Assembly: GCA_963774265.1 (NCBI GenBank)
Contig: CAVZDU010000001.1
Coordinates: 128,001 to 192,000, forward strand
Direction: 5' to 3'
Length of the DNA: 64,000 nt
Source: an uncultured Chloroflexia bacterium
GTDB lineage: Bacteria > Chloroflexota > Anaerolineae > CG2-30-64-16
The notes under the pieces are model-generated. The model made no database searches and was not told the origin of the DNA. It saw only the letters and a list, made by a program, of their open reading frames with translations. Shown one piece after another: positions 1 to 64,000 of this stretch (position 1 is its first letter; every line of letters begins with the position of its first letter). Both the position numbers and the translations under genes were made by a program.

Positions 1-247
1 GACGGGTTCCCCCCGCAAGGGCCACTTTGGAGGTAACTGGTTCACCCGTCAATACTTATGTATAACCCATTTCGCGCGCACGGACGTGCTACGCGAGTCC
101 TAGGGGTAGGGCCGCCCGCGACCACCATTTGGCGCCTCACACGCGGCCCCAAAATTCTCAAACCTTAAATCTTGTGCCTGTTTTTTTCGTTAAGGTTTGT
201 TATCGTCAACTCACCGTGAGGCACAAAAATCTCCAGGCCAGGCGCCG

Positions 248-1918
248 TCACGCGGCCGGTTTGAGCATCGGAATCTTGACACCCATGCGCCTGCGCGGCC
301 GCAATCGCTTCCGGATAGCCCGCATCGGCGTGACGGGCAATCCCCATGCCGGGATCGGTTGTCAGCACACGTTGCGAGGCGCCGTGCGGCCTCGGGCGTG
401 CCATCGGCCACGATCACCTGCCCGGCATGCTGGCTGTAACCGATGCCGACGCCGCCGCCATGGTGGAAGCTTACCCAGGTCGCGCCGCCCACGGCGTTGA
501 TCAACGCGTTCAGGATCGGCCAGTCCGAGATGGCGTCCGACCCGTCGCGCATCCCCTCGGTTTCCCGGTTTGGACTCGCCACGCTGCCTGCGTCCAGATG
601 ATCGCGGCCGATCACGATCGGCGCCTGACACCCGTCCATCCGCCACGGCCTGGTTGAACGCCAGCCCGGCACGCGCACGTTCTCCGTACTTCAGCCAACA
701 AATACGCGCTGGCAGCCCTTGCCAGGCGATGCGCTCCTGCGCCATCGTGATCCAGCCGGCGCAGATGTTCGTTCTCGGGGAACAGGTCCAGGATGATCCG
801 GTCCGTTTCGTAGATGTCCTGGGGATCGCCGCTCAGCGCGACCCAACGGAACGGCCCGGAACCCTCGCAGAAGAGCGGCCTGATGAACGCGGGAACGAAG
901 CCCGGATAGTCGAATGCATCCTTCACCCCTGCATCATAGGCGCGCTGGCGCAGGTTGTTGCCGTAGTCGAACACGACGCTGCCTGCCCGCTGGAAGGCCA
1001 ACATGGCCCGGACGTGCGCCGCCATGCTCTCCATTGCGCGTGCCTGGTAGCCCGCCGGGTCCGCCGCCCGTATGCGACGGCGGCTTGCTCCAGCGTCATC
1101 CCCGTGGGGATGTAGCCCAGCAGCGGGTCGTGCGCGCTGGTCTGGTCCGTCACCACATCGGGCGTGACCCCGCGTGCCACCAGCTCGGGCAGGATTTCGG
1201 CCGCGTTGCCCAGCAAGCCCGATCGATTTGGCCTCACCCCGTCGCCACCGCCTCCTCGACCCACGTCATGGCCTCTTCGAGGTTGTCCGTTGCGACGTCC
1301 AGGTAGCGGTGCTGCAGCCGGCGGTCGATGCGCCACTGGTCCACCTCGACCACGAGCGCCACGCCGCCGTTCATCGTCACAGCCAGCGGCTGCGCGCCGC
1401 CCATCTCGCCCAGCCCCGCGGTCAAGCACGAATCTTGCCCTTCAGCGTGCCCCAGCCCTGCTGCCGCGCCAGGCTCCCAAATGTCTCGTACGTGCCTTGC
1501 AAGGATGCCCTGCGTGCCGATGTAGATCCAGCTGCCCGCGGTCATCTGGCCGAACATGATCAGGCCCTCGGCTTCCCAACGGTCGAAGTTCTCCTGCGTG
1601 GCCCAGTGCGGCACGATGTTCGAGTTGGCGATCAGCACGCGAGGCGCATCTTCGTGGGTGCGGAAGACGGCCACCGGCTTGCCCGACTGGACCAGCAGCG
1701 TTTCGTCCGGCTCCAGGTTGCGCAGGCTCTCCAGGATCGCATCGAAGCAGGCCCAGTTGCGCGCCGCCCGGCCCCGTCCGCCATAGACGATCAGGTCATC
1801 CGGGAACGCGGCCACCTCCGGGATCCAGGTTGTTCTGGATCATGCGGTAGGCGGCTTCGATCAGCCAGTTCTTGCAGGTCAGCTTCGTCCCACGCGGGGC
1901 GCGGATGATGCGGCTCAT
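248..1918 (-). CDS. hutU: Urocanate hydratase (split by several frameshifts, probably sequencing errors)
   Basis: Fragments carry HutU motifs: [92 protein letters not shown] at 1918 and TGA at 248-250 read by hand. Confidence 0.95.
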
Positions 1919-1955
1919 GGCAATCCTCGATTGGTGCTCGTTCGCGTCACAGGCG

Positions 1956-3388
1956 TTACAGATCAAAGTACAGTCTGCACTTCGTACGGGTGCGGGCGTT
2001 CGAGCACCGCGTAGTGTTCCTTCAACTTGGCCTTGATCCAGTCCAGGATCGTCTCCTCGTCGAACACATCGCCGGCCAGCAGGAAGTCCGTAGTCGGCCT
2101 GCAGCGCCTCGCACGCCTTCGCCGAGCGACGTCGGCAGCGCCTTGATCTCGGCCCGACGCTCAGGCTCCCACTTGAAGATGTTCTCGTCGATCGGTCCGA
2201 AGCCGTGCTCGGTGGGGTCGATCTTCCGCTGCACGCCGTCGATCCCCGCCATCAGCATCGCGGCCATCGCCAGGTATGGGTTGCAGGTGGCGTCGGGCGG
2301 CCGGAACTCCATGCGGACGGCCTCCGGCTGGGTGGCGTACTTCGGCACCCGGATTGCCGCCGAGCGATTGCCGGTCGAGAAGAAGCAGTTGACCGGCGCC
2401 TCGTAGCCCGGCACCAGCCGGCGATACGAGTTGGTGGACGGATTGGTGAGGGCCAGCAGCGCCGGCGCGTGGAGCAGCAGCCCGCCAATGTAGTGGAGCG
2501 CCGTCTCGCTGAGCAGGCTGTAACCCCTGCCGCGTCGTAGAACTGGTTGACCCCACGCTTGAAGACGTGCTGGTGGAAGTGCATGCCGTTGCCCGCTTCA
2601 CCGAACAGCGGCTTGGGCATGAAGGTCACGGCCTGGCCGCGACTGCCGCGCGACCATCTTGCGACACGTACTTGATCGTCTGGACCGCGTCCGCGGCCGC
2701 CAGCAGCCCCATCAGCGGCGTCTCGATCTCGCACTGCCCCGGCCCGCCGACCTCGTGATGATGGTACTTGACCGGCACGCGCATCCCTTCAAGGGTGGTG
2801 ACGATGCGGGTCCGCAGAGGCGCGAGCTGATCGCGCGGCGGGATCGCATGATAGCCGCCATGCAAGCGGCACGTAGTGCCCGGCCGCCTTCAGGGCTGTG
2901 CCAGTCGGCCTCCGCCGAATCCACCCGGTATGAGGCGACATTGACTGCCGTTGTCGTAGGCCACGTTATCGAAGACGTAGAACTCGAACTCGGGTCCCCA
3001 CCGGCTTTCGTCGCGCGATGCCTGTGTCGCGCAGGTAGGCCTCTGCCCGCTGGGCGATCACGCGCGGATCCCGGAAGTAGAGGGCCTTGGTGTCGGCCTC
3101 CACGACGCTGCAGATGAAGCTCAGGGTCGGGACTTCCCAGAAAGGATCGACGACGCCGGTGGACAGGTCGGGGATGAGCACCATGTCGCCCGACTTGACG
3201 CTCCGCAGGCCCACGCTCGAGCCGTCAAAGCCGATGCCCGCGGTCATCAGGTTCGGCGTGAACTCGCTGGCCGAGAGCGTCACATGGTGCCAGCGGCCCC
3301 AAAGGTCGCTGAACTTGAGGTCGATCATGCGGATGCCGCTCTCACGCACGAACGCGGCCGCGACATCGAAGTTCTTGAACTCTGGCAC
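1956..3388 (-). CDS. glnA: Type I glutamine synthetase (frameshifted)
   Basis: [74 protein letters not shown]; GTG start after AAAGGAG. Confidence 0.95.
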
Positions 3389-3484
3389 AACAACACACTC
3401 CTTTGTGCAGGCTCTGCGCACGGCTTACATTATCGGGTAGGTAGCGAGTAAGCGCAAAACAGCGCTTCATAAGCGACAACAGCA

Positions 3485-3514
3485 AGGCCCTCGTCATGGT
3501 CTGACGGGGGCTTT
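3485..3514. terminator. Stem-loop at the glnA/island junction
   Basis: aaggccctcgtca-tggtc-tgacgggggcttt imperfect inverted repeat. Confidence 0.5.
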
Positions 3515-3950
3515 CGTTGCGTCATTCAGGGCGCCAGGATGCCCACAGAGGCCACTGTACGGCGATCAGGGCGTTTGATACAGTGTGCTGATGGAACCTT
3601 CCTATCATGCAGGGCGTGGCGCGCGTGAGGCAGTGTGGAAGGACGGAGGGAACCCGTTTCCGCGCTTCGACTTCTCGGTGGCGCAGATGCACAACGGGAA
3701 GCTGACATGGGAGGGGCAAATGTGCGGGGCGTAGGCGGTGGAGTATGCCTCAGCGAAACTGCAGGTTGATCTGAGTCAGCGGCTGGTGTACTCATACCGA
3801 AGAGCGAGCGAGCCGGAGGACCGGCCCTGATCGCCTTCCCGTTGGGGTGGGCCGCATGGTAGGCGAACCTAGCTCCATTGTCAAGACGTTCGGAGATCGT
3901 ACCGAGCCAACTTACCGCAAGACAGGAAAGCTAGTAATTCACAGTACACT

Positions 3951-4943
3951 CTAGGCTATGTTTGCACCTTTTGAACGATTGCACTGCGCGCAGAGGAGTT
4001 GGATATTGCGTGCTGTATTGCTTCCGCCCTTGGAGACAGGGATGATATGATCATACTCTAGATTCGCTTGGCTTCCGCATTTTGCACAATGGCCTCTATC
4101 ACGTCGCCAGACGAACATCTTGACATCATCGGATATGGCTTGTCTTTCATATGCTAGGGGGTTCCGCATGTCGCCGAATATCCCTACATCATCGGGTATG
4201 GCTTGTCTTTCATATACTGGGGGGGCACCCATTTCGTCGAATAACCCTACATCATCGGGTATGGCTTGTCTTTCACATACTGGGGCGTTCCACCTTTCGC
4301 CGAACACGGCTAACGCCGCACTCGCGGTTGCTGATGTAATCACTCCATCCGCGTAGACGATGGCGTATTGGTGGACTTTCTTCAGGGCAAGCAGAGCCTC
4401 TCCAGGGCATCCATTGCTTCGTTCGGCCAGCAAATAAGAGGCTTCAACGGTGATCGCAACTCCCAGCCGGCTTGCTGATGAGGTTATTATCGTTTGCATA
4501 TCAGCCGTGCTGTAGGGATCAAGATTGAAGGCATACATCAGGTTGCCAAGTCTGTCAAGGACTTTCGATGGCCCTGAAGTTGTGCCAACTACGGTGAAAT
4601 GAGGAAGCTTCAAGCCAATCCTGCGGGCTGAAGAACCCTTCCCAACAGAAATCTCAATGCGGAATTCCTCCATAGCCCGAACCAGAAGCTCCAATATTGG
4701 TCTCCGCATTGTAACGTAGCCAGCCTGTACCAGGTAGAATCTTGCCCAGTCAACACTATTGCTGAACCGAGATGCACCACTGGAAATGGTGCCTGTGAGT
4801 TCGGCGTCGGAGATGCGGAGGCTCTCAATGATGATATCCTTCACCTCCGAAGGATGACCAGACCCGCCAAGCTTGTTTAGGGCGTCAATGATCGGACCGA
4901 AGAACTTGACGAACTTGGGGCCACCTTTGTTCGCTCTAGCCAC
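3951..4943 (-). CDS. Fusion of Mrr N-terminal winged helix, partial RuvB AAA+ core/lid, 3x21-aa repeat and HNH endonuclease
   Basis: PIIDAL..LGGSG..SEV...SG.[12 protein letters not shown]..AGY (Mrr_N); AMEEF.[21 protein letters not shown] (RuvB); VWRRD.G.CAKCG....[15 protein letters not shown]...NIQLLC..CN..K (HNH). Confidence 0.85.
   Translation of the reverse strand: [330 protein letters not shown]
4123..4306. repeat. About three copies of a 63-bp tandem coding repeat (ERQAIPDDV...)
   Basis: acatcatcgg(a/g)tatggcttgtctttca starts at 4123, 4186 and 4249. Confidence 0.9.
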
Positions 4944-4982
4944 TTGTCTGCTCCTCTGAGGGGCATGAACTGCTCTGGCAGG

Positions 4983-6198
4983 CTAAGCATTGGTTAGTAA
5001 CTTGAAATCGTGCTCGCTCACGCGATGTGTTGCCTGCACAAACCAAGCCCATGAGTTGTTCAGGTTCTTGCCCTGAAATGCGTCAAGTATGGCCCGAAGA
5101 TCGGCGTTAACGACCACTGGTTCCTGAAGGTATAGCGTCGGGTTGACGACGGAGACCACCCAGGGGAAGTCGTCGGGATGGGCGACTTTCGGATGCCGCT
5201 TCAGCTCAGGTGCGGTCGCTACACAAGCGTGAGCGATGACGCCTTTGGTGGTGGCATAAAAACAGGATCCAGTCGCCGGGTTTAATGTGTTTGCGACCTG
5301 GCGTACGGTGACCGAAGGCATAGATATGTTCTTCGCCCACCAGTTGTTGAACGCACTCCTCAGCAGTTCCCTCCTCGTCTGACTTAACAGGTGTGAGCCA
5401 ATAGACTGGGGCGGAGTTCAGCAACTCAGTGACTTCTTGAGAGACCACGGGCGAAATGACTGGTGCTGAGACCTGAGGAGCAGGAAACAAGATGTTAGCA
5501 ACGGGTGCAATTTGAGATTGCGGCGCAGTAGTCCCTTCTAGCGGCTGTGACGCTAGAAGGCTCGTAATGAGATCGACAACAGGATCAATACGTGGGCCTG
5601 AAGGGCGCAGTAGCGCCAGCACATCTTGATGGCTTACGTGATAGGCGTCCATCATATCGGCAAGCGCCAGAAGAGACTCGATAGAGAGAATGCGAAGCTG
5701 ATCCGTGCGCTTCTCCGCGACGATGGCGTTATCGAGTTGTTGTAAACCAGCATCTGGCCTGCCAACGAGGTACAGCCCCAAGGCAGTATCCCAATTCGGA
5801 ATCTTCTTTTCCGAGATCAGCGCATCCACGTAGCCGATCAGCGTCTTGGTCTTGATTGCGAAGACATCGCTGGTCTTTACCTCTACAACGATATGAAAAC
5901 CGGTGGGCGAACGCCAATATCCGTCAAAACCGATGTGTGCAGTGGTTCCTTGATAACGTCCGAAGGTGACGTCGAAACCCATAAATCTTCCAAGGTGATT
6001 GACGAGGTCCTGAAGAGCTCTGGCATAGACGTCGCCTGACTTAAGCAAGCACTCATCAATATGGTCCCGAATCACCCCTACTTGCTTGGCATTCTCGGCC
6101 AAAAAATCACGGAAACGCTCGCGGGGAGTGTCCGGACCAGGCGCGTCGTCAAGTTTGCCGACAAGTGCGAGAATCTGACTTAGGCCGATGCTTGCCAT
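4983..6198 (-). CDS. PD-(D/E)xK restriction-like nuclease with C-terminal EVE/PUA-like domain (frameshift near 5260)
   Basis: GFDGYWRSP.G.HIVVEVKTS catalytic-type motif; C-terminal YWLTPV...IKPGDWILFYATTKGVIAHA.V once the two ORFs are joined. Confidence 0.75.
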
Positions 6199-6377
6199 CT
6201 CATTCGACCTCCAGGGAAAGTTGCGTTAAGCGTGATCATCCCGGAGCCCAGGTCAACGATCCCAGTTATTGTGTAATCGGGTGCCTCTAACTCGCTAGTA
6301 GTGGCCATCAAGTCCAATATCCCAGCTTCTTTGTCGAACTCTCCATAGATAGAGTAATCTGGCGAGATACGGATCAT
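6180..6377 (-). CDS. Small hypothetical protein
   Basis: 65-aa ORF overlapping the nuclease start; no clear motif. Confidence 0.3.
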   Translation of the reverse strand: MIRISPDYSIYGEFDKEAGILDLMATTSELEAPDYTITGIVDLGSGMITLNATFPGGRMRWQASA

Positions 6378-6470
6378 CCGAGACTAGATCAAGCATCGCA
6401 AATCCGCCTTCCAGATCAATCTCTACCACTTAGTGAGTAGTCTGGGGCGTCAACAAAAGCAGACACCAGC

Positions 6471-7103
6471 TTAAGTTCGACACTGCCTGAGTGTATCGAC
6501 CCACGTGCCAGACCCCGTGTACATCGGTCCTTCCGAATAGGGCGTTGCATGAAGAACGATCTGTTTAGCTGATTGCCCCGGCACAGTCTTCTTCAGCTTC
6601 CTACCGGATGCGTGGGATCCCATCCTCGGCTCAGACGGTACTGAAGTCAGGGGAGACGCCTCGGAAGTCTTTTTCACGCCAGATCCACATTGGCTGCAGA
6701 ATCTGGCTGAGCTTGCTACTTCAGCGCCGCACTGCTTGCAGACCTGCTTTGCTGCCGTCTCTTGTTCGTCTGAGCGTAGCCACTCGATCAGGGTCATCTC
6801 CTGGTTGGCCAATGCGGTGTTTATTTGCAGCAGCGTCATCAAAACGGCACGGCACTGGGTAGCCTTCCATTGGTTTCCAAAGATAGGGCGGAGGTACCTC
6901 CTTTCTGCTTCGCCCACTTCGGCAGATAATCCCGCCATCTTTTCCTTCCTCGACCTGACCAGCGCAAGCAACTGCTCCGCCTCAGTCCTGCTCGTCCACT
7001 CTGGAACACTTAGCGTGACAACGCGGTTTTCGCCCGGTTGCGGAGTCCTAATACCAAGGACCCGTTCGATTCGGGCGAAGTACTCATCCTCCACACTGGA
7101 CAC
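6471..7103 (-). CDS. Hypothetical protein with coiled coil and zinc ribbon
   Basis: CKQCGAEVASSARFCSQCG; GAAGGAG RBS before the GTG start. Confidence 0.7.
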   Translation of the reverse strand: MSSVEDEYFARIERVLGIRTPQPGENRVVTLSVPEWTSRTEAEQLLALVRSRKEKMAGLSAEVGEAERRYLRPIFGNQWKATQCRAVLMTLLQINTALANQEMTLIEWLRSDEQETAAKQVCKQCGAEVASSARFCSQCGSGVKKTSEASPLTSVPSEPRMGSHASGRKLKKTVPGQSAKQIVLHATPYSEGPMYTGSGTWVDTLRQCRT

Positions 7104-7147
7104 TTGAATTCTCCTTCATCGTAGCTGACAGCGGCTGTGTGCGATGC

Positions 7148-7204
7148 TTTGTGTTGCCGGAAACAAATGCTACCACAGGCAGCCATGACCGCAAAGGGGA
7201 GACG
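7148..7204 (-). promoter_or_regulatory. Promoter/operator module, copy A
   Basis: Minus strand TTGCGG-16-TAGCAT followed by imperfect IR tttgtttccggcaacacaaa; homologous to 8125-8182. Confidence 0.55.
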
Positions 7205-7341
7205 ATTGTCCGAGGTTCAGCGGGCCGTGACAATAGGAGCGGTCAATCGACTGGCGGAATCGGGCGATATATTGGATCAGGTGGCAAATTCGCTGTGGCG
7301 GGATGGCGCAGCCGGAGACTGGTGCCGACGGAGTGAGGCAG

Positions 7342-7419
7342 ACGGAACGGCAATGGGTTAAGCCGCGCGTGGTCCGAGCGCAGCGAGGCGAAGTCGTCCG
7401 GTGCAACGCGTGGTGAGCC
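7342..7419 (-). repeat. Degenerate integron attC-like site
   Basis: Minus strand GGCTCAC-cacgcg-TTGCACCGGAC...cttcgcctcgctgcgctcgg...GCGGCTTAAC-ccattgcc-GTTCCGT immediately after the NYN stop. Confidence 0.55.
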
Positions 7420-7431
7420 CGCCCTCACGAT

Positions 7432-7974
7432 TTACACGGCAAGTAGCCTTAAGTATGGATTCAAAGAGATGAACTTGTCACATGAATGCTTCACCTCTTG
7501 AGAGGCATGTTCCCAGAACACAACTTCGACTCGGTATCCATCGTCACGTAATCGCTCAATGGCAGGAACGAAATCGCCATCCCCTGCAACCAGCGTTATT
7601 GTATCTTCGTTCTGATTCACACGCTTGTAAGCATCAGCGACCATAGCCGTCACAATCCCCGTATCTATCTTTTTTTCACGATTAGCCACATTACGATCAA
7701 CTATAATGGGCTCGAACCCTGCACGCTCCGCCATCATCCAGAGAATATCGTTTTTGGGTGGGCGCGACCCAAACAATGCCGCACGCCTAATGTTTTCAGG
7801 CTTCTCTCCAGCAACGAACGCGAGTAATTTGCCAAAAGCGATTCTGTAGCTAACATCTAGGATTCTGTTGTACATTGCATCCCAGATGCTCAATGCGAGT
7901 CCGTTCTCAACGGCGCTAACACGCTGACCTTCGATAAACACATTGGAGTTATCGACATAAACGTATTCAGCCAG
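7432..7974 (-). CDS. NYN-domain (PIN-like/LabA) ribonuclease
   Basis: (M)AEYVYVDNSNVFIEG, EKKIDT, LVAGDGDFVP, VEVVFW..AS; probable CTG start at 7974 after GGAGAG. Confidence 0.85.
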   Translation of the reverse strand: MAEYVYVDNSNVFIEGQRVSAVENGLALSIWDAMYNRILDVSYRIAFGKLLAFVAGEKPENIRRAALFGSRPPKNDILWMMAERAGFEPIIVDRNVANREKKIDTGIVTAMVADAYKRVNQNEDTITLVAGDGDFVPAIERLRDDGYRVEVVFWEHASQEVKHSCDKFISLNPYLRLLAV

Positions 7975-8124
7975 TAAACTCTCCGATGTCCCAATAGGCG
8001 AAACGGGCTAACAAGTCAGAATCCAGCGAACTGCTGGATATGTTACTCCGGCCACATCATCTGGAGCCGCATCTCGCGGGGTCAACGTGCCAACAGGAAG
8101 CTCTGCGGCCAACTCATACAATAC

Positions 8125-8182
8125 TTTGTGTTGCCTGAAACAAACGCTACCACAAACGGCTATCACTGCAAAACAGGAGACG
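8125..8182 (-). promoter_or_regulatory. Promoter/operator module, copy B
   Basis: Minus strand TTGCAG-16-TAGCGT plus tttgtttcaggcaacacaaa; direct repeat of 7148-7204. Confidence 0.55.
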
Positions 8183-8184
8183 GT

Positions 8185-8538
8185 TCACAGCAGGCTGTCC
8201 GCCCGCCCTTGCTTGGGGCGCTGCTCCCTGGCATCCGCTTGAGGCAGTGTGGCGTCACGGCAGGCAGCGTCACGTTTGCGTCGGCGAGGCTCAGCAGCGC
8301 GTCGGCGTACCTCATATCGCAAATGACACCGCTGGCATGGACTCGCAAGGTTGGCGGGATCGGAGTTTTGAGGATCGTGGTCCAGGTGGGCGACGGTCAG
8401 GATAGCCCGGCTTCCGGTTTCGGGGTGGGGCTGGAGGTTCGCGGCCCCGCACCATTCACAACGCCAGCCAGCCTATTTCCGGACAGCGAAGCTGATCTGC
8501 TTCCAGTTGGGCGGTTGGCGGTTGGCGTGAAACGGCAT
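8185..8538 (-). pseudogene. Phage-type HNH endonuclease with an in-frame TAG
   Basis: Manual translation MPFHANRQPPNWKQISFAVRK*AGWRCEWCGAANLQPHPETGSRAILTVAHLDHDPQNSDPANLASPCQRCHLRY; not present in the ORF track. Confidence 0.75.
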
Positions 8539-8703
8539 TACTTCATCGACCCGCTTCACCGCGGCAGCAGCCCAACGTGCAACATCCCGCACTCCCGGCA
8601 GGTGTTGTAGCGGTACTCCCAGCGCGTCCCCGTGGATTCCTCACGTTTCTTGACCCTGGCTCGCAGCGGGCGTCTTGCACCTCGTCGGGCAAGCGCGCCG
8701 GTC

Positions 8704-10260
8704 CTAATCGGTGAGCGCGGCTGTCACCGAGTTGCCGATCTCACCGCTGACAAGCAGGTCGTAGACGGCATCCATGTGCGGATACATCACTTCGTCGCGC
8801 TCGATGAATGGCACGCGTCCACGCACGAGTTCGTAAGCGGCCGCAGTTCCGCAGCCCAGTTGGGCCTCGGGCATCACCTTCCGCCTGAAGTCGATGCCCT
8901 GGCTCGCAGCCAACAACTCGATCGCCACAATTCGCCCGACGTTGCCGATGATCTGCCGCGCCCGGCGCCCGGCAATCGGTCCGTTGGATACATGATCCTC
9001 CCAGTTGGCCGATGTGGGGATCGTATCCGCGCTGGCCGGATGAACCAGCATCTTGTTCTCGGATGCGAGCGCCGCCGCGGTGTACTGAACCAGCATGAAC
9101 CCGGAGTTCAGCCCGCCCTGTTCGGTCAGAAAGTCGGGCAGGGTCTGGCGATTGCTGGAGCCATCCACCAGCCGCGTCAGGCGCCGCTCCGACATGTTGC
9201 CCAGCTCGGTGATCCCCAGCGCGAGATAGTCAAACGCGATGGCCAGCGGCTCCCCGTGGAAGTTGCCCCCGCTGATGGCAATCGGCGAACCATCGGATTC
9301 AAAGAAGATGAGGGGATTATCGGTCGCACTGTTCAGCTCGATTTCAACCACCCACCGCGTATACTTGATTGCATCGTGGCACGCGCCATGCACCTGGGGG
9401 ATGCAGCGCAAGGTGTAAGCATCTTGCACGTCCGGGTGGTCCGGCGGGCGGACAAAAGTGGAGCCTTTGAGCAACCGCCGCATCAACGCGGCCGCATCGA
9501 TCTGCCTGGGGTGCGGTCTGGCAAGGTGAAGCCGTGCGTCCAACGCCCACAGCGTGCCATGCAACGCCTCCAGGCTCAAGCCACCGGCCACATCAGCGCA
9601 TAAGGCCACATTTTCAGCCTCGACCACCGCCAGGCAGCCGAGTGCGGCCATGAGCGCGGTGCCGTTCGTCAACGCCAGGCCCTCTTTCGCCTCCAATGTG
9701 ACGGGGCCGAGCCCGGCCTGGCGCAGCGCCTCGTCACCCTTCATGCGCCGTCCCTTGTACTCTGCTTCGCCGAGACCAATCAGGACCAGTGCGATGTGGG
9801 CCAGGGGCGCCAGGTCACCCGACGCGCCCAGGGAACCCTGCACCGGCACGATGGGATGAACCCCGCGCTCGAGCATAGCGAGCAGCAGGCGAAGCGTTTC
9901 AAGACGGATGCCCGAGTGACCCTTGGCCAGCGTGTTCGCGCGAATCAGCATCATTGCGCGCACGACCGCGGTGTCAAAAGGCCGGCCCACACCCACCGCA
10001 TGGCTCATGACGATGTTCCGTTGTAAAGCGCGCACCTGGTCTGGGGGAATCACCCGGTCCTTGAACGCCCCGAAGCCCGTTGTAATGCCGTAAATGATCC
10101 GGTCCTCGGCCACGAACTGCTCGACCGCTGTGCGCGCGGCCTGCACCTTCGCCTCAGCGCCGGCCGTCAGCTTAACCGTTAGCTCGTCCGCCTTTGCGTG
10201 GGCCGCCAGCAGCACATCTTCAATCGACAGGCTTTCACCGTCCAGTTCAAGGTGATACAA
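8704..10260 (-). CDS. hutH: Histidine ammonia-lyase
   Basis: YGITTGFG, MSHAVG (His-type SH), GSLGASGDLAPL (MIO-forming ASG), KEGLAL.NGT, QDAY.LRC.PQ, GGNFHG; TTG start after AAGGAGG. Confidence 0.93.
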   Translation of the reverse strand: MYHLELDGESLSIEDVLLAAHAKADELTVKLTAGAEAKVQAARTAVEQFVAEDRIIYGITTGFGAFKDRVIPPDQVRALQRNIVMSHAVGVGRPFDTAVVRAMMLIRANTLAKGHSGIRLETLRLLLAMLERGVHPIVPVQGSLGASGDLAPLAHIALVLIGLGEAEYKGRRMKGDEALRQAGLGPVTLEAKEGLALTNGTALMAALGCLAVVEAENVALCADVAGGLSLEALHGTLWALDARLHLARPHPRQIDAAALMRRLLKGSTFVRPPDHPDVQDAYTLRCIPQVHGACHDAIKYTRWVVEIELNSATDNPLIFFESDGSPIAISGGNFHGEPLAIAFDYLALGITELGNMSERRLTRLVDGSSNRQTLPDFLTEQGGLNSGFMLVQYTAAALASENKMLVHPASADTIPTSANWEDHVSNGPIAGRRARQIIGNVGRIVAIELLAASQGIDFRRKVMPEAQLGCGTAAAYELVRGRVPFIERDEVMYPHMDAVYDLLVSGEIGNSVTAALTD

Positions 10261-10289
10261 CGCAGCCCTCCTTTGGACTGTTTTGGCGA

Positions 10290-10742
10290 TCAAGGGGCGG
10301 CTATCTGCCGTGCACGCTCGATCATGGCGCGTGTTGCCGGCAGAAGCGGATAAGCATCGAGATCATCGGCGGAAACCCAGCACAACTCGGCCGCATCGTC
10401 GCCTACCACTAAATCGCCCCCCGAATAGGTCGCCAGGTAGTCAATCACCACGTAATGATAGCGGATTCTGCCATCATCGTCACGTTGGATCGGCTCAAAA
10501 ACACCCAGCAGCGGACCGACCGCCACTTCGATGCCGCACTCCTCCCGCACCTCGCGGCGCACGGCCTCTTCCAGCTTCTCGCCAACGTCGACAAGACCAC
10601 CAGGCAGCGCCCACGAGCCTTGCGCAGGCGGCTGTCCGCGGCGCTCCAACAACACCGCGCCATCGCGCCACACCACCGCACCTACGCCCACCATCGGGCG
10701 CCGCGGGTACAACCGCTCAGAGCGATCCTCGGCCATCGTCAT
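10290..10742 (-). CDS. Nudix hydrolase
   Basis: Nudix box GGLVDVGEKLEEAVRREVREECG. Confidence 0.9.
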   Translation of the reverse strand: MTMAEDRSERLYPRRPMVGVGAVVWRDGAVLLERRGQPPAQGSWALPGGLVDVGEKLEEAVRREVREECGIEVAVGPLLGVFEPIQRDDDGRIRYHYVVIDYLATYSGGDLVVGDDAAELCWVSADDLDAYPLLPATRAMIERARQIAAP

Positions 10743-10752
10743 TCGACCTCGT

Positions 10753-10779
10753 AAAAAAGCCCCTGCTTGCGCAGGGGCT
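10753..10779 (-). terminator. Rho-independent terminator after the ferredoxin gene
   Basis: Minus strand agcccctgc-gcaa-gcaggggct-tttttt. Confidence 0.8.
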
Positions 10780-10803
10780 CCGGATAGTCCGCGATCAGAC
10801 CGC

Positions 10804-11082
10804 CTACTTCTTTGCGGAATACCCCGGGCCTTCCTTGAAAAAGGCCGCATTGAGCTCGATGGAACCCACATACTGCGGGAACTCAACCTTGAGATCCTCT
10901 TCCGGTCGGATTGCGTCCACCGGGCATTCAGGCACGCATGCGCCGCAGTCGATGCAGGTGTCCGGGTCGATGTAGAACCAGGGCCACTGATCCTCGGGTT
11001 CACCGGGGATGATGCATTCCACCGGGCAGACCTCTACGCAGGCGCCGTCGCGAATGCACAGGTCAAAGATCACATGAGTCAT
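10804..11082 (-). CDS. Ferredoxin (7Fe/FdxA-like dicluster)
   Basis: CI...ACVEVCPVECI and CIDCGACVPECPVDAI. Confidence 0.92.
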   Translation of the reverse strand: MTHVIFDLCIRDGACVEVCPVECIIPGEPEDQWPWFYIDPDTCIDCGACVPECPVDAIRPEEDLKVEFPQYVGSIELNAAFFKEGPGYSAKK

Positions 11083-11160
11083 GGCGCTCCTCCTGGGTGT
11101 GAGCTTGTGAGTTGGAATTGCCGAAATAGAAGATTGTGCTCTTTGTGGCAGAGCAAGGCC

Positions 11161-11189
11161 ATTCTAAAACGGCAAGCGAAAGATGTCAA
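11161..11189 (-). promoter_or_regulatory. Sigma70-type promoter of the ferredoxin gene
   Basis: TTGACA-17-TAGAAT on the minus strand; the -35 box overlaps the crp-family stop codon. Confidence 0.75.
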
Positions 11190-11854
11190 CTGGCGGCTAC
11201 TTCGGCCAGCCTCTCCGGATTGCGGATCGTGATCCGCTTGCGGCCGATTGTGATCAAACCCTGCGCTTTCATGTCGTTCAACACCTGGGTTGCCGTCTCC
11301 CGGTAAGTGCCGATCGTCTCGGCCAGATCCTGGTGCGTCATCCCGAGAATATCGGCCGAGTTGCCTTCGGCCGACAACCGCAGCAGCAGCGACGCCAGGC
11401 GCGCCGGGATACCCTTAAAGGCCATGTCCTCAAGCCGCGACTCAGCGTCGCTCAGCCGCCGGCCGGTGATTTCCAGCATCCGCAAGCCGACCAGCGGTTT
11501 GCCCAGAATCAAGCGCTCCAGGTCAGTCCGGCTCATCACCAGGATCAGGCAATCGTCCAGCGCTTCTGCAAACGCGTTGTGCATCTGCTGGCCCAACAAG
11601 GCCATTTCGCCAAAGAGCGTCCCGGGTCCCAGCGTCGCGATGACCAGTTTTTTGCCCTCGGGCGAGATGCGATATAGCTGCACCTTTCCCTGCTTGATCA
11701 GGAACAGGACTTCGCTCACGTCTTCCGGCTGATAGAAAACCCGGCCGCGCGGGACGTTGGTGATGGTCGTCATGCGGTCCAGTTCCGCCATGTCGCGATC
11801 AGACAGGTCCCGGAACAGGTCCACATCCGACAGATAGCCGAGCTTGTCATCCAT
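11186..11854 (-). CDS. CRP/FNR family transcriptional regulator
   Basis: cNMP domain (G.LFGEMAL) and [20 protein letters not shown]. Confidence 0.92.
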
Positions 11855-11980
11855 GCTGGCCTCCGCAGATAACAGTTGGCACCGTAGTTACTCCGCCATT
11901 ATAAGGGGAGCAGGGCCAAATCACAAGACGAAACAGATCCGGCCATTTCCATTTCGCGCACCCCGTGTATAATGTCACCC

Positions 11981-13399
11981 ATGAATGAGCCATCCTCTGC
12001 CTGGCAGCCACTTCTCCGCAGGCTTGATGCCCTGCTTCTGGCCATCCTGGTGATCGCCCGCATTCGCATCGACTCGCTGGCCGAGGCCGCTGTGCTGCCC
12101 CTCCGTCAGGCCGATATCGCCAGGCATGCGTTGCTCGGCCGGATCTTGTCCCCCGATGCCATGAACTTGCTGGCTCAGCAGCAACTCGTCGACCCCCTTG
12201 CCCTGCTGATCATTGTTGCGGCCTTAGGCTGCCTGCTGGCATATCTGCTCGTCGACGAGTTCCTCCGTGGCGAGCTTGCGCGCCACCGCGCCAAACTGAC
12301 GCTCATCTGGCTGATTATCCTGCTGACAGTCTTCTTGCCCAGCCTCAAACTCGCCCTCTTGCGCCAGGCCAGCGGGCCGGCCAGTTACAGCCATGACGGC
12401 GGCGTGATTCAAACCGAGGCCGCGATCGACTATCTTCTCGCGGGCCGCAACCCCTACATCGAAGACTATCTGAACACACCCATGGCCGAATGGGGCATCA
12501 ACGAGTTCCGCACCGCGCTGTACCACTACCCGTACTTGCCCTGGACCTTTCTCTTCTCCGCACCATTCAAACTCGCGTCCGAGGCCGCTCTCGGGTGGTA
12601 CGATCAGCGCTTCGTCTACCTCCTGTTGTTTGCATTGACCCTGTTGCTGCTGCCGCGGCTTGCAGGAACACGCACGCGCAGCCTGCTGCTCGTCATGTTG
12701 GTCGGCCTGAACCCTCTCATGGGCACTGACCTGATCTACGGCCAAAACGACAGCTTCGTCTTCGCATGGATCGTGCTCAGCCTGTGGTTGTGGGCGCGGG
12801 GACGCTCGAACGCATCATCTGGCACACCGTGGCGCATCACGTCTGCACTCGCCTTCGGCCTGGCCTGCGCCAGCAAGCCAACGGCGTGGTTCTTTGCACC
12901 GTTCTACCTGTTGTGGATCGTCGGCAGCGAGACCGCGAGCGTCGGAGCCTGGATTCGCAAAGCTGTGCGCCTGGGTTGGCCGGCCTTGGCGGCCGCACTG
13001 CTGGTCATCGGCCCATATTTCATCTGGAGCCCTGGCGCGATGTTCGATGATGTGTGGAAATGGTCCGCAGGCACATCGGAGACCGGCTATCAGATCTGGG
13101 GCTGGGGGGCCTCGAATCTCGTCCTGGCGTTCGGGTGGGTCAAGAGCCGATTCGACATGTGGCCCTTCTGGATAGGAGAGCTTCTTCTGGCGGGACCGCT
13201 CATGGGGGCTTTGCTGTGGCGCCAGTGGCAAGAAAACCGGCTCGGCCGCGCCTTGTGGAGCTACGGGGTCTTCCTTTTGGCCTTCTTCTTCGTCTCGCGC
13301 TTCTTGAACGAGAACTACCTGAGTTACATCCTTGCCTTCCTGGTTCTGGGCGCGCTGATCCGGGAAGATGCCGGCGCCCACACAGCAAATGAGGGCTGA
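11981..13399 (+). CDS. GT-C fold membrane glycosyltransferase (GT87/DUF2029-like)
   Basis: Multi-TM protein; HDG, GRNPY, YPYLP, GQND, ASK motifs. Confidence 0.7.
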   Translation: MNEPSSAWQPLLRRLDALLLAILVIARIRIDSLAEAAVLPLRQADIARHALLGRILSPDAMNLLAQQQLVDPLALLIIVAALGCLLAYLLVDEFLRGELARHRAKLTLIWLIILLTVFLPSLKLALLRQASGPASYSHDGGVIQTEAAIDYLLAGRNPYIEDYLNTPMAEWGINEFRTALYHYPYLPWTFLFSAPFKLASEAALGWYDQRFVYLLLFALTLLLLPRLAGTRTRSLLLVMLVGLNPLMGTDLIYGQNDSFVFAWIVLSLWLWARGRSNASSGTPWRITSALAFGLACASKPTAWFFAPFYLLWIVGSETASVGAWIRKAVRLGWPALAAALLVIGPYFIWSPGAMFDDVWKWSAGTSETGYQIWGWGASNLVLAFGWVKSRFDMWPFWIGELLLAGPLMGALLWRQWQENRLGRALWSYGVFLLAFFFVSRFLNENYLSYILAFLVLGALIREDAGAHTANEG

Positions 13400-13458
13400 T
13401 GCACTCAGGGGTGCGCGTCAGCCCTCATTGTTAACCTGACTGGACCGGGCTTCTTGCC

Positions 13459-14355
13459 CTACCTGTCTCTATTGCGTGGCGCGAGCTGCTTCAGCGTGGT
13501 CTGCACATCGGCCAGCTGGTCTCGCAGCGTATCTGAGTAGATCCGCAGGAAGTGATCCGTATGAGCAGCCCAGGTAGCGCCCCTGTTCGGGTCGGCCAGC
13601 ACCAGGGCCTGCGACAGCGCGTGCAGCGTGGCCGCCGCGGCAGTCCACGAAGGCAGAATCCCGATCGTGTCAACCGGCGCATACAAGACGTGCTGCGCGA
13701 CGGAGGCAATCGCGTTCGTGGCTGAGCCGGCAATCGCGACGGTTTTTGCACCCACATCGCGCGCCACCTTCAGGATCACAGCAACCCCCGGGGTCATCGT
13801 GGTCATGCCAATGCAAAGCACGGCGTCCTTAGAGGTGAGCGTGGTAGACATGGCCGCCTGCCCTGCCAATTCCGATGGAACCGGGTGGGCCGCATAACCA
13901 AGGCTGACCAGTCGACCAACGAACGCTTCGCACAGAAAGGAGAGGTTGCCTTCGCCTGCGACAAAGATGCGCTGCGCACTCTGAAGCACCTTGACGATGC
14001 TCTCAACCGTCTCCTCATCGAAGTGCAGCAGGGAGTAGTCGAGGTTGTTGCGGTCCTGCATCAGGTTGCGGCGAAAGACCTGGGTGGGCGAGTTGTCGCC
14101 CTCAGGCGGCTCATACACCGCCTGCAGGTCGCGCTTGACCTCATCCTGAACTTCGTTGATCAGTTCAGGGAAGCCAGGGTAGCCAAGGCGTTGTGCGAAG
14201 CGAACGACCAGCGCCGTATCGACGTCAACGAGACGGGCGATCTCCGCGGCGGTCATAAATGCCGCGTCCTGGTAGTGGTTCAGCAAATAATCGGCGATCC
14301 GCCGATATCCGGGGGAGAATTGGCCATATAGGGCGCGAATACCTTCTCTGAACAC
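13459..14355 (-). CDS. RpiR/MurR family regulator (HTH + SIS)
   Basis: RRIADYLL...AAFMTA.EIA...VVRFAQRLGYPGFPEL; SIS domain; GTG start aligned with the paralog. Confidence 0.9.
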   Translation of the reverse strand: MFREGIRALYGQFSPGYRRIADYLLNHYQDAAFMTAAEIARLVDVDTALVVRFAQRLGYPGFPELINEVQDEVKRDLQAVYEPPEGDNSPTQVFRRNLMQDRNNLDYSLLHFDEETVESIVKVLQSAQRIFVAGEGNLSFLCEAFVGRLVSLGYAAHPVPSELAGQAAMSTTLTSKDAVLCIGMTTMTPGVAVILKVARDVGAKTVAIAGSATNAIASVAQHVLYAPVDTIGILPSWTAAAATLHALSQALVLADPNRGATWAAHTDHFLRIYSDTLRDQLADVQTTLKQLAPRNRDR

Positions 14356-14381
14356 TGCAATACTCCATTGGGGGATGGATG

Positions 14382-15206
14382 TCAGGATAACTCCGACAGG
14401 GCATGAGCGATCTCGGCCGATCGCTTGGAAGCAGCTTCCGGTTGTTGTTGGGCCAGCGTTTGGGCGATGGCGGTGCATAAAGCATACAGACTGGTCAGGC
14501 TGGGAAGCCCGTCTTCGGTTTCGCCGGGCGCGTAAAGCAGGTGCTCAGCCGATCTTGCAGCCTGGCTGCTCAGGCTGGGAGTGCAGGCAAGCGTCACTGC
14601 GCCTTCACTGCGCGCATAACGCAGCACCCGGGCGACCCCGGATGCCCCTTCCACCGGCGTCATACCGATAACAACCTCTTTGCGCACAACGTGACTCAAG
14701 GCCGCTGCGCGTTCATAGACATCGCCGGAGGCGTACACCACAGGCAGACCTGCTTCACGCAGAGTGGCAGCGAACGATTCAGCCAACGGCGCCGCGGAGG
14801 CTTCACCGGTCACCACGATACGCGGTGCGGCGCGCAGCATATCGATGATATTCTCCAATGAATCCGGTGTGTTATGCGCCAAGGCTTTTTCCAGATTGGC
14901 GCGATCCTTGGCGACGAACGACTGGATCCTGCCGTATAGGCCGCCATCGTCTGTGGGGATGGCGTATGTCTGGCTCAATTCAAGCTTGACCTGCACTTGA
15001 ATATCTTCGATCAGTTCGGGGAAGCCCGGATAACCCAACCGTTGGGCAAACCGGACAACTGTCGTTGTGTCCACATCCACGGCGTCTGCCAGCGCGGCCG
15101 CGGTCATGAATGCTGCGGTGCGGTAGTCGCTGAGGATAAAGTCAGCAACCCGGCGGTAGCTGCGAGACAGATGGTCATAGTGTTTGCGGATCTGCTCTCG
15201 AAACAT
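14382..15206 (-). CDS. RpiR/MurR family regulator (HTH + SIS)
   Basis: RRVADFIL...AAFMTA..LA...TVVRFAQRLGYPGFPEL. Confidence 0.9.
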   Translation of the reverse strand: MFREQIRKHYDHLSRSYRRVADFILSDYRTAAFMTAAALADAVDVDTTTVVRFAQRLGYPGFPELIEDIQVQVKLELSQTYAIPTDDGGLYGRIQSFVAKDRANLEKALAHNTPDSLENIIDMLRAAPRIVVTGEASAAPLAESFAATLREAGLPVVYASGDVYERAAALSHVVRKEVVIGMTPVEGASGVARVLRYARSEGAVTLACTPSLSSQAARSAEHLLYAPGETEDGLPSLTSLYALCTAIAQTLAQQQPEAASKRSAEIAHALSELS

Positions 15207-15283
15207 GTTTCACCTCGATGGAGTGTCGGACGCGTCCGGTCTCAACCACCAGCCGCTCATTCGCCGCCGACTGGGAATCTACA

Positions 15284-15316
15284 GTGAAAAGTCCACTATC
15301 AAAGTGGAAAATCCAG
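15284..15316. promoter_or_regulatory. Candidate operator upstream of the RpiR pair
   Basis: TCCACT-atcaa-AGTGGA inverted repeat within the similar units gtgaaaagtcca / gtggaaaatcca. Confidence 0.4.
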
Positions 15317-15484
15317 TATGAGATTACAGCAACATAATACATCATCCCTTGCAAGTTGTCAAATAGTCTATATGAGAATCTTGGACGATCGCTCCACGTG
15401 CAAGGACTCCTGCTGATGTCGAGAGGATACTACGACTTTCACTGTTTGAGCGTGTAGCCATGCCAGGAGATTCCGACGAACCTT

Positions 15485-16579
15485 TTGACACTGTCTCAAC
15501 TCTCGGCTATTCTTGTCCAAGTGATTCAAACGTTCATGATTTCGTTACGTTACGCACAAGTGTGTGGCGTTTTGCTGGCGGTCCTGCTCACCGGACTGCT
15601 TGCCACTGGCTGCGCCGTCACGACCAGCACACCCGCCGCGCCGGTTGGCGTTGCACCCTCAGAGACGGCCAGGGGGCTGACCCTGAACCCGGCCCAGGTT
15701 ACACCGGGCGCGACCCCATCGACCACTCCGGTCGCGCCGACCGCCACCGCGTCAGCCACGCCAACAGCTGCACCGACCCGGACACCCACCCCACCTCCGA
15801 CGGCAACGGCCGCGGCGACAGCCACGGCGACGGCCGCCCCGACCGCGACCGCCACTCCCACGACGGGGCCCACCCCCGATGGCCTTGTGCGCGGCCTCAA
15901 GGTCCCCATTCTGATGTACCATTATGTTTCCCAGCCGCCCGCAGACGCCGACGTCTACCGGCGCGATTTGTCCGTCACGCCCGAACGCTTTTCCGAGCAT
16001 CTCCGCTACCTTCAGGACGCCGACTATACATCCATCACACTCGACGATCTGCTTTACGCGCTGGCACAGGGAAAGCCCCTCCCCAACAAACCTGTCGTGC
16101 TGACATTCGACGATGGTTACGCGGACAACTACGAAAACGCCTTCCCCTTGCTGAGCGCGCATGGCTTCATCGGGCACTTTTTCATCATTACGGATTTCGT
16201 CAACCAGGGACGGGATGGCTACCTCTCATGGCAACAGATCGAGGAGATGGCCGCGGCAGGCCAGCGCTTTGGCTCGCACAGCCGCGATCATCCTAACCTG
16301 AGCAGCCAATCTGTCGACTACCTGGTATGGCAAGCCTTGGGGAGTAAAGAGGCCATCGAGGAGCACCTGGGCTACCACCCGCGGTGGATCGCCTATCCCT
16401 CCGGGGAATATGACAGCCAGGCGATCGCCGTGTATCACTCTGCCGGCTATTGGGGCGGTCTGACGACACAGCAGGGCACAGCGCACTCGCTCGACGAAAT
16501 CTTCGAACTGCGCCGCATCCGTATCCGCGGTGCGCACACCGCGGACGACCTGGCCACTCTGCTCGCGCTCGATTGGTAA
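15485..16579 (+). CDS. Polysaccharide deacetylase (CE4), probable lipoprotein with a PT-rich linker; start uncertain
   Basis: LATGC lipobox-like, VPILMYH, LTFDDGY.DN, GSHS..H, AYP.G. Confidence 0.88.
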   Translation: MTLSQLSAILVQVIQTFMISLRYAQVCGVLLAVLLTGLLATGCAVTTSTPAAPVGVAPSETARGLTLNPAQVTPGATPSTTPVAPTATASATPTAAPTRTPTPPPTATAAATATATAAPTATATPTTGPTPDGLVRGLKVPILMYHYVSQPPADADVYRRDLSVTPERFSEHLRYLQDADYTSITLDDLLYALAQGKPLPNKPVVLTFDDGYADNYENAFPLLSAHGFIGHFFIITDFVNQGRDGYLSWQQIEEMAAAGQRFGSHSRDHPNLSSQSVDYLVWQALGSKEAIEEHLGYHPRWIAYPSGEYDSQAIAVYHSAGYWGGLTTQQGTAHSLDEIFELRRIRIRGAHTADDLATLLALDW

Positions 16580-16586
16580 CCCGCGC

Positions 16587-17360
16587 CTAGCGCTTCTCTG
16601 CAATCGCGATAATCGATGTGCCGAACGGCAGGCTCACGCGGCGCAGAAGGGCCACCTCCACTTTGCCTACGAACGTCAGGAACGCGTTCAGCGCCGGCGA
16701 GGCGGGTTCCATCTCCACCTGGTACGCGTCTTCGTCGAAGTGCGGTGAGGCCAACTCCGGCTCGGCCCGACCCCGGCGAAGCAGGATGAGCAGCGCGGCC
16801 AGGGGGAACACAAAGAAGTTGTTGTAAGAGATCCGCAGAACCCGAAAGCCGTGTGTTTCCAGCTTGCCGCGGAGTTCGGCGACCGTATAGCGCCGCTGGT
16901 GCATGTTGATGACGTCGTTCTGGCTCCATAGAAACATGAAAGCCGGCACAGTGACGAGGAGCCGTCCGCCAGGCTGGCCGCCCTGGGGGCTGCGCAGCAC
17001 GCGCCTGCATTCCTCGAACACCTGCCCTTCGGCCGGCACATGCTCCACCGTGTCCAGCACTGTCAGCAGATCGAACTCCGCATCGTCGAACGGCAGTGCA
17101 TCGGCCAGCCCCTGGCGCACGTCCAGCCCGCGTTGCAGCGCAACTTCCAGAGGCTTCGGGTTGTTGTCCACGCCGATCACGTGCCCGTAATGGCTCAAGT
17201 GGTGCATCATGTTCCCGGCACCGCACCCAACATCGAGGACGCGCAGCGAGCGCCCCGCGCCCACATACCGGTCGAGATAAGCAAGGATCGCGCGCGTGCG
17301 CGAGGCAAACCACCAATGCTTGTCTTCTTCGAGCACCGTTAGCATCGGGGTAGCGGTCAT
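16587..17360 (-). CDS. Class I SAM-dependent methyltransferase
   Basis: VLDVGCGAG, LPFDDAEFD, HWWF..R, TVPA. Confidence 0.88.
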   Translation of the reverse strand: MTATPMLTVLEEDKHWWFASRTRAILAYLDRYVGAGRSLRVLDVGCGAGNMMHHLSHYGHVIGVDNNPKPLEVALQRGLDVRQGLADALPFDDAEFDLLTVLDTVEHVPAEGQVFEECRRVLRSPQGGQPGGRLLVTVPAFMFLWSQNDVINMHQRRYTVAELRGKLETHGFRVLRISYNNFFVFPLAALLILLRRGRAEPELASPHFDEDAYQVEMEPASPALNAFLTFVGKVEVALLRRVSLPFGTSIIAIAEKR

Positions 17361-17370
17361 AGATAGCTCC

Positions 17371-18552
17371 TTATCGTGCTGCCCTCACTCGAGGGAGCAG
17401 CTTCAACGCGGCGTCAATCACCTGCTCGGGCGAAATCGCTGCCATGCATCCATGCAAGGGCAGCGCGGCAATCGACCAGTCAAGCCGGTCGCACGGCGCA
17501 CAGGTAAAGGGCGAGGTGAGCACGAGATGGCGCATCGAGGAGCCCCAGGGCCCGAACTTCGAGGCCGGGACCGGCCCGTACAGGTGCACCGTCGCAGCAT
17601 CCACCGCCACCGCCAGGTGCAGCGGCCCGGAATCTGACCCCAACACGAGATCACATCGCTCGTAGAGGGCGGCCAACTGCCCCAGCGTTGTCTGGCCGGC
17701 CAAATCAAGAGCAGGCGACTGCATTCCCCCGGCGACCCCCGCGGTCAGGCTGCGCTCGCCGGGCCCGCCCGTCAAGACGATCGACCCGTGTTTCGCCTGG
17801 ATCAGGCTTTGGGCCACAGTGGCCCAGTTTGCCAGGGGCCATTGTTTGATCGCCGCGCCCGCGCCCGGGTGGATAGCCACCAACGGCCGGCCGACCTGGC
17901 CCAACCGCTCTGCAGCCCATGCCCGGTCTTCGGCTTGCACCGCGTACTGCGTCGGTCCCAACCTAGCCGTCACCCCGGGAGCCAGCGCCTCCAGCAAAGT
18001 CGCGTTCTGCTGCACTTCGTGTCGACCGGGACGATACGGCAGCGTCTCCGTAAGAAATCGGAGCGTTTCGGGCCAGGCATAGCCTATGCGCCGCGGAATC
18101 CCTGCGGCTGCGGCTAACCACGCACCCCACCAATGATCGAAACGGAGCACGACGGCCGTGTCGAACCGGCCACGCAACTCTCCGGCCGTCTTCGAGAGCA
18201 GCCGATACGGCGCCAGTGCATTCCCCCTTATTTTGCGCTCGAAACCGGGGAAGGCGCACAACGCCACTGCGTCGAGGTCCTTGTTTCCGGCCACGACCTC
18301 CGCGCCCCACGGCCCAACGAGCAGGGTGAGCCGCGCCTCTGGCAAGGCCTCGCGGAGGGCGCGAAGGGCCGGGGTCAAAAACAGCACGTCACCCAGATGA
18401 TCGGGACGGATGAGCAGTACGGAGTGCGGCGCGGTCCAGTCGCGAGGCCGACCATAGAAGATTCCAGCTACACGCAATCCAGCCAGGCGAACATGTTCTA
18501 AAGGTGTGCGCCGCGTGGCAGCGTCCCCGTTCGGCGCTTCCGGGCTTCTCAC
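17371..18552 (-). CDS. Glycosyltransferase family 9 (heptosyltransferase-like)
   Basis: LIRPDHLGDVLF, IHPGAG...KQWP, DSGPLHLAVA. Confidence 0.88.
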   Translation of the reverse strand: MRSPEAPNGDAATRRTPLEHVRLAGLRVAGIFYGRPRDWTAPHSVLLIRPDHLGDVLFLTPALRALREALPEARLTLLVGPWGAEVVAGNKDLDAVALCAFPGFERKIRGNALAPYRLLSKTAGELRGRFDTAVVLRFDHWWGAWLAAAAGIPRRIGYAWPETLRFLTETLPYRPGRHEVQQNATLLEALAPGVTARLGPTQYAVQAEDRAWAAERLGQVGRPLVAIHPGAGAAIKQWPLANWATVAQSLIQAKHGSIVLTGGPGERSLTAGVAGGMQSPALDLAGQTTLGQLAALYERCDLVLGSDSGPLHLAVAVDAATVHLYGPVPASKFGPWGSSMRHLVLTSPFTCAPCDRLDWSIAALPLHGCMAAISPEQVIDAALKLLPRVRAAR

Positions 18553-19800
18553 GGGTACAACGCCTCCAGCCTGGGAAGGATAGCATCCCAACCATAGTAC
18601 GCTTCCACATACGCTCGCGCGGCCAGTCCCAACGCTGCCGCCTGCTCGCGCTCGCGCAGCAGTGTCGCTACACGCGCTGCAAAGGCCTTCGGCTCATCGG
18701 CGTAGGCCACCTCGCGTCCATCGGCAAACGGGAACCCATCGCAACCCAGGCGCGTCGACACGATCGCCTGTCCCATGGCCATGGCTTCCAGCACTTTCAG
18801 CACGCGTGCCCCCACCGATGCGCAGGGGCACGACATAGACTCCCGCTCCCGCGATGTAGGGTCGCGTGTCGGGCACACGCCCGGTGACGACGATGCCCGG
18901 GCGAGCACCTAACGCGACGACGCGGCTGTGGGGTTGCTGGCCGACGATATAGAAGCGGGTCTCCGGCGCCAGCTCCCTGATCAGCGGGAAGACCGCGTCT
19001 GCGAACCATGTCACGGCGTCGACGTTGGGCCGATAATCCATCTTGCCCGTGAAGACCAACGCATTTGCGCCCATCCCCGCGAGGGGCGGTGTAATTCCCG
19101 GCCGGTAGAACTCAAGATCAACGCCGTTCGGCACGACCATCACATCCAGCTCCGGGTCCAACCTGCGCAGCGCATCGCGGTCTGCCTCCGAGACTGCCAC
19201 CACGCGATCAGCCTGGCGGCAGACGTGGCGCTCGTACGCCGTCAGTTTGCGCCACTGGATCAACGAATAGGCCGCCGCCACCCAACGCCGCGGCCGGCGC
19301 ACATCCGTCAAGAACGCACGCTGCTGCAGCACATATTCGGCGTTGTGATCGTCGTAAATGAAGCGGGTTGCGCCTCCACCCCGCACCACCAGGCCTCGCA
19401 GCGCCAACATGTAGGGCGCCATTTCGATGCCCTCGACCTGAATCACGTCGTAGGGGGGCTGTGCGCGTCGAACCAGGGCCTTGATCCGATCGACCATTTG
19501 GGGCGTGTAGAGGCGCAACGCCATGTCGGGCAGGCGGCTGAGAAGGGTATCGCGTGCCCGATCCGCCAAGCGTACGCACCGGCTGAGGCAGCGCGAGGAT
19601 TTCAGGCGACAAGTCGGCCTGAGCAGATCGACCGATTCCTCTCCCGCGCCAGGCGCCAGGAAGGTGACGAGATCCACGGTGTGGTGTTTTGCCAAACCTG
19701 CCAGCAGATTGAAATTGCGAATCGTCGTGCCCTGGACAGCGCCGGTCAAGGCCGCCGGTGGCACGGGTGTCTGGGGAGTAAGGATCAGGATGCGCGCCAT
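18549..19800 (-). CDS. Glycosyltransferase family 4 (frameshifted)
   Basis: DDHNAEY, VPNGVD, FTGKMDYRPN.DA, PLRIGGGTR/LKVLEAMA. Confidence 0.85.
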
Positions 19801-19855
19801 TGGGTCATCTCTGGCTTTATCTGGGGCGCCAAGTACAGTCGAAGATCATTCGACA

Positions 19856-20990
19856 CTAAGGCGCAACCCTGCGGTAAACGGCCATCGTTTGCTCGGCTGC
19901 GCGACGCCAGGAGAAGCTCGCAGCGCGCTGCAGTCCCTTCAGGCGTAAGCTCTCGCGCAGCTTTTCGTCGGTCAAAACGCGCCACAGAGCTACGGTGATC
20001 TCTTCGTCCTGCTGAGGATCGATCAGCATAGCCGCATCCCCGACCACTTCAGGCAAGCTGGACACATTGGAGACGATGACAGGTGTCCCGCAGGCCATGG
20101 CCTCAAGCGGGGTCAGGCCAAAACCTTCGTAAAACGCAGGATGCACCAGGCAGCGGGCTGCATTATAGAGATACGGTAGATCGTGTGCCTCGACGCGACC
20201 CAAAAAATGGGCGTGCTGCTTCAGATCGAGCTTAGTAACCAGGTCATAGACGTCGTCGCTCAACCAGCCCGGCGAACCGGCCAACACGAGCGCGGGTGTA
20301 AGCTTGTAGTCATCCCGCAGGCGCCGGTAGGCTCTCAGCAGTCCGCCGACATTCTTGCGGGGCTCGATGGTGGAGACGAAAAGGATGAACTCGTCCGGCA
20401 CACCGTACAATGCCTGCACCCGTTGTAACGCTTCGTCTCGCGGCATCGGGCGCATGCGTGGATCCGCGGCCTCATAGATGACGGTGATACAATCTTCGGG
20501 TGTGCCCAACATGCGCACCAGGTCATTCTTGGTGCTCTGTGAGACGGCGATGATGTGATCCGCCTGCCTGACCGCCCGATCGATCTGACCGTAGTACCGC
20601 GCAGCGTCTTTGGTGAGGAAGTGCGGGTAGATCAGGAAGGCCAGGTCGTGGATGGTGATGACGTTGCGGCCTCGATACCGCAAGGGTTGAATGAAATCGG
20701 GGCTATGAAACACATCGGTCTTAAGCTGGCCCACAACCCATGGCATCAGGAGCTGTTCCATCCGATGGTGACTCGGAACGCGGCGAATAGGCGACCTGGA
20801 CGTTGGCAGCGCTGACGAGGTGTTGCGGTTGGCGGCGATCCTGGAGCAGCGTAAACAGTTCTTGCGGGTAGGATTCGGCGAGCGCCTGCGTCAGCCGGAG
20901 CGTATACTCCCCGATGCCGGCGCGTGTATAATAGACCAGTCTTGCGTCGATGCCTACATGCATGCGGGGCGGCCTCCGGCTCTTCTCCAA
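19856..20990 (-). CDS. Glycosyltransferase family 4 (frameshift near 20770)
   Basis: HVGIDAR, TIHDL, EPRKN, EGFGL.PLEAMACG.PV. Confidence 0.88.
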
Positions 20991-21174
20991 GAAAAACTAG
21001 CCCTCCGCCCCGGCTGTCCGAGATGGAGGGCTTCACTGACCCACGTCATCTGCGATAATATCACGGAGCGCGCAGGGCCGTCAAATAAAACCACTTATCG
21101 CCTCTTGTGCATCGGCACTTGTGCGACGGCACTTGTGCCGCTGTGTTATAATCCTTCTCAACAGGAGGGTTCGC

Positions 21175-21988
21175 ATGGGAGAAATTCTGAATTTTCTGTT
21201 GTCCGCAGGCGCGATCATCTTCGCCATCGCAGTGGTGGCCAGCTCGGCCATCAAGGTGGTGCAGGAGTACGAGCGCGGCGTCATCTTCCGCCTGGGCCGC
21301 CTGGTCGGGGCCAAGGGGCCCGGCCTCTTCTTCATCATCCCGATCATTGATCGGATGGTCAAAGTCGACTTGCGCGTGGTGACTCTCGACATCCCTGCAC
21401 AGGAGGCGATCACCAGGGACAACGTCACAATCCGCGTCAACGCCGTCGCCTATTTCAGGGTCGTGAATCCTCACGATGCGATTGTTAAGGTTGAGGACTT
21501 CCGCCGCGCAACCTTCCAGATCGCGCAGACCAGTCTGCGCTCGGTGCTCGGCCAGTCCGACCTGGACGATCTGCTTGCGCACCGAGACGAGATCAACGCC
21601 CGCTTAGCGAAGATCATCGACGAGCAGACCGAGCCCTGGGGCATCAAGGTCAGCATCGTCGAAGTGAAGGACGTCGAGCTCCCCGATACCATGAAACGCG
21701 CCATGGCGCGACAAGCTGAAGCCGAACGAGAAAAGCGTGCAAAGATCATCCATGCTGAGGGTGAGTTCGTAGCCTCCGAACAGCTCGACGAACGCGGCGC
21801 GAATCATCGCACAGGAGCCTGCCGCCATCCAGCTGCGCTATCTGCAGACGCTTACCGAAATCGCCGTGGAGAAGAACTCGACGATCTTGTTCCCTGTGCC
21901 CATCGAGTTCATGCGAGCCTTCAAGCTGAGCGGCACGGACAGTGGCGCGGATAGCGGCGCGGACAGCGGCGACAAACCCGCCGCCTGA
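21175..21988 (+). CDS. SPFH/band 7 (slipin) protein (frameshift near 21790)
   Basis: [43 protein letters not shown]. Confidence 0.92.
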
Positions 21989-22010
21989 TTGCTGAGCACA
22001 AGGGCACCCT

Positions 22011-22637
22011 ATGAACAGCCCTGGCCGCGGACAGTGGCGGGGTTACGTTGGGATCAGTCTGTTTTGGTTGGCCGTCTTGGCCGGCGTGCTGCTGTTCACA
22101 CACCGGCCCGCGGCCCAACCGATTGAGATCCTGCCGCCGCCCACATCAGCGCCCACCGCGACGCCCTTGCCGACAGCGACGCCACGTCCGCTGCGGGTGG
22201 ACATCGCCGGCGCGGTGCGCGAGCCGTGTGTCTACACCCTGCCCCCTGGCAGCATCATCGCCGACGCCATCGCGGCCGCGGGTGGCCCCGCGGAGGACGC
22301 TGACCTCGACCGGATCAACAAGGCCATCGAATTGCAGGACGGCGTGCAGGTGTACGTGCCGCACATCGCCGAAACACCGCCCGCGCCTGCCCTCTCACCT
22401 TCAGGGGCGGCAGCCCAACCGGCCGAGCGCTCCGCACCCGCCGTTGTTCTCCCCGGGCTGATCGACCTCAACACCGCAACGCTCGCGGAACTGGAAACCC
22501 TGCCCGGCATCGGCCCAAAGATCGCGCAGTTGATCGTCGATGGCCGGCCGTACGCTCAGCCGGAGGACCTGTTGGACGTCAAGGGCATCGGCCCCGCGAC
22601 GCTGGCGAAGATCAAGAATCTGGTGACCGTGCGATAG
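22011..22637 (+). CDS. comEA: ComEA DNA-binding protein (SLBB + HhH)
   Basis: VDIAGAV..P.VY.LP.G, INKA..L.DG, IDLNTA...ELETLPGIG, VKGIG. Confidence 0.88.
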   Translation: MNSPGRGQWRGYVGISLFWLAVLAGVLLFTHRPAAQPIEILPPPTSAPTATPLPTATPRPLRVDIAGAVREPCVYTLPPGSIIADAIAAAGGPAEDADLDRINKAIELQDGVQVYVPHIAETPPAPALSPSGAAAQPAERSAPAVVLPGLIDLNTATLAELETLPGIGPKIAQLIVDGRPYAQPEDLLDVKGIGPATLAKIKNLVTVR

Positions 22638-22742
22638 GCGAAGGAATATATAGGAAAAGTCACATAACAATCGTAAGCAATATCACTGGATTGAACCAGG
22701 AGGGGGACTACCATAGAGCCAGATTCTTCCTCCTCCTTTGCG

Positions 22743-22785
22743 CACGAAGGCCGGGGTCACCAGTCAACCCCGGCCTTCGTGTTTA
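22743..22785. terminator. Strong 15-bp stem-loop between convergent genes
   Basis: cacgaaggccggggt...accccggccttcgtg followed by ttt. Confidence 0.75.
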
Positions 22786-22809
22786 ATCCCGGTTACTTCA
22801 TCCCAGAGA

Positions 22810-23322
22810 CTAGAGCGAGCGCACCAACTCCGACAGAGGTCGCCGTGATGTCGCCGCAGGGACCTCAGCGGCATATCCGATCGGCAGCACTGCCACAGGT
22901 ATCCAATCCGGCGGCGCACCCACCGCGGTTGTAACTGCGACGGGATCGAACGCCCCCACCCATACGGTGCCAAGACCCAGGTCGGTCGCTGCCAGCATGG
23001 CATAGGTGACGGCAATCGTGGCATCTTGCACCGCATACAATTCCTTGCCACGGGCGCCATACTTGCGCGCCGAGCGGCCAGGATTCGCGAAGAACACCAG
23101 GATCACAGGCGCCTCGGCGATGAACGACTGGTTAGCCGCACGCGCCAGTCCCGCGCGGGCGCGCGTAGCCGTCACATGGTAAATCTCGTAGGCCTGCAGA
23201 TTGCCGGCGGAAGGTGCAATGTTCGCCAGCCCCAAAATCCGATTTACCTTCTCCGTCTCAACCGGTTTGGCCTCAAATGCGCGCACAGAACGACGCGCTC
23301 GAATCAACTCTGTGAATTCCAT
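22810..23322 (-). CDS. Nitroreductase family protein
   Basis: RRSVRAF, APSAGNLQ, GLGTVWVG, LPIGY. Confidence 0.9.
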   Translation of the reverse strand: MEFTELIRARRSVRAFEAKPVETEKVNRILGLANIAPSAGNLQAYEIYHVTATRARAGLARAANQSFIAEAPVILVFFANPGRSARKYGARGKELYAVQDATIAVTYAMLAATDLGLGTVWVGAFDPVAVTTAVGAPPDWIPVAVLPIGYAAEVPAATSRRPLSELVRSL

Positions 23323-23376
23323 CGGCGCCTCCTTGTGGTGTCCACATAATACCATATTTTGCCACAGACGACGCAG

Positions 23377-24129
23377 CTATTTTGGCGGGCTGTCCCGGCG
23401 ATCCGCGCTCAGTGACTTTCGCCGTCCACGTCCACCGATCCGCGCCATGAGCGCTGCCTGCCATACGTCGCCATACCGCCAAAAAAGAACCAGCACCACG
23501 AGTCCCAGGACGCTGAGAACGATCCACACGGGCCAGGGTATCTGCTCCGCGCTGGCGCCAAGCCAGACCGCCGCCGCTAACCCGGGAAACCGCGCGACGG
23601 CAGCCATCGGCAAGAGCACCCGCAGCGGCAAGGTGGTCAATCCGGCCACGAAGCAGAGCACGTCGTCGGGCAAGCCGGGGATCAGGAAGAACAGGAAGAA
23701 GAAACCCAACCCTTTACCCGTCGCCAATCGATCCACCCGATCGAGCACCTTCCGCGCTGACCAATCGCTCGATCAGGGGCCGCCCCGCAACCCGCGCCAG
23801 CAACATGGCCAGCCCGGTCCCCAACACCAGCCCCATCCAACTGTATGCTGTCCCCGCCCATGGGCCGTACAGATACCCTGCCACGAAATTGATCATCTGG
23901 CCGGGGATCGGCGCGACGATCGTCTGCCCGATGGCCAGGCCGATCAGGACCAGCGGACCCCACGCCCCCGCGCCCGGATCTCTTCGACGACCCGCTCTCG
24001 GTTCGCAAACGCCAGGCCGATATCCTCCCGCCACAACACCAGCGGCGCCACCAGCGCCACCACCACGGCGGCGATCATGGCGGCCCGCAACCAAATCGGC
24101 CACGGAGCAGTCTCCCGACCCCCGGTCAT
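23377..24129 (-). CDS. TVP38/VTT (DedA-like) membrane protein (frameshifted)
   Basis: QTIVAPIPGQ..FVAGYLYG, FLIPGLPDD.LCFVAGLT. Confidence 0.82.
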
Positions 24130-24165
24130 TTTTATCTCGCTCCCCTACCTACTATAATGCGGCGC

Positions 24166-25748
24166 ATGTATGCGCACATGTCACATGACATCAATCGCCC
24201 TTACCTGTATCTGCTCGTTTTCACTGCCGGCTTCACAACTCTCGGCGTCGAGTTGAGCGCCTCACGGCTGCTCGATCCCTGGTTCGGCAACTCGCTCCTG
24301 GTCTGGGCCAGCCTCATCGGCCTGATCCTGCTCTACCTGACCCTTGGCGCCTGGCTCGGTGGGCGGATCGCCGACCGCTGGCCCCAGCCGCTGGTCCTGC
24401 TTCGGCTTGCCGCGGTGGCCGCGTTCGCGGTTGGGCTGATCCCTACGATCTCGCGCCCCGTCTTGCGCCTCGCCAGCCTGGGCCTCGACAGCTTCGACGT
24501 GGGGCTGCTGGGCGGGAGCATGGCAGCAATCCTGGTTCTCTTCGCCGTTCCGGTCACCTTGCTTGGCTGCGTCAGCCCATTTGCCGTACGGCTGGCCATC
24601 CGCGATGTGCGTGGCAGCGGCGGGGTCGCCGGCCGCATTTCCGCCCTGTCTACCGCCGGCAGCATCGCGGGCAGCTTTCTCCCGGTCCTGCTGCTGATCC
24701 CCTCAATCGGCACCCGGCGCACGTTCGCGCTGTTGTCCCTGGCGCTGCTGCTCGTGGTCCTGGCCGGCCTGCTCCGAAACCGCCGGACCATCGACGCCGT
24801 CCTCCTTGTGGCCGGCGCAGCGCTCGTCGTCTGGCTTGGATTCCGTCCGGCCGGTCCGCTGAAAGACACAGCGGGTCTCGTCTACGAGACAGAATCCGCC
24901 TTCAACTATATTCAAGTGCTCGACCTCGGCGTCGAGCGTCAGTTACGGCTCAACGAAGGCGAGGGCATTCACTCGGTCTATCGCCCCGCGGGGGGACTGG
25001 CTGACGGCATCTGGGATTATTTTCTCCTCGCCCCTGCGTTCAACCCTGCGCCCTACTCCCCGGCGGATGTGCACCGGGTTGCTGTGGTGGGCCTCGCTGC
25101 AGGGACAATGGCCCATCTCTTCACGGATGCCTACGGCCCGGTGACGTTGGAGGGCGCAGAGCTGGATCCCGAAATCATCGAGACAGGCCGCGCCTGGTTC
25201 GACATGAACATGCCCAACCTCACCGCCTACCCGATCGACGGTCGCCGGTTTCTTGCACGCCCTCCAGAAGGTGCGTCAGGGGCCGCTCCCTTCGACCTGA
25301 TCACTGTCGACGCCTATCGGCCGCCTTACATCCCGTTCCACCTGACCACGGTCGAGTTTTTCGCGCTCTGACCCGAGACCGCCTCGGGAAGCACGGGGTG
25401 GTCGCGGTCAACGTTGGCCGCACGCACACAGACTACAGTCTTGTCGATGCCATCGCCGCGACGATGCAAGCCGTCTTCCCATCCGTTTACATTGTGGACG
25501 TGCCCGATGAGGGCAGTCTCCTCGGTAACAGCCTCGTGATAGCCACCAACCAGCCAACCACGCTGGCCGATCTGCAGGCTAACCTGCCCGCTTTCAAAGC
25601 GGGCCTGCTCGGCCAGGTTGCGGCCAAGGTCGCGCCCGCCGCACGCGTCGCAACCCCGCAGGCCAACACACCTATCTTCACCGATGACCGCGCGCCCGTC
25701 GAGCAGGTTGTCCACGCCCTCGTGCTCAAGTATATGCTCGGTGATTGA
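24166..25748 (+). CDS. Fused membrane/spermidine-synthase-like methyltransferase (frameshift near 25370)
   Basis: N-terminal TM domain (ELSASRLL.PWFG), VGLAAGT, ELDP, DAYRPPYIPFHLTT.EFF. Confidence 0.82.
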
Positions 25749-25757
25749 AAAAACCGT

Positions 25758-26453
25758 TCAAGGTGACGGAGTTTCGGGCGGGGCCAGGAAGCACAAGATG
25801 CCATTGATGATGCCTCTCGCCGCACGATCAGGCTGCCCGGTGAGCAGTTTGCGGTCGGCGCTCAGAAATCCCAGCTCGATGATGGAGGCCGGTGTGTGCG
25901 AGGAGATTTCGCGGAATGCATGGTAACGGGTCATGTTGAGCGTGATTGTGGAGGGATGGCGGCTGAGGCCAGTGGCAGCCTCATACTCATCCCACAAGCA
26001 CGTCGTCAGCCGCACGGACGCCTCGCTGCCGCCTTCTTCGTTGGCTGCTTTGAAGCCGCTGAAGTCTACCTGGCACGAATCTGAGTGAATCGAGACGAGC
26101 GCGTCGGCCCGGTAACCGGACAGCCGGCGGTCGAACTCCTCCAGGATTTCGACGCGCATCCCTCGCCTGCGCAGACCCTCCGCCGCAAGCTCGGCCACGC
26201 GCAGATTGACCTCGGCCTCCGTCAACCCATCCGGGCACACTGCCCCGGAATCGTTGCCGGAATGGCCCGCGATCAGCCCAATCTGCAGGCCGTCTGCCGG
26301 TTCGGCGGCCGCGAACAGAAATTGCAGCCAGGCGGGTCCGACACCCCGTGCAGATATCTGTTCGGCCACCCAGATGCCCGCCAGGATAACAACCGCGAGC
26401 ACCAACAGGGATGCCGTGCGCGAACGTTGTGGCTTTTTATTGCGGTTTGGCAT
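25758..26453 (-). CDS. N-acetylmuramoyl-L-alanine amidase (Amidase_3)
   Basis: AGH.G.DSGA...LTE..VN, SIHSD, IIELGF. Confidence 0.85.
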   Translation of the reverse strand: MPNRNKKPQRSRTASLLVLAVVILAGIWVAEQISARGVGPAWLQFLFAAAEPADGLQIGLIAGHSGNDSGAVCPDGLTEAEVNLRVAELAAEGLRRRGMRVEILEEFDRRLSGYRADALVSIHSDSCQVDFSGFKAANEEGGSEASVRLTTCLWDEYEAATGLSRHPSTITLNMTRYHAFREISSHTPASIIELGFLSADRKLLTGQPDRAARGIINGILCFLAPPETPSP

Positions 26454-26543
26454 ACGGACAGATCATAGCCATAAGCTCCCGTTTGCGCAACTGGATCGAC
26501 GTAAAAGTGAGCTGCTTTCATGGCCGGGCGGAGGGGCCTTCTT

Positions 26544-26572
26544 TTGACTTTTAGCCCCCACGCGGGTATATT
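26544..26572 (+). promoter_or_regulatory. Sigma70-type promoter of rodZ
   Basis: TTGACT-17-TATATT. Confidence 0.6.
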
Positions 26573-26608
26573 GGTTCGGCTTATCAACAAATCGAGGACC
26601 TACCTCTT

Positions 26609-27547
26609 ATGAGTGAGCTTGGGCGCCTGTTGACGGAGGCGCGCGCGGCAAAGGCGCTCAGCCTGGCCGATGTCGAGTCTGTAACGCGCATCCGTCAGAA
26701 ATGGCTGGAGGCGCTGGAAAACGGCGAATACAGTAAGCTGCCGCGCGGCGCCGTAGCCCGGGGTTTTCTGCGCACTTATGCAGCTTATCTCGGCCTGGAC
26801 ACCCAGGCAGCGTTAAGCCTTTACACCAGCGAAAGCGGTGATGCGGGTGACGATGTCGCGATTGCCGAGCCGGGCAAACCGCGCCTGGTCGACTACCGGC
26901 CGCTCGAAGTCGAGCTGATCGACGAACGCCCCGACGATGGGTGGGTTCGCTGGCTCGTGGCATTGGTGCTTGTCGCTGCTTTGGCCGGCAGTGCGTGGTG
27001 GTTCCTGGGCCGCAATCCTGGCTGGAATCCCTTCGCCGCAGCCCCCGCTCCAGCTCCAACCGCCACAAACACGCCTACTGCGACGCCGTGGGTCGTCACT
27101 GCCACCCCACAAGCAACGATTACCCTTCCCGTGGCGGAGGCGCTGGCCACGTCCGACATCCTGCCGCTGCCCACGCCGACGGTTCCCGCGTCAGCCACCC
27201 CCACGCCCCGGCCAACTGCGACGCCGGAGTTTGTGGCCAGCATCGCCCTTGAAGTGCAGGCAGTTCAACGTTCCTGGATCAGGGTCACGGTGGATGGCGA
27301 GGTGGCTGAAGAAGGCTTCCTCGATGCCAACGCGACGCGCGTCTGGGAAGCCAACAAATCAGTCACCCTGCGCACCGGCAATGGTGGCGGGATAACACTT
27401 AGGCTCAATGGCCAGGACCTCGGGCCGATGGGTACTGTGGGGCAGGTGGTGGAGCGGAGCTGGGCCGTGGCGGACACCGGGGAAGTGCTCGAAGCGGGCA
27501 GCGTCACGCCTGAGCCGGTGACCCCAACCACGACGCCTGCCGGCTGA
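26609..27547 (+). CDS. rodZ: RodZ-like HTH/TM/DUF4115 protein
   Basis: N-terminal Xre HTH with RGFLRTYA.YLGLD, single TM, C-terminal WIRV.VDG...RTGNGG; upstream of rimO. Confidence 0.8.
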   Translation: MSELGRLLTEARAAKALSLADVESVTRIRQKWLEALENGEYSKLPRGAVARGFLRTYAAYLGLDTQAALSLYTSESGDAGDDVAIAEPGKPRLVDYRPLEVELIDERPDDGWVRWLVALVLVAALAGSAWWFLGRNPGWNPFAAAPAPAPTATNTPTATPWVVTATPQATITLPVAEALATSDILPLPTPTVPASATPTPRPTATPEFVASIALEVQAVQRSWIRVTVDGEVAEEGFLDANATRVWEANKSVTLRTGNGGGITLRLNGQDLGPMGTVGQVVERSWAVADTGEVLEAGSVTPEPVTPTTTPAG

Positions 27548-27567
27548 GAACCTGCCAGATCGTATTC

Positions 27568-27608
27568 AGTGGGTAGCGGGCCACAGTCCGCTGCCCGCTC
27601 TTTGTTTA
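27568..27608 (+). terminator. Stem-loop plus U tract between rodZ and rimO
   Basis: agtgggtagcgggc...gtccgctgcccgct-ctttgttt (includes G-U pairs). Confidence 0.5.
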
Positions 27609-27633
27609 TGGCGCTCTGCGTCAGTTGGGACAA

Positions 27634-29043
27634 ATGAAGTACTATCTATTAACCTTGGGTTGCCCTAAGAATACGGTCGACAGCGAAGGCATCGCGATGC
27701 TGTTGAGCGGCGCAGGTTACCGTGGCACCGCCGTGCCCGACGACGCCGATGTGCTGATCGTCAACACCTGCGGCTTCCTGGAGGCCGCGGAGGAAGAGTC
27801 GCTGGCCAATTTGCGCGAGCTCGCGGAAACCAAGCGCCGCGGCCAGGTGTTGATCGCAGCCGGCTGCATGGCCCAGCGCAACGGCAGCCGCATCGTGCAG
27901 GAAGTGCCGGGCGTCGATGGGTTGCTGGGCACGCGACGTTGGATGGAGGTTGTGCCGTTCATCAAGGCGCTCCGCCAGGGTCTGCACGACACGCCGGGCG
28001 CAGCCGGACGCGGATTTGGCCGCTACTCGCTGCTCGGTGATCCGGAGCGCCCGCTGGCCGGCGCCATGCCGCGGCCGGCCGTGCTGAACGGCAGCGCGTA
28101 TCTCAAGATCAGCGATGGCTGCAACGCACCCTGCGCCTTCTGCACCATCCCTTCGTTCAAAGGCAAGCTGGCAAGCCGTCCCGCCGAGGCGATCATCGCG
28201 GAGGCGCGTACCCTGGTCGCTTCCGGTGCAGAGGAGTTGATCCTCATCGCCCAGGACACGACCGACTACGGCCGGGATTTGGGCCAACCCGACTCGCTCC
28301 CCGGCTTGATCTCCAACATCCTCAGCGCCACGCCGGCGCTGCGTTGGCTGCGCCTGATGTACGCCTACCCGGGCCACGTCTCCGACCGGCTGATCGAGGT
28401 CATGGCTTCGGATCCACGCGTATGCCACTATCTGGACATCCCCCTGCAACACGGCCATCCTGCGGTTCTGCGCCGCATGTTCCGGCCCAGCAACACAGAC
28501 AAATTGTTGGAGACATTCGCCAGGATGCGCAGCGCCATGCCTGACATGGCCTTCCGCAGCACCTTTATTATCGGCCTGCCCGGTGAGACCGAGGAGGAGT
28601 TCGCGGGGCTGCTCGACTTCGTGCAGGCCATCCAGTTCGACAAGGTCGGCGTCTTCCCCTTCAGCCCCGAACCCGGTACGCCGGCCTTCGACATGCCGGA
28701 TCAGGTGGCCGAGGACGTGAAGATGGAACGGCATGACAGGGTGATGGCGCTCCAACAGCGCATCTCGCTTGCCCGCAACCAGGCCCAGGTCGGCCGGACG
28801 CTGGACGTGTTGGTTGAGGCGCATGGGGAGATGGAGGGAATGTCGCCTGCAGGCACAGGCAAACACGGGCAGCGGGGTAAGTTGCGCCGCCAGCCGGTGT
28901 CTCTGGCGCGCAGCTACCGCGATGCGCCCGAAGTCGACGGCCTCGTCGTCATCCCGGGCGTCCTCCCCTTGGGTAAATTGGCCGCCGCCCGCATCACCGG
29001 GGCCATCGAATACGATCTTGTGGGCGAGGCGACCGCCGGTTAA
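27634..29043 (+). CDS. rimO: Ribosomal protein S12 methylthiotransferase
   Basis: LGCPKN.VDSE, NTCGF, YLKISDGC...CAFC.IP, C-terminal DAPEVDG TRAM domain. Confidence 0.93.
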   Translation: MKYYLLTLGCPKNTVDSEGIAMLLSGAGYRGTAVPDDADVLIVNTCGFLEAAEEESLANLRELAETKRRGQVLIAAGCMAQRNGSRIVQEVPGVDGLLGTRRWMEVVPFIKALRQGLHDTPGAAGRGFGRYSLLGDPERPLAGAMPRPAVLNGSAYLKISDGCNAPCAFCTIPSFKGKLASRPAEAIIAEARTLVASGAEELILIAQDTTDYGRDLGQPDSLPGLISNILSATPALRWLRLMYAYPGHVSDRLIEVMASDPRVCHYLDIPLQHGHPAVLRRMFRPSNTDKLLETFARMRSAMPDMAFRSTFIIGLPGETEEEFAGLLDFVQAIQFDKVGVFPFSPEPGTPAFDMPDQVAEDVKMERHDRVMALQQRISLARNQAQVGRTLDVLVEAHGEMEGMSPAGTGKHGQRGKLRRQPVSLARSYRDAPEVDGLVVIPGVLPLGKLAAARITGAIEYDLVGEATAG

Positions 29044-29047
29044 GAAC

Positions 29048-29080
29048 ACGTGCCGGGCACTTGCGAAGTGCCCGGCACGT
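29048..29080. repeat. Perfect 15-bp-arm palindrome (REP-like or bidirectional terminator)
   Basis: acgtgccgggcactt-gcg-aagtgcccggcacgt between convergent genes. Confidence 0.8.
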
Positions 29081-29121
29081 AATGGACAGAGCATCCGGCA
29101 TGCCCTTGAGCCGGACGGCGT

Positions 29122-29493
29122 CTACTCAATCACACGATACTCGCCGTCCACCGTCTGACCTGCGTGCGGGGCCTTGGGCGCCTGTGAATCGCCGGGCGCG
29201 CCCGCAAGCGCATCCCGGTGTGCCTGCACCAGCCACTTCGGGCACGTGTCCACAAACAGCTTCATCGCCAGGGCAATCAGCGCCAGGTCGTCCAGTTGTC
29301 CCACAACCGGGAACACATCAGGCAGCAGATCCGCGGGAAACAGCAGATAGGCCACGGCGAGGCCGGGGATGATCAGCTTGCTTGCGCCCGAAACGCGCGG
29401 GTCGCGGAACAGACGCCACGCCAGGCGCGCATTACGCACCACTTCTGTGAGCAGGCCGGCCTTCTTACCTGCCGAACCAACCGGATTTTCCAT
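29122..29493 (-). CDS. YkvA/DUF1232 family protein
   Basis: DPRV...K, YLLFPADLLPD.FPVVGQLDD. Confidence 0.88.
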   Translation of the reverse strand: MENPVGSAGKKAGLLTEVVRNARLAWRLFRDPRVSGASKLIIPGLAVAYLLFPADLLPDVFPVVGQLDDLALIALAMKLFVDTCPKWLVQAHRDALAGAPGDSQAPKAPHAGQTVDGEYRVIE

Positions 29494-29613
29494 GATCGAA
29501 CTCTTAACCTCCCAACGGCCCCATGCTAGTGTACTATTATCGTTATATCAACTTACTATTAGAATTACGTTTCTGACGCCCATTTTGTTTCATGCGGGTG
29601 TCAGCCTCCCGCC

Positions 29614-30390
29614 CTACCGCAGCTCCACGCTCACCTCCACCTGCGCCTGGACGACGATCTGGCCCAGGCTGAACTCGCTGTCTTCGATGGCCGGCGCGGA
29701 CGCGGGCGCGATCTCCTGCATCACGTTCTGCGCCTGGTTCGACGCCAGCCCACGGCTCCCCGAGCCGTAGTAGTACGACCAGGAGTTCTCCTGGATGTCG
29801 GTGACGCCGCCCGCAGTGACATTCGCGGCTGCGGCCAGCGCCCCTGCCTTCTCCAACGCGGCCTTCACCGCCATCTCGCGCGCCTGGTCGCGCAGCTCGC
29901 GCAGCCGAGTCGTGCTGAATGTCAGGTCGTCGACCGTGGTCGCACCGGCCTCCAGGCTGACCACCAGCACGTCGCTCAGCTGGCTGATATCACGCAGATT
30001 CACCTGGATGCCGTTATTGCTCCAATAACCGACGAGCGCCCGGTCGCCATACTGCCGGTAGTCGTACTCGGGCCGCAGGGTGAAGGAGTCCGTGCCGATA
30101 TCCTGGCTCGCGATCCCCTGCTTCTCGAGCGCGTCCAGCACCCGCTTGACGATCGCCACATTCTCCGCCTGCGACGCCCGCGGGGTCTTGGCGAAGGTCT
30201 GCACGCCGAACCGGATGGTCGCCCGGTCCGGCTGGACGCGGATCACCGCGGTCCCGCTGGTGTGCAGCGAGCCGGTCTTTTCCGACTGTGGGAGCGGCGC
30301 GGCCGCGACAGGTGCGGGACCCATTGGCCGCACGAACGCCGCGAGGAGCAACGCTGCGATGAATCCGATGACCGAGAGTGCCTTCTTCAT
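29614..30390 (-). CDS. SIMPL (DUF541) domain protein
   Basis: G.A.IRVQPD.A.I.FGV, DI.T..F.L.PEY, AREMAV.AA..KA. Confidence 0.88.
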   Translation of the reverse strand: MKKALSVIGFIAALLLAAFVRPMGPAPVAAAPLPQSEKTGSLHTSGTAVIRVQPDRATIRFGVQTFAKTPRASQAENVAIVKRVLDALEKQGIASQDIGTDSFTLRPEYDYRQYGDRALVGYWSNNGIQVNLRDISQLSDVLVVSLEAGATTVDDLTFSTTRLRELRDQAREMAVKAALEKAGALAAAANVTAGGVTDIQENSWSYYYGSGSRGLASNQAQNVMQEIAPASAPAIEDSEFSLGQIVVQAQVEVSVELR

Positions 30391-30486
30391 GCTGTCCTCC
30401 TGGATGCTTTCTGTGGATCGCACTTCCGGGGACAGCATAGCAGAGGGATATGTCAGAACCGTGGCAGGCAGGGGAACAGGAACCGA

Positions 30487-31971
30487 TCAGCCTGCGGGCA
30501 GCGAGAAGGTGACCGTCGTGCCCTCTTCGCGCCGGCTTTCGAGGCTGATGTGGCCGCCATGGGCCTCGACCAGCGCTTTAGCGATCGCCAGCCCCAGGCC
30601 CGCGCCGCTGGTGCTGCCGCGCTCGCGCTGTCGCGACCGGTCGCCCCGGTAGAAGCGCTCGAACACGCGCGGCAGGTCCTCCGGTGGAATGCCCTGACCG
30701 CAGTCCCGCACCGAGATGGTCGCGCCCTCGGGCATGGATGCAGCACGCACCGTCACCGTCCCGCCCGCGGGCGAGTATTGGAGCGCGTTGTCCAGGAGAT
30801 TGACCAGCACCTGGCGCAGGCGGTCGGGGTCCCCGCGCGCGAACACAGGCGGGCCGTCCACAACGATGGTCACATTGGCGACCTCGGCCTGCAGGGCCAG
30901 CTCGTCAGCGGTGGTGCGGGCGAGCTCGGCCAGGTCCAGCCTCTCGCTGCGGAGGCTCAGCGCCTGGCTGTCCGCGCGCGACAGCAGCAGCAAGTCGTTG
31001 ACCAGGCGGATCAGGCGGTCGGCCTGGCGCTCGATGGACGCGAGAAACCGATCGCGTGCGTCCAGGTCATCGACCGCGCCGTCGCGCAGCGTCTCGGTCA
31101 GCCCCTTGATGGCCGTGAGCGGGGTGCGCAGCTCGTGGCTGACATTGGTGACCAGGTCGGTGCGGGCCTGGAGCGTGCGGCGCAGCTCGTCACGCATGGA
31201 GCGGAAGGAGGCCGCGAGGTGGCCCAGCTCGTCGGGCGGGCCAGCCGGCAGGGGATAGTCAAAGTCGCCCTGCGCCAGGCGATCGGCCGCGGCCGTCAGC
31301 TCAGCCACGGGGCGCGCGATCGCGCGCGCCAGCAGCAGCCCTACCACGCCCGACAGCGCCAGCGCAATCGCAGCCGAGAGCGCGAGCCGGCCGCGCAGAT
31401 CGGCCAGCACCGCGGCGACGTCTCGCATCGGCTGGCTCAGGTACACCGCGCCCGTGACGCCCGCCTCCCCAGCCAACGGCACCGCCACAACCATCTCGCC
31501 GGCCGCGGCGCGTGCCTGCTCACCCCCGGCCAGGGCCGCGGCCACCAGCGGATCGCCTGCCAGGTCGCGGCCGGCCTCCGAGCCGAGGCTGTCGGCCATC
31601 ACCACGCCGTTTGCGCCGACCAGCCGAATACGCGTGTCGAGCTGCGAGCTGAGCTGGAGCGTGGCAGGGTCCAGCCCGTACGCGGCGGTCCCGGTCGCGT
31701 CGCCCTCGCGCGTCTCGCGGTTCAGCGTCTGCTGTTGCACTGCGTTGGACGCGGCGGGCAGCATTGCCTGGCTGATGTTGGAGACGGTCAGGGGTTGCGA
31801 GGCCGCGATGGCGCGCGCAGTCAGCCGGGCCTGGACCAGGAGGCTTTCCTGCATGGCCTGCTCGAAGTAACCCTGCACCAGGGAGAGCATCAGGAAGCCC
31901 AGCAGCCCCATCGCCACCGCGATCACGAGCAGGTGGCTGAGAACGAGACGGGAGGTCAGTCGATTTAGCAC
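30487..31971 (-). CDS. HAMP-domain sensor histidine kinase
   Basis: NVSHELRTPLT, QVLVNLLDNA, D.G.GI, FERFYR, GAGLGLAI. Confidence 0.93.
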   Translation of the reverse strand: MLNRLTSRLVLSHLLVIAVAMGLLGFLMLSLVQGYFEQAMQESLLVQARLTARAIAASQPLTVSNISQAMLPAASNAVQQQTLNRETREGDATGTAAYGLDPATLQLSSQLDTRIRLVGANGVVMADSLGSEAGRDLAGDPLVAAALAGGEQARAAAGEMVVAVPLAGEAGVTGAVYLSQPMRDVAAVLADLRGRLALSAAIALALSGVVGLLLARAIARPVAELTAAADRLAQGDFDYPLPAGPPDELGHLAASFRSMRDELRRTLQARTDLVTNVSHELRTPLTAIKGLTETLRDGAVDDLDARDRFLASIERQADRLIRLVNDLLLLSRADSQALSLRSERLDLAELARTTADELALQAEVANVTIVVDGPPVFARGDPDRLRQVLVNLLDNALQYSPAGGTVTVRAASMPEGATISVRDCGQGIPPEDLPRVFERFYRGDRSRQRERGSTSGAGLGLAIAKALVEAHGGHISLESRREEGTTVTFSLPAG

Positions 31972-32651
31972 GTTTCGCTCAGCTTGTAGCCCAGGTCACG
32001 CGCGGTGAGGATCAACTCGGCCTCGGGCGCGATCTCGCGCAGCCGGGCGCGCAGCCGCTTGACCGCGGAGTCCACGGCCCGGGTATCGCCGTAGTAGTCG
32101 TAGCCCCACACCTGGTTGAGCAGCTCCTCGCGCGAGAAGACCCGGCCGGGCCGCGCCATGAAGGTCCGCAGGAGATCGAACTGGGCAGTGGTCAGTTCAA
32201 ACGGTTGCCCGCGCCACGACGCCTCGCGGCGCTCGAGGTCCAGGGTGAGCTCGCCGGCCCGCAGCGCAGTCTGGGGTTCCACGACTCGCGGGGCCGTGCG
32301 ACGGAGGACGGTTTTGACGCGCGCCATGAGCTCGCGCACGCTGAAGGGCTTAACCACGTAGTCGTCAGCGCCCACTTCGAGCCCGACGACCCGGTCGATC
32401 TCCTCGTCGCGCGCAGTGAGGATGATGATGGGCAGGTCGCCGTCGCGACGCAGCGCGCGACACACGTCCAGCCCGTCGACGCGCGGCAGCATGAGGTCGA
32501 GGATGACCAGGTCGGGGCGTTCCGCGCGCGCCAGGCGCAGGGCCTGCTCGCCATCGCGCGCGACGAGGAGCTCGTGCCCGGCCTTCGCCAGGTTATAGGC
32601 CAGCACGTCCACGATTGCCTGCTCGTCGTCGACCACGAGGATCCTGCTCAC
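31965..32651 (-). CDS. OmpR-family response regulator
   Basis: ILVVDDE, LDLMLP, GADDYVVKPF, winged-helix C-terminus. Confidence 0.95.
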   Translation of the reverse strand: MSRILVVDDEQAIVDVLAYNLAKAGHELLVARDGEQALRLARAERPDLVILDLMLPRVDGLDVCRALRRDGDLPIIILTARDEEIDRVVGLEVGADDYVVKPFSVRELMARVKTVLRRTAPRVVEPQTALRAGELTLDLERREASWRGQPFELTTAQFDLLRTFMARPGRVFSREELLNQVWGYDYYGDTRAVDSAVKRLRARLREIAPEAELILTARDLGYKLSETC

Positions 32652-32761
32652 CTGTCTCCCCCTTGCGGGGCATTATAGCACGGGAATATGGCAGCCATGT
32701 GGCAGGAGAGTGGCGGGGACGGGACGCGGATGACGCAGATTTGAAGTATAATCAGCCCGAA

Positions 32762-34494
32762 ATGCGCACGCTACTGATCAGTCTGAGCGAACATCCCCTG
32801 GCCATGCTCCGCGGCATTGCGGAGTTGCGCGGCGTCGAGCTGGCGTCGAACGGCCGCGACGAGGCCGCCGTGCAGTTGGCCGCGGCACTGGGAGATGAAT
32901 CGGCGACTGCATCGGCGGTGGACACAGCCTCCGCTGAGGCGCAGACCGCCTGGGCCGCATTGCGCAGGGCTGGCGGCCGGATGAAGACCTCTGTGTTCGC
33001 GCGCCAGCACGGCGAGATCCGCCCTGTCGGGCCGGGCCGGCTGGAGCGGGAGGCGATTTGGCGGCAGCCCGAAAACGCGGCCGAGGAGTTATGGTACCGC
33101 GGGTTGATTTTCCGCACGTTCGCCGATTTCGGCGACGGCCCAATGGAGTACATTTATATCCCGGAGGATTTGCCCCTGCCGCCCCATGCAGGGGGGGCGC
33201 TGGCGGGGGCGCCTCACGCACGCGAGGCGCCCCTGAAACCGGCCGCGCAACCGCACCGCGGCCGGCATGCCCTCAACAGCCTGGCCGTCGATGCCTGCAC
33301 GCTTCTGGCCGCGCTGCGCGAGGATCCCCTCGGGCTGGATGAGCGGGGCCGGGCCGATCAGGGCCGGGTGGCACAACTCCGCGCCGCGTTGCTCCTGCCC
33401 GACGCGACCCGTTTCGACCTGCTGCTCACCCTTGCGCAGGGCAACGGCTGGCTCGCCCCGGACCGCGGCCGATGGGTGCTCGACAACCAGCGCGCCGGCG
33501 AATGGCTGCGACTCACGCATTGGGAGCAGATGTCGCTGCTCTACTCGGCCTGGCGCGACGGCACGGCCTGGAACGACCTGCGCCGGACGCCCGGCCTCCT
33601 TGCCGAAGGCGAATGGTACAACGATGCCCCATTGGCACGGCGCCGGCTGTTGCGACTCCTGGGGCGGCTCGACGCGAAAGGCTGGTACGAGCTGTCCGAT
33701 CTGATCGGCCTCATGAAAAAGGCCGACCCGGATTTCCAGCGGCCGGATGGGAACTACACGGGGTGGTATCTGCAGGAAGCTGGCTCAGGCCGGTATCTCT
33801 CGGGCTTCGAGAACTGGGACGCGGTTGAGGGCCGTCTGCTCCGCTTCCTGATCGAGGGGCCGCTATTCTGGCTGGGCGCCGTTGCGCTGGATGAGGGGGC
33901 CGGCGACAGCGGGGCGGCGCGCGAGGCGGGGCGCGAGGCGCAGCTGTTCCGCCTGACGCCCGCAGGCGCCGCGTGGCTGGCCGCGCGCATGCCGCAGGCC
34001 CCGCCTCGCCCCGCGCGCCTGGCCGTCGCCGACGATTTCAGCGTCACCGCGCCCCTGCTGCTGCCGCTGCTGGACCGTTACCGCCTGTCACGTTTCGCCG
34101 ATCCCGTGGGGGCAGCGCTGGGAGCTGCGCCGGGACACGCTCGTCCCTGCACCCACGCAGCACCGCATCACCCGATCCAGCCTGGCCCGCGCCCGCGCCT
34201 CGGGGCTCAAGGGCCAGGATGCATTATCATTCCTGAGAAAGGCTGCGGGCGGCCGGGTCCCGTCCAGGGTCGCGGCTGCCATCCAACGCTATGACCAGCT
34301 TGGCGGCCAGGTGCGCCTGACTCGCGGCGCGGTCCTGCGCGTTGCCGACGCCGGCACCCTGACTTCCCTGCGCTCTGACCCCCTGATCGCGCCGCTGCTC
34401 GGCGATCTGATCTCCGCCCAGGCCGTCCTCGTCCCTGAGCGCCACCTCGACCGCCTTATCGCCATCCTCCGCGACAGCAGCTACACCGTGGATA

Positions 34495-34502
<8 letters not shown>
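32762..34502 (+). CDS. XPB/Ssl2 helicase-associated (Helicase_C_3-like) domain protein (frameshifted near 34130)
   Basis: [15 protein letters not shown]...I.GPL.WLG, then RITRSSL.RA...FL......VP..V...I.R after the frameshift. Confidence 0.7.
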
Positions 34503-35591
<1,089 letters not shown>

Positions 35592-35642
35592 AGTACGATT
35601 ATAACCGCGGTTGGGGGCCGGTTCAATTGGCGAGGTTACGAT

Positions 35643-35738
35643 TCACGCCGGGATCAAAATCGCGACCATCGTGAACGCCACCAGGGTGGCCAGGGTCATC
35701 AGCCCCGCGACCGTCGCCTCGGAGGTGAGATAGATCAT
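35643..35738 (-). CDS. 31-aa hydrophobic small protein
   Basis: MIYLTSEATVAGLMTLATLVAFTMVAILIPA*; GGAG upstream and promoter TTGAAA-16-TAGAAT. Confidence 0.55.
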   Translation of the reverse strand: MIYLTSEATVAGLMTLATLVAFTMVAILIPA

Positions 35739-35860
35739 GGGCTCCGCTTTCTGGTCAGGATTGCGGAGCCCATTCTAGCCCGCCGCGGCGCGATTTCAAT
35801 GAAAGGCGGGGTCGCCGCTCCAGCGCTGGCCGGAGGGCTGCTGCTGGAACAGGCGCGCCT

Positions 35861-38501
35861 TCAGCTGCCGGGCGCGGTCGTCACGATGTTCACCAGGCGA
35901 CCGGGCACGTAGATGATGCGGCTGATCGTTCGGTCGGTTGTCCCGCCGTGCAGGGCGCGCTGCACCGCAGGGCTGGCCAGGGCCAGGCTGCGGACTTCAG
36001 CCTCGCCCGCGCCGGGCGGCAGCGCCAGGCGATCGCGCACGCGGCCATCCACCTGCACGACCAGGGTCACGTCTTCGCCAACGGTTGCGTCTCCGGCGGG
36101 CGAAGCCTCGGCGGGCGAGGTCGCTGCAACCGCCCCCGCAGGCCACGGCTGATCGTGCACGCTGTACGGCCCGCCCAGGCGCTCCCACAGCTCCTCGGCC
36201 ATGTGCGGGGCGAACGGCGCCAGCAGCAGCACGAAATCAGCCACCGTGCGGCGCAGCGCGGGGGTGACGCCCCGGCTGGTGCGATAGCTGCTCATGGCGT
36301 TCAGGCACTGCATCAGCGTCGACACCGCCGTGTTGAACTCCAGCCGCTCGATTTTGCCCGCCACGGCGCCGGACGCCCGGCGCACGACCCGCGCCAGGTG
36401 CTCGTCGGGGATGCCGGCCTGGCCATCGTGACGGCTCGCCGCCTCGATTGCAGCCGCGGGACTGCCCCCGCCCAGCCCTGCCACCTCGTTCGCCAGGCCG
36501 CCAGATCCGCTCCAGGAAGCGCCGCGCGCCGGTGATCCCCTCTTCCTCCCACACCGTGTCGTTCTCGAAGGGGGCCATGAACAACAGGTAAATCCGCAGC
36601 GCGTCCGCGCCGTGCGTCTCGGCCACGCTGTCGGGTGTGACCACGTTGTTCGCCGACTTGGACATGCGCCGCAGCTCGCCGGTCAGCGGATCGCGTGCGT
36701 GCATGGTGCCCTGGCTGCGCAGGACGGGGAACGGCTCGCGGAACGGCACGATCCCGGCGTCGGCCATTACCTTGGTCCAGAACCGGGCATACAACAGGTG
36801 CATCACGGCATGCTCCGCGCCGCCGACGTACAGGTCCGGGCTGCCCCACTCCGCCAGGGCCGCCGGATCGAAGGGGCCGCCGGCAAAGTGCGGGCTGACG
36901 AAGCGCAGGTAGTACCAGCTCGAGCAGGCGAAGCCGTCCATGGTGTCGGTCTCGCGGCGCGCCGGTCCGCGGCATTGCGGGCAGCGCGTCTCGACGAATG
37001 CCGGCAGGCTCGCCAGCGGCGACCGCGGCCCCTCCGCGGCATCCTCGCCTGGTAGCCAGTGCTCGATCGCCGGCAGCAGCACCGGCAGCTCCGCCTCGGG
37101 CACGGGCACCGTGCCGCAGGCAGCGCAGTGGATCATGGGGATGGGCGCGCCCCAGTAACGCTGCCGCGAGATCAGCCAGTCGCGCATCCTGGTCTGCACG
37201 CTGCGCCTCCCGATGCCGCGCTCCACCAGCCAGGCCGTGATGCCCGCAGCCGCTTCGGTGGAGGGCAGCCCGGTCCACGCCCCCGCATCGATCATGACGC
37301 CGGGTCCGGTATACGCGGCCTCAGGCGCGCCGTCGCGCACCCCCGGCTGCTCCACCACCACCTTGACCGGTAGCCCGTGCCGGGTGGCAAACTCGAAATC
37401 GCGTGCATCGTGCGCGGGCACGCCCATGATCGCGCCGCTGCCGTGCGCTGCCAGCACATAATCGGCCACGTACACGGGCACACGCTCGCCGTTCAGCGGG
37501 TTGGTTGCGTATGCGCCGGTGAAGGCGCCGTCGCGCGGCCCGGCGCCGGCTCGGTCGCCCCGAATCCGGTCGATGTCGCTGCGCCGCGCGGCCTGCTCAC
37601 GATACTCTGCCACCGCAGCCCGCTGTCCGGGGGTCGTGATGCGATCCACCGCCGGATGCTCCGGCGCCAGCGCGACGAAGGTCACGCCGGGAATGGTGTC
37701 GGGCCGCGTGGTGTAGACGTCCAGGCGGGTCTCAGCTCCCCCGGCCGCGTCGCCCGCGACCGCCATGCCGAACGCCACGCCCTCGCTCCGCCCGATCCAG
37801 TTGCGCTGCATGGCGACGATATGCTCGGGCCAGTCCAGCGTCGCCAGGTCGTCCAGCAGCTGGTCGGCATAGGCCGTAATGCGGAAGTACCACTGCTTCA
37901 TCTCGCGCTTGTAGACGCCCTCGTGGCCGCGCCAACAGACCCCATTGGCATCGATCTGCTCGTTGGCCAGCACGGTCTTGCAGCCGGGGCACCACCACTG
38001 CCTGCCGGACGCGCGGTAGGCCAGGCCGCGGCGCCACAGCAGCAGGAAGAACCACTGCGTCCAGCGGTAGAACTCGGGGTCGCTCGAGTTGATCTCCCGC
38101 TCCCAGTCATACGAGCAGCCCATCAGCGTCAGCTGGCGTCGGTAGTTGGCCGCGTAGCGCGTCGTGGTCTCGCGCGGGTGGATGCCGCGTTTGATCGCCT
38201 CGTTCTCCGCGGGCAGCCCGAACGCGTCCCACCCCATGGGATGCAGCACGGCGCGCCCCTGCATGCGATAAGCGCGCGCGATCACGTCGCTGGGCACGTA
38301 GTTGCGCCCATGGCCGACACTCAACCCGCTCCCTGACGGATAGGGGAAGAACTCCAGGCAGTAGAACTTGGTCCGGCCTGGGCCGGGCAGCCGCGTCCGG
38401 TACAGCGCGTCGTCCGCCCAGCGCGTCCGCCACTTGCTCTCGACCGCAACGTGGTCGTACGCGGCGCTGGGGCGGGTCTGCGCCCTCGCCTCTCGGTTCA
38501 T
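35861..38501 (-). CDS. leuS: Leucine--tRNA ligase (frameshift near 36490)
   Basis: FPYPSG.GLSVGH, GWDAFGLPAEN, QRNWIGRS, TTRPDT, RDWLISRQRYWG.PIP, RMSKS, VVQVDGRVR. Confidence 0.95.
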
Positions 38502-38559
38502 CGCTTCATCGGTGTCTGCGCGAGCCCCATGTGAATCGCTCCTTTCGTGCGTACCCGGC

Positions 38560-38760
38560 TCAGCCGCCGCTGATCAGGTGGATCGCCTGCATCTCCGTGC
38601 CGTCGGGCACGGGGGTCGTCCCAAAGTCGCGGCGCAGCACGACCTGGCCGTCGATCTTGACGACGATCATCCTGAAGCTGAACTTGAGCGCGTCAAGAAC
38701 GTCCTGCACGGTCATGCCGTCCCGGTGCTCGACTTCGTATTGACCGTTAACGCGAATCAT
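38560..38760 (-). CDS. ThiS/MoaD-family sulfur carrier
   Basis: 66-aa beta-grasp protein MIRVNG...ISGG with C-terminal GG. Confidence 0.85.
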   Translation of the reverse strand: MIRVNGQYEVEHRDGMTVQDVLDALKFSFRMIVVKIDGQVVLRRDFGTTPVPDGTEMQAIHLISGG

Positions 38761-38832
38761 GCCTCGATTATATCTCACCCGCTCGGTTCGCCAACACAAG
38801 GCGGAACCGAGTCCGCTTCTCTGTGGGCTTCT

Positions 38833-41800
38833 CTATTCCGATCGCCAGTACAGATAGGCGTCATTCGCATAGTCGAAGAAGCAATCAGAACCTTCGCAGC
38901 GGACGCGGAATTCGACCTGCTGTCCCGGGCGGACTGGCCAATGCACTGGCCCATTTTCACCCAGGTCGATGACGGACTGCGGCAGGCGCAACGTGATCGC
39001 GCTCTGGCTATAGCCCGAGGCTCCTGTGAAAAGAAGGCGCAGGCCATCGATGGTGATGTCATAACCTGGCTGATCGCCTTGATCGGATGGGTTTACATCT
39101 GCTCGTTGCACCACTTCATCGACTATGCCCTGGCCGATCACCTCCGTGTCTCCCAAAATAGGGGCGCCTGCAAACAAAGCGATCTCCTTGATGGTGGCTG
39201 TTCCGGCCGTGTCTGTAATCTCTAGGGTGTAGTATTGGGTGTCCATAGGGCAGACCTGTCGGGTGCCCACACCTGCGACGCCTTCACCATCCAGATAGAC
39301 GGTCAGAACGTTCACCACCCGCCAATGCAGAGTTGTGCATCCTCCTGCAGGCAGCGTGTACTGCTCAGCCCAGAAGGCCGCGTCGACATCGCCCCCTGGT
39401 GTCACGATGATAGCCAGGCGCCTCGTGATGGTCATGCCCGAGCGGATCACAGTCAAGAAATACTCGGTGGTGGCGGCCGGACACACGAGTCGCGTGCCCT
39501 CTCCTGTCACCGCCTGTCCATCCAGGTAAATCGCCTGGGCATTTGTCACAGACCAGTGAATGCTCGTACACTCGCCGGGCTCCAACTGATAACGATCCGC
39601 CCAGAAAGAGTCAATCGTGGAAGGCTGGGGTGCGAAGACCAGGGGCAGGTAGACACCGGTCAGGGCCGGGATCCCCAGCCAGTTCAACACCCGCTCCATC
39701 ACCGCGATGCGATCGGCCGCGCTGTTGATTGCTTCAAAGCCGAAGGCGAAGTAGACCACCTTGTAGGCGCCGGCGTCGAAGCGTAAGCCCGCGGTGCCTG
39801 AGCCGACATTGCCCGCGGGCGCCGACGCTGCACTCGCCGCGGGCGTGGCCGGCGCATGGGGCTGCGGCTGGCGATTCGCGTCAAGTGGTGCAGCCGGCGC
39901 AGCTTCTGCGGGCCGGATCGGTTCGGCCAGCATGGCGCTTGCGCCCGCCCGATAGGTGAAGACGACCTCGGCCGGCGCGATGGGATCGATCTCGTCCTTC
40001 GAGTACTGGTTGTTGGCGCCGTCGCCGCCCGAGATATTCAACGCCAGCCCGCCCCCGATGGGATCATCGGCCGCGCCGGCCAGGGCGTACAGGCCCGTGT
40101 CCTCCTGCCGGAAGGTCGCATGCAGATAATTCTTAAGGAAGTCCTCGCCGTACCAGTAAGCTTGGAATTGGGCGATGTTCTGGCCGGTGATGAACAGCTT
40201 ACCGCCTGCATCCAGGTACGCCTGCAAATGGAGAACGCTTTCAAACCTGCTGTCCGTGGCGTGACCCGAGTAGGGCACAGCCCAGATCACCCCGCCGGCT
40301 GTGTATTGGTTCAGGATGGCGCTGCCCGGCTCGCCACGGAGCCCCGTGTCCCAGGGGTCGTAGCGGTAGCCCAGGGCCTCCAGGGCCCGGGTATAGTAAG
40401 GCCGAAACCAGGTGGTGTCGGAAGGGGTGTCGTTGCCGCCGGCATCCGCCACAAAGAGGATGGCGGCCGTCTTGACAAACTTGGGCAACACCCTAAAGGA
40501 GTTCTGACCCGGACAGCGGTAGCTGTTGCCTTCATCATCCGTGGCGCGGGCGCGATAGGTGACCTGGCTGCCCACCGGCAGCGGCCCGTGTTGAATGCCC
40601 CACATCCCATCGCCGGCCGCCCCGTCGTCGTGCATACCATCGTCGAACATCCGCAGATCCGCCTGCGCGACGCCGTCCAGCGTCCACATGAGGTGAACAC
40701 TGGCCACCCCCGTCTCATCCTTCGCATAGGCGCGGAAGGTGATGGTGTCATCATCCTCCGGGTTTGGCCAGGGCCGATGTTCAATCACCAACACATAAGG
40801 GGGTGGATTGAGGTCTTTACGCTCATCGGGGCTGCCAAACCAGATGTCCGGGTTGTCGCTGCGGTCCGACTGCCAGGCGATGCCAACGCGCCCTGACGCC
40901 AACTCGACTGCCGCAGGCGCACCGTCATCCCCTACGAAGCGCGTGAATTGCGCCTCATCTGACCAGGTCTCTCCCTGATCCACGCTGGTGCGATACCAGA
41001 TGTCCCCACCCCATTCATACACAAGCCAAAGGACCCCGTCGACCGCTGCCAGGCCGGGCCTGTCGCGCCCCACGTCAGTAATGGGCGTCGGGTCCGACCA
41101 GGTGTCGCCGCCATCTGTGCTGCTGCTCTGGTGCAGCCAGTTGTAGCGATTCCAGACCACCACCAGCCGGCCGGCTGCCGCTTGCGTTATGGCAGGCGCG
41201 GTGTCGCGAGCGTCACGGGTGAGTTGAATATCGCTCGACCAGGTGCTGCCGCCGTCCGCGCTGGTCTTGTACCAGATAGAGGAGTAGTAATAAAAGGGGC
41301 GATCGGACTGCCACACCACCCACAACGTGCCGCCGGCCGCCTGAAAAACAACGGGGTCGGAGTCGCTGGTGGGGTCCCCGGCGGGATCGCTGGTGAGCTG
41401 TCGTTCCGCCGACCACGTGACGCCATGGTCGAGACTGGTCCGGAGCCAGATGTCGCCGTCGCGGTCATACGCGAGCCACAAAGTTCCATCCACCACGCGC
41501 GCCAGGCTAGGATTGTAGCGGCAGCAACCGTCGATCCGTATCTCAGCCGCCCACGTCGCACCGCCATCCGTGCTGGCGCGCGACCACAGGCTGGCATTCC
41601 GCACGAACACGGTCAGCAGCCTGCCGTCGGCCGTCTCCACCAGAGCAGGCGAAGTGTCATCCCCCTGGTCCGTCGTCACCTGCACCACGCCAGCGGCGAT
41701 GGAGAAAGGCCGGGCCGCGGTCCAGTCGCCCCAGGCGCCGTCGAGTAAGGCACGCACGCGCCAGTAACGCGTGCCGATGGTCGCCAGGCGGTAGGTGAAG

Positions 41801-44214
41801 CTGGTGCCGTTTTCGGCCTCATTGATCAGGTCGGGCGAGTCGAAGGCCGGCACGGTGTCGATCTGAATCTCGTAGCCTGTGGCGCCGGGCACGTTGAGCC
41901 AGGCAAAGTTGACATCGCCGGCCGGAACCACCTGCCCCCTGGCGGGCGTGAGTTGTACCGGCTGCGGTGGTCTGGCTTCAAGCCAGGCCAGGGCGCGTTC
42001 CATGACACCCGCGCGGTCCGCTGCGTTGTTGATGGCTTCAAAGCCGAAGGCAAAGTAAACCACCTTATAGATGCCTGTGTCGACGTGTAACCCCGCAGTA
42101 CATGAGCCGTTACAGGCCGCCGGCGTAACAGGCGGCGCGGTCGGCGTAGGCCGGGCGGTCGGCGCAGGTGGCGGGGTCAGCGCAGGCACAGCGGTCGCTG
42201 CCGGCGCGGGCAGAGCGGTGGGCGCAGGCGCAACGATCGGGGCTGCGGTCGGCGCAGGCGGCGTAGCGGACGCATCCCCTTGCAGCGGAGCGCCGGTCCG
42301 GTAGGTGAAGGCGACCTCGGCCGGCGCGATGGGATCGATCTCATCCTTGGAGTGCTGGTTGTTGGCGCCGTCACCGCCCGAGATGTTCAGTGCCAACCCG
42401 CCGCCGATGGCATCACCGGTGCGGCCAGCGATGCCATACAGTTCTGTGTTCTGATTCCGAAAGATCGCGTGCAGGTAGCCATTGAGGAAGCCGGCGCCAG
42501 AGTACCAGGAAACACGCTGCGCGATATCCTGCCCGGTGATGAACAGCTTGCCCCCCGCGTCCAGGTAACTCTGCACCGCCGCGCGCTGACTGTCCTCTTC
42601 GGTGAGGTAGCCCTCGAAGGGCGCGGCCCAGATGACGATGCCGCCGGTGTACTGGTTCAGGATCGCGCTGCCCGGTTCGCAGCGGCGCCCCGTGTCCCAG
42701 AGGTCGTAGGCGTAGCCCAGGTGGTCCAGGGCGTTGGTGTAGTGGAGGCGGAACCAGTCAGTATCGTAGCCTCGGTAATCCGGCACGAAGAGGACGTCGG
42801 CCGTCTTGGCAAACTGCGGCAGCACCATGAAGGAGTCCTGATGCGGATGGAGATAGGTATTGCCATCCGTATCCGTGGCGCGGGCGCGATAGGTGACCTG
42901 GCTGCCCTCCGGCAGCGGGCCGACTCGGACGCCCCACACGCCGTCGCCGGCCACATCGTCGTCGTGCGCGCCGTCGTCGACCATCAGCAGGTCGTCCTGC
43001 GCGACGCCACCCAACATCCACACCAGGTGGACGCTGGCCACGCCGGTCTCATCATGGCTGAAAGCACGGAGAGTGATCATGTCGTCGCTCTCCAGGTTGC
43101 ATCGCGGCCGACGCTCGACCCATTCGATGTAGGGCGGTGGGTTATCATCCTCCCGCGCGCCGGGGCTGCCGAACCAGATGTCCTGGTTGCCGCTGCGGAT
43201 GGAGTGCCAGACGAGACCTACCTTGCCGGTCGCCAACGCGGCCAACGTCACCCCGCCGTCGCTCGTGACGAAGCGCGTGAAGACCGTCGCATTTGACCAG
43301 GTGGCGCCCCCATCCGCGCTTGTGCGATACCAGATGTCTTGCTCCTGTTCGTACGCCAGCCACAGGTCTCCGCCGGCCGCCGCCAGGCTGGGCCTGTACC
43401 GGCAACATGGGGCGATCTGCCTCTCGACCGACCAGATCGCGCCGCTATCCGCGCTGCTGCGCTGCAACAGCACACCCTCCCCCCGGTTCCAGGCAACCAC
43501 AATCCGGCCATCTGCGACTTGCGTTATGGTAGGTGCGCGGTCGTCTGCGACGTTGGTCGTGAGCTGGGTATCAGCCGACCAGGTGGCGCCGGCGTCTGCA
43601 CTGGTCTTGTACCAGAGATCAGAGTTGCCCGCGCGATCAGACTGCCACACGATCCAGAGCGCGCCATTGGCCGCCTGTAAGCCCACTGGGTCATAATCTC
43701 TATCGGAATCGGTGGTAAGCGGGTGCTCTGCCGACCAGGTGACGCCTCCGTCGGTGCTGGTGCGGAGCCGAATCTCGCGCTTGACGACCACATAGCCCGG
43801 TTCGACCTCGATCACGCTTTCGAGGTCATAGGCCAGCCACAAGGTCCCATCCGCCGCGCGCGCCAGGCTGTGATTGTTGCGGCAGCAGCCGGCGACATAA
43901 GTCTCATCCCCCCACGTCGCGCCGCCGTCCGTGCTGGTGCGCAACCACAGGGCGCCGTAGCGCGAGAACACCGTCAACAGCTTGCCGCCGGCCGTCTCGA
44001 CCAGCGCGGGCGAGGTGTCATCCGCCTGGTCCGTCATCACCTGCACCACCGGCAAGGATTGTGGTCCCGCCGGTGACCGGGCTGCCGCGCCCGGCGCAAC
44101 CGATAGCGTGGCCGCGTCGGCTTCGAAACACAATAACAGCGTTGCAGCGACTACGAGGCGTAATGCGCAGGACAGAGAGTGCTTGGAGAGGGAGCCGGGC
44201 CTTAGCAATAACAT
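38833..44214 (-). CDS. Large secreted protein (1793 aa): two BNR/Asp-box propeller + acidic DDG + alpha/beta modules, FN3-like linker and Ig-like C-terminal repeats
   Basis: Many S.DGG.TW Asp boxes; DDG.HDD..AGDG.WG motif twice; AAAGGAGGT RBS at ATG 44214; signal-peptide-like N-terminus. Confidence 0.85.
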   Translation of the reverse strand: MLLLRPGSLSKHSLSCALRLVVAATLLLCFEADAATLSVAPGAAARSPAGPQSLPVVQVMTDQADDTSPALVETAGGKLLTVFSRYGALWLRTSTDGGATWGDETYVAGCCRNNHSLARAADGTLWLAYDLESVIEVEPGYVVVKREIRLRTSTDGGVTWSAEHPLTTDSDRDYDPVGLQAANGALWIVWQSDRAGNSDLWYKTSADAGATWSADTQLTTNVADDRAPTITQVADGRIVVAWNRGEGVLLQRSSADSGAIWSVERQIAPCCRYRPSLAAAGGDLWLAYEQEQDIWYRTSADGGATWSNATVFTRFVTSDGGVTLAALATGKVGLVWHSIRSGNQDIWFGSPGAREDDNPPPYIEWVERRPRCNLESDDMITLRAFSHDETGVASVHLVWMLGGVAQDDLLMVDDGAHDDDVAGDGVWGVRVGPLPEGSQVTYRARATDTDGNTYLHPHQDSFMVLPQFAKTADVLFVPDYRGYDTDWFRLHYTNALDHLGYAYDLWDTGRRCEPGSAILNQYTGGIVIWAAPFEGYLTEEDSQRAAVQSYLDAGGKLFITGQDIAQRVSWYSGAGFLNGYLHAIFRNQNTELYGIAGRTGDAIGGGLALNISGGDGANNQHSKDEIDPIAPAEVAFTYRTGAPLQGDASATPPAPTAAPIVAPAPTALPAPAATAVPALTPPPAPTARPTPTAPPVTPAACNGSCTAGLHVDTGIYKVVYFAFGFEAINNAADRAGVMERALAWLEARPPQPVQLTPARGQVVPAGDVNFAWLNVPGATGYEIQIDTVPAFDSPDLINEAENGTSFTYRLATIGTRYWRVRALLDGAWGDWTAARPFSIAAGVVQVTTDQGDDTSPALVETADGRLLTVFVRNASLWSRASTDGGATWAAEIRIDGCCRYNPSLARVVDGTLWLAYDRDGDIWLRTSLDHGVTWSAERQLTSDPAGDPTSDSDPVVFQAAGGTLWVVWQSDRPFYYYSSIWYKTSADGGSTWSSDIQLTRDARDTAPAITQAAAGRLVVVWNRYNWLHQSSSTDGGDTWSDPTPITDVGRDRPGLAAVDGVLWLVYEWGGDIWYRTSVDQGETWSDEAQFTRFVGDDGAPAAVELASGRVGIAWQSDRSDNPDIWFGSPDERKDLNPPPYVLVIEHRPWPNPEDDDTITFRAYAKDETGVASVHLMWTLDGVAQADLRMFDDGMHDDGAAGDGMWGIQHGPLPVGSQVTYRARATDDEGNSYRCPGQNSFRVLPKFVKTAAILFVADAGGNDTPSDTTWFRPYYTRALEALGYRYDPWDTGLRGEPGSAILNQYTAGGVIWAVPYSGHATDSRFESVLHLQAYLDAGGKLFITGQNIAQFQAYWYGEDFLKNYLHATFRQEDTGLYALAGAADDPIGGGLALNISGGDGANNQYSKDEIDPIAPAEVVFTYRAGASAMLAEPIRPAEAAPAAPLDANRQPQPHAPATPAASAASAPAGNVGSGTAGLRFDAGAYKVVYFAFGFEAINSAADRIAVMERVLNWLGIPALTGVYLPLVFAPQPSTIDSFWADRYQLEPGECTSIHWSVTNAQAIYLDGQAVTGEGTRLVCPAATTEYFLTVIRSGMTITRRLAIIVTPGGDVDAAFWAEQYTLPAGGCTTLHWRVVNVLTVYLDGEGVAGVGTRQVCPMDTQYYTLEITDTAGTATIKEIALFAGAPILGDTEVIGQGIVDEVVQRADVNPSDQGDQPGYDITIDGLRLLFTGASGYSQSAITLRLPQSVIDLGENGPVHWPVRPGQQVEFRVRCEGSDCFFDYANDAYLYWRSE

Positions 44215-44263
44215 AGTACCTCCTTTGCCAAGGGGCCAGACAATCACGTGTGAGGGCAATGCT

Positions 44264-44292
44264 ATTCTAGGACGACGAGGATTCGACGTCAA
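44264..44292 (-). promoter_or_regulatory. Sigma70-type promoter of the BNR gene
   Basis: TTGACG-17-TAGAAT. Confidence 0.7.
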
Positions 44293-44370
44293 GGGGGAAT
44301 TGATTACAAACAACGTGCCAGGCAACGCTGGCGCGCGCCTGGCACGTGAGACTGAGCCGTCCTGCAGCTG

Positions 44371-46538
44371 CTACAGCTTCGCCTTCACGACCTCCACCAC
44401 CTCCGGGAAGTCGATCCCCAGCTCTCGCAGCTTCTCCAGCGTCGGGACGCCGTTCGCGTTCCAGCCGCGGCGCTTGTAGACCGCGTCGATCAGCTCCTCG
44501 TACTGCGCCTCACGATACCTGCGCAGCGCCGCGACCTTCTCAGGCGTGCTCATTCCCGCCGGATCGATGCCGGCCTTCTCGCGCAGTTGCTTGTCGTAGC
44601 GCTCGACACGGCTCTCGTATTCCTCCATCGTCACCGGGCCGGCCGAGCGGTAGGGGATCGCATCGTCCGCGCGCGTGCCATGGCCCATCTTCAGGTTGAA
44701 GACGCGCTGGAAGTTGTAGACCCGCTCCGACATGAAGATCAGGTCTTCCTTGGTCACTTCCCGGCCGGTCGTGCCGGAGAAGAGCGCGACGTAGTTCGCC
44801 ACGTGCTCGGGCACCTTGGCCGGCTCGGCGGTGAGCGCGTTGTCTGCCGGCTCGATGTCGTTCCACGGCAGCTTGCACAGCCCGTTCAGCCCGAACCAGG
44901 TGCGCCACATGGGGAAGTAGTGCAGCGCCTCGGCCTTGTCCTCGAACGTGGGGATGTGGTTGTTCACCATGTCCATGAAGATCAGCCAGGCCTCGTCATG
45001 CTGCGCACCCTTGTTGGTCATGCCGTAGCCGCCCTGCTGCGCCAGGCTCTCCTTGGTCATGTACTCGGAGTACTCCATCCCCTTGTTTTCCATGCCGATG
45101 TCCTGGACGAACGCCGGGTCCGCGCCGTAGTGCTCGGCAAAATACTGCTTTCATTGCGCGTACACCCATGCCCGCGATCAGGCCGAACCCCTCGCCCGCG
45201 CGCCATCCGGTGCAGCAGCTCGAGCGCGGCCGCGGCATTGCCGAAGCGCAGCTCCAGCCCGCCCGTCTTCGTCTCGTCGAGGATGCCCGCCTCGTAGCAC
45301 TCCATGCAGAACGCGGTCAGGGTGCCGAAGGAGATCGAGTCGATGCCGTAGGTGTCACAGTAGAAGTTCAGCTCGATGATATCAGGCGGGTTGAAGATGC
45401 CCAGGTTCGAGCCGCAGCCTGCGACGGTCTCGTACTCCGGCCCATCCACCGTGACCTCCTGACCCATATACGGTCCCGTGCGCACGTGATAGCCATCCAC
45501 ACCCTTGGAGCACGCCATGGTGCAGCCGTAGATGCACGAGTCGGGATGGGTCTGGGTGAAGAGGTTATCCCAGACCGTGGACCGGATCTTGGGTGTATCG
45601 GGGTGCTGGCCGAATTTGAAGTTGTGCACAGGCAGCAGGTCGTAATCGTCCATGATCTCGACCAGGTGCGCGGTGCCCACGCGGCGCATCTTGTTCTGCT
45701 CGTCGTCGAGATCGACGATCTCTTTGTTGATGCGCTGGCCGACCGCGCGGATGCGCTTGATGTCGACCGGGTCGTTGGCCTCGGCCTTGAGGCCGGTGCG
45801 GCGGACCACGATGGCCTTGATCTTCTTGTCGCGCAGCACGGTGCCCAGCCCGCCGCGGCCGGCCTGCTTCACGCGCACCTTGCCTCGCTTCGGGTCGTAC
45901 CAGCTCACGTTCAGGCAGCCGATGCTGGTGTGCTCGCTGCCCTGTCCGGCCGAAACCACCGAGATATTGCGCTTGTCGCGCTCGTCCTTCGCGTACATCT
46001 CGGTGAGCTGCTCGGTCACCAGGTGGGTGTCCACCGCCTCCAGCGCCGCGGACTCGATGGTCACGCGGCCCTCATCGCCGTCGATGAAGATGACCACTTC
46101 TTCCGCAGCCTTGCCCTGCACCTCCAGCGCATCCCAACCCGCGATCTTCAACAGCGGCGCGAAGTAACCGCCGACGTTGCTGTCCACCACGATGTTGGTA
46201 AGCGGCGAGATGCCCACCACCAGCGACTTGCCGGTGCCGGGGTAGAGGATCGCGCCCGCCAGGGGGCCGGATGCGATCACGAGCTCGTTCTCGGGATCGT
46301 TCCATTTCGTCTGCCCCGTGACCGCGTGCCACAGCCGCCACAGCCCGAAGCCCTTACCGCCGACGAAGATCTCCTTCATCTGCTCGGTGACAGGCCGCGA
46401 CTCGATCTGGCCGGACGAGATGTTCACGTAGAGGGTCTGGCCCGCGTACCCGTGCTGGACCTTCGGGACCGCATAGGTGTATTCGGCCAGGATGTAGTGT
46501 GCTTTCCTGATGTCGCTAACTGATCCCAGGGTCGACAT
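44371..46538 (-). CDS. aor: Aldehyde:ferredoxin oxidoreductase (W/Mo) family protein (frameshifts near 45150-45200)
   Basis: GG.GFG, ISPLT..VVDSNVGG, AGRGGLG.V...K.IKA, GPEYET, CD.YGIDSIS, ER..NFQR.FN, RGW..NGVPT.EKL. Confidence 0.9.
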
Positions 46539-46625
46539 TGACTCCTCCTGAAAAGATGGGGCTGGCGCCCACGCCTTGAGAGGCGATAGATTGCTGAAAC
46601 CATTATAGTCACATTCGGCCGCGCC

Positions 46626-46645
46626 GCCATGACATAGGTCATGGC
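46626..46645. promoter_or_regulatory. Perfect palindromic operator upstream of aor
   Basis: GCCATGAC-atag-GTCATGGC, about 27 bp upstream of a minus-strand TATAAT at 46603-46608. Confidence 0.6.
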
Positions 46646-46662
46646 CCATGCCTTACGGCATG

Positions 46663-48282
46663 CAGCAATTCTAAATATGGCGGGGAGTGGTAGACTGGGA
46701 GGTGAGCCAGCGAATCCGGCGTGAGGTGGGGCGAGGCATGGGTGGGAAACAGGTAAGGTTCAGCGAGTTGCTGCGGTTTTTGCGGGCCAGCCTGGAACGG
46801 ATTCCGGAGCACCGGCGGGGTGAGAACGGGCACTATGCGATTGCGGATGCCGGGCTAGCGGCTTTCTCGGTGTTCTTCATGCAGGAGCCCTCCTTTCTGG
46901 CCTACCAAACGAACCTGCAGGAGAACCACGGGCGCAATAACGCCAAGAGCCTGTTTGGCGTGGCGGAGATTCCCAGCGATGGGCAGACTCGCAATCTGCT
47001 CGATCCAGTCGATCCGGTCCTGCTGGGCGAACCCTTTTGGGCGAGCTACGAACTGCTGGCCCGGCGTGGGGCGCTGCGGGACTATCACGGTGCGACTGGT
47101 AGTCAGTTGGTGTCGCTGGACGGCACGCAGTCCTTTGCATCCCAGAAGGTGCACTGTGACAACTGCCGGGTGACGGTACGCGACGGACGTACCTATTATG
47201 CGCATCAAGTGTTGCTTGCAGTAGTGGGCGCGCCCGCGCAGCCGCACGTGGTCTGTCTGCCGCCGGAGTTCATCACGCCGCAGGACGGGGCAGACAAACA
47301 GGACTGCGAGCAGCGGGCCATCAAGCGCTGGGTCAAGCAGCATGCCGGGCGCTTTGCGCCTTGGAGTACGACCGTCTTGACCGACGATCTGCATGCGCAC
47401 CAGCCGGTCTGTCAATTACTCTTGGATCACCACCTGCACTTCATCCTCACCTGCAAACCCGACTCGCACCCGACGCTGTACGAAGAGTTGCAGCTTCTGG
47501 AGCGGGTCGAGGGGGCAGTGGGAAGCAAGCGCATCCGGCGCTGGAACGGCCGCCATCATGAGGTCTGGCAATATCGTTGGGCGAGTGAGTTGCCGATCCG
47601 CGAAGGGCAGGACGCACTCAAGGTCAACTGGTGTGAGTTGCGGCTGATCAACCAGGAGAGCGGCGAGCAGCTGTATCACAACGCCTGGCTCACCGACCAC
47701 GCTTTGGACGAAACTTCAGTCGAGGCCGTCGCCCAGGATGGGCGGAGCCGCTGGAAGGTCGAAAACGAAGGCATCAACGTGCTCAAGCAGCGCGGCTACC
47801 ATTTCGAGCACAACTACGGACATGGCGACCAGCACCTGGCCGCTGTGCTTTTGAGTTTGCTGCTGCTGGCCTTCCTGTTCCACACGGCGCTGGACCTGGC
47901 CTGCCTGATGTACCAGGCCATCCGCCAGAAGCTGCGCACCCGCCGCAAGTTCTTCGATGACCTGCGCGGCTTGACGACCTATCTCTACTGGCGCAGCTTC
48001 CAGCACCTGCTCAGCTTCATGTATCGCCAACTGGAGTTGGGTCCGCCAGCCCCAGCCTAATGCCCGATGGGCCTGACCGCCCATTGATCCCGGCCCCGGT
48101 CGGAGGCTGTCGCCTGTCCAGCGCCAGCGCCCAGTGCCGCCAGCTCCACTCCCGGCCGCCCGACCCGCCTCTTTCCGGCCCTCAATCTGCCACCGCGGCT
48201 GTCCACCCGCACGCAGGCAGCCCCCGGCTACCTCCGACCTTGACTTCACCGGCTTGGAGCCATGCCAAATTCAGAATTGCTG
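46663..48282 (+). mobile_element. Insertion sequence (DDE, ISNCY/IS4-superfamily-like), 1620 bp
   Basis: TIRs cagcaattctaaatatggc / cagcaattctgaatttggc; 9-bp TSD TACGGCATG at 46654-46662 and 48283-48291. Confidence 0.92.
46738..48060 (+). CDS. DDE transposase
   Basis: SLDGT, KQDCE, DDL, RSRWKVENEG.N.LK..GY.FEHNYGHG. Confidence 0.92.
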   Translation: MGGKQVRFSELLRFLRASLERIPEHRRGENGHYAIADAGLAAFSVFFMQEPSFLAYQTNLQENHGRNNAKSLFGVAEIPSDGQTRNLLDPVDPVLLGEPFWASYELLARRGALRDYHGATGSQLVSLDGTQSFASQKVHCDNCRVTVRDGRTYYAHQVLLAVVGAPAQPHVVCLPPEFITPQDGADKQDCEQRAIKRWVKQHAGRFAPWSTTVLTDDLHAHQPVCQLLLDHHLHFILTCKPDSHPTLYEELQLLERVEGAVGSKRIRRWNGRHHEVWQYRWASELPIREGQDALKVNWCELRLINQESGEQLYHNAWLTDHALDETSVEAVAQDGRSRWKVENEGINVLKQRGYHFEHNYGHGDQHLAAVLLSLLLLAFLFHTALDLACLMYQAIRQKLRTRRKFFDDLRGLTTYLYWRSFQHLLSFMYRQLELGPPAPA

Positions 48283-48390
48283 TACGGCATGGGGCTGAGT
48301 TGCAGGGTCGCGCGTTGTATGATAGTCTTGCAACGTTATTTATTGGTTGCAGTGAGCGTTCTTGTCGTTCATCTGGCAAGGAGCAATTCA

Positions 48391-49551
48391 ATGGCCTCTT
48401 TCCTGCAACGCAAGTGGGTGCGCATCGTGCTCTTGGCCCTCGCCTTGGCGGCCGGATTAGCGATCGGTTTGGTCGGGATCGGTTGGGGGCTCTGGCCTGT
48501 GCAATGGTCCGACGCGCTGGCCGTGGATCTCGCGCCCGCCGAGAAGGAGAAGTACCTCGACGTCGTCGCTGAATCCTATACGATCAAGCGCGACGTGACC
48601 GCGGCCCAGGAGCAGCTTGCTACATTTGCGCCTGAGGAGCAGCCCGCACTGCTGGCAGACGTCCAGACGCGCGTCGCGCGCCGACTGCAGAAAACCGAAA
48701 ACATCCTCGTGCTCGGCGACGACAGCCACCACAACTACGCGATCTGGCGCACCGACTCGATCATGGTCATCGCGATTGACCGGGAGAACCGGCAGGTTGG
48801 CGTCGTCAGCATCCCGCGCGATCTCTACGTGGACATCCCCGATTACGGCATGGAACGCATCAACGTGGCCGACTACATCGGAGAAATCAGGGAGTATCCC
48901 GGGGGTGGGCCCGCGCTCGCGGGCCGCGTGATCTCCGACACGTTGGGCATCCCGACGCAGCACTATATCCGCGTCCACCTGCAAGGCCTCGTCAAACTGG
49001 TCGACGCGCTCGGCGGTATCACGGTCAAGCTGGACTGCCCGCTATACGAGATGGAAGCCTTTCAGAACAAGACGACCGACGCGATCGAATACACCACCTG
49101 GACCTTGCCGGCGGGTGAAGTCCACCTCAACGGCGCCGATGCCCGCAGATTCGCCACCTACCGCTATGCGACGAGCGACTTCAGTCGCAGTGCGCGCCAG
49201 CAGCAGATCATCTGGGCGCTGCGTAACCGGGCGCGCGAGATCAATCTCATCCCGCGGCTCCCGGAGCTGTGGACCGCCCTGGGCGATCTTTACTCGACCG
49301 ATCTCACCCTGGTTGACGTGGCCAAGCTGGCCCAATTCGGCATGGACCTCGACTCCTCGAATGTCCACAGCCTCTCGCTCAACATGGAGGTGTTGGACAA
49401 CTTCGAAAACCCTGCAGGCGCCTCGTTGTTAGTCATCGGCGACAAGGAGTTGTTCGAACTGAAGAAGGAACAGCTCTTCATGCAGAAGCCGATGGAACGG
49501 CTGGGGAAAAAGGACGCGGGCGAAGAGTGCCCGCCTCCGCCGGCGCAGTAA
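48391..49551 (+). CDS. LytR-CpsA-Psr (LCP) family protein
   Basis: NILVLG.D, RTDSIM, SIPRDLYV, LVDALGGI, DF.R..RQQQ. Confidence 0.9.
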   Translation: MASFLQRKWVRIVLLALALAAGLAIGLVGIGWGLWPVQWSDALAVDLAPAEKEKYLDVVAESYTIKRDVTAAQEQLATFAPEEQPALLADVQTRVARRLQKTENILVLGDDSHHNYAIWRTDSIMVIAIDRENRQVGVVSIPRDLYVDIPDYGMERINVADYIGEIREYPGGGPALAGRVISDTLGIPTQHYIRVHLQGLVKLVDALGGITVKLDCPLYEMEAFQNKTTDAIEYTTWTLPAGEVHLNGADARRFATYRYATSDFSRSARQQQIIWALRNRAREINLIPRLPELWTALGDLYSTDLTLVDVAKLAQFGMDLDSSNVHSLSLNMEVLDNFENPAGASLLVIGDKELFELKKEQLFMQKPMERLGKKDAGEECPPPPAQ

Positions 49552-49570
49552 GTGACGGCCACAACCAAGC

Positions 49571-49697
49571 TGCCGGACGATAAATCACCCGGCTACCTCG
49601 CAACGCTCGGTCAACCGGGCTATTTCGGCGTAACCACCTCACGTAAGCCCGCTTCAACGGGCGCTGTTGGGTAGCCCGGCGACTTTAGCGCCGGGCG
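49571..49697. repeat. REP doublet / REPIN-like element
   Basis: Inverted GTAG-capped palindromes (gtagcccggcgactttagcgccggg and ccggacgataaatcacccggctac) with inner agcccg...cggg(c) hairpins. Confidence 0.7.
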
Positions 49698-49703
49698 GTG
49701 GCT

Positions 49704-50477
49704 TCATTCATGCGCACGCTCGGTCCGGATGACCAGCACCTGGCTCGCTTCGCCCGCACCCAGCGCCACCCGCCTGTCGCGCAGGAGCACGATCAGCGGC
49801 CCGTGGCTGGTGGCCTGCAGCACCTTGAGCCCGGTCCCCGGCGCAAAGCCGAGGCCTGCCAGCCGCCCCCCAAGGCCGGAACCTCCGGTCAGGCCCGCGA
49901 CCACCCCGGCGTCTCCTGCCTGCAGGCTGCTAAGGGGTATCACGGCGCCGGACACCCCGGCGGCGCCGGCTGCCCCAGCGGCGCCGGCCGCGCCGCCGCG
50001 CGGCGCCTCTGCGCCTTTGGGGTGCGGGGTTTTCCCTCCCACCTCTTGCTCCTGCGCTTCGCGGCACTCGGCACAGAGGCCCGTCAGATCGATGCGGACC
50101 TCCTGCACGTCGTAGCCGTACTCATCCCCCACGGAGGCCGCCAGCTCTTCTACCAGGAAGGTCGAAAACTCGGTCACCCGGCCGCAGCCGCGGCAGATCA
50201 GGTGGTGATGCGCGGCCGCCGCCTTCAGCTCATAGTGGTGGTGATCCTCGCCCAGGTGGACCTCATCCACCAGCCCCAGGTCGCGCAGCAGGCTCAGCGT
50301 GCGGTAGACCGTCGAGAGGCTCAGCCGCGGGTTCTGCTGGCGCGCGAGCGTGTAGATCTGGTCCGCGTCGAGGTGCTCCCCGTGTGCGCGGATGATCTCC
50401 AGAAGCAGGCGGCGCTGCTCGGTGACGCGGCGCCGCGTGGCGTGCAGGGTGGTTTCCAGTGGGAGCGGAGCGGGCAT
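49704..50477 (-). CDS. Fur-family regulator fused to a FeoA domain
   Basis: R.TEQR, STVYRTL, HHHLICRGCG, C..C; then PLSSL..G..G.V..L.GG...RL..LG..PG..L.V....GP......R.ALG.GEA. Confidence 0.88.
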   Translation of the reverse strand: MPAPLPLETTLHATRRRVTEQRRLLLEIIRAHGEHLDADQIYTLARQQNPRLSLSTVYRTLSLLRDLGLVDEVHLGEDHHHYELKAAAAHHHLICRGCGRVTEFSTFLVEELAASVGDEYGYDVQEVRIDLTGLCAECREAQEQEVGGKTPHPKGAEAPRGGAAGAAGAAGAAGVSGAVIPLSSLQAGDAGVVAGLTGGSGLGGRLAGLGFAPGTGLKVLQATSHGPLIVLLRDRRVALGAGEASQVLVIRTERAHE

Positions 50478-50486
50478 GGCGGCCTC

Positions 50487-50516
50487 GGTTATTGAGAATG
50501 GGATGCAATTGCAATC
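50487..50516. promoter_or_regulatory. Candidate Fur box
   Basis: AT-rich gttattgagaatgggatgcaattgcaat immediately upstream of the Fur-FeoA start. Confidence 0.5.
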
Positions 50517-50595
50517 CTACCGCCGCCGGCGAAGGTTGTCAACACTGCGCACCGATGATACCATCTCACCTGTTCCGAAAAGGAGAGACCTCAGC

Positions 50596-51929
50596 ATGAA
50601 ACGGGCCTTTTCTCGGGCAGCCATTGCCCTGATCGCGATACTGACCATTTCCGGCGTGCGGGCTTCAGCGGACGAGCGCGTTCTCCCCACCGCTGGCGTC
50701 AGAACCATCGCGCTCGAGGATGGCTCCCTGGTGGACGAGACCATCATCGATGGCCCGCCGCGCCCTCCCCCCGGCTACGAGCTGGAGCGTGCATCCGTGG
50801 CGCTGCCCGCACCCGACACGGTCGCGGGAACCAATGTGCTGACTGTCCCCGCGTATGCGTGGTCTTTCGGATGCACTGCGACCTCCGGCGCGATGATCGC
50901 CGGGTATTATGACCGGACGGGTTATGGGAACATGTATGCCGGTCCCACCAACGGCGGCATGATGCCGCCGGACAGCAGCGCCTGGCCGCGGTGGATCGAC
51001 GGGAACGGCGACACGTACGACCAATGCCCATTGACCGCCTCCCGCCTGGGGCTGGATGGCAGAGCAGGCCGCGGCTCCATCGACGACTACTGGATCGCCT
51101 ATGGCAGCACCGCGAGGATCCCTACATAACAGGCGGCTGGACCCAACACACATGGGGCGATGCGATCGGCGACTACATGAAAACCAGCCAGTCCGCCTAC
51201 GGCAACAGCGATGGATCGACGCTCTACTACACCTGGACGTCCTCGCCTGGGCAGCTCACCTGCGCTTACCTGGCAGCGAACGACCTGATACAGGATGTGG
51301 CCTTAGGGATCAAAGCCTTTTATGAAGCCAGGGGCTATACGGTCACGGACTGCTATAACCAAAAGACCAACAATATTGTGAGTGGAGCATTCTCATTCGC
51401 CCTGTACAAGGCGGAAATCGATGCGGGCCGGCCCGTGATGCTTCACCTTAATGGCCATACCGTCGTCGGCGTCGGTTATAGCGACGCTGCCAACACGGTC
51501 TACCTCCACGACACCTGGGACTACGGCACTCACACGATGACCTGGGGGGGCAGTTATTCGGGGCGTGCGATGATGGCAGTCAGCATTGTGAAGCTTCTGG
51601 GGCCGCTGCCGGCAGTTGGCGAGCTGGCCGTCGCCCGCGTTGACGACACGACGATAGAGTTGACGTGGGTCGCGGTCACAGGCGCGACCGGTTACGAGGT
51701 CTGGTATGCGACCGGCGAACCGTACTTCACCCCCGGCGACGACTGCAATAACCCCGGCCGCTTCGGGTGTGCGGCAGTCACAGGCACGAGCTTCGAACAC
51801 GCCTCGCTGGGCAGTGCGGCCGGCAACATCACCTACGCCGTGCGTGCGGTGAGCGCCTCCGGCGCCCCCCCGTCCCTCTCAGCAGGCCGCGTGGGCGAAT
51901 TTGTGTATGACTTGGCGCCGGGAGGCTGA
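50596..51929 (+). CDS. Secreted papain-like (C10/C39-like) cysteine peptidase with FN3-like C-terminus (frameshift near 51110)
   Basis: W..GC.ATSGAM...YY nucleophile region, EIDAGRPV....GH.VV..GY, HDTW. Confidence 0.7.
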
Positions 51930-51967
51930 AGCCTCGCTCCACCAGCATTCGTTCGCGCGAGTGGCCC

Positions 51968-54148
51968 CTATCCCTTGTGCAGGCCTCTCCAAACCGCCTC
52001 GGGCACGAGCGGAAGACGGTCGAACCATACCCCGGTCGCATCATGAACCGCGCAGACGATGGCCGGGGCAAGGGGGCCAAACGGCGCTTCACCCACGCCC
52101 CGCACGCCAAACGGGCCTTGGGGATCGGGCTTTTCCAGCAGGTGTGTCTCCACGCTTGCCGGTATATCGGCCACCGTGGGAATCAGGTAGGTGCTCAGCC
52201 GGTCGGTCAGGATGCGGCCGTCCTCGGTGACGAGATTCTCCATCACCGCCCAGCCCTGGGCCTGCACGACAGCTCCCTCAATCTGCCCCTGCACCTGTTG
52301 CGGGTTGACCGCGCGGCCGGGATCCTGGACCGCGATCACGCGCTCCAGCCGGACGAAACCCGTCTCGGTGTCTACTTCGACCTCAACGGCTTGGGCAACA
52401 TAGGAGAAGCTGACCGAGTTCACCGACGCGCCGGTCTCCGGATCGAAGGGTGTAGTCACTGGCGCCCGGTAACGGTACTCGGCCACGGCCGGGCGATCCT
52501 CGTCGCGCCAGCGGGCGAGCGCCATGTCGGCCGCGGTCACCACCGCGTTACCGGCGAAGAATGTCAGCCGGGAAGCCGAGGCCGGCCCCGCATCGCCGAT
52601 ATTGGCCGTGTCAGATGCGATCACCGACACGCGTTCTACGGGAATGCCCAGCCTCTCGGCCGCAAGCTGCGCCAAGGCCGAATGCGCACCCTGCCCCACC
52701 TCCGCGGCCGCCGTATGGACTTCTGCGGCCTCGATGGTCGTATCACCGTGCAGCACCACGCGCGCCGTGCTACCCTCCGGGAACCCAAAACTGAAACCGG
52801 CGTTTTTCATGCTCACTGCCAGGCCCAGCCCGCGGCGCTTTCCCGTCGCGCACCCTCCGGCGGCGCCGGCCAGCGAGGGAAACTGCCAACCCGTTGGGGT
52901 TTCGATAACGCCGGCCTCCCTGGCGCAGGCTTCGAGCAGCTCCGCCACGCTGACACCGCCCGGTATCGGCGATTGAGTCGCCAGCAAATCGCCATCGCGC
53001 AGGCAGTTGCGCAGCCGAAGCGTGACCGGGTCAATGCCCAGCGCCTCCGCCAGGTGCGCCATCTGCAGTTCTGAAGCGAAGGCCGCCTGGGGCGCGCCGA
53101 AGCCGCGCAGGGCGCCGGTGGAAATGTTGTTGGTGTAGACGGCCCGGCCGTCGATGCGCACATTCGGGATGTTGTAGGGGCCGGTGGCGGCGAAGAGGAA
53201 GTTGTCCAACACCGAGGTGCTGGTCGAGGCGTACGCGCCGGCATCAGAAACGATGTCCATCTCTGCGGCCACCAGCGTGCCATCGCGGCGCGCGCCCCAC
53301 TTGTAGTGCAGGCGGATCGGGTGGCGCTTATGGTGGGCGGTGATGGATTCCGTACGGGTCCATTCGATCTTGACCGGCCGGCGCAAGCGCCAGGCAGCCA
53401 GGGCCAGGACGAGCTGCACTGAGATGTCCTCGCGTCCGCCGAAGGCGCCGCCAATCGGGCCATAAATGATGCGCACCTGCTCCAGCGGCAGGCCCAGCGC
53501 CTCGGCGATCTGGCGCTGGTCGTCATGGGTGTTCTGGCCCGCGCCGTGGACCGTAACCCGGCCTTGCTCATCGATGTAGCCGAGGCCGGCCTCCGGCTCC
53601 ATGAAGGCGTGTTCCTGGTACGATGTTTGGTAAGTACGCTCCACCACAACGTCGGCCGACGCCATCGCCGCGCTCGCGTCGCCACGGCGCAGGCGGATGG
53701 TGCGCAGCACGTTGTCGGGGTGTTCGGCGTGGAGGATCGGCGCGCCGGGGCCGAGGGCCTGGTCCGGATCGGCCAGCACGGGCAAATCCTCGTACTCCAC
53801 CGCCACCAGCGCGGCAGCCGCAGCAGCTTGCTCCGGCGTCTCAGCGACCACGGCCGCGACCCGGTCGCCCACGAATCGCACCACATCAGCGCAGAAGACG
53901 GGCTGATCGGCGATCATCAGGCCGTACAGGTTGTGCGGCACATCGCGGGCAGTGAAGACCGCGTGAACGCCGGGGCAGGCCAGGGCGCGGCTCGTATCCA
54001 GGCTCACGATCCGCGCGTGGGGACGGCCGGCGAACACCAGCTTCATGTGCAACATGCCGGCCGTGCGCAAGTCCCTTGCGAACACTGCGGTTCCGGTGAC
54101 CTTGGACACCGCATCCCCACGGACGACCGACTTCCCGACTGACGTCAT
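51968..54148 (-). CDS. Xanthine dehydrogenase family molybdopterin-binding subunit
   Basis: KVTG.A.F, QEHAFMEP, GGAFGG, ALRGFG.PQ, EVGQG, VNP...GQIEG, GVGE. Confidence 0.92.
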   Translation of the reverse strand: MTSVGKSVVRGDAVSKVTGTAVFARDLRTAGMLHMKLVFAGRPHARIVSLDTSRALACPGVHAVFTARDVPHNLYGLMIADQPVFCADVVRFVGDRVAAVVAETPEQAAAAAALVAVEYEDLPVLADPDQALGPGAPILHAEHPDNVLRTIRLRRGDASAAMASADVVVERTYQTSYQEHAFMEPEAGLGYIDEQGRVTVHGAGQNTHDDQRQIAEALGLPLEQVRIIYGPIGGAFGGREDISVQLVLALAAWRLRRPVKIEWTRTESITAHHKRHPIRLHYKWGARRDGTLVAAEMDIVSDAGAYASTSTSVLDNFLFAATGPYNIPNVRIDGRAVYTNNISTGALRGFGAPQAAFASELQMAHLAEALGIDPVTLRLRNCLRDGDLLATQSPIPGGVSVAELLEACAREAGVIETPTGWQFPSLAGAAGGCATGKRRGLGLAVSMKNAGFSFGFPEGSTARVVLHGDTTIEAAEVHTAAAEVGQGAHSALAQLAAERLGIPVERVSVIASDTANIGDAGPASASRLTFFAGNAVVTAADMALARWRDEDRPAVAEYRYRAPVTTPFDPETGASVNSVSFSYVAQAVEVEVDTETGFVRLERVIAVQDPGRAVNPQQVQGQIEGAVVQAQGWAVMENLVTEDGRILTDRLSTYLIPTVADIPASVETHLLEKPDPQGPFGVRGVGEAPFGPLAPAIVCAVHDATGVWFDRLPLVPEAVWRGLHKG

Positions 54149-54159
54149 GGCGGCCTCCA

Positions 54160-55104
54160 CTATTTATCCCCGCGCGAGTAGGGCACGGCGAACGCGGCCG
54201 GGAACTCAGCGCGACGGGAGACTCCGACCAGGACGATGATCGTGATCACGTAAGGCAGCATCAGCAGAAGCTCGGACGGGATCGGCAGTTTGAGCGTTTG
54301 CAGCGACAACTGGAGAGCCATGGCGCCGCCGAAGAGCAGCGCGCCCCAAAGCGCACGCACGGGATCCCAGCGCGCAAACACGACCACGGCCACCGCAATG
54401 AAACCCCGGCCCGCGGTGATCTGGGTCCAGAAGATGCCGAGGCTGGCCAGCGGCAGGAATGCACCGCCCAGGCCAGCGAGCGCCCCGCCGATGATCAGGC
54501 TGATGTAGCGCAACCGATCCACGCTCAGCCCGCGCGTGTCCACCGCGTCGGGCCTCTCGCCGACTGCGCGGAGCGCCAGCCCGAAGCGCGTGCGGTACAA
54601 GACGACCCAGGCCACCGGCACCAGGATCAGGGCCAGGTAGACAAGGATGTTGTGAGTGAAGACCATCTCGCCCAGCACAGGGAGCCGGCTAAGCCCCGGG
54701 ATCGGCTGCACCGGGAACATTGTGATGGTCGGCGGCGTGCTGCGCAGCCCAAAGAACAGGCGGAAGAGCAGGGTTGACAACCCGCTGCCCAGAATGGTGA
54801 TCCCCAGGCCCGCGACCACCTGATTCACCTTGGCGGTAACGCTCATAAAGCCCATCAACAGCCCCATTGCGGCCCCGCACAGCATCGCCAACAGCACGCC
54901 GAGCCACAGGCTGCCGGTTGCGTAGGCGCCGACAAAGCCCGCCAACGCACCCATGAGCATGATTCCCTCCAGGCCCAGGTTCAGGATGCCGGCCCGTTCT
55001 GTGAAGGTCTCCCCGAGAGCCGCGAAAAGAATCGGCACGGCCAGCCGCACGGCGGCCCCCAGCAGACCAACTATGAACGGAAAGGTGATCAGTTCGACGT
55101 TCAT
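54160..55104 (-). CDS. Nucleoside/sugar ABC transporter permease
   Basis: ERAGILNLGLEG.ML, GE.P..VD..G, GRGFIA.A, LPY..T. Confidence 0.9.
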   Translation of the reverse strand: MNVELITFPFIVGLLGAAVRLAVPILFAALGETFTERAGILNLGLEGIMLMGALAGFVGAYATGSLWLGVLLAMLCGAAMGLLMGFMSVTAKVNQVVAGLGITILGSGLSTLLFRLFFGLRSTPPTITMFPVQPIPGLSRLPVLGEMVFTHNILVYLALILVPVAWVVLYRTRFGLALRAVGERPDAVDTRGLSVDRLRYISLIIGGALAGLGGAFLPLASLGIFWTQITAGRGFIAVAVVVFARWDPVRALWGALLFGGAMALQLSLQTLKLPIPSELLLMLPYVITIIVLVGVSRRAEFPAAFAVPYSRGDK

Positions 55105-56168
55105 CGGGCGCCCCTCCTGAACCTGAAGATGTAGCCGCGCGCCAGAATCAGCAAGATGATGCACCCCTGGATGACGTCCACCAGGGCGAATGGGACGCCG
55201 GCGTTGCGCTCCATCGCATTGCCGCCCACCACCAGTGCGCCGAACAGGAACGCGGACACCACCATGCCCAGCGGGTGCAGCTCACCCAAGAGCGCCACTA
55301 CGACGCCCAGAGATCCCATGCCGCGCGCAAACTCCTCGATCAGGCGGAAGTGCAGGCCGAACATCTCGCCCCAGCCGGCAATGCCGGCCAACGCACCGGT
55401 GAGCATCGAGACCAAAGCAATGGTGCCGGCTACGCCAAGGCCAATCTGGCGGGCAACCCGGCGGCTGGCGCCGACGATCTCGGTGCGCTGACCCAGCGTG
55501 GTCCGCCAGTAGAGGAGGGCAGCCCCCACCATCAGCAGCGCGACCAGGAACGAGACATTCAGGCGCGTGCCGGCCACCAGGCGCGGCAGCTCGAGCGCGC
55601 GGGCGATCAGCGGCGACTGCGGGAAGTTGAAGCCGGCCGGGTCCTTCATCGGGCCGTGCACCAGGTATGCCAGCAGATACACCGCAATGTAGTTGAGCAT
55701 CGAGGTCGTGATGACCTCGTTGGCCTGGGCGTAGGCTTTTAGCAGCCCGGCGATCAGGCTCCACAATGCCCCCGCCAGCGCGCCGCCGATGAGCGTCAGG
55801 GGCAACAGGATGGCCGGGGGCAGCTCGGAGAATGTCAGCGCAACCCAGATCGAAGCGATGCCGCCCAGGATCACCTGCCCCTCCGCGCCGATGTTCCAGA
55901 TCTGGCAGCGAAAAGAGAGCGAGACCGAGATAGCGACCAAAAGCAGGGGGGTGGCCTGGACCAGCGTTTCGGTGAACCGGTTCACCGACCCAAAGGCGCC
56001 ATCCCACAGGCTCTGGAATGCCAGCAGCGGGTTCTGGCCACTGATCAGCAGCAACAGGGCGCCGATCAACAGGGAGAGCGCCACGGAAAGGACCGCCTGG
56101 TAGGCGCTCCGCCCCAGCGCACGCCAATCGATGCTTCGCCGTAGGATCACCTGCTCACGCGTGGTCAT
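55101..56168 (-). CDS. Nucleoside/sugar ABC transporter permease
   Basis: WNIGAEGQ, NEVITT.MLNY, VALLG.L.P.G. Confidence 0.9.
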   Translation of the reverse strand: MTTREQVILRRSIDWRALGRSAYQAVLSVALSLLIGALLLLISGQNPLLAFQSLWDGAFGSVNRFTETLVQATPLLLVAISVSLSFRCQIWNIGAEGQVILGGIASIWVALTFSELPPAILLPLTLIGGALAGALWSLIAGLLKAYAQANEVITTSMLNYIAVYLLAYLVHGPMKDPAGFNFPQSPLIARALELPRLVAGTRLNVSFLVALLMVGAALLYWRTTLGQRTEIVGASRRVARQIGLGVAGTIALVSMLTGALAGIAGWGEMFGLHFRLIEEFARGMGSLGVVVALLGELHPLGMVVSAFLFGALVVGGNAMERNAGVPFALVDVIQGCIILLILARGYIFRFRRGAR

Positions 56169-57805
56169 ACGACACCTCCGGCGCCGTCGCCAGCCAGGGG
56201 TGTGCCGGCCATCATCAACCCCAGGGTCTGTGCATCGGCTGCACGTGCGTCCAGCTCTCCCATGGACTGGCCGTTGTACATGACCAGGATGCGATCGCTG
56301 AGGAGCATGATCTCGTCCAGGTCGGCCGAAATAAGCAGGATGGCAGCCCCCCGGTCGCGTTCCCCCATCAGCCGCTCGTGAACGTAAGCCGTCGCACCGA
56401 TATCCAGGCCGCGCGCCGGCTGGCTGGCAATGATCAGGCGCGGGGTCTGGCTCAACTCGCGCGCCAGGATCAGCTTCTGCTGGTTTCCCCCAGACAACGT
56501 GCTGGCTCGCACGAACGGACCCGGCGCGCGCACGTCAAAATCGTCCATCACTTGGGCCGTGAACTGGTTGATGGCGCGGTCATTCAAGAAGCCGAACGAG
56601 GAAAAAGGCCGGCGCCTGAACAGCTTCAAGGTAGCGTTCCGGGCGACGTCAAAGCCCAGGATGAGGCCGTCGTTTTGGCGATCATCGGGGATGTAACCTG
56701 TACTGCGCTGCAGGAAGTCATAGGCGCCCCAATTCGAGGCATCCTCGTCCGCGATGACAAGCTGGCCGGCCTGCAGGGGGCGCAAGCGAACGATCGTCTC
56801 GGCCAGTTCGCGCTGGCCGTTGCCGTCAACGCCGGCAATGCCCAAAATCTCGCCGCTGCGGAGCGTCAGGCTCACCCCACGCACGGCCGGCAGGCCGCGG
56901 TCATCATTGGCGTGAACCGCCTTCACCTCCAACATCACCGGGCCAGTGGTGCGCTGAGCTGCCGGCGCCTCGACCGGCGCGGCGTCTTGTGCACCGGCCA
57001 GGACCAGCACCTGGTTTCTCTGCTCCGCGCGCAGGGCGACAAGATCGCGGCCGATCATCTCCCGGGCGAGCCGCGCCTTGTCGGTTTCGCGCGTCAAAGC
57101 CTCGAAGACCACCCGGCCGGCCCGGAGCACGGTGACGCGGTCGGTGAGCCGCATCACCTCGTCCAGCTTGTGGCTGATGAAGACGATCGCTTTACCTTGC
57201 TCGGCCATCTGCTTCAGGCTGGCGACCAGGCTGTCGGCTTCCTGCGGGGTCAGGACGGCGGTAGGCTCGTCAAGGATCAAAATCTCCGCCCCGCGATAGA
57301 GGCTGCTCAGAATCTCGACCCGCTGTTGCTGGCCGACCGAAAGATCCTGCACGATCGCGCGGGGATCGATCTGGACCCCATTCTCTTCCGCGACCTGCTG
57401 AACCCGGCGCTCGGCAGCCTTTATGTCAAGTAATCCGCGGCCCTTGAGGCCCAGGATGATGTTCTCAGTAACCGTCAAGGGCGGAACCAGCCTGAAGTGC
57501 TGGTGCACCATCCCGATTCCGTGGTGGATGGCGTCGGCAGGAGAGGCGATCGTCACGGGCTGGCCCCGCACCAGGATCTGGCCGGCGTCCGGTTGGTACA
57601 GGCCGAACAGGATGTTCATCAAGGTGGTCTTCCCGGCGCCGTTCTCCCCCAGGAGGCCGTGAATCTCACCCTTGTGAAGTTCGAGATTGACCTGGTCGTT
57701 GGCAAGCACACCGGGAAACCGCTTGGTGATGCCGGCCATCTGCACGATGCCCATCGCCGTCCCTCCTGCGCGCTGGCGCACTTCAGCTCCCGATGGGCCT
57801 GACAC
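56165..57805 (-). CDS. ABC transporter ATP-binding protein (double ATPase, CUT2 type)
   Basis: GENGAGKT, LSVGQQQRVE, ILDEPT, LSGGNQQK. Confidence 0.93.
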   Translation of the reverse strand: MSGPSGAEVRQRAGGTAMGIVQMAGITKRFPGVLANDQVNLELHKGEIHGLLGENGAGKTTLMNILFGLYQPDAGQILVRGQPVTIASPADAIHHGIGMVHQHFRLVPPLTVTENIILGLKGRGLLDIKAAERRVQQVAEENGVQIDPRAIVQDLSVGQQQRVEILSSLYRGAEILILDEPTAVLTPQEADSLVASLKQMAEQGKAIVFISHKLDEVMRLTDRVTVLRAGRVVFEALTRETDKARLAREMIGRDLVALRAEQRNQVLVLAGAQDAAPVEAPAAQRTTGPVMLEVKAVHANDDRGLPAVRGVSLTLRSGEILGIAGVDGNGQRELAETIVRLRPLQAGQLVIADEDASNWGAYDFLQRSTGYIPDDRQNDGLILGFDVARNATLKLFRRRPFSSFGFLNDRAINQFTAQVMDDFDVRAPGPFVRASTLSGGNQQKLILARELSQTPRLIIASQPARGLDIGATAYVHERLMGERDRGAAILLISADLDEIMLLSDRILVMYNGQSMGELDARAADAQTLGLMMAGTPLAGDGAGGVV

Positions 57806-57840
57806 CCGCCGGGAGTTGAAGTGCGCGGGAAGACGTCCTG

Positions 57841-58924
57841 CTATTCTTCCAGTTTGACGGAGTCCAGGTCGCCGAGGTCGAGCGTTCCGGCTTCGAACTG
57901 CTTCTGGGTCGCTTCGAACTTGGTCAGCGCTTCAGCAGGGATCTTGCTCTTGACTGCTTCGTTGAAGGCGAAGGACACGCCCTTGTTGGCGAACTCGATC
58001 CAGTACGTCTTGTTGCCGAACTGGTTGGCGCCGATCTCGTCGATCATCTGGCCGTAGACCGGGGCCCAGTCGTAGACAAAGCTCGAAATGACGTTGTCCG
58101 GCGCGAGGCTCGTCTGTTCGGCGATGTTGCCGAAGCAGAGCTTGCCCTGCTCCTTGCAGGCGCCCAGGACGGCTATGCCGATGCCGTCGCCGCTCTGCCA
58201 GACGATGTCGGCCCCGGCCTTCATCTGGCTCAGCGCGGCTTCTTTGGCGCCGGCCAGGTCATTGAAGTCGCCGACAAAGTTGTTCACCACCTTGGCATCC
58301 GGGTTCACCAACTTGACGCCCTGCATGAAGGCGACGTGGCCGCGATGAATCTCCGAGACGTCAACGCCGCCGACCGCGCCGATGAGTTTCGTTTTGGTCA
58401 GGTACCCGGCGATGATGCCGGCCAGGTAGCCGCCCTGCTCCATCTTGACATCATACACGCCGACGTTCGCCGCCAGCTTGTACCCGGTGCCGATCGCGAA
58501 GTGGGCTTTGGGGAACTCCGGCGCGACTTTGATGATGGGCTCCTGGAACTGGAAGCCATGGCCGACGATCAGGTCGTAGCCCTGCTGCGCGTAATCCCGC
58601 AAGGCCGGTTCGATCGAGACCGGGTCGTAAACCTGCTCGACGACCTTGAGTTCGACCGGGACCTTGGCGTTCTTGAACGGCGCGCTGCATGCCGTCGTAG
58701 GACGCCTGGTTCCAGGATACATCGTCCGCCCGACCGGGCAGGATCAGCGCCACCTTGAGCGGCTTAACGGCCGGCGCGGCTGTCGCGGCCGGTGCGGCCG
58801 CTGCGGCTTGCGTTGGCGCTGGCGCCTGGGTTGCAGGCGGCGGCGTCACGCATCCGGCCACGAGCACCAGCAGCAGCGACAGGCACACGATTGTACCAAC
58901 GATTTGGACATGCCGAGACTTCAT
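57841..58924 (-). CDS. BMP-family ABC substrate-binding lipoprotein (frameshift near 58685)
   Basis: LVAGC lipobox, D.SWNQ..Y.G, GYDLI.GHGF, EQGGYLAG, GADIV. Confidence 0.88.
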
Positions 58925-59023
58925 AGGGAACCTCCTCCGTTTTGTTGAATGAGATGATGGTGTTTCTCGAATCACGAGTTTGGCCTACGGGCAGGTTGAT
59001 ACCGGATGGTGGAAGCTGGCAGT

Positions 59024-59052
59024 ACTATAAGGTGTTCGACGGCTCCCGTCAA
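59024..59052 (-). promoter_or_regulatory. Sigma70-type promoter of the ABC/XDH operon
   Basis: TTGACG-17-TATAGT. Confidence 0.65.
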
Positions 59053-59083
59053 TATCCCAGGGGCGGTGCCCCGCTTGAATGCA

Positions 59084-60349
59084 TCATGCGCCGATTCTGT
59101 AAACCGTAGTCGGCGACGCGACGTACAATTCACCGTTCGCGTCCTGCCCGAAGGTGCGTGGGTTGTTAAGCACCCCGCCGACCACCAGCATTTTCGTCAC
59201 CGAGGACCCGCCCGCGGTGTGCCGCAAGGTCCACAGCTCTCCGCTGCAGTAGTCGGCAAAGAAATACAGCCCAGCCAGGAGCGGCTGGCTCGACCCGCGG
59301 TGCACATACCCTCCCGTGATCGAGCACCGGCCGCCGGAGTGGTCGTACTCGTGGATCGGCGCAACGACGGGCGGGTTCGACGCGCACGCGGGCGACCGAT
59401 CGGTGGCGTTGGGCAGCGTTCCCTCCCAGCAGTCCCAGCCGTAGTTCTGCCCGCCCGGGTTGAGGGCGGGTTGGAAATCGATCTCCTCACGGCTGGCCTG
59501 TCCGACGTCCGCGATCCACAGGTCGCCCGTCAACCGGTCGAAGCTAAAGCGCCAGGGGTTGCGCAGCCCGTAAGCCCAAATCTCATCGCACGCACCGCCC
59601 GCCCCGTCCGCCAGCGGGTTGCCCGCGGGAATACCGTAATTAAGGCCGGCCGCGCTGCCACACTTTGCACCCCCTGTCGTGTCCACGTCGATGCGCAGGA
59701 TCTTGCCGAGCAGGTTTCCGGTGTTCTGGCTGTTGTTCTGCGGATCGTACGAGCTGCCGCCGTCACCCGTGCTGATATATAAGTAGCCATCGGGACCGAA
59801 ATGCAGCGCACCGCCGTTGTGGTTGTCGAAAGGCTGGCTAAACTCGATGATCACCGTCTCGCTGTTGGGGTCCGCCACATCGGGGTCGCCGCTGAGCGCA
59901 AACCGCGACACCCGCGAGTGGAGCCCGCCGCCCGCGGCTATATAGGTGTAGTTGACGTAGAGATAGCCGTTGGCAGCATGATTCGGGTGGAAGGCCAGCC
60001 CCAGCAAGCCGCGTTCGCCGCAACACGCGATCCGCGTGCTGATGTCGAGGAAGGGGGCTGTCAGCAGGCCGCCGTTCTTGAGGATGCGGATCTGGCCGCC
60101 CTGCTGGACGATGAAGAGGCGGCGATCCTGCGGGTCTCCGTCGCCCGCGTGGGTCACGTCGGTGATGTCGGCCAGTCCCGACGCGACCGGCGTGATGCGC
60201 ACCTGGCTGGGCGCGGCCGTCCCTCCCGCGACGAACGGCAGATAAACGGTGGATGGACCCGCCGCCCTCCCCAGGGCCGGACCCATCATCACGACCAACA
60301 GCAGCGCGAGTAACAGCGCTCTGCGGCCTGCGCTACGGTGACCAGACAT
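59084..60349 (-). CDS. PQQ-dependent sugar dehydrogenase (GSDH-family beta-propeller)
   Basis: ERGLLGLAFHP, NHNGG.L.FGPDGYLY...GDGG, GKILRIDV, GLRNPWRFSFD, NYGW...EG. Confidence 0.9.
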   Translation of the reverse strand: MSGHRSAGRRALLLALLLVVMMGPALGRAAGPSTVYLPFVAGGTAAPSQVRITPVASGLADITDVTHAGDGDPQDRRLFIVQQGGQIRILKNGGLLTAPFLDISTRIACCGERGLLGLAFHPNHAANGYLYVNYTYIAAGGGLHSRVSRFALSGDPDVADPNSETVIIEFSQPFDNHNGGALHFGPDGYLYISTGDGGSSYDPQNNSQNTGNLLGKILRIDVDTTGGAKCGSAAGLNYGIPAGNPLADGAGGACDEIWAYGLRNPWRFSFDRLTGDLWIADVGQASREEIDFQPALNPGGQNYGWDCWEGTLPNATDRSPACASNPPVVAPIHEYDHSGGRCSITGGYVHRGSSQPLLAGLYFFADYCSGELWTLRHTAGGSSVTKMLVVGGVLNNPRTFGQDANGELYVASPTTVYRIGA

Positions 60350-60468
60350 GCGGACCCCCTCCGGGCGCCGCGTCGTGCGCGGCGAACCTGTGCATAATAT
60401 GCACCATTTCCAGGCCCGCCGCAGTCGCGCAGCTTCCGATGCCGGCGCACCACCAGGACGATCCGGTT

Positions 60469-60522
60469 ACTGGTGCACTGGTGCACTTGATTTCGGAGGG
60501 ATATACACACACACACCGCCCT
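60469..60522 (+). repeat. Left copy of a ~53-bp inverted repeat
   Basis: actggtgcactggtgcacttgatttcggagggatatacacacacacaccgccct. Confidence 0.85.
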
Positions 60523-60623
60523 GGCACAATGGACGTGCTCGAAAACGCGGATGACTCTGTAGAACCCCTGCCGCCACTGCCACAAACGTTGGGCTGCCTG
60601 TTGGCACGCGATAAAGCGGCTTA

Positions 60624-61273
60624 CTACCCGAGCAGCGCCGCTCTCCAGACTCCCTGTAACGCCCGATAATCCAGCAGAATGATCCCCTCTTCTTTGACGC
60701 GCTCTTTCGCCTGTTGAGACGTCCAAAAATCAAAGTCCGTCTGGCGTATGTGATTGCCGTCGGGTTCTATGGCCAGCAACTCAGCATTGTCGAGACCGGG
60801 ATGGACCGCCCACTCACTCAGACCAACCGGCAACTCGTGCAGCATCTGTGCATAACGAGCGGCTTTGGTGACTGGATCCAGGCCGTAGCTGTCCAAAAAG
60901 TCGTAATCGCTGGCCGGTAAGCCCTGGCTGTGCACCTTTTCGATCCATGGTCGTCCGCGCACGCGGAGTGCCAGGCCGTATTCTTTGGCCAGCCGAAACA
61001 TCAGATCACGGTAATCGACCCACTCTGAGATGACGGTGAGGTGCACCGCGAAAGGATTTCGGGACGAGCCGCGAGGAAACGCATGGCGCGTAGAGCCCAA
61101 GGGCAGGGGACCATCAAGCTCGTGGAACGGACCACGCCTGCCTGCAACGTTTGAAAGATGGCCTCGTTGACCGCATGGCACATCCCAAAATCATCGGCGT
61201 TGACAATCAACAAAGGCGCATCAACCGGATATCCCAGCAGGCGGTTTGTTTGGCCTTTGTTTGGTGGCGTCAT
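60624..61273 (-). pseudogene. ChbG/YdjC/HpnK-family deacetylase, frameshifted and internally deleted
   Basis: LIVNADDFGM, STSLMVPCPW, VHLT..SEW, EW.VHPG present; the central segment carrying the usual HLD.H motif is absent. Confidence 0.75.
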
Positions 61274-61337
61274 CTCGCTGCACACTCCGTGCGGATAACA
61301 TACCACGCATGGCAAATGCCGGCAATGAGTTACGGTG

Positions 61338-61389
61338 AGGGAGGTGTGTGTGTCTATCCCCCCGAAATCAAGTGCACTAGTGCACAAGT
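61338..61389 (-). repeat. Right copy of the ~53-bp inverted repeat
   Basis: Reverse complement acttgtgcactagtgcacttgatttcggggggatagacacacacacctccct. Confidence 0.85.
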
Positions 61390-61425
61390 CCGCGTACGGA
61401 CAGTGATCCGGCTGGGCATATGACC

Positions 61426-61746
61426 TCACGCGTCGCTGTGACTCGCCTCCCGCACGACATCCCACACGGCATCTGGATGCTTGGCAGCAACCAGCAGCAG
61501 GACGCGCGCGGGCCCGACCGGCGCGCGCCGGCCTTGCTCCCAGTTACGTAGGGTCTTGACGCTGATGCCCAACAGTGCGGCAAACCGGGTCTGCGACAGC
61601 CTGTAGCCTTCCCGGATGCCCGTCACGTCCAGGGGCTCGCGCTCCACGGTGAAAGTCCGCACTGGCGCGGCTTCCCCGCGTACGATCCGCCCCGCCTCAT
61701 CGATGCTTGTCATGAGCTCCGCAAACAGCTTGTCATTCATTGCCAT
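61426..61746 (-). CDS. HigA2/NadS-like Xre antitoxin
   Basis: LF.EL..S..EA, IR....LSQ..FAALLGIS..TL.NWEQGRR.P.GPA. Confidence 0.88.
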   Translation of the reverse strand: MAMNDKLFAELMTSIDEAGRIVRGEAAPVRTFTVEREPLDVTGIREGYRLSQTRFAALLGISVKTLRNWEQGRRAPVGPARVLLLVAAKHPDAVWDVVREASHSDA

Positions 61747-61860
61747 ATCGCCTCCACTGCCTTCTTCAACAGGCGCAACTGCTCAGGAGACAGATCGTCC
61801 TGCTCGTTCTTGCCGTAAATCAGCAGCATATAGAACTGATCGCGGCTGAGGAGGTTGTGC
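61737..61860 (-). pseudogene. 3' remnant of a RelE/HigB2 toxin
   Basis: QFYMLLIYGKNEQDDLSPEQLRLLKK overlapping the antitoxin start; N-terminal part not recognisable. Confidence 0.7.
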
Positions 61861-62082
61861 TTTCTGACACCCAAATCTACCACAATCGGGATATCACAGG
61901 AAACCGACCAGCGCGGGATGAGACTCAAGATAGTCGTGTGTTTCGACGGCTCGGTGTCAATCACCCTGCCCACGGTCTTGAAATTGCAACAGCAATGCAA
62001 CCAACATACAAATATAGAACAAGCGATACACTTGGTGTAGACCGACTGCATAGTGAGGCCGTTACGCCGCGGAGAAGCACCG

Positions 62083-63130
62083 ATGGTTGCAGAAAAGAAG
62101 TTGCCTTCTGTCCAGCCTTTCAGGCCAAGCAAGATCCATAACTTCTATCGCTGGGTCGACAGGTTACCGGGGCCATCCTGGTTCTATTACGCCGGCATAG
62201 TCGTCGTCGCAGGCCTGCTCAACAATGCTGTCGCCTGGCGGGAGCAGGTGCTCGCCCCAGGCGAGATCAACATGTATTACGGGCTTACGGCTTTCTTTAT
62301 TGGGTACTACCTGTTTGCTAATGACATCCTGCTGCGGGTCGCCCGGGAATCGCTGATCGAGTTCCAGCCGCTGCTCGGTATTCCGGGAGCGAGCGCGATC
62401 GGATTGTGTTCGAGTTTACCCACATTCCTGAGAAGGGCTCGACGGCGGCCTTTGTGGTCGGGGCCGGAATCGGTTTTGTCCTGGCCCTGATGCAGGTGCA
62501 GACCGCGGTTGAGATGAACAATGCCTTTCCAGAATTCGAGGTGACCATTTTCTCCTTGACCTTCGGGATGATTTTCTTCTCGGTCTACCACGTGACCCGA
62601 GCATTCACCCTGATCAAGAGGGTGTTCGATAACCTGAAGACAGTCGACATCTACGACCAAAACTCCATCTATGCCTTGTCCAGGTATTCCGGGTTAGTGG
62701 TCGTGCTAACCGCAGTGGCGATATACCTGACATTTGTCCTTGCCCCCTCCCTGACCGAGCTGGCGAGCTACTACTGGGTGGCCTTCAACGCTGGTGTAGG
62801 AGTCCTTGCCTTGGCGATATTCTGGCTGCCGTTGCGAGCCGTGAACCGCAAATTGGTGTCGGAGAAGCGCAGGCTTCTGAAGAACGTATCTCTCCGCATC
62901 AAGGATACTGTTTGAGCTCATTCACAGCAGGATGGATCAGCACGAGTTGAAAGATATCACGGAACTACGAGAGGCGCTGGATGCGCTGAGGGCGGAGAAG
63001 GAGTACTATTGAGTCCATTCGCACTTGGCCATGGCGGCCGACTACATTGACCGGCGTGCTAACTGCGATTGTCTTGCCTCTTCTCATAGGCTTGCTGCTG
63101 AAGATCGTGACGCGACTGCTCAACTTCTGA
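62083..63130 (+). CDS. Hypothetical multi-pass membrane protein (frameshifted)
   Basis: Consecutive hydrophobic ORF fragments 62083-62490 and 62406-62915 plus a TWPW-containing tail ending TGA at 63130. Confidence 0.6.
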
Positions 63131-63232
63131 TTTGATACTCTGACGGCCTATCGTTCCGCACCCTTGATCCAGGAACGAGTCAGCTGGGAAGCAGTTGTTG
63201 GAGGAAATCGGCCGGGGAGAAGATCGGAAAAC

Positions 63233-63271
63233 CTATCCCTCTGAATTGGTGTCCAACAGGACGCGGGTCAC
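63233..63271 (-). pseudogene. 5' stub of a PIN/VapC toxin
   Basis: GTG ACC CGC GTC CTG TTG GAC ACC AAT = MTRVLLDTN overlapping the upstream stop, then an early TAG. Confidence 0.6.
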
Positions 63272-63507
63272 AAATACTTCTCCACCAGATGCTGCGTGTA
63301 CGCGTCTGCCAGGTCATTATCGCTCGGCGCGGGGCCTCCCCCCTTGAGCGCGCCTCGTAGTTGTCCGAAGGGTATGATGCGCCTCCGTTTATGATGAGCA
63401 GGCGGGGGCGCGGACTGGCGCATGCCGCGCAACAGTTCTTCGACCAGGCGAAGCTGCTCGCTCAATGGCAGGCGTTTCGCTTCGGACACAATCTCACGAT
63501 AACCCAT
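63268..63507 (-). CDS. Small putative antitoxin
   Basis: 79 aa, L..SEQL.L.E.L...QLRG.LK...EKY; translationally coupled to the PIN stub. Confidence 0.65.
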   Translation of the reverse strand: MGYREIVSEAKRLPLSEQLRLVEELLRGMRQSAPPPAHHKRRRIIPFGQLRGALKGGGPAPSDNDLADAYTQHLVEKYL

Positions 63508-63587
63508 ACAAGCCTCCTGTACGCCATTCTACACCAGGAGCCCTGGCCCATCAACCTCAGAAAGTGTGAGGAGAATGGAGAACGCCA

Positions 63588-63612
63588 GCGGCGCCCCATC
63601 AAGGGGCGCCGC
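63588..63612. terminator. Stem-loop after the GH3 gene
   Basis: cggcgcccc-atcaa-ggggcgccg. Confidence 0.5.
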
Positions 63613-63659
63613 CGGGGGTCGGGTCATTATGGCGTTCGACTCATCAGGCGAGACGCCGC

Positions 63660-64000
63660 CTATCGCTTAGCCTCCCACTTCTCGCACCAGACGAGCTCGT
63701 TGAAGTGTTGGCCCTTGAATTCCGACTCGCCCATGATCTTCCGGATCACCGCACGGATCACGGTCTGGGTGTTCTTGTAAGCATTAATGTACGTCTTGAC
63801 CATCGGCACATCGGTCAGGTGAGTCGTGAAGTTGAGCGATACAAACACCGTCGGCTTCTCCCAGACGAACCAGGGGATGTCGGCGCCCATCGGTGCAAGC
63901 CACTTGATCCGGTAATTGTTCTCCGCAGCGTAGCCCCGGATGTCGGAGAACTCCAGGACGGCATCGAACCTGGCGTTGAAATCCGCGACCTTGCCGCCGA
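63660..64000 (-). CDS. C-terminus of a glycoside hydrolase family 3 (beta-N-acetylhexosaminidase-like), partial
   Basis: PWFV.E.PTVFVSL..T.HL.DVPMVKTYINAY...KIMG.S.FKG. Confidence 0.75.
   Translation of the reverse strand, partial: GGKVADFNARFDAVLEFSDIRGYAAENNYRIKWLAPMGADIPWFVWEKPTVFVSLNFTTHLTDVPMVKTYINAYKNTQTVIRAVIRKIMGESEFKGQHFNELVWCEKWEAKR

Follow-up and report, generated by a model that had tools for sequence, protein, structure and literature searches.

Fusions of a winged helix (wH) to an HNH nuclease, 224-283 aa in length, are reported in passages of PMC11037411 to be active 6mA-dependent type IV enzymes. As described in those passages, the enzymes of the SruGXI group resemble the protein considered here in having an N-terminal winged-helix-type reader, a C-terminal HNH and a defence context. 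Their wH, however, is complete, belongs to another family and is joined directly to the HNH, whereas the protein considered here has an incomplete Mrr_N winged helix and approximately 190 residues of ATPase debris and repeats before its HNH. The type IV restriction protein Mrr (~293 aa) is similar in residues 1-77, and the start codon context and leader share its origin, but the Mrr_cat PD-(D/E)xK domain is missing and the winged helix ends before the RGVWSLT strand. The hairpin and lid folds agree with those of RuvB structures, but Walker A/B, the sensor-2 Arg and the C-terminal winged helix of RuvB are absent, and the scores fall far below both NCBIfam cut-offs for RuvB equivalogs (89.6 bits versus 282 for TIGR00635 and 80.1 versus 299 for PRK00080).

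A family of RuvB-like AAA+-lid-HNH proteins is 33-56% identical to residues 79-330, has the hairpin, lid and HNH in common with the protein as well as a linker motif ([14 protein letters not shown]), and has likewise lost the sensor-2 Arg. Every full-length family member aligned has the P-loop half of the ATPase, whereas the protein considered here carries a truncated Mrr_N at its N-terminus and a triplicated linker. Its reading frame is a chimera with two separate origins, and below we describe its parts, its parents and the possible explanations for its existence.

Domain content of the chimeric reading frame

In the window, i.e., the whole stretch of 64,000 nucleotides that was analysed, the chimeric open reading frame (ORF) occupies positions 3951-4943 of the minus strand and comprises 330 uninterrupted codons, as had been noted in the first-pass annotation. 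It starts with GTG (4943-4941), and reading of the sequence reveals a Shine-Dalgarno-like GAGGAG (4951-4956, minus strand) 7 nt 5' of this codon. Four Pfam domains were assigned, all above the gathering scores: Mrr_N at residues 11-79 (profile positions 1-69 of 87, E 4.9e-13), RuvB_N at residues 79-124 (profile positions 96-141 of 159, E 1e-9), AAA_lid_4 at residues 144-214 (E 3.6e-12) and HNH at residues 286-327 (E 1.3e-12, 48.1 bits versus 21.4). Neither the RuvB_C winged helix nor the Mrr_cat PD-(D/E)xK domain gave a Pfam match in the protein; linker repeats and the HNH stand after the lid.

Codons 1-77 (4713-4943, minus strand) correspond to the 5' part of a canonical mrr gene, as judged by Pfam, identity to Mrr and tblastn. 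Codons 78-143 (4515-4712, minus strand) are the remnant of a RuvB-like AAA+ alpha/beta core, recognized by Pfam RuvB_N, alignments to PDB entries, motifs and the AlphaFold2 (AF2) model; they hold a helix, the presensor-1 beta-hairpin, the sensor-1 strand and then a helix and strand, with no P-loop or Walker B. The RuvB-type AAA+ lid with a replaced sensor-2 Arg follows in codons 144-214 (4302-4514, minus strand; Pfam AAA_lid_4 and AF2). The HNH (His-Me finger) module with its zinc site is encoded by codons 266-330 (3954-4148, minus strand; Pfam HNH/HNH_5, family columns and AF2), the Pfam HNH core being at 3963-4088.

It had been proposed by eye that the protein begins with the Mrr N-terminal winged helix and then follows RuvB from just after Walker B through the lid. 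Both assignments hold: the middle region matches the RuvB_N and AAA_lid_4 profiles, and in phmmer searches against the PDB residues 79/82-213/215 align to RuvB residues ~100-239 (best E 2.3e-16), reproducing the by-eye alignments of the hairpin and of the sensor-2 region. The top Foldseek matches of the AF2 model are RuvB chains. Motif alignment also bears out the reported loss of Walker A, Walker B and the sensor-2 Arg, since the columns aligned to Walker A/B are occupied by Mrr_N residues, the RuvB_N match begins after Walker B, and the sensor-2 motif reads SNGCPGEA versus GRGTPRVA in the genome's own RuvB. The presensor-1 beta-hairpin ([28 protein letters not shown]) is kept, as claimed, and aligns column for column with that RuvB. 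The earlier mention of a retained 'DR' of the Arg-finger region is correct as to the letters; the equivalence to the Arg finger was not upheld, as HMMER places R131 opposite the Pro of NPLRDRF.

The HNH is indeed a complete zinc-binding one, with the cysteines C286, C289, C318 and C321 (CxxC...CxxC) and the residues D298-H299, N313 and N322 (DH...N...N). All of these are invariant or near-invariant columns of the family, and we take them to be the zinc site and the catalytic residues, respectively. Between lid and HNH, a 63-nt unit is repeated in tandem 2.9-3 times at 4112-4304, its copies being 81-84% alike (minus strand; TRF and alignments). The repeat is in frame and represents a threefold 21-aa lid-HNH linker (FG...ERQAIPDDV..), which is single-copy in every homologue aligned. 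This repeat and the minus-strand location of the ORF had been overlooked in the first reading.

The AF2 model was built from an alignment of 40 RuvB-HNH sequences; residues 1-78 have no alignment cover, and the low pLDDT there is uninformative. A mixed alignment of Mrr and RuvB-HNH sequences was left out of the folding, as it forced unrelated C-termini together. The pLDDT values are 91-98 for the lid (141-215), 86-97 for the HNH (270-330), 69-88 for the ATPase core remnant (80-140) and below 50 for the extra linker copies (226-264).

The breakpoint and the uniqueness of the join

A search scored on residues 1-85 yielded 65 proteins other than the chimera, all with Mrr_N and Mrr_cat and mostly of ~293 aa. 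Their identity ranges from 47 to 71%, and for those closest to residues 1-77 it is 62-71%. The best matches to residues 79-330 are proteins of 300-500 aa composed of RuvB_N, AAA, AAA_lid_4 and HNH, many of which carry N-terminal cysteine-rich repeats too. Identity to them is at most 56%, a value that spans 76% of the query. The genome's own ruvB was rejected as the source of the RuvB piece, with 38% identity versus 56% to the HNH-fused family.

In tblastn searches of the window, the Mrr protein P0122 matched 4943-4713 only (residues 1-77), and members of the RuvB-like-HNH family gave matches starting at 4712, 4709 or 4703 and ending at 3954-3957. The two sets meet at 4713/4712 with zero gap and zero overlap, and the breakpoint thus lies between V77 and T78 (4712-4713, minus strand), in agreement with a contig of the public run X2 (see below). 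All 80 metagenomic Mrr loci retrieved match the N-terminal part of the chimera, the best 10 of the 80 stopping at residue 77. Seven of the 14 residues past the breakpoint (D78, S80, G83, V84, W85, L87 and G91) are invariant in 10/10 canonical Mrr proteins; they belong to the RGVWSLT..G wing strand, and in the window all of them are replaced by RuvB-family sequence. The Mrr_N of the chimera consequently lacks the last ~18 profile positions.

The join interrupts both domains, Mrr_N at profile position 69/87 and RuvB_N at 96/159, and the RuvB-HNH family sequence resumes directly after the Walker B strand. The strand order of the AAA+ sheet is 5-1-4-3-2, strands 4 and 5 not being adjacent. The pieces left are presumably the post-Walker-B helix, the presensor-1 hairpin and strands 4 and 5, and we assume the lost part to be strands beta1-beta3 with the P-loop and Walker B. 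As the remaining strands 4 and 5 are not neighbours in the sheet, the AAA+ core cannot form, and a nucleotide site is lacking. Neither Mrr_cat nor zinc ribbons nor P-loop halves left any tblastn trace in the whole 64-kb window; an insertion that moved the missing halves elsewhere in the window was thereby ruled out.

Contigs of three public DNA runs (X1-X3), each of which holds 5-7% of the sampled words, were compared with positions 3700-5500; the run listing contained no RNA run. Positions 3883-4675 had no cover, which is uninformative for that part. Over 4834-4713 a 151-nt contig of X2 tracks the window, with 2 differences in 122 nt, and past 4713 it departs; manual translation of the following 29 nt of this contig in the frame of the ORF gives the Mrr continuation, with 9/10 residues as in P0122. 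Agreement followed by divergence exactly at the breakpoint indicates that an unbroken mrr, ~98% identical, exists in another sample, the evidence being one short contig of low depth. X2 contig sequence also matches 4901-4984, which assigns an Mrr origin to the mrr-type 5' end together with 41 nt of the leader.

Searches for the same join elsewhere, proposed in the first-pass annotation, returned none in two billion-scale libraries or in 40 related genomes; such uniqueness had been named in that annotation as grounds for dismissing its own reading. The whole ORF gave 1272 matches at E <= 0.001 among 5.8 billion proteins, and among the best 120 of these Mrr_N was present in the window's own protein only. 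When 1.84 billion representatives were searched exhaustively with phmmer, the best match (270 bits) covered only the RuvB-HNH part; a protein matching both halves should outscore it. The four listed phmmer matches that have Mrr_N and more stretches are tandem Mrr_N proteins, three of which continue with Mrr_cat or GmrSD_N, and one (P0301) consists of Mrr_N repeats alone. The chimeric gene is found in 0/40 related genomes, including 0/7 of the same genus; what matches in these 40 genomes is the housekeeping RuvB alone, with 33-44% identity across residues 79-214. A RuvB-like-HNH gene stands beside the Mrr locus in 0/80 metagenomic loci, many of them on short contigs, and a literature search for chimeric mrr genes gave unrelated papers only.

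Compared with the >=90% consensus of a clade of 33 members, the retained RuvB-HNH part differs at 1/61 positions (E319A), the clade members themselves departing from the consensus at 0-10 positions. This undecayed state fits a recent event and ongoing selection equally well.

The genomic island and the RuvB-like parent family

The chimeric gene resides in a 5.3-kb insertion of low GC content between a glnA-like gene and hutH (3381-8743), delineated by GC and genome comparison. The GC fraction is 0.48-0.59 at ~3400-8200 versus 0.62-0.70 in the flanks, and the glnA-like gene and hutH are separated by 175-195 nt in two same-genus genomes versus 5.3 kb here. The chimera is therefore located within a strain-specific insertion, and the contig is collinear with the two same-genus genomes on either side of it. 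The upstream neighbour is an EVE-domain family gene (4983-6198, minus strand; identified by homologues and frames), which has more than 1000 homologues of 370-410 aa. In the window an additional T within a T-run (~5265) splits this gene; the X1 and X3 contigs lack that base. The island also holds genes for a zinc-ribbon protein (6471-7103) and an NYN-domain protein (7432-7941). Contigs of X2 and X3 depart from the window at 4984 and 4966, respectively, both positions falling in the spacer that separates the chimera from the EVE gene; the cassettes of the island are therefore combined differently elsewhere.

All three of ruvA, ruvB and ruvC occur in the genome; ruvB lies elsewhere and its product is 38% identical to the chimera over residues 79-214. 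Both ruvA and ruvC are split over several reading frames within 1.2 kb, and together with the extra T in the EVE gene this points to a consensus rich in single-base indels. Against PADLOC-DB 2.0 the chimera gave only weak HNH-motif matches (E 2.8e-5 or worse), an Rfam scan of the island gave zero matches, and the promoter/terminator consensus scan produced nothing usable.

Members of the parent family are found in Anaerolineae/Chloroflexota, Verrucomicrobiota, Acidobacteriota and Phycisphaerae MAGs, and in the databases they are named either 'HNH endonuclease' or 'Holliday junction DNA helicase RuvB'. Conserved neighbour genes are absent. Most of the 80 loci in the locus search for the family share the HNH module only. 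The N-terminal modules are zinc ribbons, Sel1 repeats, a ChlI/Lon-like domain, or none. When 39 members were aligned with RuvB of this genome, 33 of the 34 that cover the position of the Walker A lysine proved to retain it. Walker B reads DE in 7/35, EE or DD in 4/35 and has Gln at the second position in 24/35, the last group including nearly all of the clade nearest to the window. The sensor-2 Arg is found in 0/39 members, and the presensor-1 hairpin is almost RuvB-like. Judged from these motifs, the family looks like an ATP-binding but poorly hydrolysing RuvB derivative in which an HNH replaces the C-terminal winged helix.

No description of the family was found in the full-text collection searched. 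The passages on RuvB in PMC6765204 and PMC7824862 concern other matters. Viral contigs scanned for close relatives of the family member P0007 contained none, and the ESM Atlas returned RuvB-like clusters only for P0010.

Origin of the chimera and its possible functions

The chimera is most likely, with a probability of approximately two in three, a recent by-product of recombination having an mrr front and a RuvB-like-HNH back. A chimera of these two genes had been offered as an alternative in the first-pass annotation, and the presence of two parents, the abutting matches at 4713/4712 and the contig with an unbroken mrr agree with it. The two origins and the breakpoint are seen directly in the alignments, the join is unique in the collections searched, and the mrr parent occurs unbroken elsewhere; the event was probably recent and its product probably has no selected function. 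Within a small defence-gene island acquired by horizontal transfer, a single illegitimate recombination or deletion would have fused the promoter-proximal 231 nt of mrr, in frame, with the ~760 nt at the 3' end of a RuvB-like AAA+-lid-HNH gene; a simple deletion between neighbouring genes is one possible route, for which the 80 Mrr loci gave no example. The Mrr winged helix would thereby have lost its conserved wing strand and Mrr its whole catalytic domain, and the AAA+ core would have lost the part 5' of the break, with the P-loop and Walker B. What remains is translatable, because the start codon and the ribosome-binding site come from mrr. The product is capable of neither ATP binding and hydrolysis nor assembly of a RuvB-like ring. 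The lid and the Zn-HNH appear to be its only intact folding units, and it would be at most an unregulated or weakly DNA-tethered HNH nuclease.

The open frame of 993 nt, the start codon, the Shine-Dalgarno-like site and the full HNH would also suit a functional gene. In that case the HNH of a new nuclease would be held on (modified) DNA by the truncated Mrr winged helix, and what is left of RuvB, together with the lid, would merely provide a spacer or dimerisation scaffold. Such a nuclease, the main rival explanation but one that we regard as unlikely, would agree with the preservation of the frame, the start signals and all catalytic and zinc residues of the HNH, with the high confidence at which AF2 models the lid and HNH, with the single change among 61 conserved positions and with the location of the gene among defence-type genes (the EVE-domain gene and NYN). 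Known wH-HNH fusions that depend on 6mA (224-283 aa, in passages of PMC11037411) provide a precedent. The N-terminal modules of the parent family are very different among its members, so that an exchange at the N-terminus would not be foreign to the family. The join, however, is off the domain boundary and leaves the winged helix without its most conserved strand, the AAA+ core fragments cannot form a sheet, and the fusion occurs once in billions of proteins and in none of the relatives. In addition, an almost identical unbroken mrr elsewhere suggests a very recent event, after which an open frame would be expected even without selection.

A false join of two genes in the consensus, or the omission of ~1 kb between them, is an improbable explanation. 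The assembly is indeed rich in indels, as seen in the frame-split ruvA and ruvC and in the extra T of the EVE gene, and the public runs compared hold at most 7% of the sampled words, with no reads spanning the junction. The errors observed, however, are single-base indels and none of them is a rearrangement, the join is seamless, in frame and on the same strand, collinearity with two same-genus genomes extends to both flanks of the island, and the junction has no repeat able to mislead an assembler. Even less credible is the idea, put forward in the first-pass annotation, of a RuvB mimic that would deliver the HNH to Holliday junctions, its presensor-1 hairpin docking to RuvA or inserting into RuvB rings; we consider its other form, a decoy for phage proteins that target RuvAB, equally far-fetched. 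Within the ATPase remnant no stretch is better conserved than the hairpin (IGKGxSARxIxLxLPxFT), which is nearly as in the genome's own RuvB, and ruvA, ruvB and ruvC are present in the genome. The RuvB-like piece is nevertheless the 3' part of a pre-existing full-length family gene, and the hairpin was inherited with it rather than selectively retained. Half of the alpha/beta core that presents the hairpin in RuvB is missing, as is the C-terminal winged helix, the NCBIfam RuvB models give 80-90 bits against cut-offs of 282-299, and the fusion is unique and appears to be recent. A complex prediction of residues 79-217 with domain III of the genome's RuvA scored 0.05 against a mark of 0.32, a value that we count on neither side.

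As a recombination by-product, the ORF by itself probably has little weight for the biology of the cell. It is a clean natural example of how defence islands form new frames from pieces of unrelated nuclease genes, and the event can be dated as probably recent because one parent survives nearly unchanged in another sample. It is very improbable that the product is a working nuclease in which the hairpin and lid dock to RuvA/RuvB or to a phage protein, the HNH is delivered to branched DNA and the Mrr part provides the modification read-out. If this were true, we would be looking at a defence gene very soon after its birth, and action at RuvAB-bound junctions would be hinted at for the entire RuvB-like-HNH family. 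The parent family itself, with its hundreds of RuvB-derived proteins bearing an HNH in place of the C-terminal winged helix, is the more useful lead.

Island borders and the NYN-domain gene

The chimera, a 330-aa ORF on the minus strand (window 3951-4943), is carried by an inserted low-GC block of 5.3 kb (3381-8743) between a glnA-like gene and hutH, two genes that are separated by just 175-195 nt in two genomes of the same genus. None of the genes noticed within this block codes for an integrase, a transposase or a tRNA. In the same block, a NYN-domain gene lies between the two copies (83% alike) of a 52-nt direct repeat at 7144-7195 and 8121-8172. A 30-nt core pattern of the repeat has no further copies genome-wide and does not occur in shuffles. 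The repeats may delimit a small gene cassette.

Apparent exchange in the spacer, and frame breaks

An EVE-domain family gene (4983-6198, minus strand) precedes the chimera, from which it is separated by a spacer of 39 nt. When contigs from public sequencing runs of other samples (X1, X2 and X3) were compared with window 3700-5500, the likeness to the window ended inside this spacer at 4984 in the X2 contig and at 4966 in the X3 contig. Consequently, the chimera and the EVE-domain gene have different neighbours elsewhere, and cassettes seem, as judged from these alignments, to have been exchanged at the spacer (4966-4984). Downstream of the chimera, a 42-nt stretch (3799-3840) was found again in the X1 and X3 contigs, with both flanks unlike those of the window. 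Of the inverted repeat formed by 3554-3572 and 3824-3842, one arm overlaps this stretch.

The EVE-domain gene is read in two overlapping frames, and the break between them results from one additional T within a T-run at about 5265. The X1 and X3 contigs do not have the extra base, and the gene is therefore intact elsewhere; in the window, the T reflects a genuine frameshift or, alternatively, an error of the long-read consensus. The genome's own ruvA and ruvC (L095, G000:C3:191197-194310) are each spread across two or three reading frames, from which it follows that the assembly contains many single-base indels. These probably account for the completeness estimate of 84% obtained for this genome of 10 contigs.

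Parent families of the two halves

A stand-alone truncated Mrr_N fragment of 88 aa from another source (P0246) shares 63% identity with chimera residues 1-78, showing that broken mrr genes exist in other sources too.

The remainder of the chimera originates from full-length RuvB-like AAA+-lid-HNH proteins (P0003-P0119; loci L015-L020), a family that appears to be without description in the literature searched. Its members differ in their N-terminal modules (zinc-ribbon repeats, Sel1 or ChlI/Lon-like). Of 35 members, 24 carry Gln in place of the Walker B Glu, and none of 39 has the sensor-2 Arg. In a Verrucomicrobiia MAG (L019), a ChlI/Lon-like and RuvB-like-HNH gene, broken into two frames, and the housekeeping ruvB are found tail to tail (5005-6645 and 6671-7684). 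In an Anaerolineae MAG (L086), a 275-aa protein (5368-6195) ends in the same HNH module, and its gene precedes the housekeeping ruvB (6289-7257) on the same strand, at a distance of 93 nt. RuvB-HNH fusions could arise from such an HNH gene adjoining ruvB, but in this MAG the HNH comes first and RuvB second.
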